Assembly: GCA_963663235.2 (NCBI GenBank)
Contig: CAXXNO010000004.1
Span: 608,001 to 672,000 of the forward strand
Source of the DNA: Dehalococcoidia bacterium
GTDB lineage: Bacteria; Chloroflexota; Dehalococcoidia; Bin125
Reading direction: 5' to 3'
Length of the DNA: 64,000 nucleotides
In this document: positions 1-64,000 of the stretch, piece after piece
Layout: every line of letters begins with the position of its first letter
Numbering within the stretch: the stretch's first letter is position 1
Notes under the pieces: generated by a model
The model's database searches: none
What the model saw: the letters and a program-made list of their open reading frames with translations, nothing else
Told to the model about the DNA's origin: nothing
Position numbers and translations under genes: made by a program

Positions 1-1
1 C

Positions 2-904
2 GAGTTCCTGGATCCCTACCGGGCTGCTCGGATCGGGCAGCAGTTGGCCACAACGGCCCCCGCCTCCCCGGAGGCGTGCCGCGCCTTGCAGTTGGATCGC
101 TGCTCGCTGCCGATGCTGGCGTTTCGCGACCATTTGCTGGCCGTTTCACCGCAGGACGAGACGGAGCGGTTCCTGCTCGCCCGGGTGCGCGACTGGGACG
201 GCGCTATGGAGCCATCATCGACGGCGGCGGCCGTCGTGGGCGCCACCTTCGCCCGTCTCTTGGAAGACGTGCTGCGGGCCAAACTGGGCGGCGCCACGGC
301 GCTCTTCCTCTCCGGCGGCCACGCGCTTCCGACCGTCAATCCCATCCTGGCGCGGGGGGCCTCGTTGATCGTGTCCCTCTTGGATGAGACGCCCCAGGAC
401 TGGTTCGGTCCGGTGGCGGGCTCAGTCGAAGGTCGGGCGGTCTGGGCGGCGGCGCTCACCCGCGCCTTCCGCGATGCGCAGGCGCTGCTGCGGGACCGTC
501 TGGGCAAGGATCCCACTCGGTGGACCTGGGGCCGTTGCCGTCAACTGACCCTCAGCCACGGTCTGGGCTCCGCGCCGCTGCTGTCGCGATGGCTCAACGT
601 CGGGCCGTTCCCCTACGGCAGCGACGCGAACACGCTCTGCCAGGGCGGTCCGCTCTCCACCGACCCGTTCGCCCCTATCACGGTCATCCCTGTCCTGCGC
701 TTGGTGGTGGAGATGGCCCCCGAGCCCCGCGCGGAGTTCGCCCTGGCGGGCGCGCAGTCGGAACGCCGTGGCGATCGGCGGGGGCGCGCGCTCTTGGACG
801 ACTGGCGGCACGGCCGCTACCGGCCGCTCCGCACAGATCGCGGCGCGATCGAGGCGGCCGGCGCTGAGCGCCTCCTGCTCCAGCCGGGCGCTAGCGGCCG
901 CTGA
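2..904 (+). CDS. Penicillin acylase / Ntn-hydrolase family protein, C-terminal part (5' truncated by window)
   Basis: Frame open from base 2 (EFLDPYRAARIGQQLA). Contains DWDG, WTWG..R.LTL.H.LG and the GQS-like AGAQSE...LLDDW..GRY.PL tail typical of penicillin amidase beta chains. Confidence 0.8.
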   Translation, partial: EFLDPYRAARIGQQLATTAPASPEACRALQLDRCSLPMLAFRDHLLAVSPQDETERFLLARVRDWDGAMEPSSTAAAVVGATFARLLEDVLRAKLGGATALFLSGGHALPTVNPILARGASLIVSLLDETPQDWFGPVAGSVEGRAVWAAALTRAFRDAQALLRDRLGKDPTRWTWGRCRQLTLSHGLGSAPLLSRWLNVGPFPYGSDANTLCQGGPLSTDPFAPITVIPVLRLVVEMAPEPRAEFALAGAQSERRGDRRGRALLDDWRHGRYRPLRTDRGAIEAAGAERLLLQPGASGR

Positions 905-1700
905 AGACCGGCGGCCGCTTCTCCGTATAGGCGCGCACGGCCTCGCGATGATCCTCGGTGTGGGCCGTGATCGCCTCCCAGGCCAGCCCCACGTCCAGCA
1001 CCGTCTCCGCCTGCTGCTTGAGCAGCTTGTTGACGGCGACCTTGGTGGCGCGAACGGCGAACGGCGCCATCCCCGCCAGGCGGTTCGCGACCTCCATGCT
1101 GAAGCGCTCGAGGTCGTCCTGCGGCACCAGGTGGTTGACGATGCCGAGACGCAGCAACTCGTCGCCGGCGATCAACTCGCCCGTCATCAACAGCTCCTTG
1201 GCCTTGTTGACCCCCACCAGCATGGGCCAGATCACGCAGCCACCGTCCCCCGCAACCAGCCCCACGTTGACGTGCGTGTCGCCGATGCGCGCTTTGTCTG
1301 ATGCGATCACCACGTCGCACAGCAACGCGATCGTGGCGCCCAGGCCCACCGCCGGACCGTTGACCATTGACACGATGGGCTTCTGCAAGTCCAGGAGGGT
1401 GTGCACGATCTCCTGCGCCTCGGTGCGCACCGTGCTGAACGCTTGATCCAGGACGCTTTGCCCGCTGCCGCGCTGCTCCATGCCTTGGATGTCGCCGCCG
1501 GCGGAGAACGCGCGTCCCGCCCCTGTCAGCACCACCACGCGCGACTCTTCGTCCTGGTTGGCGTCGCGGAACACGCTGGCCAGCTCCGCGTGCAGGGCGG
1601 CGTGGATGGCGTTCAGCCGCTCGGGCCGGTTCATTGTGAGGATGAGGATCGGACCCTGGCGGCTGATCTGGATGAATTCGTAGCGGCTGAAGTCGGGCAT
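891..1700 (-). CDS. Enoyl-CoA hydratase/isomerase (crotonase) family
   Basis: MNRPERLNAI, AFSAGGDI, VNGPAVGLG, EDHREAVRAY.EKR.P.F.GR. Start trimmed to the ATG at 1700 behind a GGAGG RBS. Confidence 0.92.
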   Translation of the reverse strand: MPDFSRYEFIQISRQGPILILTMNRPERLNAIHAALHAELASVFRDANQDEESRVVVLTGAGRAFSAGGDIQGMEQRGSGQSVLDQAFSTVRTEAQEIVHTLLDLQKPIVSMVNGPAVGLGATIALLCDVVIASDKARIGDTHVNVGLVAGDGGCVIWPMLVGVNKAKELLMTGELIAGDELLRLGIVNHLVPQDDLERFSMEVANRLAGMAPFAVRATKVAVNKLLKQQAETVLDVGLAWEAITAHTEDHREAVRAYTEKRPPVFSGR

Positions 1701-1816
1701 GGTGAGCCTCCGCGGTGAAATCGGTCCCCGGCTGTGGGGCGCGCGACGCCGGTCGGCGGCGCTGCCTGAGCAGCCTAGCCCGTCGGTCAAGCGATGTCGG
1801 CGCTAGAATCGGCCCG

Positions 1817-2548
1817 ATGGCTTCCGCCGCGCTCTCCGTCGATGCCTCGATCGCCCGGCTCGATCTCGCCGGCCCGCTAGACGCCGGCCTGGTGAACCGG
1901 CTGGCGGAGCTCTGCGCGCGCGTCGCGGATGATGAGGCGGTCCGGGTCCTGGTGCTGAGCGCCGATGCGGCGACGTGGGCCGGTTGGTCGGCGCAGGCGC
2001 TCGACCGCGCGGCGGCGGACGGGCTCATCGGCGATCCGCTGCGGCCCCTCGCCGATCTCCCCCAGCCGACGATCGTCGCCCTCGCCGGGACCGTGCGCGA
2101 CGGCGGCTTGGAGCTCGCCCTCTGCGCCGACCTTCGGGTGGCGGGCGTCGGCAGCAGCTTCGCGCTGGCCGCGACCGAATCGCGAGCGTGGCCGATCGCC
2201 GGCGGGTTGCAACGGCTGGCGCGCTTGGTGGGCCGGGCGCGGGCGCAGGAACTGGCGCTGCTGGGGGACCCCATCGACGCCGCCACCGCGCTCCAGTGGG
2301 GCCTGGTGAGCGCGGTCGCGGACGATCCGCCGGCCGAGGCGCTCCGCCGCGCCGCCCTCCTGGCGGCCCGCGGCCCCATCGCTATCCGCTTGGCCAAGGA
2401 GGCGGTCCGGCGCGGCGCGGAGATGCCGCTGGACCAGGCCTTGCGCTATGAGACCGACCTCACCGTCCTGCTCCAGACCACTGAAGATCGGGCCGAGGGG
2501 GTGAGCGCCTTCCTGGAGAAGCGCGCGCCCCATTTCCGGGGTCGCTAG
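1817..2548 (+). CDS. Crotonase family protein (degenerate N-terminal motifs)
   Basis: GGLELALCADLRVA, GGLQRLARLVG, EDRAEGVSAFLEKRAPHFRGR. ATG 1817 lies 7 nt after TAGAAT. Confidence 0.88.
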   Translation: MASAALSVDASIARLDLAGPLDAGLVNRLAELCARVADDEAVRVLVLSADAATWAGWSAQALDRAAADGLIGDPLRPLADLPQPTIVALAGTVRDGGLELALCADLRVAGVGSSFALAATESRAWPIAGGLQRLARLVGRARAQELALLGDPIDAATALQWGLVSAVADDPPAEALRRAALLAARGPIAIRLAKEAVRRGAEMPLDQALRYETDLTVLLQTTEDRAEGVSAFLEKRAPHFRGR

Positions 2549-2563
2549 CTCCGGGGTCGCTAG
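2535..2563 (+). repeat. 15-bp-period tandem duplication including the stop codon
   Basis: TCCGGGGTCGCTAG at 2535-2548 and 2550-2563. Confidence 0.85.
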
Positions 2564-2644
2564 TTTCGCTCAGTCGGCCCATGCGAGAAGATGCAAGGCG
2601 GCCCGCTCCACTACCCTGGGGCTGGTGCGGGCAGGGAGGCGAGC

Positions 2645-2893
2645 ATGCGCATCATTCTGGACGAGGAGGAGGCCTGGTCGCTGGCCTCGCTGGTCGTCGC
2701 GCAGGTGCTGGATCAGGTGGAGCTCTCGGTCGATACCGCCAAGGCCATCAAGGAATGGCGGCGCCAGCGTGAGGAGGGCACGGAGCCGATGCTCGCCCTC
2801 GCCTTCGGCATGAACGAGGCCCTCGGCAACAAGATCGATGAGCAGACGACGCGCGCGGTCCGCCGCCGCGACTACTACCGCAAGATCTACTAG
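2645..2893 (+). CDS. Small hypothetical protein (82 aa), paralog of next ORF
   Basis: GGGAGG RBS before ATG 2645, high-GC3 codon usage, aligns by eye with 2935..3177. Confidence 0.8.
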   Translation: MRIILDEEEAWSLASLVVAQVLDQVELSVDTAKAIKEWRRQREEGTEPMLALAFGMNEALGNKIDEQTTRAVRRRDYYRKIY

Positions 2894-2934
2894 ACGCTTT
2901 CGCGGGCGGACAACTGCGCTGGACGGGTGAACGC

Positions 2935-3177
2935 ATGGTCAAGATCGCTCTGGAGACGGACGAGTGCTGGGAGCTCATGTCGTGTGTGTTCAATCGCCTG
3001 CTGGATGAAATCGAGATCGACAAGAGCGATCGCGCCAAAATGCGGCGCTGGAAGTCGGGCGATATGAAGGCCGGCGGCGACGAGCTGCGCGCCCTGCAGG
3101 AGAAGATGAACGAGGACCTCGCCAAGCTCTGGCAGTCGCGCCTGCGCCGCCCCATCAAGCGAGGCGACCAGCGCTAG
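2935..3177 (+). CDS. Small hypothetical protein (80 aa), paralog of previous ORF
   Basis: Shares the I.L...E.W.L.S.V....LD..E ... W ... G ... L...MNE.L pattern with 2645..2893. Confidence 0.8.
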   Translation: MVKIALETDECWELMSCVFNRLLDEIEIDKSDRAKMRRWKSGDMKAGGDELRALQEKMNEDLAKLWQSRLRRPIKRGDQR

Positions 3178-3181
3178 CCCC

Positions 3182-3934
3182 ATGACGGAACAGGACAGCG
3201 CCCCGCTCCTCTATGAGAAGCGCGAGCCCGGCGTCGCCTGGATCACGCTGAACCGCCCCGACACGCTCAACGCCATCAACCTGGCCATGCGCGACGACCT
3301 CTGGACTTTCCTCCACGCCGCCCGCGAGGACCCCGACGTGCGCGTGCTCTGCTTCCGCGGCGCTTCGCCGCGCGCCTTCTCCGCCGGCGCGGATCTCACC
3401 GAGTTCGGCACGGCGCCTTCGCCCTGGGCTGCCCGTCGTGCCCGGCAGGAGCGGGACATCTGGGCGCTGCTGGAGGGCCTGCCACTGGTCACCATCGCCG
3501 CGCTGCACGGCTACTGCTACGGCGCTGGGGCCGAGTTGTCACTCTTCTGCGATCTCCGCATCGCGGCGGACGATGTCCGCATCGCCCTGCCGGAGGTGAA
3601 GCTGGGCTACATTCCCTCGGCGGGCGGGACGCAGTTGCTCCCGCGCATGATGCCTCCGGGAATCGCCTTGGATCGGATCCTGAGCGGGGAGGAGATCTCG
3701 GCGCAGGAGGCGCTGGCTTGGGGTCTGGTCAACCGCGTGGTGCCCCGCCACGATCTCGATGCGACCGTGACCGAGATCGCGCGCACCCTGGCCGCCCGCG
3801 ATCCGGCAGTCCTCGATGCGATGAAGCGCGCCGTCCGCGACGGCTTGGACCTCCCGCTTCACGCTGCCATCCACCGGGATGCGCTCACCGCGCGCCTCCT
3901 GCGGGCCGGGACTGGACAGACCGCCTCCGCCTGA
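3182..3934 (+). CDS. Enoyl-CoA hydratase/isomerase family
   Basis: TLNRPDTLNAI, RAFSAGADL, GAGAEL, LPEVKLGYIP.AGGTQLLPR. Confidence 0.92.
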   Translation: MTEQDSAPLLYEKREPGVAWITLNRPDTLNAINLAMRDDLWTFLHAAREDPDVRVLCFRGASPRAFSAGADLTEFGTAPSPWAARRARQERDIWALLEGLPLVTIAALHGYCYGAGAELSLFCDLRIAADDVRIALPEVKLGYIPSAGGTQLLPRMMPPGIALDRILSGEEISAQEALAWGLVNRVVPRHDLDATVTEIARTLAARDPAVLDAMKRAVRDGLDLPLHAAIHRDALTARLLRAGTGQTASA

Positions 3935-3993
3935 CGACCATTACGGGCGGCGTCGACCGCCACGATGCGGCCGGCGCGCCGGGAGCTGCGCTG

Positions 3994-5556
3994 ATGAACA
4001 CCGCCGAGTTTCTGGACATCTCCTCCGCCGTGGTGCCGGATCGCCCGGCCTTGATCTGCGGGGAGACGCAGCGCACCTACATGGAGATGGCCGCCGAGGT
4101 GACACGCCTCGCCAACGCTTTCCAGGCGCTGGGCTTGGGCAGAGGCGACCATGTGGGCGTGCTCGGCCTGAACTCCGCCGAATACGTGATGATCTACTAC
4201 GCCGGCGCCAAGCTCGGGATCGTCCTCGTTCCGCTGAACTACCGCGCCAAGCACGAAGAGCTCACCTACATGATCAGCACCGCCGAGGTGAAGGCGCTCT
4301 TCGTGTCGGACCGCTATGCCGAGCTGCTGGAGGGACTGCGGCCGCAGCTGCAGTCCCTCGTCCACTGCGTGACGATCGAGACGGCGCGGGACGGCATGCT
4401 GCACTACCCCGATCTCGTCGCCGGCGGCAGCGATGACTTTGTCTTCGCCGAGGTCGACGACGCCGATCCCACGATCCTCATGTTCACCTCCGGCACCACC
4501 GCCGCGCCCAAGGGCGTGGTGGTCTCCTACCAGGATTTCACAGTCTACGTCACCAACACCATGGCCCCCGCCGACCCCGAGGCGCCCAACGATCGCACCC
4601 TGCTCAGCGTGCCGCTGTTTCACATCGCCGGCGCCACCGCCATGATCTCCTCGATCTGGGGCGGCCGGACGCTGGTGCTGCTGCCCCAGTTCACGCCGGA
4701 GGGCTGGATCGAGGCGGTGGACGGCCGCGGGGTGACGCACAGCATGGTGGTGCCCACAATGCTCAAGCGCATCATGGACGCGCCGCAGTTTGCGGACTTC
4801 AAGGGAGAGGCGCTCCGCCTGATCACCTACGGCGCGGCGCCCATGCCCTATGAGGTCGTGCGCCGCGCCATCAACGTGTTCGACTGCGACCTGATGAACG
4901 CCTACGGCCAGACGGAGTCCACCTCCACCGTCACCTTCCTCGGCCCCGACGACCACCGCCTGGACGGAGCCCCGGAGGAGAACGACCTCAAGCTGAAACG
5001 CCTCCGATCCGTGGGCCGCCCCATGGAGGACGTCACCATCACCATCCAGGACCCTGACGGCAACATCCTGGCGCCCGGCGAGGAGGGCGAGATCTGCGTG
5101 ATGTCCGATCGCAATATGGCCGGCTACTACAAGCAGGACGACGCCACCAGCGAGGCCATCCGCGAAGGCTGGCTGCACACCGGCGACGTCGGCTACCTGG
5201 ATGACGGCGACTACCTCTTCATCACCGGCCGCACAAAGGACCTGATCATCCGCGGCGGGGAGAACGTCGCTCCCGGCGAGATCGAGCAGGTGCTGGAGGA
5301 TCACCCCGGGGTCGCGGAAGCGGCCGTCATCGGTGTGCCGGATGCCGAGTGGGGAGAGGTCGTCAAGGCGATCATCGTCCCGGTTGCCGGTCTGGAGCCG
5401 ACGCTGGACGATCTCGTCGCGTATGCCAAAGACCGGCTCGCTAGCTACAAGGCCCCCGCCTATGTTGCCCTGGTCCAGGAGCTGCCGCGCAATGACATGG
5501 GCAAGCTGCTGAAGAACGATCTCCGCAAGCTCCACGGCGACGCGGACTCCAACTAG
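3994..5556 (+). CDS. Long-chain acyl-CoA synthetase (AMP-binding)
   Basis: FTSGTT..PKG, AYGQTE, GWLHTGD, GRTKDLIIRGGENV, C-terminal GKL. Start at ATG 3994. Confidence 0.93.
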   Translation: MNTAEFLDISSAVVPDRPALICGETQRTYMEMAAEVTRLANAFQALGLGRGDHVGVLGLNSAEYVMIYYAGAKLGIVLVPLNYRAKHEELTYMISTAEVKALFVSDRYAELLEGLRPQLQSLVHCVTIETARDGMLHYPDLVAGGSDDFVFAEVDDADPTILMFTSGTTAAPKGVVVSYQDFTVYVTNTMAPADPEAPNDRTLLSVPLFHIAGATAMISSIWGGRTLVLLPQFTPEGWIEAVDGRGVTHSMVVPTMLKRIMDAPQFADFKGEALRLITYGAAPMPYEVVRRAINVFDCDLMNAYGQTESTSTVTFLGPDDHRLDGAPEENDLKLKRLRSVGRPMEDVTITIQDPDGNILAPGEEGEICVMSDRNMAGYYKQDDATSEAIREGWLHTGDVGYLDDGDYLFITGRTKDLIIRGGENVAPGEIEQVLEDHPGVAEAAVIGVPDAEWGEVVKAIIVPVAGLEPTLDDLVAYAKDRLASYKAPAYVALVQELPRNDMGKLLKNDLRKLHGDADSN

Positions 5557-5590
5557 GGAGCGCGGTCGCGGACGCCGGGAACGGACGCCG

Positions 5591-7795
5591 ATGAGGAAGC
5601 CGCGCCTGCGCGCTGCCCGACGCCGCAGACGGCCCGCTGCCGCCGAGGGCAAACGGACCCTCGGGCTGGCCATTCCCCTCTGGTTGCCCGTCGGCGGGCT
5701 CTTGCTGGTGGCGGCCGTGGAGACCGGCCGCATCGACGGGCCCCATCGCGATCTCTTCTTCAACATCGATCATTTCTGGATCCTCTACGCCCTGCTCCCC
5801 CTCCTCGCTGCGGTGATCATCTACGGCCCCCTGCGACGCTCCCGCGTCTGGCGCCTCGGCCGGCCCGAGTTCAAGCTGGACCACCCCCGCCAACGTTTCC
5901 GCCTCATGCTGCGCGGCGGCTTCGGCACTCAGCGCGTCCTCAACGACCCCTACTCCGGCGTGATGCATCTCTGCTTGATGTCCAGCATCGTGGTGCTCTT
6001 TCTCGTCACCGCGCTGCTCGCGCTGGATGACTACCTCCCGGACGAGCACGTCCGCATCCTTGTGGGCGACCGCTACCTGGGCTATTCGCTGGTCGGCGAT
6101 CTCTTCGGCATCGTGGGACTGGTCGGCGTCGCTATGGCGGTGGCGCATCGCTGGGTGCGGCCGCGCACCCGCTTGGAGATGCGTTGGGAGGATTGGGCCA
6201 TCGTCGGGGGCTTCGGGCTCTTGCTGGTCACCGGCTTCCTGGTTGAGGGGCTGCGGATCGCCGCCTCCGAGATCGCTGAGCACGAGAGCTGGTCCTACTG
6301 GTCGCCGGGCGGCTGGGTGGTGGCCAAGATGTTTAGCACGGCCTCCACCGGCTACCTGCTGGACTTCCACAAGGTGCTCTGGTGGTTCCACATGGTGCTG
6401 GCGCTCGGTTGGCTCGGCTTGCTCGGCTTCACCAAGCTCAATCATCTCGTCTCCGCGCCGGTGAACGCCTTCCTCAAGAGCACCGAGTCCCCCGGCAAAC
6501 TGCCCCTGATCGCCAACATCGAAGAAGCGGAGCACTTCGGCGCCGCCAACCTCTCCCACTTCACCATGAAGCAGCTCTTTGAGCTGGATGTCTGCGTCCA
6601 CTGCGGCCGCTGCACGGCCGAATGCCCGGCCGATATCGCCGGCCAACCGCTCTCGCCGATGCACATCATCCTCAACTTGAAGGACCACGCCACCGACGTG
6701 GGCGAACGCATGGCCGCCAACCGAGCGCAGGGTCGCCCGCTGGACGCCGGTCTGGAGGACGCCCCGGCTATGGTCGGCGACGTCATCAAGGATGAATCGC
6801 TCTGGGCCTGCCGCACCTGTGGCGCCTGCGTGGAGGAATGCCCGGTCTTCATCGAGCACATCCCCACCATCGTCGACATGCGTCGCAACCTGGTGATGGA
6901 GGAGGCGCGCATGCCCGAGTCCGTGCAGAGCACGCTGGAGATGCTGGAGCGGCAGGGTCACCCCTGGCGCGGCACTGCCTACACGCGGGAGTCCTGGATG
7001 GACGGGCTCGATGTCCCCCTCTGGACGGGCGAGCAGGAATACCTCTTCTTCGTCGGCTGCTCGGGCGCGCTCGTCGACCGCGCCCAGGCGGCCACGCGTT
7101 CGGTGGTACGCCTCTTGCGCCAGGCGGGGCTCTCCTTTGGCGTGTTGGGCGCCGGCGAACTCTGCAACGGCGACCCCGCCCGCCGCCTGGGCAACGAATA
7201 TCTCTTTCAGATCCTGGCGAAGCAGTTGATCGGCGCGCTCGATGGCGCGGGCGTGACGAAGATCGTGACCCACTGCCCCCACTGCTTCAATACGTTCAAG
7301 AACGAATATCCGGACCTGGGCGGCCGCTACGAGGTAATCCACCACTCCGTGCTCTTGGAGCGCTTGCTCGATGAGGGAAAGCTCGTACCCAAGACCGGAG
7401 AGGCGCAGACCGTGACCTTCCACGACTCCTGCTACCTCGGCCGCCACAACGACATCTACGACGCCCCCCGCCGCATCCTGGAGCGCATCCCCAACGTCAC
7501 CCTCGTGGAGATGCCGCGCAACCGCGAGCACGGGCTCTGCTGTGGCGCGGGGGGCGGCAACATGTGGATGGAAGAGCAAGGCCGGGAGCGCGTGAACGAG
7601 GTGCGCGTGCGGGAGGCGGTCGAGACCGGCGCCGACAAGGCCTGCACCGCCTGTCCGTTCTGCATCCAGATGTTCGACTCCGGCATCCCCACGGTGCAGA
7701 TGGACGTCGATCCGGCCCAGCGCCTCGAAGTCTTCGACGTCTCCGAATTCCTCGATGTCGCCACGCCGGACGATGCGACCCCGGAATCCGGCTGA
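5591..7795 (+). CDS. Membrane-bound Fe-S oxidoreductase, FadF / heterodisulfide-reductase-related (TM helices, 2x 4Fe-4S, CCG domains)
   Basis: CVHCGRCTAECP, CRTCGACVEECP, FVGC, CPHC, FHDSCYLGRHN, CCGAGGG, ACPFC. N-terminal hydrophobic helices. Adjacent to etfBA. Confidence 0.9.
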   Translation: MRKPRLRAARRRRRPAAAEGKRTLGLAIPLWLPVGGLLLVAAVETGRIDGPHRDLFFNIDHFWILYALLPLLAAVIIYGPLRRSRVWRLGRPEFKLDHPRQRFRLMLRGGFGTQRVLNDPYSGVMHLCLMSSIVVLFLVTALLALDDYLPDEHVRILVGDRYLGYSLVGDLFGIVGLVGVAMAVAHRWVRPRTRLEMRWEDWAIVGGFGLLLVTGFLVEGLRIAASEIAEHESWSYWSPGGWVVAKMFSTASTGYLLDFHKVLWWFHMVLALGWLGLLGFTKLNHLVSAPVNAFLKSTESPGKLPLIANIEEAEHFGAANLSHFTMKQLFELDVCVHCGRCTAECPADIAGQPLSPMHIILNLKDHATDVGERMAANRAQGRPLDAGLEDAPAMVGDVIKDESLWACRTCGACVEECPVFIEHIPTIVDMRRNLVMEEARMPESVQSTLEMLERQGHPWRGTAYTRESWMDGLDVPLWTGEQEYLFFVGCSGALVDRAQAATRSVVRLLRQAGLSFGVLGAGELCNGDPARRLGNEYLFQILAKQLIGALDGAGVTKIVTHCPHCFNTFKNEYPDLGGRYEVIHHSVLLERLLDEGKLVPKTGEAQTVTFHDSCYLGRHNDIYDAPRRILERIPNVTLVEMPRNREHGLCCGAGGGNMWMEEQGRERVNEVRVREAVETGADKACTACPFCIQMFDSGIPTVQMDVDPAQRLEVFDVSEFLDVATPDDATPESG

Positions 7796-7876
7796 CCCGC
7801 TTCGATTGATCCCGCGTCCGCCTCGGGCGACAATCCGGAGGCGCTCGCAAGACGGACGCAACAAAGGAGTGCCGCC

Positions 7877-8680
7877 GTGGACGCTGTCGTCTGCGTGAAG
7901 CAGATCCTGGACCCGGAGATGCCCGCCTCCGCCTTCAAGGTGGATGAGACGACCATGACCGTCGTGCCGCCGCCGGGCGTCCAGCCCGTGATCAGCCCCT
8001 TCGACGCCCAGGCGCTCGAGGCCGCCCTCCAGCTTCGCGACGCCGCGGGCGCCGGCGCCATCAGCGTCCTCTCCCTGGGGCCGGATTCCGCCCGCGACGC
8101 CATCAAGCACGGCTTGGCCATGGGCGCCGACGAGGGCTACCACCTCAACGACCCCGCCTTCGAAGGGGGAGACGCCTGGACCACGGCGTTGGCGCTGTCG
8201 AAAGCCATCGAGAAGATCGGCCGGCCGGACGTGCTGCTCTTCGGCCGCCAGGCGGCCGATTGGGACCTGGGGCAGACAGGCAGCATCGTGGCCGAACTGC
8301 TTGACCTGCCCTCCGTGACCGTTCTCCGCTCCGTACAGTGGAACGACGGGCGCATCACCGCTTCCCGCGTCGTGAGCGACGGGTTCGAGACCGTGGATGT
8401 CTCGACTCCCTGCGTGCTCACCATCAGCAATGAATTCGGCGATCCCCGCTACCCGCAGCTCCGCCAGATCATGCAGGCCGCCAAGAAGCAGGTCACGATC
8501 TGGGGCCCGGCCGACCTCGGCCTGGACCCGGGCGCGGTCGGCGCCGCCGGCGCCCGCACGAAGATGGAGGCGTTCTTCGTTCCCGAGCACGAGGCGCAGT
8601 GCGAGTTCGTCGAAGGCGATTCACCCGAAGAGATGGCCCAGAACCTGGCGCAGAAGCTGCGCCAGGCCAAGATCATCTGA
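7877..8680 (+). CDS. etfB: Electron transfer flavoprotein beta subunit
   Basis: VCVKQILDP, PFD..ALEAAL, AMGAD, GRQAAD.D.GQ, PRYP. AAGGAG RBS. Confidence 0.93.
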   Translation: MDAVVCVKQILDPEMPASAFKVDETTMTVVPPPGVQPVISPFDAQALEAALQLRDAAGAGAISVLSLGPDSARDAIKHGLAMGADEGYHLNDPAFEGGDAWTTALALSKAIEKIGRPDVLLFGRQAADWDLGQTGSIVAELLDLPSVTVLRSVQWNDGRITASRVVSDGFETVDVSTPCVLTISNEFGDPRYPQLRQIMQAAKKQVTIWGPADLGLDPGAVGAAGARTKMEAFFVPEHEAQCEFVEGDSPEEMAQNLAQKLRQAKII

Positions 8681-8705
8681 CGCTGCCCAGGACGAAGGAG
8701 CAACA

Positions 8706-9686
8706 ATGGCAAGTGTCCTGGTCCTTGGCGAAACGGCGGATGGCGGTTTGACGGCGCTCAGCGCGGAATTGATCGGCGCCGCCTTCCGGCTCAGCGGCGA
8801 CCTCGACGGCGGCGTCTCTTGCGCGCTCATCGGCAGCGGAACGGCGGACGCCGCTCCGGCCGCCGTGGCGGCAGGCGCCGACACCGTCTATGTCGTCGAT
8901 GACTCTGCCCTCGCGCAGTATCAGACGGAGACGTTCGTCCCCGTCGCAGCGCAGATCGTGGAGCAGGACGCGCCCCAGGTCGTGCTCATGGGCCAGACCA
9001 GCATCGGCCGCGACGCCGCCCCGCGTCTCGCCACCCGCCTCGATACCGCCGCTGCCATGGACGCCGTGGAGCTGTCCGTGGACGGCGGCCGTGTGCGCGT
9101 CACGCGCCCCTGCTTCGGCGGCAACGCGCGCCAGGTGGTGACCATCGCCACCGCTCCCCAGGTGGTGACCGTCCGCGCCAAGTCGCAGGATCCGCTGGAG
9201 CCGGACCCCACGCGCACCGGCGCCGTCACCCAGGTGGCCGTGGACCTGGTGTCGCCGCGCGCGACGGTCACGGCCAAGGAGGAGGCGCAATCAGAGGGCG
9301 TGCCGCTGAACGCGGCGGACATCGTGATCGCTGGGGGCCGCGGCCTCGGCGCGCCTGAGGCGTTCCATGACCTGGAGGAGCTGGCGCAGATCATGGGCGC
9401 CGCCGTCGGGGCCAGCCGCGCCGCCTGCGACTTGGGCTGGTACCCGCCCAGCCAGCAGGTCGGGCTGACCGGCACCGTGGTCTCACCGACGCTCTACCTC
9501 GCCATCGCCATCAGCGGCGCCAGCCAGCACATGGCGGGCTGCGGCGGCAGCAAGAACATCGTCGCCATCAACAAGGACGTCGACGCCAACATCTTCGGCT
9601 TCTGCCGCTTCGGCGTGGTCGAGGATTATAAGAAGGTGCTGCCGGCGCTCACCGACGCGATCCGTCGCTTGCTGGCCGTGCGTTAG
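8706..9686 (+). CDS. etfA: Electron transfer flavoprotein alpha subunit
   Basis: AGGRGLG, GASRAA, QVGLTG..V.P.LY.A..ISGASQH, AINKD. AAGGAG RBS before ATG 8706. Confidence 0.95.
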   Translation: MASVLVLGETADGGLTALSAELIGAAFRLSGDLDGGVSCALIGSGTADAAPAAVAAGADTVYVVDDSALAQYQTETFVPVAAQIVEQDAPQVVLMGQTSIGRDAAPRLATRLDTAAAMDAVELSVDGGRVRVTRPCFGGNARQVVTIATAPQVVTVRAKSQDPLEPDPTRTGAVTQVAVDLVSPRATVTAKEEAQSEGVPLNAADIVIAGGRGLGAPEAFHDLEELAQIMGAAVGASRAACDLGWYPPSQQVGLTGTVVSPTLYLAIAISGASQHMAGCGGSKNIVAINKDVDANIFGFCRFGVVEDYKKVLPALTDAIRRLLAVR

Positions 9687-10156
9687 TCCCCCCGCGCCTT
9701 GCGCCAGGCGCGGATCTCCGACGCATGCTCCAGGTCGTGCTCAATGAACCCCTCGGCCAGGTCGTCGGCCGAGATGATCTTGTCGCCCAGGCGGTACTGC
9801 GCTCGGCTTCGTTCCGCGTCGGTCATGGTGGCCATCTCACACAGAAACGGCATGCGGAAGGCGCGCATCGCCTGGCGGATCTCCGCGAAGGGGGTCTGTG
9901 CATAGCGGGCCGTCGCCAGCCGGATCATTGTGGCTTCGTCGGGCAGCTCAGCCGTCTCACCGCGTCGCAGCGCGTCCAGGACGTCGCCCGCCCAGCTGTC
10001 CCAGACCGCGATGTGCGCCATGACCTGCCGGATGCTCCGCGCGCCGACCACGTTCGGCTCATCCAGGAGTTCCACCGGCAGACCGGCGAAGCTGTGCAGC
10101 AACTGTTCGCGGGCGTCCTCGAGATCCGCGGTGCTGCTCAACGCTTCGACGGTCAT
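9683..10156 (-). CDS. DinB/YfiT-like four-helix-bundle protein
   Basis: SIRQVMAHI..WD and C-terminal EHD.EH metal-binding His motif. GGAGG RBS before ATG 10156. Confidence 0.8.
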   Translation of the reverse strand: MTVEALSSTADLEDAREQLLHSFAGLPVELLDEPNVVGARSIRQVMAHIAVWDSWAGDVLDALRRGETAELPDEATMIRLATARYAQTPFAEIRQAMRAFRMPFLCEMATMTDAERSRAQYRLGDKIISADDLAEGFIEHDLEHASEIRAWRKARGD

Positions 10157-10404
10157 TCGGCCTCCCTGCGGACCGCGGCGCACGGCGGGATCGGGCGCTC
10201 GCGCCGCTCTTGCCGGCACTCCTATTGTGCCACCTGGCCGCCGCCTTTCGGCGCCCGTTCTGACAGCGACGCTACACAGCCGGCGGCGGGTGCGCCGCCG
10301 TGGCTCGCGCCTTGACCCCCCAAATCGACGGTTGCTAGCATCGGCCCGAGGCCCGCGCGGGCCTTGCTTGCTATTGAGCGATTGCTGTCCAGCGAGGTGT
10401 CTGT

Positions 10405-11016
10405 TTGCACGTGATCGGACTGACCGGGGGGATCGGGACGGGCAAGTCGACGGTCTCGTCCATGCTGGCCCAGCCCGGCGCCGCCGTGGTCGACGCCGAT
10501 CGCTTGGGCCACCGCACGTATGAGCCCGGTACCGCGACGTTCCGCCAGGTGCGCGAGCGCTTTGGTCCGGAAGTCGTCGCCGCGGACGGCGCCATCGACC
10601 GGCGGGTCCTGGGCGAGAAGGTCTTCGGTCGCCCGGAGCAGATGAGCCGCCTGACGGCTATCGTCTGGCCGGCCATCCGCTCCCTGGCCCAGGACGAGAT
10701 CCGGCGCTTGGCGGCGGACGGCATGGAAGTCGTGGTGCTGGAGGCGGCCGTGCTGATCGAGGCCGGCTGGCAGGATCTCGCCGACGAGGTCTGGGTGGTG
10801 ACGGCCCCGCCGGAGGTGGCGCGGGAGCGGTTGATGCAGCGCAACGCTCTGAGCGCGGCGGAGGCCGATCGTCGGATCGCCTCGCAAGTGAGTGACGAGG
10901 ATCGCCTGGCGCACGCGGACGTGGTCCTCAACAACGACGGCTCCCTGGACCACGTGCGCGAATTGGTCCAGGCGCAGTGGCGGGCGCTCCAGGAGCGTCT
11001 GGCGCCCGTGCGCTAG
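10405..11016 (+). CDS. coaE: Dephospho-CoA kinase
   Basis: [35 protein letters not shown]. Confidence 0.95.
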
Positions 11017-11030
11017 GTGAGGAGGCGGGG

Positions 11031-11927
11031 ATGACGTCGCAGGCGGAAACCCCGATCACGGAGTACAGGTCCTGGGCGGTTGAAGAGTTCCGCTTTGAAG
11101 AGGAGCCCTACTACGTCCCTGTCGCCGACGAGGTGGAACTCTTCCGCGCCGCCTGGGAGGCCAAGATCCCCGTCTTGCTCAAGGGCCCCACGGGCTGCGG
11201 CAAGACCCGCTTCGTGGAGTACATGGCCTTCCACCTCAGCCGCCCGGTGGTCGTGATGCACAAGGGGAAGCGGGAGGTCGCGCAGGAGAGCAGCTTGCCG
11301 CTGGTGACCATCGCCTGCCACGAGGATCTCACCGCCAGTGACCTGGTGGGGCGCTATCTGCTGGAGGGCGAAGAGACCGTTTGGATCGATGGCCCGCTCA
11401 CGCGCGCCGTCAAGGCCGGCGCCATCTGCTACCTCGATGAAATCGTGGAAGCGCGCAAGGACACCACCGTCCTCATCCACCCGCTGACGGATCACCGACG
11501 GATCTTGCCGGTGGAGAAACGGTCGGAGCTCCTCCAAGCGCGCGACGGCTTCTTGCTGGTGATCTCCTTCAATCCCGGCTACCAGAGCGCGATCAAGGAT
11601 CTCAAGCACAGCACTCGGCAGCGGTTCATCGCCATCGAGTTCGGCTATCCGTCCCGGGAAATCGAAGCGGAAATCGTCGCGCACGAATCCGGGGTGGACC
11701 ACGAGCACGCGCTTAGCCTGGCGAAGCTGGGAGAGAAGATCCGCAATCTCCGCGAGCACGGGCTCAGTGAAGGCGCCAGCACCCGTCTGCTGATCTACGC
11801 CGGTCGCTTGATCCGCAGCGGCATCCCGCCGCGCCGCGCTTGCCAGGTGGCGATTGTCTGGTCGCTCACGGACGATGCCGATGTCCAGCGCAGCGTCGAA
11901 GAGGTCGTCACGTCGATTTTCGAGTGA
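11031..11927 (+). CDS. CbbQ/NirQ/NorQ family AAA+ ATPase
   Basis: [88 protein letters not shown]. Confidence 0.93.
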
Positions 11928-11954
11928 CCGGCGCGGCGGCGCGGGAGGGCGCGC

Positions 11955-12575
11955 GTGCGGATTGGCATCGTCTCCGATATCCACTGCAACATCGCCGGGC
12001 TTGACCGCGCCCTGAAGCTCATGGGCCCCGTGGACGAGATCCTCTGCGTCGGCGATGCCGTCTACCAGTTCCGCTTCAGCAATGACGTCGTCGGCCGCTT
12101 GCGGGAGATCGGGGCCCGCTTCATCCTCGGCAACCACGAGGAGATCCTGCTCGGCCCGGACGGCGGGCGCGCCCGCGAGGCGGCCAACGTGGATCGCGTG
12201 CTCCTGGCCTGGACCCAGGAGCACCCCAACCAGCTACGCGTCGTGGTGGACGGCAAGTCGCTCCTGATGTTTCATGCCACGCCCTGGGAGCCCTACCGCG
12301 AGTACCTCTACCCCGGCGACTCGGCTCTTGAGCGCTTGGCCCACCTCGACGCCGATTTCGTGATCTACGGCCACACCCACTATCAGCTGGAGCGGCGCAT
12401 CGGCTCGGCCCTGATCGTGAATCCCGGCTCCGCCGGCGAGCCGCGCGATCCCCGCAACGACTTTCAACTCTCGTATGCTGTCCTCGACACCGTCGACGAG
12501 GCAGTGACGTTCGGCAACTTCCCCGATCCCACCCGCATCGTCGCCAAGCATTCCGGGGTCGTGCCCCCGAAGTGA
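11955..12575 (+). CDS. Calcineurin-like metallophosphoesterase (YfcE-like)
   Basis: SDIH.N, GD, GNHE, FHA, GHTH, NPGS.G.PRD. Confidence 0.9.
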   Translation: MRIGIVSDIHCNIAGLDRALKLMGPVDEILCVGDAVYQFRFSNDVVGRLREIGARFILGNHEEILLGPDGGRAREAANVDRVLLAWTQEHPNQLRVVVDGKSLLMFHATPWEPYREYLYPGDSALERLAHLDADFVIYGHTHYQLERRIGSALIVNPGSAGEPRDPRNDFQLSYAVLDTVDEAVTFGNFPDPTRIVAKHSGVVPPK

Positions 12576-15500
12576 GCCGCATGTCCCAGCCAGACCAGGC
12601 CGCCCTCGTCGCCGTCCGGGAGGCCCTCGCCGCCTTTCCGCCCCCGCTCGTGCAGGAGTTCGACGAAGCGCGCACGGCACTGGAGGGCACGCTGGACCCG
12701 GCGGAACTGCTGGGCTGGGCGGACGAGGGCTTCGCCATCGCGCGCCATTCGCTGCGCAGCTGGGAGGCCGCCGGCGGATATTTCCGCATCAGCCCGGCCG
12801 TGCTGGAGCGCCTCCCTTTCGCGCACTTCCGCGAGTGGGCGCGCACCGGGCGCGATCTGGCCGCGGACTCGCCCGCGCTGGCCGGCGCCTTTTTCCTCGC
12901 CAGCCCGGCCGCCTTGCAGCACCTGGCCGTTGCCCAAGTGCCGGACTGGGGATCGCAGGGGCGCCAACTGTATCGCGGCACCTGGAAGTCCGGATCGCTG
13001 GCCGCCCAGTATTTCGAGGTCAGTCCCGCCCTGCTGCCGCTGCTGCCGCTGGGACAGACCAAGCTGCTCGTGGAGTTCGTCGACTCCCTCGCCGGCCATT
13101 CCTACGAACTCGCCAGCGCCTGCCTCGGCATGGCGGCCAGCGTCTTGCGTGAGCTGGACCGGGCGGACCGGGCGCCGTTCCTGGAGTTCGGATCCGTGGT
13201 GGCCAACACCGCCTGGGCCGACGCGCGCAACTACTTCGAGCGCGGTCCGGCCTCGCTCCGCCACGTGCACCCGCTCCAGCGCGCCCGCTTCCTCGCGCTC
13301 TCCGGGCGCGTGGCGCTCGGGGTGGGCCGGCAAGGACATCCCTACTTCTTGGAGGCCGCACGCGCGCTGGCTGAGGTCGATCGCGAAGCGCACGGCACGG
13401 CGATCGAGTTGGCGGAAGGCTTGCTGCCCCACTCCGGCGTCGCGGCCATGGAGTTCCTCAAGGCCTCGCCGGAGGTCCTGCGACGCCTCCGCCCCGAGGA
13501 TCTCGCCCGCTGGCAGGCGGCCGGCCGCGCCATTCTGGAGGCCAGCCCCCACGGGGGGGAGGCCTTCTTCCGGCTGGAGTCGGCCAAGGGCGAGGACGTG
13601 ATGCAGGCGCTCTCCTCCCGCGTCGAGCTGGACCGCGTGGGCGATCTGATCCGGAGGTACTGCCGGGCGCTCACCGGCACCAACGTCGCCGTGTACCCCT
13701 CGGATGTGCTCACCGATCGCGGCGTGGGCTGGGTCAGTCAGAGCAGTCCCACCACGGAAGGGACCGCCATCTACCTGCCGGCCGTCGTCGAGGCGCACGA
13801 CGAGAAGGACCAGAACTTCGCCGTCTACAAGGTCTACGCCACCCATCAAGCCGGCCGCCTGGAGTTCGGCTCCTTCGGCTTCCGCTTCCAACGGCCGGCG
13901 GGCCTCTTCTCGGACCAGCGCTGGTCGCGGCCCGTGCTGCGCGAGGGTACTGAGGCCCTGACGGATATGGAGCGCTTCTTCGATCTGTTCAGCGACCGCC
14001 ATCTGGCCGCCGACCTCTTCACGATTGTCGAAGACACCCGCATCGACGCCGTCCTCCAGCGCGAGTACCCCGGCGTGCGCAAGGCCTTTGCGCGCTTGCA
14101 GCGGGCCGCTGTGGATCACCGCCGCGCAGTCGACTCGATGCCCGCGCGGGACGCACTGGTGGAAAACCTGGTCCGCGCCAGCCTGGACGCCGCTGACGAG
14201 ATCCGCTGGCCGCCCGAGCTGGCGGACCTCATCCGCTCCCCGCTCGCCATCCTCGCCCGCGTCCGCTCCCAGGGAGCCACCGTGGAGGCCTCGGCCGAGG
14301 CCTCCCTGCGCCTGTACGACTGGCTGGCCGCGATTCCCAACGTCGAGCTGACGCAGGAGCAAGACTGGCAGCCGCCCGCGGAAGAAGAAGTGGAGCAGGA
14401 AGACGCGGCCGACGGCTCGGAGGCGGGCCTGGTGCCGCCGTCCCTGAGCTTGGCCATGGCGCGCAGCGGGGAGCGCCCGTATCAGAGTCCGGACCCGGTG
14501 GACTTCCGGGGCGAGTTCAAGCCGGAGTTGGTCCAGCTCCTCCTCCAGATGCGCGGCGACTCCGACGGCGACGGCGAGATGCTCCCCATCACCCCGGAGC
14601 AGCTCCGGGAGCTCTTGGAGAAGAGCGCCGAGATCGACTTCAGCGAAGACCCGGACGCGGACCTCGACGACGCCCGTTCCATCCTGATGGAGAACTTGAT
14701 GCGCGAGCTCTCCAAAGTCGAGGACCAGGCGCCCCAGCCCGGCGGCCTGCAGCAAGACGATTTCTCCTCGGGGCCGGAGGGTGACGACGGAGCGCTGGCC
14801 GAGGAGCCGGAATCCTTCTTCTACGACGAGTGGGACTTCCGCGCCAACGATTACAAACCCCGCTGGTGCCGCCTCCAGGAGCAACGCCTCCCGGCCGGCG
14901 ACCTGGACTTCTACAACCAGACGCTGGCGGACAACTCCGCCCTGGTGCAAGAGACGCGCAAGCAGTTTGAGCTGATGCGCCCGGAAATGTTCCGCAAGAT
15001 CAAGCATCTGCCCGACGGCGACGACTACGACCTCGACTCCGTGGTGGAGTGGATCGTGCAACGCGCTGCCCACGCCCCCACGGACGGCAAGCTCTACTAC
15101 CGCCGCAACAAGATTGAGCGCGACGTGGCCGTGGGCTTCCTCCTGGACATGTCCGCCAGCACCGACGAGGAGATCCACCGCCGCCCGCGCGGCGGCGCCG
15201 GCGGTGATGCCTTCACCGACGACCCCCGCCGCTACCTCAGCTGGTGGGCCCAGAAGCGCGCCAGCGAGGGGCAGCAGCCCTCCAAGCGCATCATCGACCT
15301 TGAGAAGGACGCGGTCGTCCTCTTGGTCGAGGCCCTAGAGACCATCGGCGACCAGTACGGCGTCTACGGCTTCAGCGGCTACGGGCGCGACAACGTGGAG
15401 TTCTACGTGATCAAGGACTTGGAGGAGCCTTTCTCCGACACCGTCAAGCGGCGCATCGACAAGATCGCCCCCGTCCGATCCACCCGCATGGGCCCCGCCA

Positions 15501-15811
15501 TCCGCCACTGCGTCCATCGGCTCAAAGAGACTCGCGCCAAGGTCCGCGTCCTGATGCTCCTCTCGGACGGCCGCCCGCAGGATCACGGCTACGGGCGTGA
15601 CCGCACGGAGAAGGAGTACGCCATCCACGACACCAAGATGGCCCTCACCGAGGCCCGCCACGAAGGCATCACGCCCTTCTGCCTCACCGTGGACCGCCAG
15701 GGCCACGACTACCTGCGGGAGATGTGCCAGGACATGGGCTACCAAGTCGTCGGCGACATCGAGTCGCTGCCCCACCAGCTCACCTCCCTCTACCGCCGCC
15801 TCACCCGCTGA
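12572..15811 (+). CDS. CbbO/NorD-like VWA-domain protein, long form with N-terminal helical repeats
   Basis: PTT.G..IYLP, LF..VED.RID, YDEWDF....Y.P.WC, MIDAS DMSAST, TRMGPAIRH, LSDGRPQD. GTGA overlap with the upstream gene. Confidence 0.88.
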   Translation: MSRMSQPDQAALVAVREALAAFPPPLVQEFDEARTALEGTLDPAELLGWADEGFAIARHSLRSWEAAGGYFRISPAVLERLPFAHFREWARTGRDLAADSPALAGAFFLASPAALQHLAVAQVPDWGSQGRQLYRGTWKSGSLAAQYFEVSPALLPLLPLGQTKLLVEFVDSLAGHSYELASACLGMAASVLRELDRADRAPFLEFGSVVANTAWADARNYFERGPASLRHVHPLQRARFLALSGRVALGVGRQGHPYFLEAARALAEVDREAHGTAIELAEGLLPHSGVAAMEFLKASPEVLRRLRPEDLARWQAAGRAILEASPHGGEAFFRLESAKGEDVMQALSSRVELDRVGDLIRRYCRALTGTNVAVYPSDVLTDRGVGWVSQSSPTTEGTAIYLPAVVEAHDEKDQNFAVYKVYATHQAGRLEFGSFGFRFQRPAGLFSDQRWSRPVLREGTEALTDMERFFDLFSDRHLAADLFTIVEDTRIDAVLQREYPGVRKAFARLQRAAVDHRRAVDSMPARDALVENLVRASLDAADEIRWPPELADLIRSPLAILARVRSQGATVEASAEASLRLYDWLAAIPNVELTQEQDWQPPAEEEVEQEDAADGSEAGLVPPSLSLAMARSGERPYQSPDPVDFRGEFKPELVQLLLQMRGDSDGDGEMLPITPEQLRELLEKSAEIDFSEDPDADLDDARSILMENLMRELSKVEDQAPQPGGLQQDDFSSGPEGDDGALAEEPESFFYDEWDFRANDYKPRWCRLQEQRLPAGDLDFYNQTLADNSALVQETRKQFELMRPEMFRKIKHLPDGDDYDLDSVVEWIVQRAAHAPTDGKLYYRRNKIERDVAVGFLLDMSASTDEEIHRRPRGGAGGDAFTDDPRRYLSWWAQKRASEGQQPSKRIIDLEKDAVVLLVEALETIGDQYGVYGFSGYGRDNVEFYVIKDLEEPFSDTVKRRIDKIAPVRSTRMGPAIRHCVHRLKETRAKVRVLMLLSDGRPQDHGYGRDRTEKEYAIHDTKMALTEARHEGITPFCLTVDRQGHDYLREMCQDMGYQVVGDIESLPHQLTSLYRRLTR

Positions 15812-16877
15812 CGCCGCGGCCCTCCCCGCGGCCGCCCTCTACGCGACCGCCCTCTACGCGACCGATGCGCAGAGCCCCGTCGGGAACGCGCTCCTCCGCC
15901 ACCGCCCCCGCCTCCACCAGCGCATCGATCTGCCCCATCACCTCCGCCATCGCCTGCCGCAGCCGCGTGTCGGGCAGGTGGGGGAAGAACTTGGCCTGCA
16001 CCTCGTAGGGCGTCAGCGGCCCGTCGCGCAACAGCCGCACGATCTTGCGCTGCCGCTGGCGGTGGTGCTTCGCCGTCCGCGCCGCCGCTCCTTCGACATC
16101 GACGGTCGCCTCACCGTGCCCGGGATAGAGGCGCCCTGCCCGCAGCGCCCGCACCCGCCCCAGCGACCGCGCCATCTCCGGCAGGCTCCGCATCCGCTCC
16201 TCGTAGCGCCCGTTGCGGAAGTGAATGCCGGGGTTCGACGTGATCCGCGGCAGCAAGTGGTCGCCGCTGAAGAGCGCCCCGGTCGCCGCCTCGTAGTAGA
16301 CCGAGTCGCCCGGCGTGTGCCCCGGCGTCGGCACGTAGCGCAGCGTCCGCTCCCCCACCCGCACCTCGTCACCCTCCTCCAGCGATCGCTCCGGCCGGAA
16401 CGGCGTGGCGCGCAGCATCCCCGGCCAGCGCGTGCTGGGCAGATTCGCCGGCGGGTTGGCGATCGCCTGGGCCACCGCCTCCCGGCTCGGCGGCCACCGC
16501 TCCCGCAGCCGCGCCATCCGCTCCCCCGGCACGCCGCAATCGTCGAGAAAGCGCAGCACCAGACCGGCGTCGTACCAGCCGACCTCAAAGCCCAACTCGA
16601 ACCGCTCCGCCTCCACCCTTGACCCGCACACCTCCGCCCCCACCGCCTGCCAGCGCGCCGCCAGCCCGCTGTGGTCGATGTGGGAGTGCGTCACCACCAC
16701 GGTGCGCACCTGCTCCGGCCGGTAGCCGTGCACGTCCAGCTGCACGCTCAGCTCCTCCCAGGCGCCGGGGTAGTCCGGCCCCGCGTCGACCAGCAGCAGC
16801 CCCTCGCTCGATGGCAGCGCGTAGACCCAGTTGGCGCCGAGCGCAATGGGGAGGACCGAGAGGGTGGAGTCCGTCAC
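15801..16877 (-). CDS. MBL-fold metallo-hydrolase with C-terminal winged helix
   Basis: LLVDAG, THSHIDHSG, TPGHTPG, FSGDHLL, PGHG. Likely start GTG 16877. Confidence 0.88.
   Translation of the reverse strand: MTDSTLSVLPIALGANWVYALPSSEGLLLVDAGPDYPGAWEELSVQLDVHGYRPEQVRTVVVTHSHIDHSGLAARWQAVGAEVCGSRVEAERFELGFEVGWYDAGLVLRFLDDCGVPGERMARLRERWPPSREAVAQAIANPPANLPSTRWPGMLRATPFRPERSLEEGDEVRVGERTLRYVPTPGHTPGDSVYYEAATGALFSGDHLLPRITSNPGIHFRNGRYEERMRSLPEMARSLGRVRALRAGRLYPGHGEATVDVEGAAARTAKHHRQRQRKIVRLLRDGPLTPYEVQAKFFPHLPDTRLRQAMAEVMGQIDALVEAGAVAEERVPDGALRIGRVEGGRVEGGRGEGRGVSG
15817..15861 (+). repeat. 15-bp tandem repeat (2 exact + 1 degenerate) at the convergent gene junction
   Basis: CCGCCCTCTACGCGA at 15832-15846 and 15847-15861, degenerate copy 15817-15831. 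Encodes the GRVEG-GRVEG-GRGEG tail of the MBL protein. Confidence 0.8.
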
Positions 16878-17003
16878 GGCGTCAGCATGCCGCCCCGCGG
16901 CAGCCACGACAACCGCGCCCCCGGCGGCGTCGCTACCGCTGCCGCGCGCCCGTCGGCGCCGGCGCGAGCGTCCCGGTAACGATGAACGGAACCCGGCCCG
17001 CTG

Positions 17004-17825
17004 CTATTCGCGGGACCATCGAGCGGCCCGCAACGGCCGCTGGGTGTGCCGTCGCCACACGACGTAGCCCAGCGGCGACGCCGCGATCAGCGCCATCACC
17101 CCCAGCCCGAACGCCTCCGCGAACGTGATTGCCACGGTCGCGTCCAGCGCGTAGAAGTACTCCCCGATAACGCGCAGCCAGACCACCGCCGCGAGGATCG
17201 CGAACACCAGCAACCCCAGCCCCCACCCGGCGCGCGCCGGCAGCCCCGCGTCACGCTCCGACCGATGCGCGGGCGTCCAGGAGAACCGCCGCCGCTCGTG
17301 CACCGCCAGCAGCGGCGCCGTCGCCACCACCACCATCGCCGCCAGCGCCCCGACCTGGTCGCCGCTCAGCGTCTCGTCGTCGAGCAGACCGAAGAGCGAC
17401 CCAAACGCGTCCAGCCACATGACCACCGCGATCACGATCAGCGCGATCGCGATCGCCCACCCCACCAGGATCGTCACCACCTTCCGCGGGCTGCCGAGCC
17501 CGCTCCCGCCGGGGGCGGGAGGCGGCGGCCCCGGCGGCTCGCCGCTCGTTTGCGTCGCCGGATCCCCTTCCGCGGCCGCCTGATCCGACGCGAACTGCGG
17601 CAGGTGGAGGAGAAACCCCAGCGCCCGCCGCCATCGATCGCCGGCGCGCGCGGATCTGAGTTCGTCGTGGTACGTCCACAGCACGGCGTCGCGCCCGCGC
17701 GGGTACACCGCCAGCCAGACCGCCAGCCACACCGGCGCCAGCAGCCGCGCGATGGCGAACTCCAGAGCGCCGTGGACCGGACGCGTGAATACGTTCGACT
17801 CAGGATCTTGCAACTGCACGCTCAC
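17004..17825 (-). CDS. Hypothetical multi-pass membrane protein coupled to the PadR gene
   Basis: GTG start overlaps the PadR stop (GTGA). About 4 C-terminal TM segments after a Pro-rich linker. Confidence 0.7.
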   Translation of the reverse strand: MSVQLQDPESNVFTRPVHGALEFAIARLLAPVWLAVWLAVYPRGRDAVLWTYHDELRSARAGDRWRRALGFLLHLPQFASDQAAAEGDPATQTSGEPPGPPPPAPGGSGLGSPRKVVTILVGWAIAIALIVIAVVMWLDAFGSLFGLLDDETLSGDQVGALAAMVVVATAPLLAVHERRRFSWTPAHRSERDAGLPARAGWGLGLLVFAILAAVVWLRVIGEYFYALDATVAITFAEAFGLGVMALIAASPLGYVVWRRHTQRPLRAARWSRE

Positions 17826-18109
17826 GCCACACCCTCCGCTCCCCGCGACGGGACGGCCGTCAGCGCCTGCTGCTCCGCGGCCAGCGCCTGCCGCCCCGCG
17901 CCGTTGATCCGCACCAACCGCCGCGGATGCGAGCCGCTGTGGTCCCAGCGCGCGTCGATGATCCCGTCGCGCTGCAGCGCGGCCAGCGCCGCGTACACGC
18001 TGCTGCGCCCCACCCCGCCCATCGCGTCCGCCACGTCGATACCTGCGACTTCCTCCGGTCGCGTCGCCAGGTAGCGCAGCACTTGGTACTGATTCCGCGC
18101 CAGCTTCAT
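17822..18109 (-). CDS. PadR-like winged-helix transcriptional regulator
   Basis: SSVY.AL..L.RDGII.ARW.....PRR.V.I..AG..AL. AAAGGGG RBS. Confidence 0.82.
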   Translation of the reverse strand: MKLARNQYQVLRYLATRPEEVAGIDVADAMGGVGRSSVYAALAALQRDGIIDARWDHSGSHPRRLVRINGAGRQALAAEQQALTAVPSRGAEGVA

Positions 18110-18130
18110 GGCCGTCCCCTTTCGGGCCTG

Positions 18131-18173
18131 ATTGGAACGTTCCAAGTATCGGAATGTTCCAATCGCCTGTCAA
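18131..18173 (-). promoter_or_regulatory. Sigma70 promoter overlapped by two palindromic operators
   Basis: Minus strand TTGACA (18173-18168), 17 nt, GATACT (18150-18145). Perfect palindrome TTGGAACGTTCCAA 18132-18145 and near copy TCGGAATGTTCCAA 18149-18162. Confidence 0.75.
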
Positions 18174-18213
18174 GCGACGCCGAGGCTGGATCAACCGGCT
18201 GGTCGAAGGCGGC

Positions 18214-18465
18214 TCAACGGGAGGGAGGCGGACGCCCTTGCCGGCGACCCAGCTTGCGCTCGGGCCGGCCGGCTTCGCGCTGCTCCCGGACCCGCACCTC
18301 CTGGCGATGCACCATCAGCCCGACGCCGATCGCCAGGCCCAGACCCCCGCCGACCGCGATGCCCGTGGCCGCACCGCCGAACGGGGCGCCCACCACCGCG
18401 CCGATCACCACGCCGAGCGCGGTCGTCAAAACCAGCAACATCCCCGCAGACATCTGCCACAGCAT
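18214..18465 (-). CDS. Small Gly-rich membrane protein (83 aa)
   Basis: ATG 3 nt after the cinA stop, GGAGG RBS. Two Gly-zipper hydrophobic helices followed by a basic tail. Confidence 0.65.
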   Translation of the reverse strand: MLWQMSAGMLLVLTTALGVVIGAVVGAPFGGAATGIAVGGGLGLAIGVGLMVHRQEVRVREQREAGRPERKLGRRQGRPPPSR

Positions 18466-18467
18466 GC

Positions 18468-19718
18468 CTACCGCCTCCGATCCTCTTTCAACTCCCCCAG
18501 CGCTGCCCTGCGGATCAGCAGCAGCGCCGTCGTCACCGCCCGCCGCTTGATCGCGTCGCGGTTCTGGGCGAAGACGTAGCCGGCGCGCCCCCGCTGCTCG
18601 GGCGCCTCGATCCCGATCTCGATCGTACCCACCTTCGCGCCGCCGTGTGGCTCCGGTCCCGCCACCCCCGTGACGCCGACCCCGATGTCGGCCTCCAACT
18701 CCCGTCGCACCGCCGATGCCATCGCGCGTGCGGTCTGCTCGCTCACCACCCCATGCTCGAGGATCACCTCGGCGGGCACGCCGTAGCGCTGCTTCGCGTC
18801 GATGGTGTACGTCACCAGGCCGCCCTTGAAGTATTCGCTGGAGCCGGGCACGTCGGTCAGCGTGCTGGCCAGCAGCCCGCCCGTTAACGACTCCATCACC
18901 GCGACGCTGAGGCGGCGCTCCTTGAGCAGGTCGCCCGTCGCTCCCGCCAGCGTCTCCTCGTCGGCCCCCCACACCGCGCTGCCGAAGATCGCCCGCACCT
19001 GCTCTTCCACCGGCTGGATCAGCCGGTACGCGTCTGCGGCAGCCGGCGCCTTGGCCGTCAGGCGCAAGTGCACGCCGTCGCTTTTGGCGTACACGCCGAT
19101 GGTCGGGTTCTCGCTCTTGAGCAGCGGGCTCACCATCTCGTCGACGGTCCCTTCGCCGATGCCCACGGTCTTCAGCGTGCGGCTGATGATCACCGCCTCC
19201 GTGCTGCGCGCGGCCAGCCGCGGCTGCACGTCGCGCTCCCACATCCCGCTCAGCTCGGCGGGCGGGCCCGGCATCGCCACGATGATCTTCCCGCCCCGTT
19301 CCATCCACCAGCCGGGCGCCGTGCCCCGCGGGTTGGGGATCGCCTGCGCCGACGGAATCAGCATCGCCTGCTTCACGTTCCGCTCGGGCATCTGCAGCTT
19401 GCGGCTGGCGAAGAAGTCGCGCAGCGTGCGCTCCAGGTCGGCGTCCACGTGCGGCTGCTCGTCGACCGCCGCCGCGATGGCGTCGCGGGTGATGTCGTCT
19501 TCGGTGGGGCCCAGCCCCCCGCTGCACAGCACGAGGTCGCTGCGCTCCATCGCCGCGCGGAACGTGTCGCGGAGGCGCTGGAGGTTGTCGCCGACCTGGT
19601 GCATGTAGTACAGGTCGATACCCAGCGCCGGCAGCCGTTGCGCCAAGTAGTGCGCGTTGGTGTCCTGGATGTCCCCCAGCAGGATCTCTGTCCCCACCGA
19701 GATGATCTCTGCCCGCAT
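18468..19718 (-). CDS. cinA: Competence/damage-inducible protein A (MoCF-like + PncC domains)
   Basis: AEIISVGTEILLG.I.DTN, VGDN, GGLGPTEDDIT, GTAPG, MPGPP.E, ES.TGG, GSSEYF, GVAGP. Confidence 0.93.
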   Translation of the reverse strand: MRAEIISVGTEILLGDIQDTNAHYLAQRLPALGIDLYYMHQVGDNLQRLRDTFRAAMERSDLVLCSGGLGPTEDDITRDAIAAAVDEQPHVDADLERTLRDFFASRKLQMPERNVKQAMLIPSAQAIPNPRGTAPGWWMERGGKIIVAMPGPPAELSGMWERDVQPRLAARSTEAVIISRTLKTVGIGEGTVDEMVSPLLKSENPTIGVYAKSDGVHLRLTAKAPAAADAYRLIQPVEEQVRAIFGSAVWGADEETLAGATGDLLKERRLSVAVMESLTGGLLASTLTDVPGSSEYFKGGLVTYTIDAKQRYGVPAEVILEHGVVSEQTARAMASAVRRELEADIGVGVTGVAGPEPHGGAKVGTIEIGIEAPEQRGRAGYVFAQNRDAIKRRAVTTALLLIRRAALGELKEDRRR

Positions 19719-19770
19719 CGCTGCCCCCTCGCTGCGGAGCGTGGCAGGGCCCGCACGGGCGCACAAGGCC

Positions 19771-20517
19771 CTATCGGCCGATTATCATCCGGCCGGTGGC
19801 GTCCGCCCCGACGGCCGGCACGCACCGCTCCACGTCCGCCTCGGCGGCGTAGCGCAGGTCTGCCTCAAAGCCCAGCGCGCGCAGATCGTCGGCGTGCGCG
19901 GAGTCGGCGAAGGCCGCCTCGGCGCTGCCGTACGCCCGATACAGCCGCAGCGCCAGCCGCGCGCCCGCGCGCAGCGCCGGGGGCTCCGCCGCCGCCACGA
20001 TGCGGTCGATGATCGCCCCCGCGGTGTAGGCGTCCTCGACCGACGGCGCGCTGCCCGCCTCTTCGCCGGCGCAGACCAGGGCGATGTCGCCGCCGCCCGC
20101 CAGCGCCGCCTCGGCTGCCGCGGTCCGGTTGCGCAGGCAGGCGACCAGCGTCCGTCGCGCTGCCGACGTCGCGGCCAGCGCCCGCGTGCCGTTGCTCGTC
20201 GACTGCACCAGCGTCCAGCCGCGCACGTCGAGGCGGGCGAGCTCCACCGGCGAGTTCTCGAACTCGAACCCCTCCACCGGGAGGCCGTCCACCTCGCCGC
20301 AGAGATGGCTGCCGGGCAGCGCGGCGGCCATCTCCCGCGCCGCCTCGACGCTCGCGCAGGGGTAGACGGCGGCCGCGCCGCGGGCGATCAGCGTGGTGAT
20401 CACTGTGGTGGCGCGCAGCGTGTCGATGACCAGGACCGTCCGACCCGCGACGGCGCCGGGCGCCGGTGGCTGAAAGTACGTCGCGACCGATCGGGCGCGC
20501 TGCGCTGCGGTGGTCAT
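19771..20517 (-). CDS. comB: 2-phosphosulfolactate phosphatase family
   Basis: VIDTLRATT.I, LCGE..G....GF...NSP, STSNGTRAL, S.ED..TAG. Confidence 0.88.
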   Translation of the reverse strand: MTTAAQRARSVATYFQPPAPGAVAGRTVLVIDTLRATTVITTLIARGAAAVYPCASVEAAREMAAALPGSHLCGEVDGLPVEGFEFENSPVELARLDVRGWTLVQSTSNGTRALAATSAARRTLVACLRNRTAAAEAALAGGGDIALVCAGEEAGSAPSVEDAYTAGAIIDRIVAAAEPPALRAGARLALRLYRAYGSAEAAFADSAHADDLRALGFEADLRYAAEADVERCVPAVGADATGRMIIGR

Positions 20518-20602
20518 ACTGGCGTCTTATGGTGCGCGACTGGCGCTCTCGCGGCAAGGCGGGCGGTGCCTCGGGACGGCGGCGCGCGGCTAAGATCGGC
20601 CT

Positions 20603-21418
20603 ATGACGTTCCGGGAGAAGCTCCGGGCGGCGGCCGCTCGCAATCACTCCTTGCTCTGCGTGGGGCTGGATCCGCAACCGTCCCAGATCCCGATTGCGGA
20701 TGTCACCGCCTTCCACCGCGCCATCATCGACGCGACCGCCGATCTGGTCTGCGCCTATAAGCCCAACTCCGCCTTCTACGAGGCCCTCGGCCTCGATGGC
20801 TGGCGCACGCTGGCGGACACGGTGGCGGCGGTCCCCGACGGCATCCCCGTCATCCTCGACGGCAAGCGCGGCGATATCGGCCACAGCGCCGCCGCCTACG
20901 CGGTCGCCTGCTTCGACGTGATCGGCGCCGATGCGGTCACCGTCAGCCCGTACATGGGCGGCGACTCGCTGCGGCCCTTTTTCGACCGCGCCGAGAAAAC
21001 GACGTTCGTGCTCTGCCGCACCTCCAACCCCGGCGCCGCCGACCTCCAGGATCGTGCCACCCAGGGCGAGCCGCTCTATCTGCGAGTGGCGTCGCTGGCG
21101 CGCGAGTGGGGCCGGCCGCACGAGAACGCGGGACTCGTGGTCGGCGCCTCCGACGTGGAGGCGCTCGCCGCCGTGCGCCGGCGCTGCCCGGACCTACCCA
21201 TCCTCCTGCCGGGGATCGGCGCCCAAGGCGGCGATCTTGCTGCGGCCGTAGCCGCCGGGCTGGACGCCGAGGGTGGTGGCCTGCTGGTGAACGCGTCGCG
21301 ATCCGTCCTCTACGCGTCGTCGGGGCCAGACTTCGCCGCCGCCGCCCGCTCCGAGGCGCAGCGGCTTCGGGACGCCATCAACGCCGCGCTGGACGCTCCC
21401 CGCGGCAGTGAGCGATGA
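20603..21418 (+). CDS. pyrF: Orotidine-5'-phosphate decarboxylase
   Basis: [49 protein letters not shown]. Confidence 0.95.
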
Positions 21419-21627
21419 ACGTCGTCGACTTCCGCCTCGATGACGTCGTGCGCCTGCGCAAGCCGCACCCCTGCGGCGGCTCACAGTGGACCGTCTACCG
21501 TCTCGGCGCCGACATCGGCCTCCGCTGCGACACCTGCGGCCGCCGGGTGATGCTGGCGCGCTCGTTGACGCAGCGGCGGGTGCAGGCCTTCGTCAGCCGT
21601 GGCCCGGCCGGGCCCGGTCATGGATAG
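21415..21627 (+). CDS. DUF951 family protein
   Basis: [12 protein letters not shown]...W.V.RLGADI.L.C..CGR.VML. ATGA overlap with pyrF. Confidence 0.88.
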
Positions 21628-21883
21628 CGCTGCCCCCCGCCCCCCGCACGACGCCGCGCAGCCGGCGCCCGCCCGGGAGCCCATCTACCTCAACCGCGAC
21701 TTCCGCGTCCTCTGGCTGGCGCGGACGCTGGGCCAAACGGCGGCCAACACGGCCCAGTTCGGATCCCTGATCATCATCGCCGGGCTGCTCCTGCTGGCCT
21801 ACACCTGGATGTATGCGCAATGGGGCGCCGCCGACCCCCGGGATCTGATGCGCTGCCGGGAGACGGGCGCGCAGCCGACATGA
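21620..21883 (+). pseudogene. MFS transporter remnant: first helix fused in frame to a last helix (internal deletion)
   Basis: LNRDFRVLWLARTLGQTAANTAQFGSLII matches MFS TM1 of the next gene (RNRRFLALWAAQGIAQTSNTALQF), then jumps to IAGLLLLAY plus a tail. Only 87 aa. Confidence 0.6.
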
Positions 21884-23307
21884 GCCGCTATCGCACCGCG
21901 TCTCGGGCCGTGTCCGGCCGGGTGCGTCGCCGCCTGGCCGGGCTCCGCCGCCTGGCGCCGCGCACTCCCGACTTCCAGGAGCCGTACGAGGGGCCCTTGA
22001 TCCGCAATCGGCGCTTCCTGGCGCTGTGGGCCGCGCAGGGGATCGCGCAGACCAGCAATACGGCCCTCCAGTTCGTGCTGCTGATCCTGATCCTGGAAAA
22101 GACCGATAGCAGCATCGCGGGCTCCGGCCTGATCATCTCTATGGCGGCCCCGGCGGTGGTCTTTGGCTTGGTCTCCGGCGTGCTCGTCGACCGCTGGGAC
22201 AAGCGCAACGTCATGCTCTTGACCAGCGCGCTGCGCGCCGTGCTCACGGTCCTGTTGGTCATCGGCGACGTCTCCGTCGCGTCGATCTACGCCATCGCAT
22301 TCTTGACGGCCACCATGGGTCAGTTCTTCTTGCCGGCGGCCATGGCCTCGGTGCCTTCCGTCGTGTCGCGCCGCCAGTTGCTGGCCGCCAACTCGGCGTT
22401 CCAGGTGTCGATCACGGTTGCGCAACTGGTCGGGATGGTGGTGCTCGCGCCGCTGATGCTGAAGGCGTTCGGCTTCACGGCCTCATACATCGTCGCCGGC
22501 GTGCTCATCCTGACGACGGTTCCCATGATCGCGCGCCTGCCGGCCCTGCCTCCCGAGGTCGGCTTCTCCAGCGAGCGCTGGCGCGACCGCCTGGGCGCGG
22601 TGCCGGCGGAGCTCCACGCCGCCTGGCGCACGGTCCGCGCCGACCGCCTCACCACCCTTGCTCTCGTGCAGCTCTCCGGCGGCGGGATGCTGCTGTTCTT
22701 GTTCGCCTTGCTGGTGCCCCGCTTCGTGAAGGACATCCTGGAGATCGATGCCGACAACTCGGTGTTCGTCTTCTGGCCCATCGGCGTCGGGGCCTTGCTG
22801 GCGATCCGCATGCTGCCCTGGTTGGGCCGTCGCTACAGCTCCACCGGGATTGTGACCGTGGCGCTCTTCGCTCTCACGGTGATCATGTTTGCGTTCGGCG
22901 GGATCAACTTCTTCGTCGATTTCTTGCAGGAGCGCCAGCCGTTCGGCATCCTGGGGCCGGACCAGGTGGGTGGGGTGTCGCTGTTGGTCTTCATCACGTT
23001 GCTCTTCGCCTTCCCCATGGGGATCGCCTACGGGCTCGTGAACGCCCCCGCCCAGACCGAGCTGCATCTGCGGGCGCCGCCTTCCATGCGCGGCCGCGTC
23101 TTTGCGGCGCAGCTGATGCTGGCGAACGCGGTCTCGATGATCGTGCTGCTGGTCATCGGAGGCACCGCCGACGCCATCGGCATCGAGATCGTCCTGTTCA
23201 TGGTCGCTGGCATCGTCCTTTTCCTGGCCCTTCTGAGCGTGCACATGCGGCGCGCCGCCGCGGCGGAGGCGGCCGAGGCGGCGCCGACGGACGGCGCGTC
23301 CGCCTGA
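21880..23307 (+). CDS. MFS transporter (H+ antiporter / DHA3-like)
   Basis: About 12 TM segments, motif A GVLVDRWDKRNVM, MRGRVFA. ATGA overlap with the upstream ORF. Confidence 0.9.
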   Translation: MSRYRTASRAVSGRVRRRLAGLRRLAPRTPDFQEPYEGPLIRNRRFLALWAAQGIAQTSNTALQFVLLILILEKTDSSIAGSGLIISMAAPAVVFGLVSGVLVDRWDKRNVMLLTSALRAVLTVLLVIGDVSVASIYAIAFLTATMGQFFLPAAMASVPSVVSRRQLLAANSAFQVSITVAQLVGMVVLAPLMLKAFGFTASYIVAGVLILTTVPMIARLPALPPEVGFSSERWRDRLGAVPAELHAAWRTVRADRLTTLALVQLSGGGMLLFLFALLVPRFVKDILEIDADNSVFVFWPIGVGALLAIRMLPWLGRRYSSTGIVTVALFALTVIMFAFGGINFFVDFLQERQPFGILGPDQVGGVSLLVFITLLFAFPMGIAYGLVNAPAQTELHLRAPPSMRGRVFAAQLMLANAVSMIVLLVIGGTADAIGIEIVLFMVAGIVLFLALLSVHMRRAAAAEAAEAAPTDGASA

Positions 23308-23328
23308 GCGGAGTCGATCGATACTTCG

Positions 23329-23358
23329 TTGACACCCCTTTTTCACCACGCGTATGAT
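23329..23358 (+). promoter_or_regulatory. Sigma70-type promoter
   Basis: TTGACA 23329-23334, 18 nt, TATGAT 23353-23358. Confidence 0.65.
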
Positions 23359-23441
23359 CGGCGCATCGCGCGCTCCGCTGCTCCCGGCCCGCGCCCCGCG
23401 GGGTGCTCGGGCCCAACGGGCGGGACGGCGGCGAGGTGCTC

Positions 23442-23981
23442 ATGATCGAGCTCGACATTGAGAGCATCCGCGTTTCGCTGATGAACTATCAGCGCGTGGT
23501 GGTGCTCAAGGAAAAGGACGCCGACCGCTACCTCCCGATCTGGATCGGCGCGGCGGAGGCGGACGCCATCGCCGTGCGCCTCCAGGACGTGAGCGTCGCG
23601 CGGCCGATGACCCACGACCTGCTCACCAACATGCTCACCGAGTTCGGCGCGGCCGTGGTCCGCGTGGTGGTCAACGACCTCACCAACGACACTTTCTACG
23701 CCCGCATCCACCTCCAGGTCGATGGCCGCGACTTGGAGGTCGACGCCCGGCCCAGCGACGCCATCGCCCTGGCCGTCCGCGCCGACGCCCCGATCTTCGT
23801 CGAGGACTCCGTGCTGGAGAAGGCGGGAGTGACCATGGACGAGGAAGGGCAAATCGGCCCGGGCGAGGAGGCGGCCGCGCGCTCCGGCGCCACTCCCGTC
23901 AAGGAGGAGGAGTTGGAGAAGATGTCCGCCTTCCGTGACTTCATCCAGGGCCTCGATCTGGACGATTTCGACAAACGCTAA
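23442..23981 (+). CDS. Bifunctional nuclease family protein (DUF151)
   Basis: RVVVLKE....RYLPIWIG..EA.AIA, RPMTHDLL, TFYA, DARPSDAIALA.R. Confidence 0.92.
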   Translation: MIELDIESIRVSLMNYQRVVVLKEKDADRYLPIWIGAAEADAIAVRLQDVSVARPMTHDLLTNMLTEFGAAVVRVVVNDLTNDTFYARIHLQVDGRDLEVDARPSDAIALAVRADAPIFVEDSVLEKAGVTMDEEGQIGPGEEAAARSGATPVKEEELEKMSAFRDFIQGLDLDDFDKR

Positions 23982-24008
23982 GCGGCGACGCACGCCCGCG
24001 GCGCTTCG

Positions 24009-24043
24009 TTGCCCCTCTAGATCGCTTGTGATAGCCTTCCCGA
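24009..24043 (+). promoter_or_regulatory. Probable atp operon promoter with overlapping Rex-like box
   Basis: TTGCCC 24009-14, 17 nt, TAGCCT 24032-37. TTGTGAT-AGCC-TTCCCGA (24026-43) matches TTGTGAA-N4-TTCACAA at 11 of 14 positions. Confidence 0.4.
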
Positions 24044-24073
24044 GGTTTAGCGCGGCTCCGGGGGGCGCCCGCG

Positions 24074-24292
24074 ATGCGTAACCTGCCCCCGGCGTTCCAA
24101 TTCCTCGGGATCGGCTGGTATTTTGCCACCTGCATCGTCCTCGGCGTGCTCGGGGGCCTCTGGCTCGATGGCCAGGTGGACGCCAAGCCCTTGTTCACGC
24201 TGCTCGGCCTGCTGCTAGGGATGGCGGTTGCCGCATGGGGCGCCTACCGCTTGCTCAAGGACGTGACGCGGCCGCCGGGCGGGTCCCGCTAG
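24074..24292 (+). CDS. AtpZ/AtpI family protein
   Basis: G.LGGLWLD......PLFTLLGLLLG, first gene of the atp cluster. Confidence 0.82.
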   Translation: MRNLPPAFQFLGIGWYFATCIVLGVLGGLWLDGQVDAKPLFTLLGLLLGMAVAAWGAYRLLKDVTRPPGGSR

Positions 24293-24323
24293 CGGCGCAG
24301 CTCCAGACGGGGGAAGACATGGC

Positions 24324-25859
24324 GTGCTGAGTCGGCGCAACGGCTACATCCTGGGCGCGCTGCTGCTGATCATTATCGGCTTCGCCCTCCTCAAGCCGCC
24401 CACGCCGCACATCGCCATCGCCGCCGAGGACATCATCGATCTCGGCGGCTACACCATCACCAACACCATCCTCTCCGCCTGGGTGGTCATCGCGCTGATC
24501 ACCATCGCCGTCCTCTTTCTCTACCGGCGCTTGCGCAACGTCGAGGAGGCGATGGTGCCGCGGGGCTTCCAGAACCTCATCGAGGGCTTCCTCGAATTCT
24601 TCAACTCCATCGTGGTGCTGGTAGCCGGGGAGAAGAACGGACGCCGCTTCTTCCCCGTGGTCGCGTCGATCTTCCTCTTCTTGCTCATCTCCAACTGGTT
24701 TGGTCTCTTCCCCTGGAACAACATCATCGGCGTGACCGAAGACGAGCGCGCCGTCTACCTCGAGAACTTGGAGGACGACGCCGAAGGCGTGGTCGACGAT
24801 CTGGCGGCCGGCGACGACTTAGTCGCGGTCACCGCCGTCAACGACGCCTTCGCCCGCTTCTACACCGCTGCCATCCCCGTCGAAGCCGGCGACCAGGCCG
24901 AGGCCGACGATCGCATCGAGGCCCTGCTCGCGGGGGAGGTCACCGCCTCCGACGCTCGCGTCCGCGCCGAGTTCGCCCAAAATCCCATCCCCGCCGACAC
25001 CGCGCCCGCCGGTCTGCCGCACGAGATCGAGGAGCGCCTGGCGGACGCCGGTGTGCCCGAGGCGGAGATCGAGCAGGCGATCGTCTTCAACCTGCCCCTG
25101 CCCCTGGCAGAGGTCGATGAATCCGAGATCAAGGCGACGGTGATCAGCTCCGGCGGCGTGAATATCGTGCCGCTCCGCGCGGACACGTTCGAGTTCGACC
25201 CCTATGACGAGGAGATCGTCACCGGCCTCGCCGCGGACGGCGGCTTCCAGAACGCCCGCATCTTCGACCCCGGCGACGACGCCGACGAGAAGAACGGCCC
25301 CCCCACGGCGGCCGAGCTGCGCGTCCCGGTGACCGTGAACACGGCGCATTGGGCCATCGTCCTCAAGCGCCAGGCGGAAGGCCTGGAACCCAACCAGGGC
25401 ATCGGCCTGGTCTTCCCCTTCTTCCGCTCCGTCGCCACGGACATCAACCTGCCGCTCGCCATTGCGCTCTGGTCCTTCATCTTCGTGCAGATCTGGGGGA
25501 TCCAGACCCTGGGCTTCGGCTCCAACTTCGGCAAGTTCGTGGGCGTGGGCAAGGCCAGCGTGGTCAAGGGCCCCATCGGCATCATGGTCGGGCTCCTGGA
25601 GATCATCTCCGAGGTCGCCCGCATCGTCTCCTTCACCTTCCGGCTCTTCGGCAACATCTTCGCCGGCGAGATCTTGCTATTCATGGCGGCCTTCCTCGTA
25701 CCGTTTATGGTCGCCACTGTGTTCTATGGGCTTGAGCTCTTCGTGGGCTTTATTCAAGCCTTTGTATTCGCCATGCTCACCCTGGTCTTCGCGGTCACGG
25801 CCGTGTCCCACGGTGAGCACGAAGAAGAGGAACATGAGGGAGAGACGGCCGCCCACTAG
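24324..25859 (+). CDS. atpB: ATP synthase Fo subunit a with large acidic insertion
   Basis: VPRGFQN..E, FLFLL.SNWFGL.P, R...TD.N, LE.ISE..R..SF.FRLFGNIFAGE, LE.FVG.IQA.VF..LT. 511 aa. Confidence 0.93.
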   Translation: MLSRRNGYILGALLLIIIGFALLKPPTPHIAIAAEDIIDLGGYTITNTILSAWVVIALITIAVLFLYRRLRNVEEAMVPRGFQNLIEGFLEFFNSIVVLVAGEKNGRRFFPVVASIFLFLLISNWFGLFPWNNIIGVTEDERAVYLENLEDDAEGVVDDLAAGDDLVAVTAVNDAFARFYTAAIPVEAGDQAEADDRIEALLAGEVTASDARVRAEFAQNPIPADTAPAGLPHEIEERLADAGVPEAEIEQAIVFNLPLPLAEVDESEIKATVISSGGVNIVPLRADTFEFDPYDEEIVTGLAADGGFQNARIFDPGDDADEKNGPPTAAELRVPVTVNTAHWAIVLKRQAEGLEPNQGIGLVFPFFRSVATDINLPLAIALWSFIFVQIWGIQTLGFGSNFGKFVGVGKASVVKGPIGIMVGLLEIISEVARIVSFTFRLFGNIFAGEILLFMAAFLVPFMVATVFYGLELFVGFIQAFVFAMLTLVFAVTAVSHGEHEEEEHEGETAAH

Positions 25860-25919
25860 CGACGGCCGAGCAGTTTCAGGTCAAGAGCGTGAGCGCAGCA
25901 ACCTCTAGGGGAGGATGGT

Positions 25920-26183
25920 ATGCCTGATTTCGTACTGGCGATTAGCGATTCCGGGTTCACCGACGGCCTCAAGTTCATCGGGGCCGGCCTGGCCATCGGC
26001 CTCGGCGCCTTGGGGCCGGCCCTGGCCATCGGCTGGCTGGTGGGCAAGGCCATGGAGTCGCTGGGACGCAACCCAGATGCCGCCGCCATCATCCAGCCCA
26101 ACATGATCCTGGGAATGGCCTTCGCCGAGGCCATCGGGATCTACGCGCTGGTGGTGGCGGTGATGATCGGCTTCGTCTTCTAG
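25920..26183 (+). CDS. atpE: ATP synthase Fo subunit c (H+-type)
   Basis: GAGLAIGLGALG, GRNP loop, ion-binding AFAEAIGIY. Confidence 0.95.
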   Translation: MPDFVLAISDSGFTDGLKFIGAGLAIGLGALGPALAIGWLVGKAMESLGRNPDAAAIIQPNMILGMAFAEAIGIYALVVAVMIGFVF

Positions 26184-26230
26184 CTCACCGGACGGCCCAT
26201 GCGGCCGCGGAAGCCCAGGAGGGATGAGGG

Positions 26231-26737
26231 ATGGACGGTCTTGGTATTAACCTGCCCGGGCTGATCACGCAGTTCGTCAACTTCGGCCTGCTGTTGCTGA
26301 TCCTCTGGCTCTTCCTGCACAAGCCGCTGCGTCGCGTCCTGGATGAGCGCCGTCGGCGGATTGAGGACGGCTTGCGGGCTGCGGAGCACGCCAAGGCCGC
26401 CGTGGAAGACGCCGAGGCCAAGGCCGAGGCGCAGATCCAGACCGGCCGGGAGGAGGGCCAGGCGCTCGTCGCCCAGGCCCAGGGGGTTGCCGAACGGATC
26501 CGCACCGAGGCGCAGGAATCGGCCCGCACCGACGCGGAGCAGATCGTGGCCCGCGCCCGCCAGGAGATCCAGCAGGAACGCGACCTCGCCATCGCCCGAG
26601 TGCGCGAGGAGTTCGCCGACCTGACCATCCGCGCCGCCGAGCGCGTGATCGGCCAATCGCTCGACAGCGACGCCCACCAGCGATTGATCAACGAAGTCCT
26701 GGCGGAATCCGCGCTCAGCGACGGGCGCCAGAACTAG
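26231..26737 (+). CDS. atpF: ATP synthase Fo subunit b
   Basis: LGIN...LI.Q.VNF.LL, KPL..VLDER...I, followed by coiled coil. Confidence 0.93.
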   Translation: MDGLGINLPGLITQFVNFGLLLLILWLFLHKPLRRVLDERRRRIEDGLRAAEHAKAAVEDAEAKAEAQIQTGREEGQALVAQAQGVAERIRTEAQESARTDAEQIVARARQEIQQERDLAIARVREEFADLTIRAAERVIGQSLDSDAHQRLINEVLAESALSDGRQN

Positions 26738-26765
26738 CCGCGCAACGAGTTCGGAAAGGACCCCT

Positions 26766-27311
26766 GTGCCCGGCCGCGATGTCGCCGCAAAGCGCTACGC
26801 CCAGGCCGTCTTCGCCCTGGCTCGGGAGGACGGCGCCTTCGACCGCTGGCGCGCCGACCTCCAGGCTCTGCGCGTCCTCGCGGCCGATCCCACCGTGGGC
26901 GCATTCCTGCTTAGCACCAAGGTGCCGGAGGAGCGCAAGTTCGCCGCGCTGGAACAAGGGCTGAGCGGTAGCCATCCGCACGCGCTCAACCTGGCCAAGC
27001 TGCTGGTGCGCAAAAACCGGGTCGGCATCATCGACCAGATCGCCGACGCGTTCGAGGAGCTCCTCAACGCCGAGCGCGGCCTCGTGATCGCGCAGGTCAC
27101 CACCGCCGTCCCTCTCACCGACGCCGGCCGCTCCTCGATCGACGCCGCCGTCCGCCGCGCCACCGGCGCGGCCACGGTGGAGCTCCGGGAAGCCGTCTCC
27201 CGCGACATCCTGGGCGGCGCGGTGCTGCAAATCGGCGACCACTTGGTCGATGGCAGCGTGCGCACCCGCCTCCAGAATCTGCGCAGCAGCATCGCCGGCA
27301 GCGTTCGCTAA
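26766..27311 (+). CDS. atpH: ATP synthase F1 delta
   Basis: AKRYAQA.F, V.TAVPL, ILGG..LQIGD.LVDGSVR..L. Confidence 0.93.
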   Translation: MPGRDVAAKRYAQAVFALAREDGAFDRWRADLQALRVLAADPTVGAFLLSTKVPEERKFAALEQGLSGSHPHALNLAKLLVRKNRVGIIDQIADAFEELLNAERGLVIAQVTTAVPLTDAGRSSIDAAVRRATGAATVELREAVSRDILGGAVLQIGDHLVDGSVRTRLQNLRSSIAGSVR

Positions 27312-27347
27312 CAGGGAAGTCAGGCGCTGGGGCGCCGGGAGAGCACC

Positions 27348-28877
<1,530 letters not shown>

Positions 28878-28907
28878 ACGGCAGGCCAGGAACGAGAGCC
28901 GCAACCC

Positions 28908-29789
28908 ATGGCCACCATCCGCGAGATCCGGCGCCGCATCCGCTCGGTGCAGAACACCGCCAAGATCACCAACGCCCTCCAGTTGGTGGCCGCTTCCAAG
29001 ATGCGCCGCGCCCAGGAGCGGGCCCTCGCCGCACGCCCTTACGCCGAGCGCATGCGCGACGTCCTGGGCCATCTGGCCTCCCTCACCGACACCGACGGCG
29101 ACCCCGACGCCGCCTTGCACCCCCTCCTCCAGCAGCGCGAGATCCGCGAAACCGCGCTGATCTTGATCACGCCGGACCGGGGCCTCTGCGGCGGCCTGAT
29201 CTCCAATCTCCAGCGCCACGCCGGCGAGATCGCGCTCGGCCCCGAGCGACGCGGCGAACTCTCCATGATCCCCGTGGGCCGCAAGGGGCGGGACTACTTC
29301 ACCCGCTTCCGTGTCCCCTTCCGCGGCGAGTTCACCCAGCTGGGCGACTACCCCAGCCTGGCGGAAACCCGCCCCATCTCCCGCATCGCCATCGACGACT
29401 ACATGAGCGGCGCCATCGATCAAGTGGTCGTGGTCTTCTCCTCGTTCGTCAGCACCATTGTCCAGCGTCCCACCACGGTGCAGGTCCTGCCGGTCCAAGC
29501 CCCACAGGCGGAAGAGCAGGCGCGGGAGGTGGAATACATCTTTGAGCCCTCCCCCAGGGACGTGCTGGCGGAGTTGTTGCCGCGCTACGTGGAGATGCAG
29601 ATCTATCAGGCCGTGCTGGAGGCGGCCGCCAGCGAGCAATCGGCCCGCATGGTCGCCATGCGCAGCGCCACCGACGCCGCCGAGGAGATGGTGCAAGACC
29701 TGACGTTGGAGTACAACAAGGCGCGCCAGGCCGCCATCACCTCGGAGTTGCTGGACATCGTGGGCGGGGTCGAAGCCCTCACGGGCTGA
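28908..29789 (+). CDS. atpG: ATP synthase F1 gamma
   Basis: IRRRI.SV.NT.KIT.A..LVAASK, DRGLCG, ASE.SARM.AM..AT, YNKARQA.IT.E. Confidence 0.97.
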   Translation: MATIREIRRRIRSVQNTAKITNALQLVAASKMRRAQERALAARPYAERMRDVLGHLASLTDTDGDPDAALHPLLQQREIRETALILITPDRGLCGGLISNLQRHAGEIALGPERRGELSMIPVGRKGRDYFTRFRVPFRGEFTQLGDYPSLAETRPISRIAIDDYMSGAIDQVVVVFSSFVSTIVQRPTTVQVLPVQAPQAEEQAREVEYIFEPSPRDVLAELLPRYVEMQIYQAVLEAAASEQSARMVAMRSATDAAEEMVQDLTLEYNKARQAAITSELLDIVGGVEALTG

Positions 29790-29793
29790 CGTC

Positions 29794-30465
29794 ATGATCG
29801 CGATCATCTTCGACATGGATGGCGTGCTGGTGGACGGCGAGCCGCTGCACTTCGCCGCGGCCGGCGAGATCCTGGCCCCCCTCGGCATCGATTTGGATAT
29901 CGAGACGTACAAGGGCTACATGGGCCGCAGCGGCCACGACATCTGGGAAGACCTGCGCGGGCGCTTTGGCCTCCACCTCGACTACGATGTCTACCAGCGG
30001 CGCTATGGCGCCGCCGTCCTGGAGGCCTATCGCACCCAGACGCGGGCGCTCCCCGGCGCGCGGGCGCTGCTGGACCGGCTGCACGCCGCCCGCATCCCCT
30101 GCGCTCTCGCCTCCTCTTCACGGCGCGAGTGGGTGCGCACCGCGCTGGACGTCCTGGACTTCGCCCGCTACTTCCGCGTCGTCGTCGCCGGCGACGAGAT
30201 CGCCGCCGGCAAGCCGGACCCGGAGATCTACCGCACCGCGGCCGAGCGCCTCGGCGTCGCCCCCGCCGATTGCGTCGCCTTCGAAGACGCGCCCGCGGGC
30301 ATCGCCTCCGCCCGCAGCGCCGGGATGCGGGTCGTGGCCGTGCGAACGGACCTGAACCGCGGTCTAGCGCTGGACGGCGCCGACCGCGTGCTGGATTCCC
30401 TGGAGCAAGTGGATCTGACCTGGCTGACGCCGGGTGGCGTCCAGCCGGCGGCTTCCGCCGGCTAG
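29794..30465 (+). CDS. HAD-superfamily phosphatase (Gph/CbbY/beta-PGM-like) inside the atp operon
   Basis: FDMDGVLVD, LASSS, GKPDPEIY, FED...G..SA..AGM. Starts 4 nt after the atpG stop. Confidence 0.9.
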   Translation: MIAIIFDMDGVLVDGEPLHFAAAGEILAPLGIDLDIETYKGYMGRSGHDIWEDLRGRFGLHLDYDVYQRRYGAAVLEAYRTQTRALPGARALLDRLHAARIPCALASSSRREWVRTALDVLDFARYFRVVVAGDEIAAGKPDPEIYRTAAERLGVAPADCVAFEDAPAGIASARSAGMRVVAVRTDLNRGLALDGADRVLDSLEQVDLTWLTPGGVQPAASAG

Positions 30466-31893
<1,428 letters not shown>

Positions 31894-31933
31894 CCGGCCC
31901 GCGGGGGCGCAGGCGGCGCGAAGGGAACGGCCC

Positions 31934-32377
31934 ATGGCCAAGCTGACGCTGGAGATCATCACCGGGGAGAAGATCCTCCTCCGCGAAACCGACATCGACG
32001 AGGTGATCGCGCCCGGCGCCATCGGCGAACTCGGCGTGCTGCCCAATCACGCTCCGCTGGTCACCTCGCTCAAGCCCGGTGAGCTGCGCGTCAAGAAGGA
32101 GGGCCGCGAGGAGCCGTACTTCATCAGCGGGGGCTTCCTGGAGGTCCGCAGCGATGCCGTCACCGTGCTGGCCGACTCCGCCGAGCGCGGCGACGAAATC
32201 GACCTCGAGCGCGCCGAAGCCGCCCGTACCCGCGCCATGGAGCTCTTGCGCGGCGAGATCGACGTCGACCGCGTGCGGGCGGAGGGGGCCCTGCAGCGCT
32301 CCTTGCTGCGCCTCCGCGTGGCCGAGCGCCGCCGCCGCCGCACCGATCTCCGCGCCGGGGAGCCCCCCGCCCGCTGA
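31934..32377 (+). CDS. atpC: ATP synthase F1 epsilon
   Basis: PG..GELGVLP.HAPL...L.PG, SGGFLEV, VLAD.AE...EID..RAE.A. Confidence 0.95.
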   Translation: MAKLTLEIITGEKILLRETDIDEVIAPGAIGELGVLPNHAPLVTSLKPGELRVKKEGREEPYFISGGFLEVRSDAVTVLADSAERGDEIDLERAEAARTRAMELLRGEIDVDRVRAEGALQRSLLRLRVAERRRRRTDLRAGEPPAR

Positions 32378-32452
32378 GGCGGGGAACCTTGTCAGGGTCG
32401 CCGACGCCTCTCTAGAGTGGCCGCGATTCCGTGGTGAGGGCGGCCCCGCTGG

Positions 32453-33739
32453 GTGCACGTGAACGACGCGATCTATCAGATCCAGGGTGGTTCTCGCCTG
32501 CAGGGCGCGGTGCCCATCAGCGGCGCCAAGAACGCCGCCATGCCCTGCATGGCGGCCGCGCTGCTCACCCCCGAGCCCTGCACCATCCACAACGTCCCGC
32601 TGATCGGCGATGTGCAACTCTTCAGCGATGTGCTGCGCAGCCTCGGTGTGGTCGTGCAGCACCAGGAAGCGGGACACCGAGTCCGCATCACTGCCGCCGG
32701 CCCGCTGGCTGAGGCGCCGCCCGATCGCTTGGTGGCCCATCAGCGCGCATCGTTCCTGGTCATGGGACCGCTCCTCGCCCGTCTCGGACGCGCCGCCTGC
32801 GCGGCGCCCGGCGGCGACCTCATCGGCCAGCGTCCCCTGGATGTCCATCTCCGGGGCTTCAGCGCCCTGGGCGCCGACGTGCGCGAGGAGGGGGCGGGGT
32901 TCGTCGCCTCCGCCGCTCGGCTGCGCGGCGCCCGCGTCGTTTTGGACTATCCCAGCGTGCTGGGGACGGAGAATCTGCTCCTGGCCGCCGTGCTCGCCGA
33001 TGGCCACACCACCATCGTCAACGCCGCGGCTGAGCCGGAGGTGGTCTGCCTGGCCGCCATGCTCACCGCCATGGGAGGGCGCATCGAGGGCGCCGGCAGC
33101 CACACCATCGAGGTCGACGGTGTCTCCGCACTCCACGGCGCGGAGCATGCCCTGATCCCTGACCGCATCGAGGCCGGCACCTTCGCCATCGCTGCGGCCA
33201 TCACCGGCGGCGACGTGGAGTTGCACGGCGCCCAGCCCCGGCATATGGACGCGCTCCTCGCCAAACTGCGCGAAATCGGCGTGCAGGTGGAAGAGCGCGA
33301 TACCGGCATCCGCGTGCGCGCGGAGGGGACACTGGCGGCGACCACCATCCAGGCCGTGCCCTACCCCGGCCTCGCCACGGACCTGCAGGCGCTGATTGCC
33401 ACCCTGCTCACCCAGGCCGACGGCGCCAGCGTCGTCCACGAGCGGGTCTTCGAGTCGCGGCTCCAGTACGTGGGCGAGTTGCGCAAACTCGGCGCGCGCA
33501 TCGAGACGGCCGGCGCCACTGCCATCGTCCAGGGGCCCACGCCGTTGCACGGCGCCATCGTGCGCGGCCTCGATGTTCGCGCTGCCGCGGCCCTGGTGCT
33601 CGCCGGGCTGGCGGCCTCCGGCCGGACCACACTCCTCGATGTGTCGCACTTAGAGCGTGGCTATGAGTGCTTGGATGTGAAGCTGCGCGGATTGGGCGCA
33701 CAGATCGAGCGCCGCGTGGAACCCGGCCGCAAGGAATAG
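32453..33739 (+). CDS. murA: UDP-N-acetylglucosamine enolpyruvyl transferase (Asp at the Cys115 position)
   Basis: [52 protein letters not shown]. Confidence 0.93.
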
Positions 33740-33840
33740 CCTCTCGCTGTATCGCAGACGTTCCGCCGGATACACTGACGGCCGATCGGCCCTCTCTCCA
33801 ACGGCAGGCGCGCGCGCTCAACGGCGCTAAGGATGCGGGC

Positions 33841-34866
33841 GTGTTCGGGAAGAAAATCGGCATCGATCTGGGCACGGCGAACATCCTGGTCTCGGTCCGG
33901 GGCCAGGGGGTGGTGCTGAACGAGCCCGCCGTGGTCGCGCTCGCCCATCGAGATAACACCGTGGTGGCCGTCGGCGCCGACGCTCGCGCCATGATCGGCC
34001 GCAGCCCGGACAGCATCTCGGTCGTCCGGCCCATGCGCGACGGCGTCATCGCCGATTACGTGGTCACGGAGGCCATGTTGCGCTACTTCATCGGCAAGGT
34101 GACGGGCCGCCTCAATCTCCTCAAGCCGGAGGTCATGGTCTCCATCCCCGCCGGCGTCAATTCCGTCGAGCAGCGCGCCGTCCGCGACGCCGCCGAACAG
34201 GCCGGCGCGCGCCGCCCCACGCACTTGATTCCGGAGCCCTTGGCGGCCGCCATCGGCGCTGGCCTGCCGGTCTCCACGCCGCGCGGCAATTTCGTCGTCG
34301 ATATCGGCGGCGGCCGCGCCGAGGCGGCCCTGATCACGATGTACGGCATGGTCATGTGGGAGTCGGCCCGGATCGCCGGCGACCGCTTCGATGAGGCCAT
34401 CGTCTCCTACCTCAAGCGGCGCCACAACTTGATCGTCGGCGAACGCACAGCCGAGGACCTCAAGATCGCCATCGGCTCGGCGCTGCCCATTGAAGACACG
34501 CTCCGCACGCAGGTGCGCGGCCGGGATCATCTGACGGGCATGCCCCGCACCATCACCGTCACCTCCAACGAGATCGCCACCGCCCTCCAAGGGTCGCTCG
34601 CGGCCGTGATGCAGGTCATTAAGGCCGTGCTGGAGCAGACGCCGCCGGAACTCTCCGCGGACGTCATCGATCGCGGCATCGTCTTGACGGGGGGCGGCGC
34701 GCTCTTGCGCAACCTGCCCACCCTCATCACGGAGGAGACGGGCATCCCCTGTCATCTCGCTGATCATCCCGTCGAGTGCGTCGCCCAGGGCGCCAGCCTG
34801 GCGCTCGAATACCTCGACGTGATCGAGCGCAACCTCCCGAGCTTTGAGGGGTTGCTGGCGGGCTAG
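33841..34866 (+). CDS. mreB: Rod shape-determining protein MreB/Mbl
   Basis: [57 protein letters not shown]. Confidence 0.92.
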
Positions 34867-35528
34867 GCCGGCTGACGCGTGATGGGGCCCGCTTCGCCCG
34901 GCGGTCCGCCCTTGAGATGGTAGGTCATGCTCTCCAGCGCCAGGACCGGGTCCACCTGCCGCAGACGCACGCCGGCGGCCACCCGCGCGGCGATCGGCGC
35001 GTAGTTGAGAATCGCCCGGACGTCGTTGGCGACCAGTTCATCGATCACCGCCTGCGCCGCGCTGGCCGGCACCGCAACGATCCCGATATCCACCGGCGCG
35101 GCGCGCAGGCTCGGCCCCAGCCTCCCCACGTCCTCCACCACCAGCCCTTCCACAAAAACGCCCACCAGCTCGGACTTGGAGTCGAAGGCCTTGACCACGC
35201 GAAAGCCCTGCGGGGCGAAGCCCGCGTAGCCCAGGATCGCTTGCCCCAGCCGGCCCATGCCGATCAGCGCCATCCGCCATTGCCGGTCCAGACCCAGGAT
35301 GCTGCGGAGCTGGTCCAGGAGTTGAGCGATGTTGTAGCCGCGGCCCTGCTTGCCGAACCGGCCGAAGTAGGAAAGATCCTTCCGGATCTGCGCGGGCGTC
35401 ACGCCCAGCTCCTGCCCCAGCTCCTTGGAGCTCACCACCTCACGGCCGTCCTTCGCCAGCAGCGCCAGCGCGCGCACGTACACCGGCAGCCGGTCGATCA
35501 CCACCTCCGGGATCTCGGCGGGGACCAC
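34863..35528 (-). CDS. rex: Redox-sensing transcriptional repressor Rex
   Basis: [49 protein letters not shown] before GTG 35528. Confidence 0.95.
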
Positions 35529-35644
35529 GGATCTGCTCCTCGGGATGTGCGTGCTCCAGTCCCGACCGCGGCCTACATTAGCGGGCCACCTGCTTGTGCG
35601 GAACCCGGCGCCTTGGGCCGCGGTGCCGGAACGGCCGCTCCCAC

Positions 35645-36287
35645 CTAGGCGGCGGACTGCCCCTCTTCCTGCACGATCTGGGCATCGACGACCGACCCGC
35701 TGAGCCGGTCCCATTCCAGTTCCACGCACCGGCCATCCGCCGTCCGCGCCGCCGCCAGCCAGCGACCCAAGATCCGCTCCAAGTCCTCCTTGTCCGCGTC
35801 GTGGTACGGGTCCTCAATGAGCCGTTCCAGGTCGGTCGGGCTGCACCGCGCCGCGCCCCGTGCCGGCCCGCTGTCCCAACTGGCCAGCGCGCCGCGCAGC
35901 TTCTGCATCTGCCCCGTCAGGTCGGCGGCGATGGCCTCGGCCTTGCTGGGCGTGCCGCCGTGGCTCTCCCGGGTCCGCATGTTGGCCAGGCGGTTCTCCA
36001 CAAGGATCAGGGCATAACGCAAGGCCTTGCCCTGGTGGTACCAGGTCTCCCGACGCGCGGCGCCCAACCGTGCTTTGATCGACTCCTCCAGCGCCTCAAG
36101 GGCGCCGGCGAGCGCCCCGCGGTCCTCCAGCGGAGCGTCCCGGGACAAGGATGGCGCACTCCTCGCCCAGCAAGCCGGGCAGCGCCTCGTCGATGGGCAG
36201 ATCGCGCAGCTCTTGACCCACCTCGCGCCAGCGCAGATAGCGCGCGTGCGCCAGTTGGAGTTCGCGGGATGCCTGGTGCAGGTCCAC
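35645..36287 (-). pseudogene. Hypothetical protein with apparent +1 frameshift near 36140
   Basis: RBS-led N-half (MDLHQASREL...ECAILV, ORF 36096..36287) and protein-like C-half (DAPLEDRG...QSAA) are in different frames. Span 643 nt = 3n+1. Confidence 0.5.
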
Positions 36288-36532
36288 GTTCGCTCGGCTC
36301 CCTCGTCGCGCTCGCTTCCGTGATCAATCAATCATCGACGCACTGCCGTTGGGCGGAGAGGGTGCGCCTCGTCTGGCTCTCCCTCGGCGGGTGCATCCGT
36401 GATCGCCTGCGGCACGGTCAGGTGTTAAAATCGGGAGCAAGCCCCCCATCGCCCGCCAACCATGCGTCGGCTGGCCGCCTGATCGGCTAGGCTTTCGCGC
36501 TCGCTGGCTCGCTGAGGAGAGGACCGCTGTCC

Positions 36533-38983
<2,451 letters not shown>

Positions 38984-39070
38984 CCTCGCCCGCGCGCCCG
39001 GTGCGCTACCCTGGCCCTACCCTCGGGGACGCTCGATGAAACGTCCCCGGGCCGGCCGGAAGGACGTCAC

Positions 39071-39499
39071 GTGCAGCGCAGGACGGACTTGGGCGCGTAC
39101 GAGCGCCGCCAGCAGACGGAAGTCCGCATCGTGTGGGGCCGCACCGTCGCCGCCCCCGATCCCGGCTTTCGGCAGCTGGGCAGCCGCTACCACGAGCCCC
39201 CGGCCGATGTGATGGAGAGTTCCGACGCCGTCGTCGTCGTGGTGGACGTGGCCGGGCTGCCCCGGCAGAAGTTTCAGCTTGAGGTCCGCGGTAACATCCT
39301 GCGCATCTCCGGGGATCGCCCGTCCCTCGATCATCCACCGGGCTCTCAGTACCACCAACTGGAGATCTGGAGCGGCGCCTGGCAGTGCGACGTGGAGCTG
39401 CCCGCCCCCGTCGATGTCGATGGGCTGACCATCCGCTACGACCGCGGGCTCCTGCGCCTCGAGTTTCCCAAACCGGCTCGCCGTCCCAGCCGCGACTAG
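39071..39499 (+). CDS. Hsp20/alpha-crystallin family protein
   Basis: PP.DV.E....V.V.VD.AG, L.ISG.R, ELP..VD......Y..GLL.L..PK. Confidence 0.85.
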   Translation: MQRRTDLGAYERRQQTEVRIVWGRTVAAPDPGFRQLGSRYHEPPADVMESSDAVVVVVDVAGLPRQKFQLEVRGNILRISGDRPSLDHPPGSQYHQLEIWSGAWQCDVELPAPVDVDGLTIRYDRGLLRLEFPKPARRPSRD

Positions 39500-39512
39500 G
39501 GAGCGACGAAGC

Positions 39513-41990
39513 ATGGCCCCGGAAGGCAAGACCTTCGACATCGACCTGCCCGCCGCTGAGCAGGACGACGAGCGCGCCTCTGACCACGAGCACCCCATCG
39601 GGCCGCAAGCGCCGCCGGTCCCGGCCCACGAACACGAGATCCCGGAAGAGTTGCCGCTGCTGCTCACGGGCGAGGCCGTGATGTTCCCCGCGCTGGTGGT
39701 GCCCATCACCGTGCTGCCCGACAGCCCCGGCGCGCGCGCCTTGGACGCTGCCGCCGGCGCGCACGAAAAACTCATCGTGCTGGCGGCGCAGCAACACGGC
39801 GAGGACGAAGAGGCGAAGGCCGCGCCGCCGTACGGCGTCGGGGTGGTCTCGCGCATTGTGCGGCTGGCCAAGGCGCCCGGCGGCCCCATGCAAGCCGTCC
39901 TCCAGGGCGTCATCCGCGCACGCCTCGATGTCATCGGTTCCGGCGACCCCTACCCGCGGGCTGCGGTCTCCGCGCTCGAAGACGACCTCGGCGGCGCAAA
40001 CCTGGAGGCGCTCCAACGGGAAGTGCTGAACAGCTTCCGCGAGCTCGTTACCGGCAGCGAGCAGCTGCCCGATGAGCTGGCGGCTGCCGCGGCCAATATC
40101 GATTCGCCCGCTGAGTTCGGTGACTTCGTCGCCGCCAATTCGCCCACCAAGCCCGAGGATCGCCAGGAGATCCTCGAAACCTTGGATGTCGCCGAGCGCC
40201 TCCGCAAGGAGCTGACGCTGCTGCTGCGCGAGGTGGAAGTGGTGCGCGTCGGCGCCGAGATCCGGGAAGCCGTGCAGAAGGAGACGGAGAAGCGCCAGCG
40301 CGAATTCATCTTGCGGGAGCAGCTGAAGGCCATCCAGCGCGAGCTCGGCGAGGGCGCCGATGGCGAGGACCTGTCCGCTCTGCGCGAGCGGCTGGCCGCC
40401 GCCGACCTCCCCGATCCGATCCGCCGCGAGGCGGACCGCGAGCTCGATCGGCTGAGCACCATCAACGCCATCTCGCCCGAGTACCACACGACGCGCACCT
40501 ATCTCGAATGGATCGCGGATCTGCCCTGGCGCAAATCCTCCCAGGACCGGTTGGATATCGCCGCTGCGCGGACCGTCCTGGACCAGGATCACTTCGACCT
40601 GGACAAGGTCAAGGAACGCATCCTGGACTACCTCGCGGTGCGCAAGCTCCGCGCCGATACCCGTGGCCCCATCCTCTGCTTCGTCGGCCCGCCCGGCGTG
40701 GGCAAGACCTCGTTGGGGCAGAGCATCGCCCGGGCCTTGGGGCGGGAGTTCCTGCGCCTCTCACTCGGTGGCCTGCGCGACGAAGCCTCCATCCGCGGGT
40801 TCCGGCGCACGTATGTTGGCGCCTTGCCCGGCCGCATCTTGCAGGAGATCAAGCGGGCGGGCACCGACAACCCCGTCTTCATGCTCGATGAGGTGGACAA
40901 GATCGGGTCCGACTTCCGCGGCGATCCTGCCTCCGCGCTCCTGGAGGTCCTGGATCCGGCCCAGAATCACGCCTTCGTGGACCACTACCTCGACCTCCCC
41001 TTTGACCTCTCACGCGTGCTCTTTATCTGCACCGCCAACCAGACCGACACCATCCCGCCGCCCCTGCTCGACCGCATGGAACTGATCGAGATCCCCAGCT
41101 ACACGGCGCGGGAGAAGGTGGAGATCGCTCGGCGCTACCTAGTGCCCCGCCAGATCACCGAGAACGGGCTCCCGGACGGCGTTCTCACCATTCCCGACGA
41201 CACCCTCGCCGCCCTCATCGATGGCTACACCCGCGAGGCCGGGGTGCGACAGTTGGAGCGCCAGGTCGGCGCCCTGGCCCGCTGGGTGGCCCGGCGCGTC
41301 GCCGTCGGCGAGACTGACCCGGTCACCGTCACGCCCGATCAGTTGGAGCCCATCCTCGGCCCGCGCAAGTTCCGCGAAGACCTCGCCGAGGAACACGACG
41401 AAGTGGGCGTCGCCACCGGCCTGGCCGCCACCATCTTTGGCGGCGATGTCCTCTACGTCGAGGCGGCGATGCTGCCCGGCGCCGGCAAGCTCACGCTCAC
41501 CGGTCAGCTCGGCGAGGTGATGCGCGAGTCCGCCACCGCGGCGCTCACCTACGCCCGCGGCCGCAGCGACGCGTTGGGCCTCGCCGCCGGCTACTTCGAC
41601 AAACACGATCTCCACGTCCACGTGCCCGCCGGCGGGATCCCCAAGGAAGGCCCCTCCGCCGGGATCACCATGGCCACGGCCATCATTTCCGCTGCCACCG
41701 GCCGCAAGGTGCGCAAGCGCGTGGCCATGACCGGCGAGATCACGCTCCACGGGAGGGTGCTCCCGATCGGCGGCTTGAAGGAGAAGACGCTGGCCGCGCA
41801 TCGCCTCGGCATCCGCGAGATCATCGTGCCTAAGGCCAACGAGCCCGACTGGCAAGAGGTGCCGGAGGAAGTGCGCGACGAGATGAACCTGCACCTGGTC
41901 AAGAGCTTGGACCAGGTGCTGGAATGCGCCCTCCATGCGCGGAAGGAGGAGCCGGCGGCGCGAGTGGGCGTCCCGGCCGGCGGCCTCTAG
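39513..41990 (+). CDS. lon: ATP-dependent protease Lon
   Basis: GPPGVGKTS, RRTYVGA.PG, LDEVDK, LTGQLG.VM.ESA, PKEGPSAG, MTGEI.L.G.VLPIGG.KEK. Confidence 0.96.
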   Translation: MAPEGKTFDIDLPAAEQDDERASDHEHPIGPQAPPVPAHEHEIPEELPLLLTGEAVMFPALVVPITVLPDSPGARALDAAAGAHEKLIVLAAQQHGEDEEAKAAPPYGVGVVSRIVRLAKAPGGPMQAVLQGVIRARLDVIGSGDPYPRAAVSALEDDLGGANLEALQREVLNSFRELVTGSEQLPDELAAAAANIDSPAEFGDFVAANSPTKPEDRQEILETLDVAERLRKELTLLLREVEVVRVGAEIREAVQKETEKRQREFILREQLKAIQRELGEGADGEDLSALRERLAAADLPDPIRREADRELDRLSTINAISPEYHTTRTYLEWIADLPWRKSSQDRLDIAAARTVLDQDHFDLDKVKERILDYLAVRKLRADTRGPILCFVGPPGVGKTSLGQSIARALGREFLRLSLGGLRDEASIRGFRRTYVGALPGRILQEIKRAGTDNPVFMLDEVDKIGSDFRGDPASALLEVLDPAQNHAFVDHYLDLPFDLSRVLFICTANQTDTIPPPLLDRMELIEIPSYTAREKVEIARRYLVPRQITENGLPDGVLTIPDDTLAALIDGYTREAGVRQLERQVGALARWVARRVAVGETDPVTVTPDQLEPILGPRKFREDLAEEHDEVGVATGLAATIFGGDVLYVEAAMLPGAGKLTLTGQLGEVMRESATAALTYARGRSDALGLAAGYFDKHDLHVHVPAGGIPKEGPSAGITMATAIISAATGRKVRKRVAMTGEITLHGRVLPIGGLKEKTLAAHRLGIREIIVPKANEPDWQEVPEEVRDEMNLHLVKSLDQVLECALHARKEEPAARVGVPAGGL

Positions 41991-42994
41991 TAGCCGCGCG
42001 CCGGATCGACGACGCTCTCCAGCGGCTGCCCGGCGACGTAGCGGCGCAGGTTCTCGACGAACACCCCACCCGCCCCATCCATCCAGTTCGGGAAGTAGCC
42101 GCTGCTGTGCGGGGTGATGTACAGGTTCGGCGTCCCCCACAGCGGGTCGCCGTCCGGCAACGGCTCCGGGACCATGACGTCTGTGTAGGCGGCTGCCGGT
42201 GTGCCGCTTGCCAGCGCCGCGGTCAGCGCCTCCTGGTCCACCACCGCGCCGCGGGCGATGTTCACCAGCGCGCTTCCCGGCTTCATCGCACCGAGCTCGG
42301 CCGCGCCGAAGGATCCCCGCGTCTCCTCCGTCAGCGGCACGGCCAGCACCACGTAGTCCGCCTGCCTCAGCATCGCCGGCAGCTCGTCCGCCGGGTAGAG
42401 CGCGTCGCAGTGGGCGCCGCGGTCGCCGCGCCTCGCGCTCCGCCTGCTGCCGATGACCCGCGCCCCGAACGCCTGGCACAGCCGCGCCACCTCCCCGCCG
42501 ATCGCGCCCAGCCCCACCACGGCCACCGTCGCCCCGCGCAGGTTGGCTACCTCTTCCCGGCGGCTCCACGTTGCCTCCCGTTGTTGCTCCAGGAAGTACG
42601 GCATCCGTTTCGCGTGCATCAACAGGAACGTCAGCACCCATTCGGCCACCGGCGTCGCGTAGAGCGATCCGGCGTTGGTCACGGTGATGCCCTCCGGGAT
42701 CGGCTGGCGCAGCGCGTGGTCGGCTCCCGCCGAGGCCAGCTGGATCCATCGCAGCGGCCCGTGGTCGGGGATCCAGTCGTGATCGAAGCGCAGCGTGAGC
42801 CACGCCGCGGCTTCACCGACCGCTGAGCGGACCTCCTCCGCTCCCTCCTCGCCGCCGCCGCCGCGATTGCGAAACCGCCGACGCCCTTCGGCGCTGAGCA
42901 CGAGCAGCCGGATCCGATCGTCCACCTCGCGGATCGACGCCTGCGTGGCCTCGGATAGCGGGATCGCGCTGAGCACGTGGATCGGCTCGGTCAT
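41987..42994 (-). CDS. D-2-hydroxyacid dehydrogenase family
   Basis: WIQ..SAG.D, VGLGAIG, PLT.ET, VNIARG.VVD, DV...EPL, ITPH.SG. Confidence 0.92.
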   Translation of the reverse strand: MTEPIHVLSAIPLSEATQASIREVDDRIRLLVLSAEGRRRFRNRGGGGEEGAEEVRSAVGEAAAWLTLRFDHDWIPDHGPLRWIQLASAGADHALRQPIPEGITVTNAGSLYATPVAEWVLTFLLMHAKRMPYFLEQQREATWSRREEVANLRGATVAVVGLGAIGGEVARLCQAFGARVIGSRRSARRGDRGAHCDALYPADELPAMLRQADYVVLAVPLTEETRGSFGAAELGAMKPGSALVNIARGAVVDQEALTAALASGTPAAAYTDVMVPEPLPDGDPLWGTPNLYITPHSSGYFPNWMDGAGGVFVENLRRYVAGQPLESVVDPARGY

Positions 42995-43088
42995 CGTCGC
43001 CTCGCGCTCTGTCCGGCGCCCGGCGATGATACCAGCGTCGCCGCGAACGACGGCTCCTAGCAGGGCTCCGACATATACTGCGGGCGGA

Positions 43089-43598
43089 ATGGCCGAATCG
43101 GCTGAGTGGTGCACCGCGACGCATTCGGCGGATGAGACCCGCGCCCTTGGCGAGCGCTTGGGCCGTCTCCTCTCGCCCGGCTCCGTGGTCCTGTTGTCCG
43201 GCGATCTCGGCGCGGGCAAGACGGTGCTGGCGCAGGGGATCGGCCGCGGCCTGGACACCCCGACGCCCGTGCGCAGCTCCAGCTTCGTCATCCTGTCGGA
43301 GCATCGCGGCGGCCGCCTGCCGCTGCTCCACGCCGACCTCTACCGCATCTCGGCGATGGAGGAGATCGACGAGTTGGCTTTAGAGGAAGAGGCCATGGGT
43401 GGCGTCCTGCTGGTTGAGTGGGCGGAGCGCTGGAGCGGCCACGGCCCGCCTGACCATCTCGCCGTCCGCTTCGACGCCGGTCCGGCCGAATGCGACCGCG
43501 CCATCACCTTTCGCGCCGCCGGTCCGGCGCACGCGGCGCTGCTCCAGCGGATTCGCGCGGGCGCGGCGGCGGAGGTGGCCGGGCGCGACGGTCGCTGA
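43089..43598 (+). CDS. tsaE: tRNA t6A biosynthesis ATPase
   Basis: LSGDLGAGKT, V.S.SF, HADLYR, VEWAE. Confidence 0.92.
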   Translation: MAESAEWCTATHSADETRALGERLGRLLSPGSVVLLSGDLGAGKTVLAQGIGRGLDTPTPVRSSSFVILSEHRGGRLPLLHADLYRISAMEEIDELALEEEAMGGVLLVEWAERWSGHGPPDHLAVRFDAGPAECDRAITFRAAGPAHAALLQRIRAGAAAEVAGRDGR

Positions 43599-44321
43599 TG
43601 GAACTCGCCATCGACACGGTCGGCCCGGCGTCCAGCGTTGCGGTCAGCGATCACGGGCGCCCGCTTGTGGAGATCGACTGGCCGACGGGCCGCCGCCACA
43701 CCCCTTCGCTTATCCCCACCATCGATCACGCCTGCCATCTGGCGAAGGTCGATCGTGCGGATCTGACCGCCGTCTTCGTCGACGTGGGCCCCGGCGCATA
43801 TGGGGGCATCCGCGCCGGGATGGCCGCTGCGATGGGCCTGGCCGTCGCTCTTGATCTCCAGGCCGTGGGCGTAGGCCGCCTGGAGATCGAGGCGTACGCT
43901 CACGCCGCAGGCGGCGGCGCGAGTCGCGGCGCTGCACGCGGCCGGCCGCGCGCAGTGGGCGCTGGCGCTGTACCGCGGTCCCACGGACGGCTGGGTGGAA
44001 CTGGCGCCCCCACGGCTGCTGTCTCGGCACGATCTGCTCGCCGAGCTCGGCGGCCTCGACCATCCCGGCGTGCTCACCGGCGAAGTCGACGCGCTCGGCG
44101 ACGACGACCGCCTCGCGCTGCGCACGGTCGGCTGGCGCATCGCCGGGGCGGCGGCGGGCATGCGACGCGCTGCCGTGCTGGCCGAGATCGGGTGGGCGCG
44201 GTTGAGCGCCGGCGGCGACTTCAGCCCCGCGCGCCTGGAGGCCTTGTACCTGCGGGAGCCGGCCATCGGCCCGCAACCCCCGGTCCCTCAGGAGCAGGTC
44301 TCTCAGAAGGAGGAGCGATGA
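43598..44321 (+). CDS. tsaB: tRNA t6A biosynthesis protein TsaB, +1 frameshift near 43910 (probably a sequencing error)
   Basis: LAIDT...SVA, H...L.P.I, V..GPG.Y.GIR.G in one frame. C-half ending LEALYLR.P.I is in the next frame. Span 724 nt = 3n+1. Confidence 0.82.
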
Positions 44322-44773
44322 GCGTGCAACGGAGCTTGATCCTGGTGAAGCCCGACGCGGTGCAGCGCGGGCTGGTCGGAACCCTGCTGGGCCGGCTGGA
44401 GGCCCGTGGCCTGAAACTGATCGGCCTCAAACTCATGCGCGTCGATGAGGCGCTCGCCCGCAAGCACTACGCCGAGCACGTCGAGAAGCCGTTCTTCCCT
44501 GGGCTGCTCGCCTTCATCACCGGTAGCCCGGTCGTCGCCGCTGTCGTGGAGGGGCCCAACGCCGTCGACGCCGTCCGCGCCACGATGGGCGCTACCGACC
44601 CCATCGCCGCGGCGCCCGGGACGATCCGCGGCGACTTCTCCCTGGAGATTGGGCGCAACTTGGTCCACGGGTCCGATTCGCCGGAGGCGGGCGAGCGCGA
44701 GGTGGCGCTCTTCTTCTCCCCGGCGGAGCTGCTTCCGTGGGAGCGTGACACCGACCGCTGGATCATCGAGTAG
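44318..44773 (+). CDS. ndk: Nucleoside diphosphate kinase
   Basis: LVKPDAVQRGL.G, HY.EH..KPFF, GAT.P..A.PGTIRGDF, N.VHGSDS. AAGGAGG RBS. Confidence 0.97.
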   Translation: MSVQRSLILVKPDAVQRGLVGTLLGRLEARGLKLIGLKLMRVDEALARKHYAEHVEKPFFPGLLAFITGSPVVAAVVEGPNAVDAVRATMGATDPIAAAPGTIRGDFSLEIGRNLVHGSDSPEAGEREVALFFSPAELLPWERDTDRWIIE

Positions 44774-44783
44774 CCCGCCCCCC

Positions 44784-44851
44784 CCTACAAGCCCCCCCAC
44801 CTACAACCCCAACGCCTACAAGCCCCCCACCTACAATCCCAGTGCCTACAA
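44784..44851. repeat. C-rich minisatellite: five CCTACAA cores at 15-16 bp spacing
   Basis: CCTACAA at 44784, 44800, 44815, 44830 and 44845. Alternating linkers give a 30-bp super-period. Confidence 0.88.
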
Positions 44852-44865
44852 TCAGTGGGAGCGCG

Positions 44866-45210
44866 CTACTCGATGCGCAGCAACTGTTTGCCGCGCCCCC
44901 ACAGCTGTTCTAGCTCGTAGTAGGCGCGCTCTTCGGGGGTAAACAGGTGCACGATCACGTCGCCGAAGTCCAACAGGAGCCAGCCCGCCGCCGGCGTCCC
45001 TTCCCGGCGCGGCCGCTGCGCTCCGGCCCGCGGCGCCTCTCGCGTGATCGCCTCGGCCAGCGCCTCGAACTGCCGCGGCGAGACGGCGCTGGCAATCACG
45101 AAGTAATCGGTGAATCCGGCGATGCCGCTGATGTCCAGCAGGACGATCGCCTCCGCTTGCAGATCGGCCAGCGTATCCGCAATCTGCCGGGCCAGTTCGG
45201 ATCCCTGCAG
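44866..45210 (-). CDS. rsfS: Ribosome silencing factor RsfS/Iojap
   Basis: AE.IVLLD......[14 protein letters not shown]....GW.LLD.GDVIVH.F....R.YY.LE.LW. Likely CTG start at 45210 after GGAGG. Confidence 0.92.
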
Positions 45211-45310
45211 GCCGCCCCCCTCCCCTGTCTTCTTGCCGGCGCACGGAACGGCCGCGAGTATACCATTGCGACTTCGCGGCCGGCGGCCGCGTGCGCGTCG
45301 GAGCGCACCA

Positions 45311-46447
45311 ATGACTGAACGCGTGGTGGTGGCCATGAGCGGCGGCGTCGATTCTTCCGTCGCGGCCGCCCTGCTCAAGGAGCAGGGCTACGAGGTGATC
45401 GGCATCACCATGCGCCTCTGGACGGAGCCCCGCGCACAGGCGCTCAGCGGCCGCAACCGCTGCTGCGGCGTTGAGGACATCGACGACGCTCGTCGTGTCG
45501 CCCACCGCCTCGATATCCCGCATTACGTGCTCAACTTGGAGAAGCCGTTCCGCCGCGCCGTGGTGGAGCCGTTCGTCCAAGCCTACGCCGCCGGGCGCAC
45601 GCCCAATCCCTGCCTGGAGTGCAACACCTTTATCAAGTTCGACCAATTCTTCGACCGCGCCATGGCCTTGCAAGCCGATTACATCGCCACCGGCCACTAC
45701 GCCCGCCGCGTCATGGGCCCGGATGGAATCGAGCTGCACCGCGCGGCCGACTCAAACAAGGATCAGTCCTACGTGCTGTATACGCTGCCCCCGGCGGTGC
45801 TGGCGCGGACCCTCTTCCCGCTCGGCGACCTGACTAAGAGCGAGGTGCGCGCGCTCGCCCAGCGCCACGGCCTGTCGGTGGCGCAGAAGCCGGACAGCGC
45901 CGACATCTGCTTCGTGCCCGCGGGCGATTACCGTGACTTCGTGCGCCGCTGGATCCCCGACCGGCCCGGCGTCTTCGTGGACGCCACGGGCCGGGTGCTG
46001 GGGAGCCACGCCGGCGCTCAGCATTTCACCATCGGCCAGCGCCGCGGCTTGGGCCTGACCTTGGGCCGCCCGACCTACGTCACCGCCATCGACGCGGATA
46101 GCAACCAGGTCCGCCTCGGCTCAATGGACGATCTGCGCATCGAGGCGCTGGAGGCGCGCGACTGGCGTTGGCTGCTGCCGCCCCCCTCCGGGGTGCTCCC
46201 CGTTCACGTCAAGCTCCGCTACCGCGCCACGCCCATCCCGGCGACGATCCGGCAGCACGCCGGCGACGGCGCGCTGCTCCGTTTGCATGACCCGTCCCCT
46301 GGGAGCGTCGGCGCCGTGGCCCCCGGCCAGGCGGCCGTCTGTTACCAGGGAGATCGGGTAGTGGCCGGCGGAACGATTGAGCGCACCTTCCGCTCCTGGC
46401 GCCGGGCCTCTCTGTCGGCCGCCGTCGTGCCGGCCTCCCGTGCGTGA
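45311..46447 (+). CDS. mnmA: tRNA 2-thiouridylase
   Basis: [64 protein letters not shown]. Confidence 0.96.
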
Positions 46448-46534
46448 TATACTCCCGCCCGCCGCGCGTCCAGGCTGGCGGGAGGCTGTATCGTTCTCTC
46501 TACGCTGTCCACGCTGACCGATATCCGCGACGTC

Positions 46535-46822
46535 GTGCTGATCGTCTTCGCCATCACCGCCGTGCTGATGTTCATCGTCACGATGATCTTCACCGTGCTG
46601 ATCGGCTACGGCCTCTTCGCCCTCATCCGCGGCAGCCGCCGCACCGTGAGTGACAGGCTCGGGCCGCTGCTGGACAGCGCCCAGGCGACCATGCACAGCG
46701 TCCGCGTCACCAGCGAGTACATGTCGGACGCGGCGGTCTCGCCGGTCGTTGGCGCCTACGGCTTGTTCGCCGGGCTGCGACGCGCCGTGGACGTCCTGAT
46801 CCGGCGAGGGAACGGCCGATGA
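46535..46822 (+). CDS. Small membrane protein (true start probably upstream, about 46490)
   Basis: Hydrophobic helix followed by an amphipathic segment. Frame is open upstream (..TDIRDVVLIVF) to a GGAGG at 46481-85 with no ATG. Confidence 0.65.
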   Translation: MLIVFAITAVLMFIVTMIFTVLIGYGLFALIRGSRRTVSDRLGPLLDSAQATMHSVRVTSEYMSDAAVSPVVGAYGLFAGLRRAVDVLIRRGNGR

Positions 46823-47049
46823 GCCTGCGCCGCGGCCTCTTCTTCGGCTTGCTGGTGGGGCTCGTCGCGACGGCCGCGCGCCGCTCCGGCCGGTTCGAGA
46901 CCGTCACGCGCCGCGCCACTCCACTGGCGGGCGCCATCGATGCCGGTCGCCGGGAGGCGGCGGCCGTGCGGACGCGAGAGCGGCGGCGCTTCCAGGAGGC
47001 GCGACGCCGGGGTGCCTTTTCCGAGGAGGACTCGCCCGGCAGCGGCTAG
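46819..47049 (+). CDS. Small membrane-anchored protein
   Basis: ATGA overlap with the previous gene. GLFFGLLVGLV anchor then a charged helix. Confidence 0.6.
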   Translation: MSLRRGLFFGLLVGLVATAARRSGRFETVTRRATPLAGAIDAGRREAAAVRTRERRRFQEARRRGAFSEEDSPGSG

Positions 47050-47068
47050 CGCCGCTTGTGGCGGCGGC

Positions 47069-47158
47069 TGGCGGAGAGGGTGGGATTCGAACCCACGAGG
47101 GGCTTGCGCCCCCACACGCTTTCCAGGCGTGCCTGTTCAGCCACTCCAGCACCTCTCC
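47069..47158 (-). tRNA. tRNA-Ser(GGA)
   Basis: GGAGAGG acceptor stem, anticodon arm CACGC-CTGGAAA-GCGTG, long variable arm, GGTTCGAATCC, encoded GCCA end. Confidence 0.95.
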
Positions 47159-47186
47159 GTGGACGAACTGCCCGGCGCAGATACAG

Positions 47187-47277
47187 TGGCGGAGAGGGTG
47201 GGATTCGAACCCACGAGGGCCTTGTGAGCCCTACCGATTTTCGAGATCGGCACCTTCAACCACTCGGACACCTCTCC
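47187..47277 (-). tRNA. tRNA-Ser(CGA)
   Basis: GGAGAGG acceptor stem, anticodon arm CCGAT-CTCGAAA-ATCGG, long variable arm, encoded GCCA. Extended -10 TGaTATACT at 47298-47290. Confidence 0.95.
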
Positions 47278-47388
47278 GGTGGGGCTGTCAGTATATCAGC
47301 GCTCGCCCCGGCCTTTCGCACGCGGAGGCCGGCGGCGCACGACTGACGCCGTTGGCCCCGCCGCCGCGATGCCGTACGCTCCCCCGCG

Positions 47389-48018
47389 ATGCCTCTCCGC
47401 TTGCTGTTGTCGGCGTTGATCCTGATCGCCGCCGTCGCGCCGCTCTCCCCCACGGACGCGCAGGCGCCCGATGACGAAGCCGGTCCGCCCGCGACGCTGA
47501 TCAGCCCCGTGGCTGGCGGCTGGACCTTGTTGGTCAACCTCGGCGACGCCGGCCCCCCGGCGGCCGTGCTGGGACTGCTGCGCGACTTCGTCACCGCCGC
47601 CTTCGCCCGCGACGACTCTCTCCGACGCTTCCGCACCTACGGGCCCGGCTTCCCCGGCCTCAGCGACCTGGCGGAGATCGCGGCCGGGCAGCCGTTCTGG
47701 GTCCGCGTCCCCGCGGATCGGCTCCAGGACGATCTCTACCTCTGGGAGCAGCCCGCCACGCAGGCCGATCTCGCCGTGCCCCTGCGGCCCGGATTCAACC
47801 TGGTCCCCTGGACCGGAACCGATGGCCTGTCCGTCAGCGCGGCGACGGCGGGCATCGCCGTGCGGCGCGCCTACCTCTGGGATCTGTCGCAGCAGCGCTA
47901 CCGCGTCTGGGGCTCCGACCTGCCGCCCTTCGTCCGCGACGACTTCGAGTTGGAGTACGGCGCGGCGATCTGGCTGGACCTCGCCGGCTCGATGTCCGTG
48001 ACCTGGGAGCAGTCCTAG
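47389..48018 (+). CDS. Secreted hypothetical protein
   Basis: Signal peptide (LLLSALILIAAVAP...AQA). Two similar Trp-rich halves (GW.LL / GFNLVPW; G.PFWV / G.AIWL). Confidence 0.7.
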   Translation: MPLRLLLSALILIAAVAPLSPTDAQAPDDEAGPPATLISPVAGGWTLLVNLGDAGPPAAVLGLLRDFVTAAFARDDSLRRFRTYGPGFPGLSDLAEIAAGQPFWVRVPADRLQDDLYLWEQPATQADLAVPLRPGFNLVPWTGTDGLSVSAATAGIAVRRAYLWDLSQQRYRVWGSDLPPFVRDDFELEYGAAIWLDLAGSMSVTWEQS

Positions 48019-48301
48019 CGCCCGCGCCCGACGCCTGGCCCCGTTCGTCCTGAGCTTGTCGAAGAGTGATCGCGGCTCGGCTCCCCCTCTCCATGGCTTT
48101 GACATGGAGAGGGGGCCGGGGGGTGAGGTCACCGCCACCGTCCGCTGGGAGCAATCCAGCGCCGGCGCCCGACGCGCGGCCCCGTTCGTCCCCAGCTATC
48201 GAACGGCGAGCGGGGCTCGGCTCCCCCTCTCCATGGCTTTGACATGGAGAGGGGGCCGGGGGGTGAGGTTCACCGCCACCGTCCGCTGGGAGCAGTCCTA
48301 G
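48003..48301. repeat. Two ~141-bp tandem units of REP-like palindromes, bounded by 16-bp direct repeats
   Basis: CTGGGAGCAGTCCTAG at 48003 and 48286, variant at 48145. Each unit has the hairpin CCCCCTCTCCATG-GCTTTGA-CATGGAGAGGGGG followed by CCGGGGGTGAGG. Confidence 0.88.
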
Positions 48302-49155
48302 CCGGCCGCTCCGCCCTCCACGAACTCTGTGCCCGCCGGCAACCGGCCCCGCATGCAGGCCACGGCCTCCGCGTTGTTATCGATCAGCAGGAAGGCGCGT
48401 CCCAGCCGTGCCGCCACCGCCCCCACCGTGCCGCTCCCCGCGAAAGGGTCCAGCACCAGGTCGCCCGGGTTGCTCCCGGCGCGAATGATCCGCTCGGCCA
48501 GCGCTTCCGGCTTCTGGGTCGGGTAGCCGCTGCGCTCGGCGCTGCGCGTCCCGACGATCGTGTGCCACCAAGTGTCGGTGGGCAGCTTCCCCACGGCCGC
48601 CTTCTCCGGCCCCACCAGCCCCGGCGCCATGTACGGAATCCGGTCGATGTCGTCCTGGTTGAAGGTGTAGCCGTTCGGATCCTTCACGTAGACCAGGATG
48701 GTGTCGTGCTTGGCAGGCCAGCGCCGCTTGGGGCGGCCTCCGTAGTCGTACGCCCAGATGATCTCGTTGAGGAAGCGGTCGCGACCGAAGATGCCGTCCA
48801 GCAGCACCTTGCAGTAGTGCGCCTCACGATAGTCGAGGTGTAAATACAGCGATCCCGACGGCGAGAGCACCCGATGGATCTCCCGCAGCCGCGGTTCCAG
48901 AAAGGCGAGGTAATCGTCGAACTGGTCCGCGAACGCCTGCGTGCCCAGCGTCGTGCTGCGGTACCGCCGTCCCGTGAAGCCGCTGCGGTCGCCGTTCGGG
49001 TCGGCCGCGACGCGGATCCGCGTGCGACGCTGCGTCTTTCCCGTGTTGAACGGCGGATCCGTGTAGACCAGTTGCACCGACTGATCGCCCAGCGCCTGCA
49101 GCACCGGCAGGTTGTCCCCGAAGACCACCGTGTCCCGCGGGCTCTCGGCCTCCAT
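48298..49155 (-). CDS. Solitary site-specific DNA methyltransferase (beta class, DPPF)
   Basis: GDNL, YTDPPF, EIIW.Y, KHDTIL.Y.K, YPTQKPE.L..RII, VLDPFAGSGT. No nuclease adjacent. Confidence 0.9.
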   Translation of the reverse strand: MEAESPRDTVVFGDNLPVLQALGDQSVQLVYTDPPFNTGKTQRRTRIRVAADPNGDRSGFTGRRYRSTTLGTQAFADQFDDYLAFLEPRLREIHRVLSPSGSLYLHLDYREAHYCKVLLDGIFGRDRFLNEIIWAYDYGGRPKRRWPAKHDTILVYVKDPNGYTFNQDDIDRIPYMAPGLVGPEKAAVGKLPTDTWWHTIVGTRSAERSGYPTQKPEALAERIIRAGSNPGDLVLDPFAGSGTVGAVAARLGRAFLLIDNNAEAVACMRGRLPAGTEFVEGGAAG

Positions 49156-49169
49156 CCGCCCCCGCCCCG

Positions 49170-49337
49170 CTAGCGCCCGCGCATGCCCCGTTTGCCCCCG
49201 CCCAGCAGGCGGAAGGGCAGCCCCACCACCGTCCCGATCAGCGTAACCGCGCTGACCGCGGCCTGCGCCAGCAACTGCACCAGCGCGCTCATCAGCCCCA
49301 TCAGCAGGGTCACGGGCATCATCAGCATCCCGATCAT
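49170..49337 (-). CDS. Small hydrophobic protein (55 aa, below the ORF-track cutoff)
   Basis: MIGMLMMPVTLLMGLMSALVQLLAQAAVSAVTLIGTVVGLPFRLLGGGKRGMRGR. ATGA overlap with the flavin reductase stop, GAGG RBS. Confidence 0.6.
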   Translation of the reverse strand: MIGMLMMPVTLLMGLMSALVQLLAQAAVSAVTLIGTVVGLPFRLLGGGKRGMRGR

Positions 49338-50083
49338 GGCTCCGCCTCTCCCTCTTGCCGTGGTCGTGGCGTCGATGCGGGCGCGACCTCGTGTTCGCCC
49401 CGCCGCTCCTCTTCGTAGCGCGCCTCTTCCGCCTCTTCGCGCTTCCGGCGTCGCTCCTCCTCGGCCTCCTCCAGCTCCTTGCCGAACCCCTCTTCTTCCA
49501 TCTGCTCCGCCGGCCGCTCGTCCACCTCGGCGTCGAACAATTCCGCGAGCAGGGCGTACGTGCGGCCACCCAGGTAATGCAGCGGCTTGTAGTCGTCATC
49601 CTCCAGCGACCAGATCAGCCGCTCGCTGTCGAAGGCGTCGGTGTCGACCTGGCAGCGCAGCACCTTGCCCACGAAGAGCGTGTGGTCGCCCAGCGTGTAG
49701 CGGTCCTGCACGCTGCACTCGATCCAGCCCACGCACCCCTCCAGCAGCGGCGCGTCGATCTCTTTGGCGTTGAAATGCGGCAGTCGCGACACATCCAGCT
49801 TGTCGGCCTGGAGACCGCTGACCATCCCCAGCCATTGCGTGTGGTTGAGCAGGAGGCGGGAGGGAACGTTGATGGCGAACTCCTCCCCGTACTGGATCAT
49901 GTCGTGGCTGTGACGGGTGGGGTGCACCGCAATCGCCACCAGCGGCGGGCGCACGCTCACCGGCATCGCCCACGCGATCGGGAAGACGTTGCTGACCGCC
50001 TGCCAGCTCGACGTCACCAGCAGCACCGGCGCGCCCCCCAGCAGGCGCCGCGCCTCCGTCTCGTCGATTTTCTTGCGCACCAT
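49334..50083 (-). CDS. Flavin reductase-like family protein
   Basis: PVLLVTS, N..PIAW..PVS..PP, EFAINVP, G..SG...DK, APL......IEC, GDHTLFVG.V. Charged C-terminal tail. Confidence 0.88.
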   Translation of the reverse strand: MVRKKIDETEARRLLGGAPVLLVTSSWQAVSNVFPIAWAMPVSVRPPLVAIAVHPTRHSHDMIQYGEEFAINVPSRLLLNHTQWLGMVSGLQADKLDVSRLPHFNAKEIDAPLLEGCVGWIECSVQDRYTLGDHTLFVGKVLRCQVDTDAFDSERLIWSLEDDDYKPLHYLGGRTYALLAELFDAEVDERPAEQMEEEGFGKELEEAEEERRRKREEAEEARYEEERRGEHEVAPASTPRPRQEGEAEP

Positions 50084-50196
50084 CGCTCCGTGAGCGTATC
50101 GAGGAAGGCCCGCGCGCGCATCCGCCCGCGTCGGCTAGAATCGGGCCGCCGGTGGCGATCGAGAGCCGGGCCACCGAGAGCGGGAGCAGGCGCCCT

Positions 50197-51399
50197 GTGG
50201 TCGATTTCCACGACACGCCCGACGAAACCGCGTTCCGCGGCCAGGTGCGTGACTTCCTCCAGGCCGAATACACGCCCCTCCGCGAGGCGCTGGACGCGGA
50301 GCGTCCCGAGGGCTCCGATAAGTTCGCCCTCACCCCCACTACCCGCGTCTGGTTCCGCAAGCTGGCGCAGCGCGGCTGGATCGCCCCCTCCTGGCCCCAG
50401 CAATACGGCGGCGGCGGCATGTCGGTGATGCAGCAATTCGTCTTCAACGAGGAGATGGGCGAGGCTCGCGCCGTCCAGCCCGGCGTCATCACGGTCGGGA
50501 TCGTCGGCCCCACGATCATCGCCCTCGGCACGGAGGAGCAGAAGGCCCAGCACCTCCCGGGCATCCTCAGCGGCGAGGTGATCTGGTGCCAGGGCTACTC
50601 CGAGCCCGGCGCCGGCTCCGACCTGGCCTCCCTTCAGACCCGCGCCGTCCGCGACGGCGACGACTGGCTCATCAGCGGCCAGAAGATCTGGACCAGCGGC
50701 GCCCACGTCGCTTCCTGGATCATCCTCCTCGCCCGCACCGACCCCGACGCCCCCAAGCACAAGGGCCTCACCTACTTCATCGTCGATATGAAGGCCCCCG
50801 GGGTATCGGTGCGGCCCCTGGTGCAGATGACCGGCTCTTCCGAGTTCAACGAGGTCTTCTTCGAGGACGTGCGCGTGCCCGCCGGCAACATCCTGGGCGA
50901 CGTCGACCGCGGCTGGTACGGCGCGGTCCAGACGCTCGACATCGAGCGCAGCAGCATCGGCGCGTTGGTGGGCCAGCGCCAGGCGGTGGAGGACTTGATC
51001 GCCTACGCCAAGGAACACCGCGCCGACGGCTCCTCCCGCCTCGACCCCAACCCCCTCGTCCGCTACGACCTGGCCGACCGCTACATCGAGACGCTGGCGG
51101 GCCGCATGCTCGCCTACCGCATCGTGAGCATGCAGGCCCGCGGCCAGACCCCCAACTACGAGGCCTCCATGGCCAAGCTCTACACCAACGAGGTCAACCA
51201 GCGCATCTACCGCACCGCCATGCAGGTGATCGGCCTCTACGGCCAGATCACGGGGCAGATGCCGGAGCGCGCCCCCAAGCGCGGCCGCTACGCGTACATG
51301 TACCTGCGCTCCGTCGCCAACACCATCGAAGGCGGCACCAGCGAGGTCCAGCGCAACATCATCGCCACCCGCGGCCTCGGCCTCCCCCGCTCCTACTGA
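50197..51399 (+). CDS. Acyl-CoA dehydrogenase (FadE-type)
   Basis: WP..YGG, WCQGYSEP.AGSDLASL.T.A, GQKIWTS.A, FNEVFFEDV.VP, TI.GGTSEVQRNIIA.R.LGLPR. Confidence 0.93.
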   Translation: MVDFHDTPDETAFRGQVRDFLQAEYTPLREALDAERPEGSDKFALTPTTRVWFRKLAQRGWIAPSWPQQYGGGGMSVMQQFVFNEEMGEARAVQPGVITVGIVGPTIIALGTEEQKAQHLPGILSGEVIWCQGYSEPGAGSDLASLQTRAVRDGDDWLISGQKIWTSGAHVASWIILLARTDPDAPKHKGLTYFIVDMKAPGVSVRPLVQMTGSSEFNEVFFEDVRVPAGNILGDVDRGWYGAVQTLDIERSSIGALVGQRQAVEDLIAYAKEHRADGSSRLDPNPLVRYDLADRYIETLAGRMLAYRIVSMQARGQTPNYEASMAKLYTNEVNQRIYRTAMQVIGLYGQITGQMPERAPKRGRYAYMYLRSVANTIEGGTSEVQRNIIATRGLGLPRSY

Positions 51400-51445
51400 C
51401 GTGCTTCAATACTCTTCGGGCTTGCGACGTTAGACGCGGCGTGCT

Positions 51446-51459
51446 AGAACGTACGTTCG
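51446..51459. promoter_or_regulatory. LexA (SOS) box of the GAAC-N4-GTTC type
   Basis: AGAACGTACGTTCG overlaps a candidate promoter (TTGCGA 51422-27, 17 nt, TAGAAC 51445-50) upstream of the R-M genes. Confidence 0.6.
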
Positions 51460-51547
51460 TAGGCGCTTTCCGGAGGAGCATACAGCTATAAAGACCAAGC
51501 TAAGGTCCACTGACAAGCTCAAAGAGGCTGGCAAGACTAAACCCGAC

Positions 51548-52492
51548 TTGGCTCGGTTTCTACCACCAAGCCTCACCGAGCTTCCGAACCCGCAGACCGA
51601 TCTGCCCCGCATTGCCAAGGACCGCGGTCTGACCGCAAGTATCGACGAAGCCGTACGACAAGTTCCGACTGCTCACCAGCTATGGCTACGTGACGCCCGC
51701 GAAATGAACCTTCCTTCAGACAGCGTTCATCTGGTCGTCACGTCACCCCCCTACTGGACCCTCAAGAAGTATCGAGACTGCGATGGCCAGCTCGGGGCCA
51801 TCGCCGACTATGAAGGCTTCCTATCGCAGTTAGACGCGATTTGGAGTCGGTGCTTTGATGCCCTCGTGCCGGGGGGGCGGCTAATCTGCGTCGTCGGAGA
51901 TGTTTGTTTATCGAGGAGAAAGAACGCTGGCAGGCACGTAGTAGTTCCTCTGCATTCATCGATCCAAGAGCGCTGCCGCCACATCGGTTACGACAATTTG
52001 GCTCCGATCGTCTGGCACAAAATCTCAAACGCTGCGTACGAGGTTGAGAACGGTTCCACGTTCCTGGGTAAGCCGTATGAGCCAAACGCAGTGATAAAGA
52101 ACGATATCGAGTTCATCCTGATGGAGCGGAAGCCAGGTTCTTATCGCAGCCCGACCTTGGAAGCCCGGATCTTAAGCTTGATATCTGTAGAAAATCATCA
52201 CAAGTGGTTCAGACAAATCTGGTCTGGCCTGACAGGCGCATCGACTCACCAGCATCCCGCGCCATTTCCTCTTGAGCTGGCGGAGCGGCTGGTTAGGATG
52301 TTTAGTTTCGTCGGTGATACTGTCCTCGACCCGTTCCTCGGCACCGCGACATCGAGTTTGGCTGCCGCCCGGTGGGGACGAAACAGCATTGGCTTCGAAG
52401 TAGACCCGCACTACTTTGAACTCGGCCATCAAAGAATGGCCCGAGAGACGCGGAATCTCTTCGGCAATGCAGCAATTGACGCGCTCCCGTAG
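51548..52492 (+). CDS. Type II DNA methyltransferase (beta class, SPPY, likely m4C)
   Basis: VHLVVTSPPYW, I.W.K, HPAPFP.EL..RLV.MFS..GD.VLDPFLGT.TS. Visibly lower GC than the flanks. Frame open upstream to ATA 51488 behind GGAGGAG. Confidence 0.9.
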   Translation: MARFLPPSLTELPNPQTDLPRIAKDRGLTASIDEAVRQVPTAHQLWLRDAREMNLPSDSVHLVVTSPPYWTLKKYRDCDGQLGAIADYEGFLSQLDAIWSRCFDALVPGGRLICVVGDVCLSRRKNAGRHVVVPLHSSIQERCRHIGYDNLAPIVWHKISNAAYEVENGSTFLGKPYEPNAVIKNDIEFILMERKPGSYRSPTLEARILSLISVENHHKWFRQIWSGLTGASTHQHPAPFPLELAERLVRMFSFVGDTVLDPFLGTATSSLAAARWGRNSIGFEVDPHYFELGHQRMARETRNLFGNAAIDALP

Positions 52493-52500
52493 CGAGTCCC

Positions 52501-53229
52501 ATGCCGGCCGCGACACTTGAGAAGCGGTTGTCCAAGGCAGTAAAGACGTTCTGGACGACTCGCAACCGCCAGATTGACGCGCAAGAAAAAAGACGCGGTA
52601 ACGGGGACCAAGGGTCCAGGGGCGCTGTCACTGGAGGTGCTCAACTCGACGGAGTGGCTGATCTCCTGAGTGAGCTTCTGGTTGAGAGCGGCATCGATCC
52701 CGCGACGATTCATAGGAAAAAGGACGTCGCTCTACCCGGATTCTTCCGCCCTTCAAAGGGGTGGGATCTGGTTGTTGTAATCGATGGCGTTCTTCTCGCG
52801 TCGATTGAGGTCAAGTCACAGGTCGGATCGTTTGGAAACAACTACAACAATCGGACGGAAGAAGCGCTCGGGAGCTCCACTGACCTGCGGACGGCTTATC
52901 GCGAAGGCGCTTTCGCCCCCTCGGCGAGGCCCTGGCTCGGCTACCTCATGTTGCTTGAGGAGGCTCCGAAATCGCTGGCGCCAGTTCGAGTTCAAGAGCC
53001 ACATTTCCCGGTGCGGGAAGAGTTTCGAGGAGCCTCTTACGCGAGGAGGTACGAACTCTTCTGTCGGAAGCTCGTGCGAGAACGCCTCTATGACGCCGCG
53101 TGCTTCATTCTCTCCGATCAAGTCGGAGGATCAAATGGTAAGTACCGCGAGCCCTCTTCCGAACTAGGCTTCCGGAACTTTGTTACCTCTTTAACCGCAC
53201 GGGCAATCACCCACCTAGGCTCGCCGTAA
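52501..53229 (+). CDS. XhoI/PaeR7I family type II restriction endonuclease
   Basis: R..VTGG..LDG, LPGFFRP.K.WD.V, IEVKSQ.GSFGNN.NNR.EEA.G...D...A.REG, P.LGY...LE, Y..RY...C.KL..E.LY. Confidence 0.85.
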   Translation: MPAATLEKRLSKAVKTFWTTRNRQIDAQEKRRGNGDQGSRGAVTGGAQLDGVADLLSELLVESGIDPATIHRKKDVALPGFFRPSKGWDLVVVIDGVLLASIEVKSQVGSFGNNYNNRTEEALGSSTDLRTAYREGAFAPSARPWLGYLMLLEEAPKSLAPVRVQEPHFPVREEFRGASYARRYELFCRKLVRERLYDAACFILSDQVGGSNGKYREPSSELGFRNFVTSLTARAITHLGSP

Positions 53230-53295
53230 CGCCGCGCGGGCGGCTAACTCCGTTCCGATTGGTCCAGGTCGCAAAGCTAGCCCTCGCGCCTGTCC

Positions 53296-54594
53296 CTACT
53301 TCACCCCCACCGCCGACTCCACCTGCGGGATCGCCTGGAACCCGGTCGGCAGCGCCAGCACCGTCGCCGGCGCGCCGGTTTGCCGCTCCATCTCCGACGC
53401 CAGCTCCGCCACCGTCGCCGACACGTCCTCGCTCTTCCGCAAGTGCGCCGCCTTCGTCGTCGCCTCGTCCAGCGTCGAGTAGAGGTATACCTCCGCCTTC
53501 AACTGCGCCATCGCCTGGCACTGGATCCCCCACTGGTCGATGCGGTGGAAGTCCGGCTCCAGCAGCAGGGCAATCAGCGCCTCGGGACTCTCCCGCGATG
53601 CCAGGAACTCGGCGTAGTCTTCGTTCCCGACCCCTTCCCGGCACTCCGACGCCAGCACGATCGCCCCGCCCCGCCGCACCGCCCGCGCCGCCGCCGCCAT
53701 CCCCTTGATCGACTGGTACACGTTCAGGTCGGCCGGGTAGCCCCCGTTCGTCGTCACCACGATGTCGTACTCGTGCGGCACCGGCCGCAGCGCCGCCCGG
53801 TCCACCTCGGCCATCGCCGCGTCGTGCGCCGCCGCCAGCTCGCCGCAGAAGAAGCCCGTCACCCGACGGTCGGCGCTCAGCGTCACGTTGCACAGGAACG
53901 TCGGCTCCGACGCCAGCGCCACCGACCGCATCTCCTCGAAGATCGGGTTCCCTGCCCCCACGCAGAACGTCGCCTTGGGGTCCAGCAGGTTCGCCGCCGT
54001 GTGGTTGCGCATGATGTTGTGCGCCGCTGCGATGCCGGGCAGCACCCCTTTGCCGCCGCCGCTGTAGCCGGCGAAGATGTGCGGCTCCACGAACCCCGTC
54101 ACGATGCGCACGCTGGCCCGCATGTAGTGCGAGTTCAGGTAGATGCCGCCCCGGCGCTCTCCCGGGTAGCGCTGCAGGAACGTGAGCGAATCGGGATCCT
54201 GTGAGTCGTGCACCGCGACTCGGTAGTCCCGCACGATCTCCGGCCCCAGCAATCGCTCCAACTCGGGCCGCGACATCTGCCGGTGCAGCCCCGTCCCCAC
54301 GACGAGCGTGATCCGCTCCCGCGGCACGCCTCGACCCTCCACCACCCGCAGCAGCTCCGGCGCCGTCAGGCGGTTCGGCGCCGGCCGGGTGAGGTCGCTG
54401 AACACGATCGCGACGTGGTCGTCCGGCCCCACCAACTCGGCCAGCGGCGGCGACCCGATCGGCCCCGCCAGCGCCTCCCGCAGCGCCGCCGGCGGGGCCG
54501 CCAGCGGCGCCACGTCCTTCGGCATGATGACGTCCGTCTGCGCCGGCAGATCGACGTCCAGCCCGTTCTCGCCGTAGGACAGGTGCACCTTCAT
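53296..54594 (-). CDS. larA: Nickel-pincer lactate racemase family (LarA-like)
   Basis: L.YG, AL..PIG..PL, SD.TRP.P, GTGLHR, HD, G.VEPH.FAG.SGG.K..LPG, GYP.D.N.YQ..K, EC.EG.G. Confidence 0.9.
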   Translation of the reverse strand: MKVHLSYGENGLDVDLPAQTDVIMPKDVAPLAAPPAALREALAGPIGSPPLAELVGPDDHVAIVFSDLTRPAPNRLTAPELLRVVEGRGVPRERITLVVGTGLHRQMSRPELERLLGPEIVRDYRVAVHDSQDPDSLTFLQRYPGERRGGIYLNSHYMRASVRIVTGFVEPHIFAGYSGGGKGVLPGIAAAHNIMRNHTAANLLDPKATFCVGAGNPIFEEMRSVALASEPTFLCNVTLSADRRVTGFFCGELAAAHDAAMAEVDRAALRPVPHEYDIVVTTNGGYPADLNVYQSIKGMAAAARAVRRGGAIVLASECREGVGNEDYAEFLASRESPEALIALLLEPDFHRIDQWGIQCQAMAQLKAEVYLYSTLDEATTKAAHLRKSEDVSATVAELASEMERQTGAPATVLALPTGFQAIPQVESAVGVK

Positions 54595-54678
54595 GCGACC
54601 GAGCCTCGCACGCCCCGCAACGCGCCGTCAACGCGGACACCGCGGCGACGCACCGGCCCCTCCTCTACACTTCTTTTG

Positions 54679-54843
54679 ATGGCCGGCGAACCGTTCGACG
54701 ACCAAACCCGCAGCGAGCGCCGCGCCGACAAGCGACGCAACAAGCGCCGCGCCCTCCAGATGCACGGCGCTTCCCTCCGCCGCATCTACCCCAACGCCGT
54801 CCTCAAGCGCCTCCGCCGAGCCAAGCGCCCACGCTCCCGCTAG
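54679..54843 (+). CDS. Small very basic hypothetical protein (54 aa)
   Basis: TACACT 7 nt before ATG. MAGEPFDDQTRSERRADKRRNKRRALQMHGASLRRIYPNAVLKRLRRAKRPRSR. Stop overlaps the convergent OsmC stop (CTAG). Confidence 0.6.
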   Translation: MAGEPFDDQTRSERRADKRRNKRRALQMHGASLRRIYPNAVLKRLRRAKRPRSR

Positions 54844-55313
54844 TGCGTCCTAATCTCCGCCGACGACGTGATCCGGATCGCCTCCTTTACGCTCTCGTGC
54901 GCCGGGCACCCCCGCGCATGCACCTCCACCGCCCGCTGCGCCGCCTCCCGCGTCCCCGCGCTGATGTCGATGTGGTAGCTCACGTGGATCGCGGTGATCC
55001 GGATCGGCGCGCCCTTGCCCGCCGGCCCCTCGATCGTCCCCTCCACGTCGGCCGTGTAGGTGTCCGGGTCGAACTCAACGTCGCGTACTCGCAGCGCACG
55101 GGCGAGCGTCCCGTACATTCACCCCGCCACCGCCGCGACGATGTGGTCCAGCGTCGCCGCTACCGGCGGACCCTCGGGCGCACCGTAGTACTCGCGTAGC
55201 GCGCCCTGCACCCCGTACGGCACCGGCTCCGGCACGTCGCCCAGGTAGGCGTTGCGCACGCCGTCCTTGAGCACCAGCCGCGACTTGGACATGTAGGTGA
55301 ACGTGTCCGCCAT
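54840..55313 (-). CDS. OsmC-like protein with in-frame UGA at the catalytic Cys position (predicted selenoprotein, 157 aa)
   Basis: ORFs 55119..55469 and 54840..55118 are in the same frame, joined by one TGA (55121-55119): LDHIVAAVAG-[TGA]-MYGTL...V.G.IE...IT.I.V.Y.I...H..GCP...S. RBS GAGAGGAG 7 nt before ATG 55313. Confidence 0.8.
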
Positions 55314-55315
55314 GA

Positions 55316-56380
55316 TCATGCTCCTCTCTCGCCCTGCTGAGCCCGCGCGTAGCTGGGGTCCTGCTGGCTCCGCTGCCCCCGTGTCCACTCCGGCGGGATG
55401 GGATACTCCCCGCTGATCGGGTCGACCCGGCTCCAGTCGTAGACGATCACCCGGTCCCCGATCCGCCACGCCTCCCCGTCCCGACGCTCCATCCGGTCCA
55501 GGTGCCGGCAGCCCACCACCTGCTCCGTCCGCCCGCTCGTCCGCGACGGCATCCGGTGATAGGCCACGCAGTACGCCTCGCTGTAGCCCACGTCGCCCTG
55601 CACTTCCACCAGCACCTGCCCGATGTAGTGCATCGTGCCCAGCATCGTGGGCAGTCCCCCGAACGCGTACTCGATGAAGCCGTCGCGGTCGCCTTGGTAC
55701 ATGCCGTGGTCGTCGGTCGCGTTGGCGTGGTAGCAGGACCGCGCCAGCTCTCTGTCCAGCCGGTCGACGGCGCGACAGTAGCGCTGCGCCACCTCAGCAA
55801 TCGCTTGCTTGTCCAGCGCCTCCTGCAGGCGGCCCTCCAGCGTGTCGGGTGGCGACCAGTCGGCGCGAAAGGCGGGCCGCTTGTACACGGCGTCCTGCCG
55901 GTCTCGCCGTCCCGTCACGTACTTCCCGTGGAAGTCCCACTGCCGCCCAACCGGCGCGATGGTGCTCCACTCCCACACCGTCCGCCGCTGCGCGATCTTC
56001 CACTCCCCCGCTCGGCGCTCCAGGCGGTCGATCCACCGCACCCCGGCCACGCCATCCTCGTCCTCGCCACTCTCGGTTACCGCCCGCTGGTACGCGGTCA
56101 CCTGCGCCTCGCTCTGCGCCCTGTCGCCGTCCAGGTCGATCAGCACGTTGGTGATGGTGTGCATGCCCAGGCTGGTCGGGGCCAGCGCCGCTTGCAGCCA
56201 GGGCACGAACCGCTCGACCGGCCCGTTGAACGCGCCGTGCTCCAGCTTCGCGCCGCCGTGGAAGCAGGACCGCGCCAGCTCCCAGTCGAAGCGATCCACG
56301 CCGCGGGCGAAGCGCGCGAGCACGTCGGTGATCGCTTGCTTGTCCAGCAGCGCCCGCGCCTGCCGCTCGTCGATCGGCAC
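55316..56380 (-). CDS. Tandem double SnoaL/NTF2-like domain protein
   Basis: Two repeats of LD..AI.....R..R..DR.D..L.RSC.H..A..HG...H......V.GD.A.SE....A...R..DR.ERR.G.W.I..R. Confidence 0.88.
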   Translation of the reverse strand: MPIDERQARALLDKQAITDVLARFARGVDRFDWELARSCFHGGAKLEHGAFNGPVERFVPWLQAALAPTSLGMHTITNVLIDLDGDRAQSEAQVTAYQRAVTESGEDEDGVAGVRWIDRLERRAGEWKIAQRRTVWEWSTIAPVGRQWDFHGKYVTGRRDRQDAVYKRPAFRADWSPPDTLEGRLQEALDKQAIAEVAQRYCRAVDRLDRELARSCYHANATDDHGMYQGDRDGFIEYAFGGLPTMLGTMHYIGQVLVEVQGDVGYSEAYCVAYHRMPSRTSGRTEQVVGCRHLDRMERRDGEAWRIGDRVIVYDWSRVDPISGEYPIPPEWTRGQRSQQDPSYARAQQGERGA

Positions 56381-56404
56381 GCTGCCCCCCGTTTGGCCCT
56401 GCGC

Positions 56405-57466
56405 CTAACGGTCCGCGCCGGACCGTGCGTAGGCCAGGTCGTCCTTGTTGCGCTGTCCCCGCATCCACTCGGGGGACAGTTCCAGTTCCTGGCTGATCGG
56501 GTCGATCCGGCTCCACTCGTACGCCACCATCCGGTCCCCGAGCTTCCACTCCGCGCCGTCGCGACGCTCGAAGCGGTCCACGTACCGGCAGGCCACCAAC
56601 TGCTCGGTCTTTCCCGACTTCCGCGACGGCATCCGGTGGTAGGCCACGCAGTATGCCTCGCTGTAGGCTACGTCGCCCTGCACGTCCACCAACCGATTGC
56701 CGATGTAGTGCATGGTGCCCAACATCGTCGTCAGGCCGTCCCCGGCGTGCTGCACGAAGCCGTCTCGGTCGCCCTGGTAGGTGCCGTGGTCGTCGGTGGC
56801 GTCTGGGTGGTAGCAGGAGCGCACCAGCTCCATGTCGATCCGGTCCACGCCGCGGCAGTAACGCTGGACCACCTCGGCGATGGCTTTTTTGTCCAGCAGC
56901 TCCTGCAGCCGTCCCTCGATCGTGGTCGGGGGCGCCCAGTCCGATGCGAAGCGCGGCCGATCGTATACCGGGTCCTGCTTGTCCCGACGCCCCTTCCGGT
57001 AGTTCTCGTTGAAGTTCCACTGCCGCCCCACCGGCGTCGCGGTGCTCCACTCCCACACCACCCGCCGATGCCCGATCCGCCACGTCCCCTCCCGCCGCTC
57101 GAACCGGTCGATCCACCGCGCCCCCACCACAAAGTCCCGGTCCGGCTCCCCTTCGCCCTTGGGCGGCAGCCGGTGATAGGCGGTGACGTACGTCTCGCTC
57201 TGCGCCCTGTCGCCGTCCAGGTCGATCAGCGGGTTCGTGATGAGGTGCTGCGAGAGCGTCATCTTCCCTAGCTCCTCGCGCACCCAGGGGATGAACGCCT
57301 CGATCGGGCCGGTGAACACGCCGTGCTCGTCCATCGCCCCCTCGTGGAAGCAGGACCGCACCAGGTCCCAGTCGAAGCGATCGATCCCGCGCGCGTAGCG
57401 CGCGACCACCTCGTAGATCGCCTGCTTGTCCAGCAGCGCCTGCGCCCGCTCGGCGTCGATGCTCAT
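56405..57466 (-). CDS. Tandem double SnoaL/NTF2-like domain protein (paralog of neighbour)
   Basis: Same two-domain layout, colinear and highly similar to 55316..56380. GGGAGG RBS. Confidence 0.88.
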   Translation of the reverse strand: MSIDAERAQALLDKQAIYEVVARYARGIDRFDWDLVRSCFHEGAMDEHGVFTGPIEAFIPWVREELGKMTLSQHLITNPLIDLDGDRAQSETYVTAYHRLPPKGEGEPDRDFVVGARWIDRFERREGTWRIGHRRVVWEWSTATPVGRQWNFNENYRKGRRDKQDPVYDRPRFASDWAPPTTIEGRLQELLDKKAIAEVVQRYCRGVDRIDMELVRSCYHPDATDDHGTYQGDRDGFVQHAGDGLTTMLGTMHYIGNRLVDVQGDVAYSEAYCVAYHRMPSRKSGKTEQLVACRYVDRFERRDGAEWKLGDRMVAYEWSRIDPISQELELSPEWMRGQRNKDDLAYARSGADR

Positions 57467-57553
57467 CGCGGTCCCTCCCGCCTCAACCTACCGTGGTCCC
57501 GCGCATTCTACCCGCTTCGGCGCGGCCACCGCCCGCCCCGCTACCATCCCTCC

Positions 57554-58546
57554 GTGCCGCCTCGACTCCTCCTCGCCCCGCTTCTCGCCTTGGCCTTCGC
57601 CGCCGCCTGCGCCGGCTCCGATTCCGCCTCCGGCCCGGCTGCCGCTCCGATCGACCCCGCGGCCGCCCGCGCCGCCCGCCTCGCCACGGTCGATTCCTGG
57701 CTCTACCAGCTCCAGGGCCCCGTCGACGGCGACGGCCTGCTCGACCTCGTCGCTCTGGACGCCCACGGCGCCGGCCTGCTCGTGGTGGACCACTCGCGCG
57801 ACGGTGGCGGCGCGGGCGCCTTCAGCCGGGAAGAGGTGGCGGCCGCGCAGGCCGACGGCACCATCGTCCTCGCCTACCTCAGCATCGGCGAGGCCGAGGC
57901 CGGCCGCTTCTACTGGGACGACGCCTGGGTCCGCGACGGCGCCCCCACCGACGCCGCCCCGCCCTGGCTCGCCGGCGCCAACCCGGACTTCCCCGACAAC
58001 TACTTGGTCGAGTTCTGGGACCCCGGCTGGCAGGAGATCATCCTCGGCCGGGACGCCTACCTCGACCGCATCCTTGCCGCGGGCTTCGACGGCGTGTACC
58101 TGGACCGGGTCGACGCCTGGGAGGACTGGTGGGACTTTAACAGCGGCCTGCCCCCGATCGAGGCCGAGGATATGGCCCTCTTCGTCGAGGCGATCGCCCG
58201 GACCGCCCGCGAGGCGTTCGGCCGGCCGGACTTCCTGATCTTCGTGCAGAACGCGCCCGACATCCTGGAGGCGGTGGATGCGGATTCATACCTGGCGGCG
58301 CTGGACGGCCTGGGCGTGGAGGACACCTTCTACTTCGGCGACGCCGATGAGGACAATCCCCTCGACGTCCAGGAACGGACCCTTGAGTACATCGGCCGCT
58401 TTCGCGAGGCTGGCAAGCTCATCCTCGCAGTCGACTATCTCCTCGATGCGGCCAAGCAGGCCGACTTCGTGGCCCGCGCCCGCGCCCAGGGCTTCCTGCC
58501 GTTCGTCGCGCCGCGCGCTCTGGACCGGGTCATCCCCCAGCCCTGA
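57554..58546 (+). CDS. GH114 / TM1410-MJ1477-like glycoside hydrolase lipoprotein
   Basis: Lipobox AAAC, W.YQLQ, LAYLSIGEAE..R.YW, NPD.P.NY.V.FW...WQ, GFDGVYLD.VD, QNA, G.ED. Confidence 0.85.
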   Translation: MPPRLLLAPLLALAFAAACAGSDSASGPAAAPIDPAAARAARLATVDSWLYQLQGPVDGDGLLDLVALDAHGAGLLVVDHSRDGGGAGAFSREEVAAAQADGTIVLAYLSIGEAEAGRFYWDDAWVRDGAPTDAAPPWLAGANPDFPDNYLVEFWDPGWQEIILGRDAYLDRILAAGFDGVYLDRVDAWEDWWDFNSGLPPIEAEDMALFVEAIARTAREAFGRPDFLIFVQNAPDILEAVDADSYLAALDGLGVEDTFYFGDADEDNPLDVQERTLEYIGRFREAGKLILAVDYLLDAAKQADFVARARAQGFLPFVAPRALDRVIPQP

Positions 58547-58759
58547 CCTGTCAGTCCTAGCGCCCCGCCACGCCGCTGCGACTGCACCGCTACACAACGC
58601 CTGTATCGCTGCTTGCACACCCGCTTGCGCCGCGTGCCTCCATGCGTCGATTCGCTTCGCTCGTTCGTTCCTTAAATAGAAGCAAGTTTCCAGCGCCTGA
58701 AATGGATTGCCCCCGCGCCGCTCGACCCGGCGGACCCGGGGAGCGAAAGGACCGCAGCG

Positions 58760-58972
58760 ATGCACCCCTACTTGGACGAGCAGATTCGAGTGATGACGGA
58801 CCACCTGGCGGACGAGGCGCGCCACGCCCCCCGTCGCTCGTTCGCGACCCGGCAGCCAGGACAGCGCGACGGGATGGCCCGCTCGCTGCGCGCGGGCGTG
58901 GCCGGTGCCTTCGTCGGCGCCGGGCTGCGGCTTCACCGCCCCGCCGCCACGGCCGCCGCCGGCTGCGACTAA
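58760..58972 (+). CDS. Small hypothetical protein (70 aa)
   Basis: GAAAGGACC RBS. LRA.VA.A.V.AG.RL.RPAA shared with 59202..59411. Confidence 0.65.
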   Translation: MHPYLDEQIRVMTDHLADEARHAPRRSFATRQPGQRDGMARSLRAGVAGAFVGAGLRLHRPAATAAAGCD

Positions 58973-59201
58973 CTCTTCCCGTTCGCCCCACTCGCTCGCA
59001 GGTTCAGCGCTCGTCTTCTGAGAGGCGCTGAACTCTGCGCGTGTATCGCCGCTGGCACTTCACCGTCCGTTAACGCGCACGCCGCAACCTTTCACGTGTC
59101 TCGACGTTACATTTAGTGAGAGGCCAAAGCCTGCGCAGGCCGGCCGGTCTGAGACGGATGCGATCAACGGCCGTCGAGCCGTGACAGAAAGGACCCGCTT
59201 C

Positions 59202-59411
59202 GTGAATATCTACTTCGAAAACCAGCTGCGAGCCGCCTCGGCCGAGCAGAATGAGCGCGCCCGCCGGGCGCAGCCTCGCTCCTTCGAGCACAGCGCGCAA
59301 CTGGAGCCGCTGCGCGCTCGCGTCGCCAGCGCTCTCGTCCGCGCCGGCTTCCGGCTCGACCGTCCCGCGGCCGAGACCGCGCTTCGCGGCGCGGCCGCGG
59401 TCGGCAACTAG
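59202..59411 (+). CDS. Small hypothetical protein (69 aa), paralog of 58760..58972
   Basis: Same GAAAGGACC RBS before GTG 59202. Shared Y...Q.R, RSF and C-terminal motif. Confidence 0.65.
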   Translation: MNIYFENQLRAASAEQNERARRAQPRSFEHSAQLEPLRARVASALVRAGFRLDRPAAETALRGAAAVGN

Positions 59412-59435
59412 AGCCGCCTGTCCTTCCTGCTTCGG

Positions 59436-60020
59436 CTAGTCGCCGAGGCGGAAGGGCGGGTACTCCTCCACCAGCGAGACGTAGTAGGCCAGGACTCGGG
59501 CCACCCAAACCAGGTACCGCTCCTGGAACCGGATGATCTTTTCGGGCACAGGCTTGTTGATCAGCACGCTGACGAACGCCACGGCCGCCAGGGCCGCTGC
59601 CACGATGCCCACCAGCCCCAGAGCGATCGCGTGCGGGATCACCTTAATGAAGCGCAGCAGCGCCGACCCCACCGTCGGGCTGCCTGTGGTCCGGATCTCC
59701 AGCCGGCCGGGCCGTTGCTCCGACCACGATGGCACCTCATCCGTCCCGAGCAGCATGTATCCGCTGGCCCCCAGCAAGAAACTGAGCACCCGCTGGTATG
59801 TCCCCGCATAGCGGCTCAGGAACTCGTCGCCGCCCCGCCGAGCGATCAGCACCGCCGATACCACGGGCGAGAGGGCAATCACCGCCCCAAGCCCGAATTC
59901 CGTGATGACATACATGAGCACTCCCAGGCCGAGTCGCAGCGGGAGCCCCACGCGTCGAAACTGCTTTGAGCGCTCCAACGAGAACGTGACCGGATAGTCG
60001 CTCGCGGTGGCTTGGGCCAT
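59436..60020 (-). CDS. DUF4389 family membrane protein
   Basis: YPV.F, IPH.I.L, VL.....P.....F.......RV.AY...L..EYPPF.L. Confidence 0.82.
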   Translation of the reverse strand: MAQATASDYPVTFSLERSKQFRRVGLPLRLGLGVLMYVITEFGLGAVIALSPVVSAVLIARRGGDEFLSRYAGTYQRVLSFLLGASGYMLLGTDEVPSWSEQRPGRLEIRTTGSPTVGSALLRFIKVIPHAIALGLVGIVAAALAAVAFVSVLINKPVPEKIIRFQERYLVWVARVLAYYVSLVEEYPPFRLGD

Positions 60021-60092
60021 TGCGCACTCCTCCCCGGGAAGGTCTTAGCCTCCCCCGGTCGCGGGAAATCTAGATCGCTTCGCTCCGCCGCG

Positions 60093-61577
60093 CTAGTCCG
60101 GGCCGCCGCTCTCCGCGGGCTGCCAGCGCAGGACCGGCTTGCGCGCGGCCCTCGCTTCGTCCAGCCGGCCGATCGGCGCCGTGTGCGGGGCGCCGCGCAC
60201 CGTCTCCGGGTCCTGCACCGCCTCCTGGGCGATGGCCACCAGCGCCGCGGCGTAGCGCTCCAGGTCCTCCCGGGCTTCCGTTTCCGTCGGCTCGATCATC
60301 AACGCTTCCTCCACGATCAGCGGGAAATAGACCGTGGGCGGGTGCACGCCGTGGTCGATCAGCCGCTTCGCGATGTCGTACGTGTGCACGTCGGACTCCC
60401 GCCGCTGCCGCGACCCCGAGAACACCACCTCGTGCAGCACGGGGCGGTCGTAGGGAAGATCGTAGTGGTCGCGCAGCAGCGCGCGCAGGTAGTTGGCGTT
60501 GAGGTCCGCGTTCTCCGAGACGGCCCGCAACCCTTCGATCCCCAACGAGCGGATGTAGGCGTAGGCCCGGATCAACACGCCGATGCTGCCGTGGAACTGC
60601 TGCAGCCGGCCGATGCTCTGTGCGGGTCGCGTGAGCCGGAGCTGTCCGTCGCCTGCCTCTTCCACCACTGGGGTGGGCAGGTAGGGCGCCAGCCCCTCTG
60701 TCGCGCACACGGGTCCCGCCCCCGGCCCTCCGCCCCCGTGCGGCGTGCTGAACGTCTTGTGCAGGTTCAGATGCACCACGTCGAAGCCCAGGTCGCCGTA
60801 GCGGATCCGCCCCAGGATGGCGTTGAGGTTGGCCCCGTCGCCGTAGAGGTAGGCGCCGGCTTCGTGCACGCGCTGGGCGCACTCTTCGATGCCCTGCTCC
60901 CACAGGCCCAGGGTGTTGGGCAGCGTGAGCATCAGCGCCGCGACCGATCCGTCCAGCTCACCCGCCAGCGCCGCCGCGTCCATGGAGCCGTCGCGCCCCG
61001 TGGGGATCTGGGTGACGCTGAACCCCGCCATCGCCGCCGTCGCCGGGTTCGTGCCGTGCGCGCTGTCGGGCACCAGCACCCGGCGACGCTCGCCCAGATC
61101 GCCGCGCTGCTCCAACGCTCGCTTGATCATCAGCACGCCGGCCAGCTCCCCTTGCGCGCCCGCCGCCGGCGCCAGGCTGACCGCGGCCAGTCCGGTGATG
61201 GCGCCCAGCGCTCCCTGCAGCTCCAGGAGGATGCGCAGCGTTCCGGCGGCGTCTTCCGGTGCCAGCGGGTGGGCATCGGCGAAGCCGGGCAGGCTGGCGA
61301 CGAGATCGTTGACCTTGGGGTTGTACTTCATGCTGCACGACCCCAACGGGTACGACCCCGTGTCGATGCCGAAGTTCCGCCGCGCCAGCGCGGTGTAGTA
61401 GCGCGCCAGCGCGCCCTGGCTCATCTCCGGCAGCCGCACCGACTCCCGCAGCAGCCGCGCTTCCGGCAGCGGCGTCTCCCTCCCCTCCCAGCGCGGCATA
61501 TCGACCGCTCGGCGGCCGGGCGCTCCCCGGTCGAAGGCCAGTCGCGCTCCGAAGTCCTCCCCCGGCGGTTCGATCAC
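60093..61577 (-). CDS. gcvPB: Glycine dehydrogenase (decarboxylating) subunit 2
   Basis: YPLGSCSMKYNP, PAAGAQGE, SAHGTNPA, HLNLHKTFSTPHGGGGPG, PPT.YFP, IEPTETE. Confidence 0.95.
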   Translation of the reverse strand: MIEPPGEDFGARLAFDRGAPGRRAVDMPRWEGRETPLPEARLLRESVRLPEMSQGALARYYTALARRNFGIDTGSYPLGSCSMKYNPKVNDLVASLPGFADAHPLAPEDAAGTLRILLELQGALGAITGLAAVSLAPAAGAQGELAGVLMIKRALEQRGDLGERRRVLVPDSAHGTNPATAAMAGFSVTQIPTGRDGSMDAAALAGELDGSVAALMLTLPNTLGLWEQGIEECAQRVHEAGAYLYGDGANLNAILGRIRYGDLGFDVVHLNLHKTFSTPHGGGGPGAGPVCATEGLAPYLPTPVVEEAGDGQLRLTRPAQSIGRLQQFHGSIGVLIRAYAYIRSLGIEGLRAVSENADLNANYLRALLRDHYDLPYDRPVLHEVVFSGSRQRRESDVHTYDIAKRLIDHGVHPPTVYFPLIVEEALMIEPTETEAREDLERYAAALVAIAQEAVQDPETVRGAPHTAPIGRLDEARAARKPVLRWQPAESGGPD

Positions 61578-62953
61578 CGCGACGCTCCGATCGTCCCCAG
61601 CGCCTCGACCAGCCCGTCGATGTGCTCGCGGGGGGTGGCTTCGGTGACGCAGAACAGGAGCGCGTCGCGCGCTTCCGGCTCGGGCCGCGCGGAGACGTCG
61701 AGCCCGCCTGTGATGCCGCGCTCCGCCAGGCTGCGGTGGAGGTCGGCCGCCGGCATCGGGCCGCGCACCAGGAACTCCTGGAACCACGGCCCGCGCTCCA
61801 TCACCCGGTAACCCGGCAGCGCCTCGATCCGCGCCGCCGCGTCGTGTGCCTTCTGGTAGCACAGCTCCGCCAGGTCGCGCAGCCCCTGCGGGCCCAGCGC
61901 TTGCAGGGTGATGGTGAACGCCAGCGCCAGCAGCGACTGCCCGGTGGAGAAGTTCGACGTCGCCCGCTCCCGCCGGATGAACTGCTCCCGCGCCTGCAGG
62001 GTCAGGACGTAGCCGGTGCGCGGGGCGCCTTCGCTTCCATCGGCGTGCCGCCGGCCGTGCAGCTCCTGGGTCCGTCCCACGATGCGTCCGGGCACCTGCC
62101 GCAGGAACGCCTGCCGGGCGGCGAAGAGCCCCAGCGACGGCCCGCCGAACCCCATCGGGCCCGCCAGGTCGCGCCCCTCGCCGGTGACGATGTCCGCTCC
62201 CGCGTCACCGGGAGCGCGCAGCAATCCCAACGACAGCGGCTCCGCCACCACGATGCACAGCGCGCCGGCGGCATGCGCGGCGGCGGCGATCGGCTCAAGG
62301 TCCCCGATCCCGCCCAGGTGGTCCGGTTGCTGCACTACCAGGGCGGCGTGCGCATCGCCCACCGCTTCCGCCGCCTTGATCGTGTCCACGCGGATCCCGG
62401 CCCCATACCCGTACGCCCGCACCACGTCGACCGTGTGCGGGTGCAGCGGTTCCAGAACTGCCACCGCGCTGCGCTTGCTGACTCGGGCGGCCAGCAGGCA
62501 CGCCTCGGCCGTGGCGCTGGCCGCGTCGTAGAGCCCGGTGTTGGAGACGTCCAGGCCCGTCAGCTCGCAGACGACTGATTGATACTCGAAGGCGCTTTGC
62601 AGCGTGCCCTGGCTGATCTCCGGCTGGTACGGCGTGTACGCGGTGACGAATTCCGACTGCGATGTCAGCGCCGCCGTGATCGTCGGCACGCCGCGCCGGT
62701 AGGCGCCGGCCCCCAGGAAGCAGGGGCGATCCGCGCCCGTTCGGTTGAGCGCGGCGCGACTCTCCAGCAGCCGAAGCAGCTCCATCTCCGCTAACCGCTG
62801 CGGCAGCTCGATCGCCGGGTCGCGCAGGGCCGCCGGCAGGTCCTGAAACAGCGCCGCCATGTCGGGTAGGCCGATGCGCGCCAGCATCCGCGCCCGGTCA
62901 TCGTCGGTGTTGGGGATGTACGGCGTCGGCGCGCGGCCTCCGGAGTCGGCCAC
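61574..62953 (-). CDS. gcvPA: Glycine dehydrogenase (decarboxylating) subunit 1
   Basis: YIP.T..D...ML, FLGAG.Y, EF.TAYTPYQPEISQGTLQ, FGGP.LG, PGRIVG.T, LTLQAREQ.IRRE.ATSN. Confidence 0.95.
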   Translation of the reverse strand: MADSGGRAPTPYIPNTDDDRARMLARIGLPDMAALFQDLPAALRDPAIELPQRLAEMELLRLLESRAALNRTGADRPCFLGAGAYRRGVPTITAALTSQSEFVTAYTPYQPEISQGTLQSAFEYQSVVCELTGLDVSNTGLYDAASATAEACLLAARVSKRSAVAVLEPLHPHTVDVVRAYGYGAGIRVDTIKAAEAVGDAHAALVVQQPDHLGGIGDLEPIAAAAHAAGALCIVVAEPLSLGLLRAPGDAGADIVTGEGRDLAGPMGFGGPSLGLFAARQAFLRQVPGRIVGRTQELHGRRHADGSEGAPRTGYVLTLQAREQFIRRERATSNFSTGQSLLALAFTITLQALGPQGLRDLAELCYQKAHDAAARIEALPGYRVMERGPWFQEFLVRGPMPAADLHRSLAERGITGGLDVSARPEPEARDALLFCVTEATPREHIDGLVEALGTIGASR

Positions 62954-62955
62954 TG

Positions 62956-63339
62956 TTACTCGCCCGCGGTCTCGCTTCGATAGGCGGCGGCGTCCAGGAG
63001 ATCGCCCACTTCGCCGCTGTCCGCCAATCGCACCTTGATCAGCCACCCCGCATCATACGGCGACTGATTCACGATCTCCGGCGCCTCCGCGGCGGCGGCG
63101 TTTCGCTCGCTGATCTCGCCGCTCACGGGCGCGAACAGGTCCGAGACGGCCTTGACCGATTCGATGACGCCGAAGCTCTCGCCTCTGACGATGGTGCTGC
63201 CCGGCTCCGGCAGCTCCACATAGACGATGTCGCCCAGCTGGTCCTGCGCGTAGTCCGTAATGCCGATGGTCCCTTCATCCCCTTCGATCCGGATCCATTC
63301 GTGGTTGGACGTATAGAACAGTGTGTCGGGGATCTCCAT
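62956..63339 (-). CDS. gcvH: Glycine cleavage system H protein
   Basis: Y...HEW, GITDYAQ.QLGD.VYVELP, lipoyl site ESVKAVSD, N..PY..GW. Confidence 0.96.
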   Translation of the reverse strand: MEIPDTLFYTSNHEWIRIEGDEGTIGITDYAQDQLGDIVYVELPEPGSTIVRGESFGVIESVKAVSDLFAPVSGEISERNAAAAEAPEIVNQSPYDAGWLIKVRLADSGEVGDLLDAAAYRSETAGE

Positions 63340-63350
63340 GGCGCGCTGTC

Positions 63351-64000
63351 CTAGGGCCCCGACGCCGGTCGCGTGTAGAACGGCCGTGGCACCACCTGCA
63401 TCGGCAGCGACCGCCCCCGCACGTCGACTGTGAGCGGCGTGCCGGCCTTCGCCAGAGTCGCGGGCAGATAGGCCATGCCGATGCCCGTCCGTAGCGTGGG
63501 GCTGTGCGCGCCGCTGGTCAAGGTCGCCACGGGCTCGCCGTCCGCGTCGGCGGGATCGTGGACGGCATAGCCGGTGCGCGGCACGCCCCGCTCCAGCGCC
63601 CGCAGGTGGCTCAGCTTCCGTGTCCGCGGCGCGCCCTTCAATCGCGCCAGGGCGTCGCGCCCGCTGAACGGTTCCCCGTCCTGGAGCGATACGGCCCAGC
63701 CCAGGCCCGCTTCGTATGGGGTCGTCGTCTCGTCGATGTCGTGGCCGTGCAGCGGCAGCGCCGCCTCCAGGCGGAGCGTGTCCCGCGCCCCCAGCCCTGT
63801 CGCCCGAACCCCCGCGTCCAGCAGCGCTTCCCAGAGCGCCCTGGCGGTCGCGGGGTCGCTGATGCACTCCCCCCCGTCTTCCCCCGTGTAGCCCGTGCGG
63901 GCGAAGAGGACGCGACCGCTTTGCCAAGGAACCTCCAGACACCGGTGCAGCGCCACGTCGCCCAGAGCCGGGCCCAGGACCTGCCTGAGCGCGTCCATGG
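63351..64000 (-). CDS. gcvT: Glycine cleavage system T protein (5' truncated by window)
   Basis: RTGYTGEDG.E, GLGARDTLRLEA.LPL.G, P.EAGL.W, TSG..SPTL..GIG.AY, PFY. Confidence 0.95.
   Translation of the reverse strand, partial: MDALRQVLGPALGDVALHRCLEVPWQSGRVLFARTGYTGEDGGECISDPATARALWEALLDAGVRATGLGARDTLRLEAALPLHGHDIDETTTPYEAGLGWAVSLQDGEPFSGRDALARLKGAPRTRKLSHLRALERGVPRTGYAVHDPADADGEPVATLTSGAHSPTLRTGIGMAYLPATLAKAGTPLTVDVRGRSLPMQVVPRPFYTRPASGP

What the first reader, a model, noticed from the sequence alone, without database searches (positions are those of the whole stretch)
54840..55313. Hidden selenoprotein: OsmC-like gene read through UGA at the active site
Seen: two abutting same-frame ORFs joined by one TGA, in the context AAVAG-[UGA]-MYGT. 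The second half has no RBS of its own and carries the GCP motif. The mRNA just 3' of the UGA can fold (GUACGGG/CCCGUGC, or GCUCGC/GCGAGU). Known: OsmC/Ohr proteins use a first Cys in an A..AGC..T helix and a second Cys in a CP motif, bacterial Sec insertion needs a hairpin immediately after UGA, and OsmC-like selenoproteins have been reported from metagenomes but are little characterised. Inference: a Sec/Cys redox enzyme that standard gene callers split or drop.
Basis: partly seen in the sequence, partly recalled or inferred. Interest (0 to 1): 0.85.

Follow-up and report, generated by a model that had tools for sequence, protein, structure and literature searches.

The report
Selenocysteine OsmC-like peroxidase gene, split by annotators
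The "stop" codon in the middle of this small antioxidant-type gene is almost certainly read as selenocysteine at the enzyme's reactive site; it is a real gene that databases cut into two fragments, but selenium-containing OsmC-like proteins are an already known kind.

Summary
Observation confirmed. One minus-strand gene (window 55313..54840, 157 codons) has a single in-frame TGA (55121..55119) in the context VAAVAG-U-MYGTL.

Read through, it is an OsmC/Ohr-fold protein. The TGA sits at the column of the peroxidatic Cys, and a GCP Cys lies 71 residues later.

Evidence for selenocysteine:
- The TGA is kept in all 46 homologous loci examined (Chloroflexota, Methylomirabilota, one Verrucomicrobiia).
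- Both halves are under purifying selection.
- 51 of 65 full-length distant homologues have Cys at that column.
- The genome has selA, selB, a Sec-containing selD, tRNA-Sec, and at least six other TGA-interrupted redox genes.
- Four independent assemblies show the same TGA.

The weak point is the SECIS. Across the family, the 45 nt after the UGA are the most structured part of the gene. In this window's own clade the conserved hairpin (+15..+35) is marginal (-7.5 kcal/mol) and atypical.

OsmC-like selenoproteins have been known since 2005. This subfamily fails the curated NCBIfam model (27.9 vs 95 bits) and is filed publicly as two fragments. This scan met the same family six times before on other DNA.

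New hint: in sister genera the genome's only gcvH (lipoyl H-protein) is translationally coupled to this gene.

Verdict: real, interpretation supported, new member of a known kind.

The parts
54840..55313 (-). Whole gene: 157-codon OsmC-like selenoprotein (Sec65, Cys136) plus TAG stop. An alternative ATG at 55319 overlaps the upstream gene's TGA.
   Evidence: sequence, translation. Pfam OsmC PF02566 at 1.4e-11 spans residues 59-153 across the TGA. AF2 model has pLDDT 88.5; its top listed PDB hits are OsmC/Ohr/OsmC-like entries (59 with E<=0.001).
55119..55121 (-). In-frame TGA read as selenocysteine (residue 65). It lies at the column of the peroxidatic Cys.
   Evidence: TGA at the same column in 46/46 loci. 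Cys in 51/65 full-length homologues. The column aligns to Cys59 of E. coli OsmC 1qwi (weak E 0.03). No variant in 4 assemblies.
55087..55107 (-). Candidate SECIS stem-loop: GCUCGC-N9-GCGAGU, +15..+35 from the U of UGA, with an 11-nt spacer after the UGA.
   Evidence: The stem is kept in the window, L048-L050 and L022 (no covariation, all pairs invariant or G-C to G-U). It uses the rare Arg codon CGA (7.4% of Arg codons genome-wide) in 5/5 loci. Energy is -7.5 kcal/mol, with only 4% ensemble probability in naked RNA.
55096..55116 (-). Competing hairpin GUACGGG-N7-CCCGUGC at +6..+26. It is specific to this window.
   Evidence: Energy -11.5 kcal/mol, 64% ensemble probability. Not formable in the closest relatives L048-L050. 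Too close to the UGA for the published bSECIS spacing of 16-37 nt (PMC13188914 Fig. 2 legend).
54906..54908 (-). TGC codon for Cys136 in the GCP motif, the presumed resolving Cys.
   Evidence: Nearly invariant in alignment A4. Aligns to GCP (Cys125) of E. coli OsmC.
55321..55325 (-). Shine-Dalgarno-like AGGAG, 7 nt before ATG 55313. It lies inside the end of the upstream SnoaL-like gene, whose stop TGA is at 55318..55316.
   Evidence: Read directly.

Best explanation
A single gene (55313..54840, minus strand) encodes a 157-residue protein of the OsmC/Ohr superfamily. Its UGA codon 65 is decoded as selenocysteine by SelB and tRNA-Sec.

Sec65 takes the place of the peroxidatic cysteine on the long central helix. 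Cys136 (GCP motif) is the resolving partner.

Inferred mechanism, by analogy with Ohr/OsmC:
- The selenolate attacks an (organic) hydroperoxide.
- The resulting selenenic acid condenses with Cys136 to a selenenyl-sulfide.
- A dithiol reduces it, most likely the dihydrolipoyl arm of a lipoylated protein such as the glycine-cleavage H-protein.

Shown: the gene structure, the conserved TGA, the Cys/Sec pairing, the fold and the Sec machinery. Inferred: actual Sec insertion, the peroxidase chemistry and the reductant.
For: 1. One TGA sits at the same column in 27/27 genome-contig loci and in all 20 relatives' genomes that have the gene (19 of 24 same-family genomes).

2. The flanks are conserved. 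Omega is 0.08-0.25 for the N-half (13 of 14 pairs; one could not be computed) and 0.18-0.65 for the C-half (14 comparisons).

3. The gene is split in public protein sets. Most of the 101 hits are ~90-aa pieces starting MYGTL or pieces ending VAAVAG.

4. There is a Cys/Sec pair: 51 of 65 full-length homologues have Cys at the column, and 46 have both Cys.

5. The genome has selD (357.8 bits, itself with a TGA), selA (551.8 bits), selB (359.1 bits) and tRNA-Sec (70.9 bits; anticodon tca). At least six more TGA-interrupted genes fall in families with known selenoproteins: CMD x2, AhpC/TSA, rhodanese, FtrB-like, CC/Se-like.

6. OsmC fold: Pfam 1.4e-11; AF2 pLDDT 88.5 with 59 PDB matches at E<=0.001, the top listed being OsmC/Ohr/OsmC-like entries.

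7. The 15 codons after the UGA are the most structured of 23 windows along the gene, compared with synonymous-codon shuffles. Mean z is -1.42 with 88% of 41 loci negative; non-overlapping windows range from -0.69 to +0.52.

8. TGA is an ordinary stop here. The upstream gene ends in TGA, and 15 of 42 rows listed end in TGA.

9. In L066 the codon after the TGA is CTG, so no restart codon is there.

10. Reductant hint. gcvH overlaps or abuts the stop of this gene in 8 loci and lies within 1.2 kb in 2 more. It is the only strong GCV_H match in each of the 5 genomes checked. Lipoyl groups on proteins are the reported reductants of Ohr/OsmC (PMC5384416, passages).
Against: The SECIS of this particular gene is weak.
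- The region after the UGA is no more stable than synonymous shuffles in the window (z +0.78) or its nearest relatives L048-L050 (+0.70 to +1.14).
- The clade-conserved hairpin is only -7.5 kcal/mol, has no G in the first two loop positions as drawn, and has 4% ensemble probability.
- It shows no covariation.
- It differs from the tidy 6-8-bp stems with GGC/GGU/GUG/GGUC loops after the UGA of this genome's other candidate selenoprotein genes.

Sequence similarity to solved OsmC proteins is weak (profile E 0.03).

The catalytic Arg/Glu of Ohr/OsmC could not be placed.

The gcvH linkage is absent from the window itself (gcvH is 7.7 kb away) and from the non-Dehalococcoidia loci.
Confidence: 0.9

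Rival explanations
1. Genuinely split gene. Translation stops at UGA and restarts at the adjacent AUG, giving a 64-aa and a 92-aa polypeptide that assemble into an OsmC-like fold without a first Cys.
For: UGA-AUG adjacency occurs in the window and 45 of 46 loci. Gene callers annotate exactly these pieces. The window's own SECIS hairpin is marginal.
Against: The break falls exactly on the column where 51/65 homologues have the catalytic Cys. Met or Leu after that Cys is also usual in the Cys forms, so the AUG is a protein residue. L066 has CTG after the TGA. There is no canonical SD before the internal AUG. The Sec machinery and other selenoprotein genes are present. There is excess RNA structure right after the UGA across the family.
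Confidence: 0.04
2. UGA is read through or recoded as an ordinary amino acid (Trp, Cys or Arg by near-cognate tRNA, or an alternative genetic code), not as selenocysteine.
For: Three database proteins (P0004, P0007, P0108) carry W at the column, as if TGA had been translated as Trp.
Against: TGA terminates ordinary genes here, including 15 of 42 rows listed and the upstream gene. The genome is 68% G+C. A tRNA-Sec with anticodon tca and selA/B/D are present. The W forms are most simply pipeline translations (inference).
Confidence: 0.04
3. Pseudogene or sequencing/assembly error at 55119-55121.
For: None beyond the stop itself.
Against: The same TGA is in 46/46 loci from at least three phyla. 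Omega is well below 1 on both sides. Contigs of four runs from four studies carry it unchanged.
Confidence: 0.01

Closest known systems
'OsmC-like protein' selenoprotein family (Zhang, Fomenko & Gladyshev 2005, Sargasso Sea, PMC1088965: 3 sequences, COG1765, motif UxxT; listed as PF02566, UxxT in Table 1 of the 2026 review PMC13188914). Passages seen.
   Same: OsmC (PF02566) domain. A single Sec in the redox-active first-Cys region. Known only from computational prediction, never characterised biochemically.
   Different: The motif here is U-M-Y-G-T (UxxxT), not UxxT. The hosts are soil, groundwater and thermal-type Chloroflexota and Methylomirabilota rather than marine plankton. Whether the Sec column is homologous could not be checked, because no sequence of that family was at hand.
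NCBIfam NF041052 OsmC_like_Se, 'OsmC-related (seleno)protein'
   Same: Best NCBIfam hit of the read-through protein. Same superfamily.
   Different: It scores 27.9 bits against a cut-off of 95. The family member in G044 scores 24.6 bits. No member of this subfamily reaches the cut-off, so NCBI's pipeline cannot name it and leaves two fragments.
E. coli OsmC (PDB 1qwi/1nye) and Ohr (e.g. 1n2f, 6ebd): Cys-based, lipoyl-dependent organic hydroperoxide reductases
   Same: Same fold. Two redox residues on the central helix and in a C-P motif. Spacing is 71 residues versus about 60 (PMC5384416). A lipoyl-protein gene is a neighbour in sister genera.
   Different: Sec replaces the peroxidatic Cys. 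Sequence similarity is very low (11-18% identity in the fold matches; single-sequence PDB search finds nothing relevant). [quoted passage not shown] A distinctive conserved N-terminal segment (F-x-Y-I-S...EPV-x-YGVQG-x-L-R-x-YYG) is present.

Membership tests
Bacterial selenoprotein gene (SelB-dependent UGA decoding) | In-frame UGA conserved among orthologues, with conserved coding sequence on both sides | tested here: met
   46/46 loci have the TGA. Omega is 0.08-0.25 (N-half; 13 of 14 pairs computable) and 0.18-0.65 (C-half).
Bacterial selenoprotein gene (SelB-dependent UGA decoding) | Cys-containing homologues with Cys aligned to the UGA | tested here: met
   51 of 65 full-length homologues have Cys there. 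The rest are 3 W, 3 S, 3 gaps and 5 other.
Bacterial selenoprotein gene (SelB-dependent UGA decoding) | selA, selB, selD and tRNA-Sec in the same genome | tested here: met
   All four are above their curated cut-offs. ARAGORN calls tRNA-SeC with anticodon tca.
Bacterial selenoprotein gene (SelB-dependent UGA decoding) | bSECIS stem-loop after the UGA: 3-9 nt loop, 4-16 bp stem, G in the first two loop positions, 16-37 nt spacing, MFE <= -7.5 (PMC13188914 Fig. 2 legend) | tested here: inconclusive
   Family-wide there is an excess of structure exactly after the UGA, and other clades have 7-9 bp stems with GGC/GUC/GUU loops. In the window, hairpin +15..+35 meets the loop, stem, spacing and -7.5 criteria. 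It has CC at the first two loop positions, z is +0.78, and there is no covariation.
Bacterial selenoprotein gene (SelB-dependent UGA decoding) | Selenium actually incorporated | not testable with these tools
   Needs 75Se labelling or mass spectrometry.
OsmC/Ohr superfamily (Pfam PF02566) | Pfam model above gathering score | tested here: met
   45.1 bits against 27.5, residues 59-153, spanning the TGA.
OsmC/Ohr superfamily (Pfam PF02566) | OsmC fold | tested here: met
   AF2 pLDDT 88.5, pTM 0.82. 59 PDB matches at E<=0.001; the top listed are OsmC/Ohr/OsmC-like entries, TM 0.40-0.61.
OsmC/Ohr superfamily (Pfam PF02566) | Pair of redox Cys about 60 residues apart | tested here: met
   U65 and C136 are 71 residues apart. 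They align to Cys59 and Cys125 of 1qwi (criterion from PMC5384416).
Ohr or OsmC subfamily proper | Conserved catalytic Arg and Glu | tested here: inconclusive
   The invariant or near-invariant R20, D56 and R77 (157-aa numbering) are candidates. No coordinates or reliable alignment were available to place them.
NCBIfam NF041052 OsmC_like_Se | Score at or above the curated cut-off of 95 bits | tested here: not met
   27.9 bits.
Sargasso 'OsmC-like' selenoprotein (COG1765) | UxxT redox motif | tested here: not met
   The motif here is U-M-Y-G-T. COG1765 membership itself could not be tested.

The most novel reading that the evidence does not exclude
This subfamily is a dedicated lipoyl-H-protein-dependent selenoperoxidase. 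In sister Dehalococcoidia genera the genome's only gcvH is translationally coupled to the Sec-OsmC gene. On this reading, the glycine-cleavage H-protein doubles as the physiological reductant of a selenenyl-sulfide enzyme. That would be the first Sec enzyme wired to the lipoyl redox pool, and it is widespread in largely aerobic soil Chloroflexota and Methylomirabilota.
Probability: 0.3. Interest if true: 0.55.

Novelty: new member of a known kind. Interest (0 to 1): 0.3.

Why it matters
The practical point is annotation. A conserved redox enzyme of many Chloroflexota and Methylomirabilota genomes is stored in public databases as two meaningless fragments, and the curated NCBIfam model does not catch it. 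A dedicated model would repair those entries.

The biological point is that no Sec-containing OsmC has ever been characterised. This subfamily offers a clean Sec/Cys pair for asking what selenium buys an Ohr/OsmC-type peroxidase. The gcvH coupling in sister genera gives a concrete, testable reductant.

It does not change any concept of Sec decoding.

Tried and rejected
- Rfam scan of 54700-55450 at E<=10 gave only a chance gntR-DTE match (15.3 vs 63.6 bits). No SECIS family matched.
- Single-sequence PDB search found no OsmC. Only the profile did, and weakly.
- The first search for related loci attempt with a 6-sequence alignment failed for lack of a conserved stretch. It was redone with 3 sequences. 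One of that scan's two patterns required Cys or Trp at the column, yet no Cys form was recovered.
- Plain dinucleotide-shuffle folding of the 68 nt after the UGA was uninformative in this G+C-rich DNA (z 0.35). It was replaced by synonymous-codon shuffles.
- A first dN/dS attempt with ungapped blocks was spoiled by an indel and was redone on pairwise alignments.
- No gene neighbour is conserved across all loci. The SnoaL-like and LarA neighbours of the window recur only in the nearest genus (L048-L050; LarA also in L066).
- NF041052 was sought in the own genome and in five other genomes. No true member was found to compare Sec columns.
- Sequencing runs: no RNA holder was listed, so nothing can be said on expression.
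- Complex prediction was not used. An enzyme with its carrier is a poor case for it by the tool's own advice.
- Literature searches 'OsmC-like'+'selenoprotein' and 'OsmC'+'selenocysteine' from 2015 found no paper describing this subfamily. Supplementary tables, for example those of the groundwater MAG survey cited as ref. 66 in PMC13188914, could not be seen and may list it.

Full report
**What is in the sequence**

The finding lies on the minus strand. Reading 55322..54840 gives one open frame interrupted once, by TGA at 55121..55119. The context is ...ATLDHIVAAVAG-U-MYGTLARALRVRD..., and RGCPAHESVKEAI lies near the C-terminus.

The ORF lister shows the two abutting pieces, 55119..55469 and 54840..55118, the latter starting with the ATG directly after the TGA.

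Two ATGs could start the gene:
- ATG 55319 overlaps the TGA stop (55318..55316) of the upstream gene.
- ATG 55313 lies 7 nt after AGGAG (55325..55321) and gives MADTF..., like the homologues.

I take 55313, which gives 157 residues with Sec65 and Cys136.

**What the protein is**

The read-through protein matches Pfam OsmC (PF02566) at 1.4e-11 and 45.1 bits, above the 27.5-bit gathering score. The match covers residues 59-153, so it runs across the TGA.

An AlphaFold2 model built on 31 family sequences has pLDDT 88.5 and pTM 0.82. It has the beta-hairpin, long-helix and beta-sheet layout. Foldseek against the PDB gives 59 matches at E<=0.001, and the top listed are OsmC, Ohr or OsmC-like entries.

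A family profile aligns "ivaavagC" with "IGAAHAAC" (Cys59) and "gcPahesvk" with "GCPVSQVLK" (Cys125) of E. coli OsmC 1qwi. The E-value is only 0.03, and a single-sequence PDB search found nothing relevant.

So the TGA stands where Ohr/OsmC enzymes have the peroxidatic Cys. The GCP Cys stands where they have the resolving Cys. The roles of the two Cys are taken from PMC5384416 (passages).

**Is the TGA conserved?**

In the 5.8-billion-protein collection, most of the 101 hits are either ~90-aa proteins beginning MYGTL or pieces ending ...VAAVAG. Gene callers everywhere cut the family at this column.

A scan of GTDB species genomes gave 27 confirmed loci. They come from Dehalococcoidia, Anaerolineaceae, Chloroflexia, Ktedonobacterales, Methylomirabilota (Rokubacteria) and one Verrucomicrobiia. 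All 27 have TGA at the column.

Among 40 relatives' genomes, 20 have the gene:
- 19 of 24 in the same family.
- 1 of 16 in other families of the class.
- Every match carries one TGA.

Locus L066, which my motif search missed, also has it, followed by CTG rather than ATG. In total, 46 of 46 loci share the TGA. A few loci are the same genome fetched twice, for example L024/L063 and L027/L062.

Pairwise Nei-Gojobori estimates between the window and 14 loci give omega 0.08-0.25 for the N-terminal half (one pair not computable) and 0.18-0.65 for the C-terminal half. Both halves are under purifying selection.

Contigs of four sequencing runs from four studies cover 55119-55121 without a differing letter.

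**Cys/Sec pair**

An exhaustive HMMER search of 1.84 billion representatives gave 296 hits at E<=0.001.

I aligned 65 full-length (>=138 aa) homologues. Most of them are 30-45% identical to the query. The residue at the U column is:
- Cys in 51 (46 have both Cys).
- W in 3, probably TGA translated as Trp by a pipeline (inference).
- S in 3.
- A gap in 3.
- Another residue in 5.

Some of the odd rows are visibly frameshifted sequences.

**Sec machinery**

The window's genome is 2.75 Mb in 14 contigs, 68% G+C and 92% complete. It has:
- selD, 357.8 bits, itself with one in-frame TGA in ...AVCGG-U-GSKYG.
- selA, 551.8 bits.
- selB, 359.1 bits.
- tRNA-Sec, 70.9 bits, anticodon tca.

A coding-potential scan for TGA-joined frames plus family searches found six further candidates with the TGA at a redox motif:
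- Two CMD/AhpD-like genes (HGCAxU).
- An AhpC/TSA gene (WUPYC).
- A rhodanese gene (YUQGGIR).
- An FtrB-like gene (CHU).
- A weak CC/Se-family match.

TGA is also an ordinary stop in this genome and at the end of 15 of the 42 rows listed. An alternative genetic code is therefore excluded.

**The SECIS question**

This is the weakest part for this particular gene.

Across the family I compared each native sequence with versions in which synonymous codons were permuted within the gene. For the 45 nt after the UGA:
- Mean z is -1.45 over 41 non-redundant loci.
- 36 of the 41 are negative and 11 are below -2.
- 2 short and 3 duplicate loci were dropped.

In a scan of 23 windows along the gene, the window starting at codon +1 is the most structured (mean z -1.42, 88% negative). 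The overlapping +3 window gives -1.16. All other windows lie between -0.69 and +0.52. The loci are related, so these are not independent trials.

Other clades show neat hairpins:
- GCGCCCU-GGC-AGGGCGC in Rokubacteria.
- The same stem with a GUC loop in Ktedonobacteria.
- A 9-bp stem with a GUU loop in sister Dehalococcoidia genera.

They resemble the 6-8-bp stems with GGC/GGU/GUG/GGUC loops that follow the UGA in this genome's other candidate selenoprotein genes. They also fit the published bSECIS constraints (PMC13188914, Fig. 2 legend).

The window and its nearest relatives (L048-L050) are the exception, with z between +0.70 and +1.14.

The hairpin conserved in this clade is GCUCGC-N9-GCGAG(U/C) at +15..+35:
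- It is kept in the window, L048-L050 and L022.
- No pair covaries.
- It needs the rare Arg codon CGA, which is 7.4% of Arg codons genome-wide and is used in 5 of 5 loci.
- It is worth -7.5 kcal/mol, just at the published threshold.
- Its spacing and loop length are acceptable, but it has CC rather than G at the first two loop positions.
- In naked RNA it has 4% probability.

That low probability is because the window-specific hairpin +6..+26 (-11.5 kcal/mol, 64% probability) competes with it.

My inference is that a ribosome with the UGA in its A site covers the 5' arm of the +6 hairpin. That would free the +15 hairpin, whose 11-nt spacer is the same as I recall for the minimal E. coli fdhF SECIS. 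That figure is recalled and was not checked here.

**Context and likely function**

Upstream, and probably co-transcribed, are two paralogous genes that each encode two SnoaL_4 domains. A LarA-like gene lies downstream. This context recurs only in the nearest genus.

Clustering all flanking ORFs showed no neighbour shared by all loci. A GCV_H gene, with the ESVKA lipoyl-lysine motif, does recur:
- It is next to the gene in 10 loci of the window's family.
- In 8 of these its start overlaps or lies within 6 nt of the OsmC stop.
- In each of 5 genomes checked, it is the only strong GCV_H match.

In the window, gcvH sits 7.7 kb upstream, at the head of gcvPA and gcvPB.

Lipoyl groups on proteins are the reported reductants of Ohr/OsmC disulfides. 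H and L proteins have been proposed to support an OsmC-like enzyme of Trichomonas (PMC5384416, passages). Ohr structures with dihydrolipoamide are among the fold matches.

On this basis I propose a lipoyl-dependent hydroperoxide reductase with a Sec65/Cys136 redox pair. I give about 0.5-0.6 for the peroxidase chemistry and about 0.3 for GcvH as the reductant.

**Comparison with what is known**

"OsmC-like protein" is one of the selenoprotein families predicted in the Sargasso Sea data. That prediction rested on 3 sequences, with COG1765 assignment and motif UxxT (PMC1088965, tables and legends). The family is listed under "predicted with high confidence" in a 2026 review (PMC13188914, Table 1 passage).

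NCBIfam has a model for it, NF041052 OsmC_like_Se. The window's protein scores 27.9 bits against its 95-bit cut-off, and a Chloroflexia member scores 24.6. The motif here is UxxxT. It is therefore a different subfamily of the same superfamily, with Sec in the same functional region.

Two literature searches found nothing on this subfamily. Supplements were closed.

This scan has met the same family six times before in other genomes, with the same conclusion. I re-derived each point independently here.

**Verdict**

This is a real, misannotated selenoprotein gene of a known kind.

It is not surprising to a specialist. What is mildly new is the atypical, weak SECIS in this clade and the gcvH coupling in sister genera.

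Noticed in passing
window 62956-63340 (-), 61574-63046 (-), 60093-61862 (-): A gcvH - gcvPA - gcvPB operon lies 7.7 kb upstream of the Sec-OsmC gene. This gcvH is the genome's only GCV_H match. In sister genera gcvH is instead fused in an operon directly behind the Sec-OsmC gene.
   Followed up: partly
window 55316-56380 (-) and 56405-57466 (-): Two tandem paralogous genes, each encoding a protein of two SnoaL_4 domains (about 354 aa). The second one's stop overlaps the start region of the Sec-OsmC gene. The pairing recurs only in the nearest genus (L048-L050).
   Followed up: partly
window 52501-53229 (+): An ORF with a full-length match to restriction endonuclease XhoI (Pfam PF04555, 8.1e-82). 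A 314-aa ORF lies just upstream (51548-52492) that could be the methylase. Possible type II R-M system.
   Followed up: no
window 53296-54594 (-): LarA-like gene (Lar_N + LarA_C, nickel-pincer lactate racemase family) 245 nt downstream of the Sec-OsmC gene. Conserved there in L048-L050 and L066.
   Followed up: partly
G000 outside the window: C4:103806, C4:786926, C12:203049, C5:45281, C6:216247(-), C1:26680, C12:208722(-): Further in-frame TGA codons at redox motifs: selD, two CMD/AhpD-like (CxxU), AhpC/TSA (UPYC), rhodanese (UQGGIR), FtrB-like (CHU), and a possible CC/Se-family protein. Most are followed by 6-8-bp hairpins with GGC/GGU/GUG/GGUC loops. The selenoproteome of this Dehalococcoidia genome is at least 7-8 genes.
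   Followed up: partly
window 55298: One contig of run X17 (a related strain, about 80% of words shared) has 2 extra bases (GA) behind 55298, inside codon 5-6 of the gene. It is either an assembly error or a strain with a shifted N-terminus.
   Followed up: no
proteins P0004, P0007, P0108 (database entries): These public protein predictions of this family carry Trp at the Sec column, as if TGA had been translated with a code-4/25 table. P0011 has Arg and then runs out of frame, and P0005 has Ser.
   Followed up: no
window 47069-47158 and 47187-47277 (-): Two adjacent tRNA-Ser genes (anticodons gga and cga). They score 41-44 bits with the tRNA-Sec model, below its 47-bit threshold. They are not tRNA-Sec.
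   Followed up: yes
window 54681-54843 (+): A 54-codon, very basic ORF converges on the Sec-OsmC gene and overlaps its stop codon. It has no Pfam match. It is unclear whether it is a gene.
   Followed up: no
L037-L040, L042, L045 (Methylomirabilota/Verrucomicrobiia loci): A convergent ~978-aa ORF that recurs in these six loci lies directly downstream of the Sec-OsmC gene (placed in L039); its representative from L039, the only one run through Pfam, matches pyruvate-dehydrogenase-E1/transketolase-like domains. This is another link to lipoyl-dependent complexes, though a weak one.
   Followed up: no

Follow-up and report, generated by a model that had tools for sequence, protein, structure and literature searches.

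Selenoproteins of the OsmC-like family, with selenocysteine (Sec) at the redox-active Cys, have been known since 2005 (Zhang, Fomenko and Gladyshev, Sargasso Sea; PMC1088965), and the portions of the 2022 and 2026 reviews drawn on here (PMC9312934, PMC13188914) include the family as a predicted thiol-dependent peroxidase or redox protein. Among enzymes of the NTF2-like fold, catalysis by LinA is described as depending on a His73-Asp25 dyad (PMC6929183), and BaiE as a trimer that uses His83 and Tyr30 (PMC12065433, PMC13101464), in the excerpts of these sources consulted.

Here we analyze a locus that brings proteins of both kinds together, on a 64,000-nucleotide stretch of a Dehalococcoidia genome (contig CAXXNO010000004.1, positions 608,001 to 672,000), referred to below as the window. 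On balance, we consider it probable that the locus is a lineage-specific three-gene cluster joining two functionally independent parts, a pair of double-SnoaL acid-base enzymes and a stand-alone Sec-containing OsmC, and that it reflects a gene arrangement local to a small clade and not a conserved pathway.

Organization of the locus

An earlier note on this DNA had reported two paralogous double-SnoaL genes 24 nt apart, with an osmC gene following 2 nt later. That layout was confirmed, and all three genes lie on the minus strand. The features, in window coordinates, are:

56405..57466, minus strand: sno1, 353 aa, ATG start, two-domain SnoaL_4/NTF2-like protein
55316..56380, minus strand: sno2, 354 aa, GTG start, paralogous two-domain SnoaL_4 protein
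54840..55313, minus strand: osmC, putatively Sec-containing member of the OsmC/Ohr family, 157 aa from MADTF (157-160 aa depending on the start), translated with TGA as U
55119..55121, minus strand: in-frame UGA that very probably encodes Sec, where the OsmC family has its first Cys (the peroxidatic position)
54679..54843, plus strand: small, strongly basic ORF (54 aa) that converges on osmC, with an overlap of 3 nt at the osmC stop
53296..54594, minus strand: larA-like gene, Pfam Lar_N and LarA_C, a context gene

The 24-nt gap separates the sno1 stop (56405-56407) from the sno2 start (56380), and the osmC ATG that yields MADTF (55313-55311) is 2 nt past the sno2 stop (55316-55318). An alternative osmC ATG (55319-55317) overlaps the sno2 stop as ATGA; in the relative L020, the osmC start is equivalent to the second ATG. 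The small ORF separates osmC from the larA-like gene and in this way bounds the sno1-sno2-osmC unit. The larA-like gene (NCBIfam Ni_dep_LarA, 396.5 bits, under the cut-off of 460) is probably a separate transcription unit. No match to the small ORF was found in Pfam or NCBIfam; homologues on the same relative strand are present in L020 (7561..7731, minus) and L153, and the stretch from osmC (or sno) to larA is conserved in both of these relatives.

The two short gaps, together with the convergent gene past osmC, make co-transcription of sno1, sno2 and osmC probable. X18 (56187-56582) and X19 (56235-56475), contigs from two RNA libraries that belong to two studies, span the junction of sno1 and sno2. 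Contigs X18, X19 and X20 cover 56187-56672 only; no RNA contig fell on osmC, which carries no information on osmC expression. Contigs of RNA runs may include DNA and are no proof of a single transcript. A scan of positions 53000-58000, which is uninformative for this phylum, returned no sigma-70 promoter and no intrinsic terminator past osmC on the minus strand.

The Sno proteins as putative acid-base enzymes

The two sno genes are tandem copies of one fusion gene with two SnoaL_4 (NTF2-like) domains. Both products matched Pfam SnoaL_4 (PF13577) in two stretches each (sno1, 177.8 bits; sno2, 145.6 bits; cut-off, 24), and they are 66% identical to each other. Sno1 resembles an ortholog of the single sno gene of related lineages (64-66% identity), and sno2 is 57-58% identical to the genes of L020 and L153; judged by these identities, sno2 is a lineage-specific, more diverged duplicate of a gene that the genomes of the sister genus (g222) and L153 carry once each.

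The AlphaFold model of sno1 (pLDDT 95.0, pTM 0.91) contains a cone-shaped alpha+beta domain twice. In Foldseek searches, single sno domains matched 4gb5, LinA, BaiE and scytalone dehydratase (TMt 0.65-0.83, rmsd 2.3-4.5 Å); a sequence search of the PDB with sno1 returned 4gb5 as its sole match, and a profile search reached BaiE (E 0.0011) and LinA (E 0.009). The conserved Asp-Arg and His residues named in the earlier note proved real. D29, R30, H74, E91, R117 and R134 of the first domain and D208, R209, H253, E270 and R294 of the second are invariant in 41 two-domain relatives. The spacing of D29/H74 and D208/H253 resembles that of D25/H73 in LinA and Y30/H83 in BaiE, with D35 of BaiE also taken into account; D29/H74 would be equivalent to D25/H73 of LinA on the basis of family membership and spacing. 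All four sno domains would keep the Tyr/Asp-Arg...His...Glu...Arg signature of the cofactor-free acid-base enzymes LinA, BaiE and scytalone dehydratase, and by analogy with these Sno1 and Sno2 most likely act on a hydrophobic substrate as enzymes of the lyase or dehydratase type.

Alternatively, the Sno proteins may be non-enzymatic, with a ligand-binding or scaffolding role, as in the case of the beta subunits that serve a structural purpose in ring-hydroxylating oxygenases. According to PMC13101464, which cites Eberhardt 2013, many members of the NTF2-like group lack catalytic activity, and there is a weak match of sno2, but not sno1, to Ring_hydroxyl_B (PF00866; 28.1 bits against a cut-off of 27), with NCBIfam HcaF-like models at 23-34 bits, far under their cut-off of 145. 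We regard this alternative as unlikely, however, because the D-R, H, E and R residues invariant in both domains across the 41 sequences suit an active site better than a scaffold and some of the top fold matches are enzymes that have an Asp-His dyad. Furthermore, no Rieske alpha-subunit gene occurs among the ORFs of 49.3-63 kb, and Sno has neither the adjacent Rieske gene nor the family-level score of a ring-hydroxylating dioxygenase beta subunit.

Distribution of the SnoaL-OsmC linkage

The earlier note had also inferred a dedicated transformation or detoxification module, in which a Sec redox enzyme would work with lyase or hydrolase domains on a hydrophobic substrate. In such a pathway, the Sno proteins, as lyases or hydrolases, and the Sec-containing OsmC, as a reductase, would act in sequence on one class of oxidized hydrophobic compounds, such as lipid or terpenoid hydroperoxides and epoxides. 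Several features of the locus favor such a module. The genes are separated by very short gaps or joined by the ATGA overlap, and the convergent gene directly past osmC closes the unit. OsmC/Ohr enzymes act on organic hydroperoxides, and some epoxide hydrolases have the NTF2-like fold, two of which, Lsd19 and MonB, were matched by Foldseek. Moreover, the linkage is not strictly unique to this genome: among 61 relatives, double-SnoaL genes were found only in the genome of the window and in all three genomes of the sister genus g222, and in each of the latter (3/3) osmC adjoins the double-SnoaL gene in the same sno-to-osmC order. The tight spacing has been kept across 64-82% protein identity between the two genera, as would fit a functional coupling of the genes within this lineage.

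The operon-like linkage stands, but it is confined to four genomes of two sister genera, and two genera, one of them represented by three kin genomes, amount to at most two independent observations. In addition, the adjacency sits within a syntenic block (gcvPA-gcvPB-sno-osmC-larA-acad-flavin reductase), and a third related lineage, L153, keeps the order gcvPB-sno-larA-acad-flavin reductase, at 66-77% identity, without osmC. All three related lineages retain the larA-like gene as a neighbor of sno.

At the other loci examined, the two families were not linked. None of the 18 other seleno-OsmC loci of the phylum had a SnoaL homologue within about 8 kb, and this OsmC was not found near SnoaL relatives at 79 other genome loci or 80 metagenome loci (about 158 other loci). 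At 17 other seleno-OsmC loci the neighboring genes (aminotransferase, TetR, HAD, DoxX, glyoxalase and others) vary, and none of them recurs outside close kin; ORF clustering of 19 seleno-OsmC loci gave no conserved neighbor, and Pfam annotation of 46 neighboring ORFs gave no recurring partner. One ORF cluster found beside seleno-OsmC at eight loci was rejected as an antisense shadow ORF. Single-domain SnoaL relatives were accompanied by SDRs at 34 of 80 loci and otherwise by amidohydrolases, Zn-ADHs, luciferase-like monooxygenases, a P450 and a Rieske oxygenase, not by peroxidases, and clustering of the neighbors at these 80 loci yielded generic catabolic families alone. No paper naming both OsmC and SnoaL was found in the literature searched.

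Recurrence of the linkage in independent lineages was not observed, and a conserved SnoaL-OsmC module is poorly supported. With L153 lacking osmC and the neighborhoods of seleno-OsmC so variable, we consider a dedicated pathway unlikely, and the SnoaL-OsmC operon should be treated as a local arrangement that is not to be propagated as a pathway.

A possible threefold arrangement of SnoaL_4 domains

Structure prediction points to a further property of the Sno proteins, namely, that their domains would pack as pseudo-threefold rings in which the third place is taken by another SnoaL_4 domain. The single-domain paralog encoded by the same genome would be one candidate for that place. The predicted complex of sno1 with this paralog scored 0.63, against 0.00 for the best control, a value that solved complexes attained in 116 of 157 cases and mismatched pairs in 2 of 215; different runs shared at least 92% of contacts, the partner had a pLDDT of at least 88, and the paralog was placed against homologous surfaces of both sno1 domains. 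Such packing is probable on these models. The score may, however, stem from likeness to the solved homotrimers of LinA and BaiE, and the third place could be filled by any homologous domain.

Relatives of the SnoaL_4 family occur as one-, two- and three-domain chains. Of the best 120 relatives listed, 53 have a length of 475 aa or more, and three copies of the domain signature are present in 41 of these. Eberhardt 2013 (PMC3924330) does not contain the terms tandem, trimer or SnoaL_4. If confirmed, a third domain that completes a threefold ring with the two-domain form would clearly exemplify how an oligomer evolves into a fusion among NTF2-like enzymes. A TlpA-like thiol:disulfide oxidoreductase gene adjoins the single-domain paralog in both genera; it was discounted as a further link between SnoaL and redox genes, being a case of synteny between kin genomes.

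It can be envisioned that the ring is part of a more elaborate system, in which hetero-pseudo-trimers of the double-SnoaL proteins with the single-domain paralog are the "2+1" version of the single-chain triple-domain relatives, and sno1 and sno2 are two such enzymes, co-expressed with the Sec-containing OsmC and acting on hydrophobic compounds derived from hydroperoxides or epoxides, as a lineage-specific operon for the repair of oxidized lipids or terpenoids. We consider this extended proposal quite improbable. The reading of two functionally independent parts is retained, and the second of these parts is the OsmC protein.

Probable selenocysteine in the OsmC protein

The in-frame TGA of osmC very probably encodes Sec. 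The genome carries selB (359.1 bits; cut-off, 242.25), selA (551.8 bits), tRNA-Sec (70.9 bits, anticodon tca) and selD, which itself has one in-frame TGA; all four are above their cut-offs. An in-frame TGA stands at the same column in each of the 18 homologues that 400 other genomes from the phylum yielded, and also in L020, L138 and L140; Cys is present at this column in P0003, P0092 and P0095. Of 101 database matches, 34 begin just past the Sec site and 53 stop just short of it, and the rest have W (2), Cys (3), S (1) or R (1) at that position or fall into none of these groups (7).

When TGA was read through as U, the product matched OsmC (PF02566) with 45.1 bits (cut-off, 27.5), and a scan of the genome with the OsmC profile gave 36.8 bits with one TGA inside the match. 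The U lies in the motif VAG-U-MYGT and the second Cys in GCPAHES. The model across the TGA has a pLDDT of 91.1; its best Foldseek match was 2onf (TMq 0.77, TMt 0.85), with structures of Ohr and OsmC next in rank, and a sequence search of the PDB returned no match at E values up to 0.1. In an alignment of the subfamily, D56, U65 (Sec or Cys), G68 and T69 are invariant and R20 and C136 nearly so; C136 is the second redox residue, in the CP motif. By analogy with the family, Sec65 would attack the hydroperoxide and Cys136 would resolve the selenenic acid, and the osmC product is most likely a Sec-containing thiol peroxidase of the OsmC/Ohr type, with peroxidase activity predicted.

Two hairpins downstream of the UGA were considered as SECIS candidates:

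55087..55107, minus strand: candidate SECIS hairpin of the clade, GCUCGC...GCGAGU, 11 nt past the UGA
55083..55099, minus strand: position of a family-conserved hairpin, columns 23-39 after the U of the UGA

The clade hairpin forms with six pairs at -7.5 kcal/mol in the window and with seven at -11.5 kcal/mol in L020. At the family position, 90.9% of 154 cells are paired, a level attained by 1 of 500 shuffles, with slid registers at 20-64%, and at one pair a G-C to C-G change is seen in four sequences. These values come from an explicit pair count used in place of RNAalifold, which returned a 4-pair helix alone, in another register, for 22 post-UGA stretches. The unpaired cells fall mostly in the clade of the window, where the family hairpin is weak (6 of 7 pairs, with one mismatch and two G-U pairs; -5.3 kcal/mol). 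Neither hairpin is the minimum-free-energy fold of the window, and the SECIS is ambiguous, with three alternative hairpins.

That the TGA is instead a true stop, in a pseudogene or between two small genes, is extremely unlikely: the splitting of osmC by gene callers and the lack of a clear-cut SECIS would fit, but the conserved column in the 18 phylum homologues extends down to 33% identity with both flanks conserved, Cys homologues exist, the genome has the full Sec machinery and structure prediction gives one OsmC fold that spans the TGA. The annotation should therefore be corrected to one intact selenoprotein gene, otherwise called as two fragments, of a subfamily beyond the reach of the NCBIfam model. 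Because this subfamily is almost always UGA-encoded and has unrelated neighbors in other genomes, the Sec-containing OsmC looks like a stand-alone antioxidant enzyme.

Comparison with described systems

The Sno domains share their fold with LinA, BaiE and scytalone dehydratase, have weak profile links to LinA and BaiE, and contain a conserved Asp...His pair whose spacing resembles that of the catalytic residues of LinA and BaiE. Unlike these enzymes, Sno has two domains per chain and a duplicated gene, is only about 20% identical and lacks a bai or lin context. A trimer is documented for BaiE in the excerpt of PMC13101464 consulted, whereas the Sno domains are only predicted to lie around a threefold-like center. 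Lsd19 and MonBI-MonBII likewise consist of two NTF2-like catalytic domains, in tandem or as a heterodimer, and were matched by Foldseek (E 6e-9 to 1e-7). Because whole-chain superposition is poor (TM 0.26-0.36, rmsd 17-18 Å), the domain arrangement of Sno is considered to differ from theirs; Sno does not have the fused epoxide hydrolase architecture of the Lsd19 type (whole-chain TM 0.29-0.36), and sno has no polyether or PKS context.

The OsmC protein has the same fold as the Ohr/OsmC peroxidases (E. coli OsmC, 1qwi/1nye; Xylella Ohr, 1zb9; C. violaceum OhrB, 6eb4; TMq 0.57-0.77), with redox residues at matching places, the long helix and C-terminal "CP" motif; likewise, an Arg that is nearly invariant and an acidic residue that is fully so lie upstream. 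It differs from them in having Sec for the first Cys and in an identity of only 10-19%; its acidic residue is an Asp, at a place that we take to be Glu in Ohr.

Among the closest described systems is also the OsmC-like selenoprotein family (NCBIfam NF041052, OsmC_like_Se), which, in the partial descriptions drawn on here, shares the OsmC fold and a UGA-encoded Sec at the redox Cys. Those descriptions place that family in COG1765 with a UxxT motif, and the subfamily of the window, with U-(M/L)-x-G-T, is set apart from it both by description and by score: the protein reaches 27.9 bits against the NF041052 cut-off of 95, and no locus in the genome exceeds that cut-off. On the basis of this score and motif, the OsmC of the window would belong to a separate, uncurated, Sec-dominant subfamily.

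Organization of the sno1-sno2-osmC cluster

ORF analysis of the window placed three genes in the same orientation on the minus strand at 54840-57466. These genes and the features beyond osmC are as follows.

56405..57466, minus strand: sno1, 353 aa; Pfam SnoaL_4 twice, 177.8 bits (cut-off, 24)
55316..56380, minus strand: sno2, 354 aa, GTG start; Pfam SnoaL_4 twice, 145.6 bits (cut-off, 24)
ATG at 55313-55311, minus strand: osmC, 157 aa with TGA read as U; PF02566, 45.1 bits versus 27.5
54679..54843, plus strand (opposite to osmC): small ORF, 54 aa, very basic
53296-54594, minus strand: larA-like gene; best NCBIfam LarA-homolog equivalog, 396.5 versus 460
51548-53229, plus strand: DNA methyltransferase-like ORF (314 aa), then a 242-aa ORF

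The Sno proteins are 66% identical; their genes are 24 nt apart, and the osmC ATG lies 2 nt past the sno2 stop. If translation began at an alternative ATG farther upstream, at 55319, start and stop would overlap as ATGA; in L020, a sister-genus locus, the osmC start corresponds to the second ATG. The OsmC redox residues are the U in VAG-U-MYGT and a second Cys in GCPAHES. The earlier note had described the genes, their paired SnoaL-like domains, the seleno-OsmC and both spacings accurately.

A 245-nt stretch separates osmC from the larA-like gene. It is conserved in L020 and in the metagenome contig L153, both of which have a minus-strand homolog of the small ORF (7561-7731 and about 2400-2560, respectively). 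All three copies have osmC, or else sno, on one side and the larA-like gene on the other. The family (54 to 56 aa, Arg/Lys-rich, …TRGERR…HGASL.(R/K)IY..A(I/V)LKR…) had no match in Pfam or NCBIfam, and its product is possibly a small regulator or a protein that binds nucleic acid. The small ORF is divergent from the larA-like gene and convergent with osmC, overlapping the osmC stop; because of this convergent overlap, the larA-like gene is probably a separate transcription unit, and sno1-sno2-osmC is a three-gene operon at most. Contigs from two metatranscriptome libraries, from two studies, bridge the sno1/sno2 junction, a weak hint that these two genes are cotranscribed.

The LarA-like protein scores below all NCBIfam LarA-homolog equivalog cut-offs and is, by homology, a putative nickel-pincer-type racemase or epimerase. 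The methyltransferase-like and 242-aa ORFs may form a restriction-modification pair. They look like an insertion, since the genes on either side of them, acyl-CoA dehydrogenase and larA-like, adjoin in L020 and L153. An N6_N4 methylase was seen elsewhere in the L153 block.

Probable selenocysteine in OsmC

The osmC UGA is very probably decoded as selenocysteine. The genome (2.75 Mb, 14 contigs, 92% complete) carries selB (359.1 bits; cut-off, 242.25), selA (551.8 bits) and tRNA-Sec (70.9 bits, anticodon tca), and its selD gene (C4:103776-104699) has one in-frame TGA and likely encodes a Sec-containing selenophosphate synthetase. When 400 more genomes of the phylum were searched in six frames, 18 had osmC homologs, all with an in-frame TGA (exactly one in 17; three in one damaged-looking locus) aligned with the U of the window down to 33% identity. 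Among 101 protein-collection matches, 34 were C-terminal fragments starting with the Met after the Sec site and 53 were N-terminal fragments ending just before it; the others had W (2), Cys (3), S (1) or R (1) there or were of other kinds (7). The AlphaFold model runs across the UGA (pLDDT, 91.1) and matched only OsmC/Ohr structures (best, 2onf; TMq, 0.77; TMt, 0.85). The seleno-OsmC of the earlier note is real, and it is of a known kind.

A family-wide GC-rich hairpin begins 19 nt past the UGA, with 90.9% of 154 cells paired (20 to 64% in slid registers; reached by 1 of 500 shuffles) and one G-C to C-G exchange, in four sequences. This hairpin is degraded in the clade of the window, which shares an alternative, GCUCGC...GCGAGU, starting 11 nt past the UGA (-7.5 kcal/mol in the window; -11.5 in L020); therefore, a candidate SECIS element is plausible but the exact hairpin ambiguous.

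A family of selenoproteins named "OsmC-like protein" (COG1765, motif UxxT) was described from the Sargasso Sea in 2005 (PMC1088965) and recurs in reviews of 2022 and 2026 (PMC9312934 and PMC13188914). The corresponding NCBIfam model, NF041052, has a cut-off of 95 bits; because the window's OsmC scores 27.9 bits and has the motif U-(M/L)-x-G-T, unlike the UxxT of the 2005 family, it appears to represent a distinct, uncurated, Sec-dominant subfamily. Two more OsmC-family genes in the genome (C12:335784-336122 and C9:63221-63598) have no internal stop and are therefore Cys-type.

Linkage of SnoaL and OsmC genes

A two-domain sno gene was found, among 60 relatives, only in the three genomes of one sister genus, each with osmC directly downstream; L020 belongs to one of these, and the remaining 33 genomes of this family have no such gene. 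The linkage is thus not unique to this genome, an outcome that the earlier note had named as a refutation, but none was seen beyond two sister genera. Adjacency in these two genera is the support for the dedicated pathway that had been proposed, which a third lineage and all wider surveys run here contradict; we regard a true functional SnoaL-OsmC module as unlikely. Among 80 genome loci with sno1 relatives, this OsmC lay within 6 kb only at L020 (a Chloroflexota MAG locus, 65% identical to sno1). At nearly all others (Acidimicrobiia, Embleya/Yinghuangia, sphingomonads and others), both sno1 halves mapped to one stretch of single-domain length; the SnoaL protein of another locus, L098, may be longer. 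None of 80 metagenome SnoaL loci had this OsmC. Conversely, the neighborhood check that had been suggested for OsmC homologs covered about 8 kb, or as far as the contig reached, and revealed no SnoaL homolog at any of 18 other seleno-OsmC loci, including one in a same-family genome with a 67% identical OsmC; flanking genes there were unrelated from locus to locus.

The decisive case is L153, which has a two-domain gene with 66% identity to sno1 and keeps the order gcvPB-sno-larA-like-acyl-CoA dehydrogenase-flavin reductase (71 to 77% identity) without osmC. L020 has the same block with osmC. The adjacency thus lies in a syntenic block of kin in which osmC is a variable insert. The best reading, which we consider fairly probable, is a local operon in which putative LinA/BaiE-like enzymes would be joined with an autonomous Sec peroxidase.

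Domain number and predicted assembly

Among the best 120 listed relatives (194 to 618 aa), 53 were at least 475 aa long, 41 of these with three copies of the domain signature, and the three closest outside the clade were triple-domain proteins (57 to 59% identical). Three-domain SnoaL_4 proteins of about 500 to 525 aa are common in metagenomes; in one, P0104, the middle domain, by eye, has a core like domain 3 and a tail like domain 1, which looks like internal duplication.

The four genomes with a two-domain gene each have one single-domain paralog elsewhere (44 to 46% identity), here at C4:808430-808933 (L150, 1501-2004; L238, 6931-7434). This gene is followed, after 40 nt, by two hydantoinase_B/oxoprolinase genes, an acetyl-CoA hydrolase/transferase gene and a cyclase gene, and is divergent from a gene for a membrane-anchored TlpA-like CxxC thiol:disulfide oxidoreductase, an arrangement also present in the sister genus. 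Complex prediction for sno1 with this paralog scored 0.63 (best control, 0.00). In calibration, 116 of 157 solved complexes attained this mark, as did 2 of 215 mismatched pairs, although these counts apply only roughly because self-made alignments were the input. At least 92% of contacts agreed between runs, partner pLDDT was at least 88, and the predicted partner would touch homologous surfaces of both sno1 domains, as in a three-fold ring. Among enzymes of this fold, LinA and scytalone dehydratase form trimers. BaiE is also a trimer, according to PMC12065433 and PMC13101464. Since homotrimers of this fold are already solved, the score may reflect likeness to known assemblies; a domain from another Sno chain could fill the place of the paralog.

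Sno proteins and comparison with known enzymes

Judged by identity to L020 and L153 (sno1, 64 to 66%; sno2, 57 to 58%), sno1 is the ortholog-like copy and sno2 a faster-evolving local duplicate. The genes of single-domain relatives are flanked by those of generic catabolic enzymes, with SDRs at 34 of 80 loci, as well as amidohydrolases, Zn-ADHs, luciferase-like monooxygenases, a P450 and a Rieske oxygenase.

The sno1 model (pLDDT, 95.0; pTM, 0.91) comprises two NTF2-like cones, which singly superpose on 4gb5, LinA, BaiE, scytalone dehydratase and gallate decarboxylase (TMt, 0.65 to 0.83). Lsd19 and MonB, epoxide hydrolases with two domains, were also matched, but the whole-chain fit was poor (TM about 0.3; rmsd, 17 to 18 Å). 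Across 41 two-domain relatives, D29, R30, H74, E91, R117 and R134 are invariant in the first domain, as are the equivalents D208, R209, H253, E270 and R294 in the second. Asp35 of BaiE and Arg129 of LinA are active-site residues of these enzymes. Each of the four sno domains is inferred to work by cofactor-free acid-base catalysis; their Asp...His spacing resembles the His73-Asp25 catalytic dyad of LinA, as given in PMC6929183, and the active site of BaiE, for which PMC12065433 and PMC13101464 name His83 and Tyr30.
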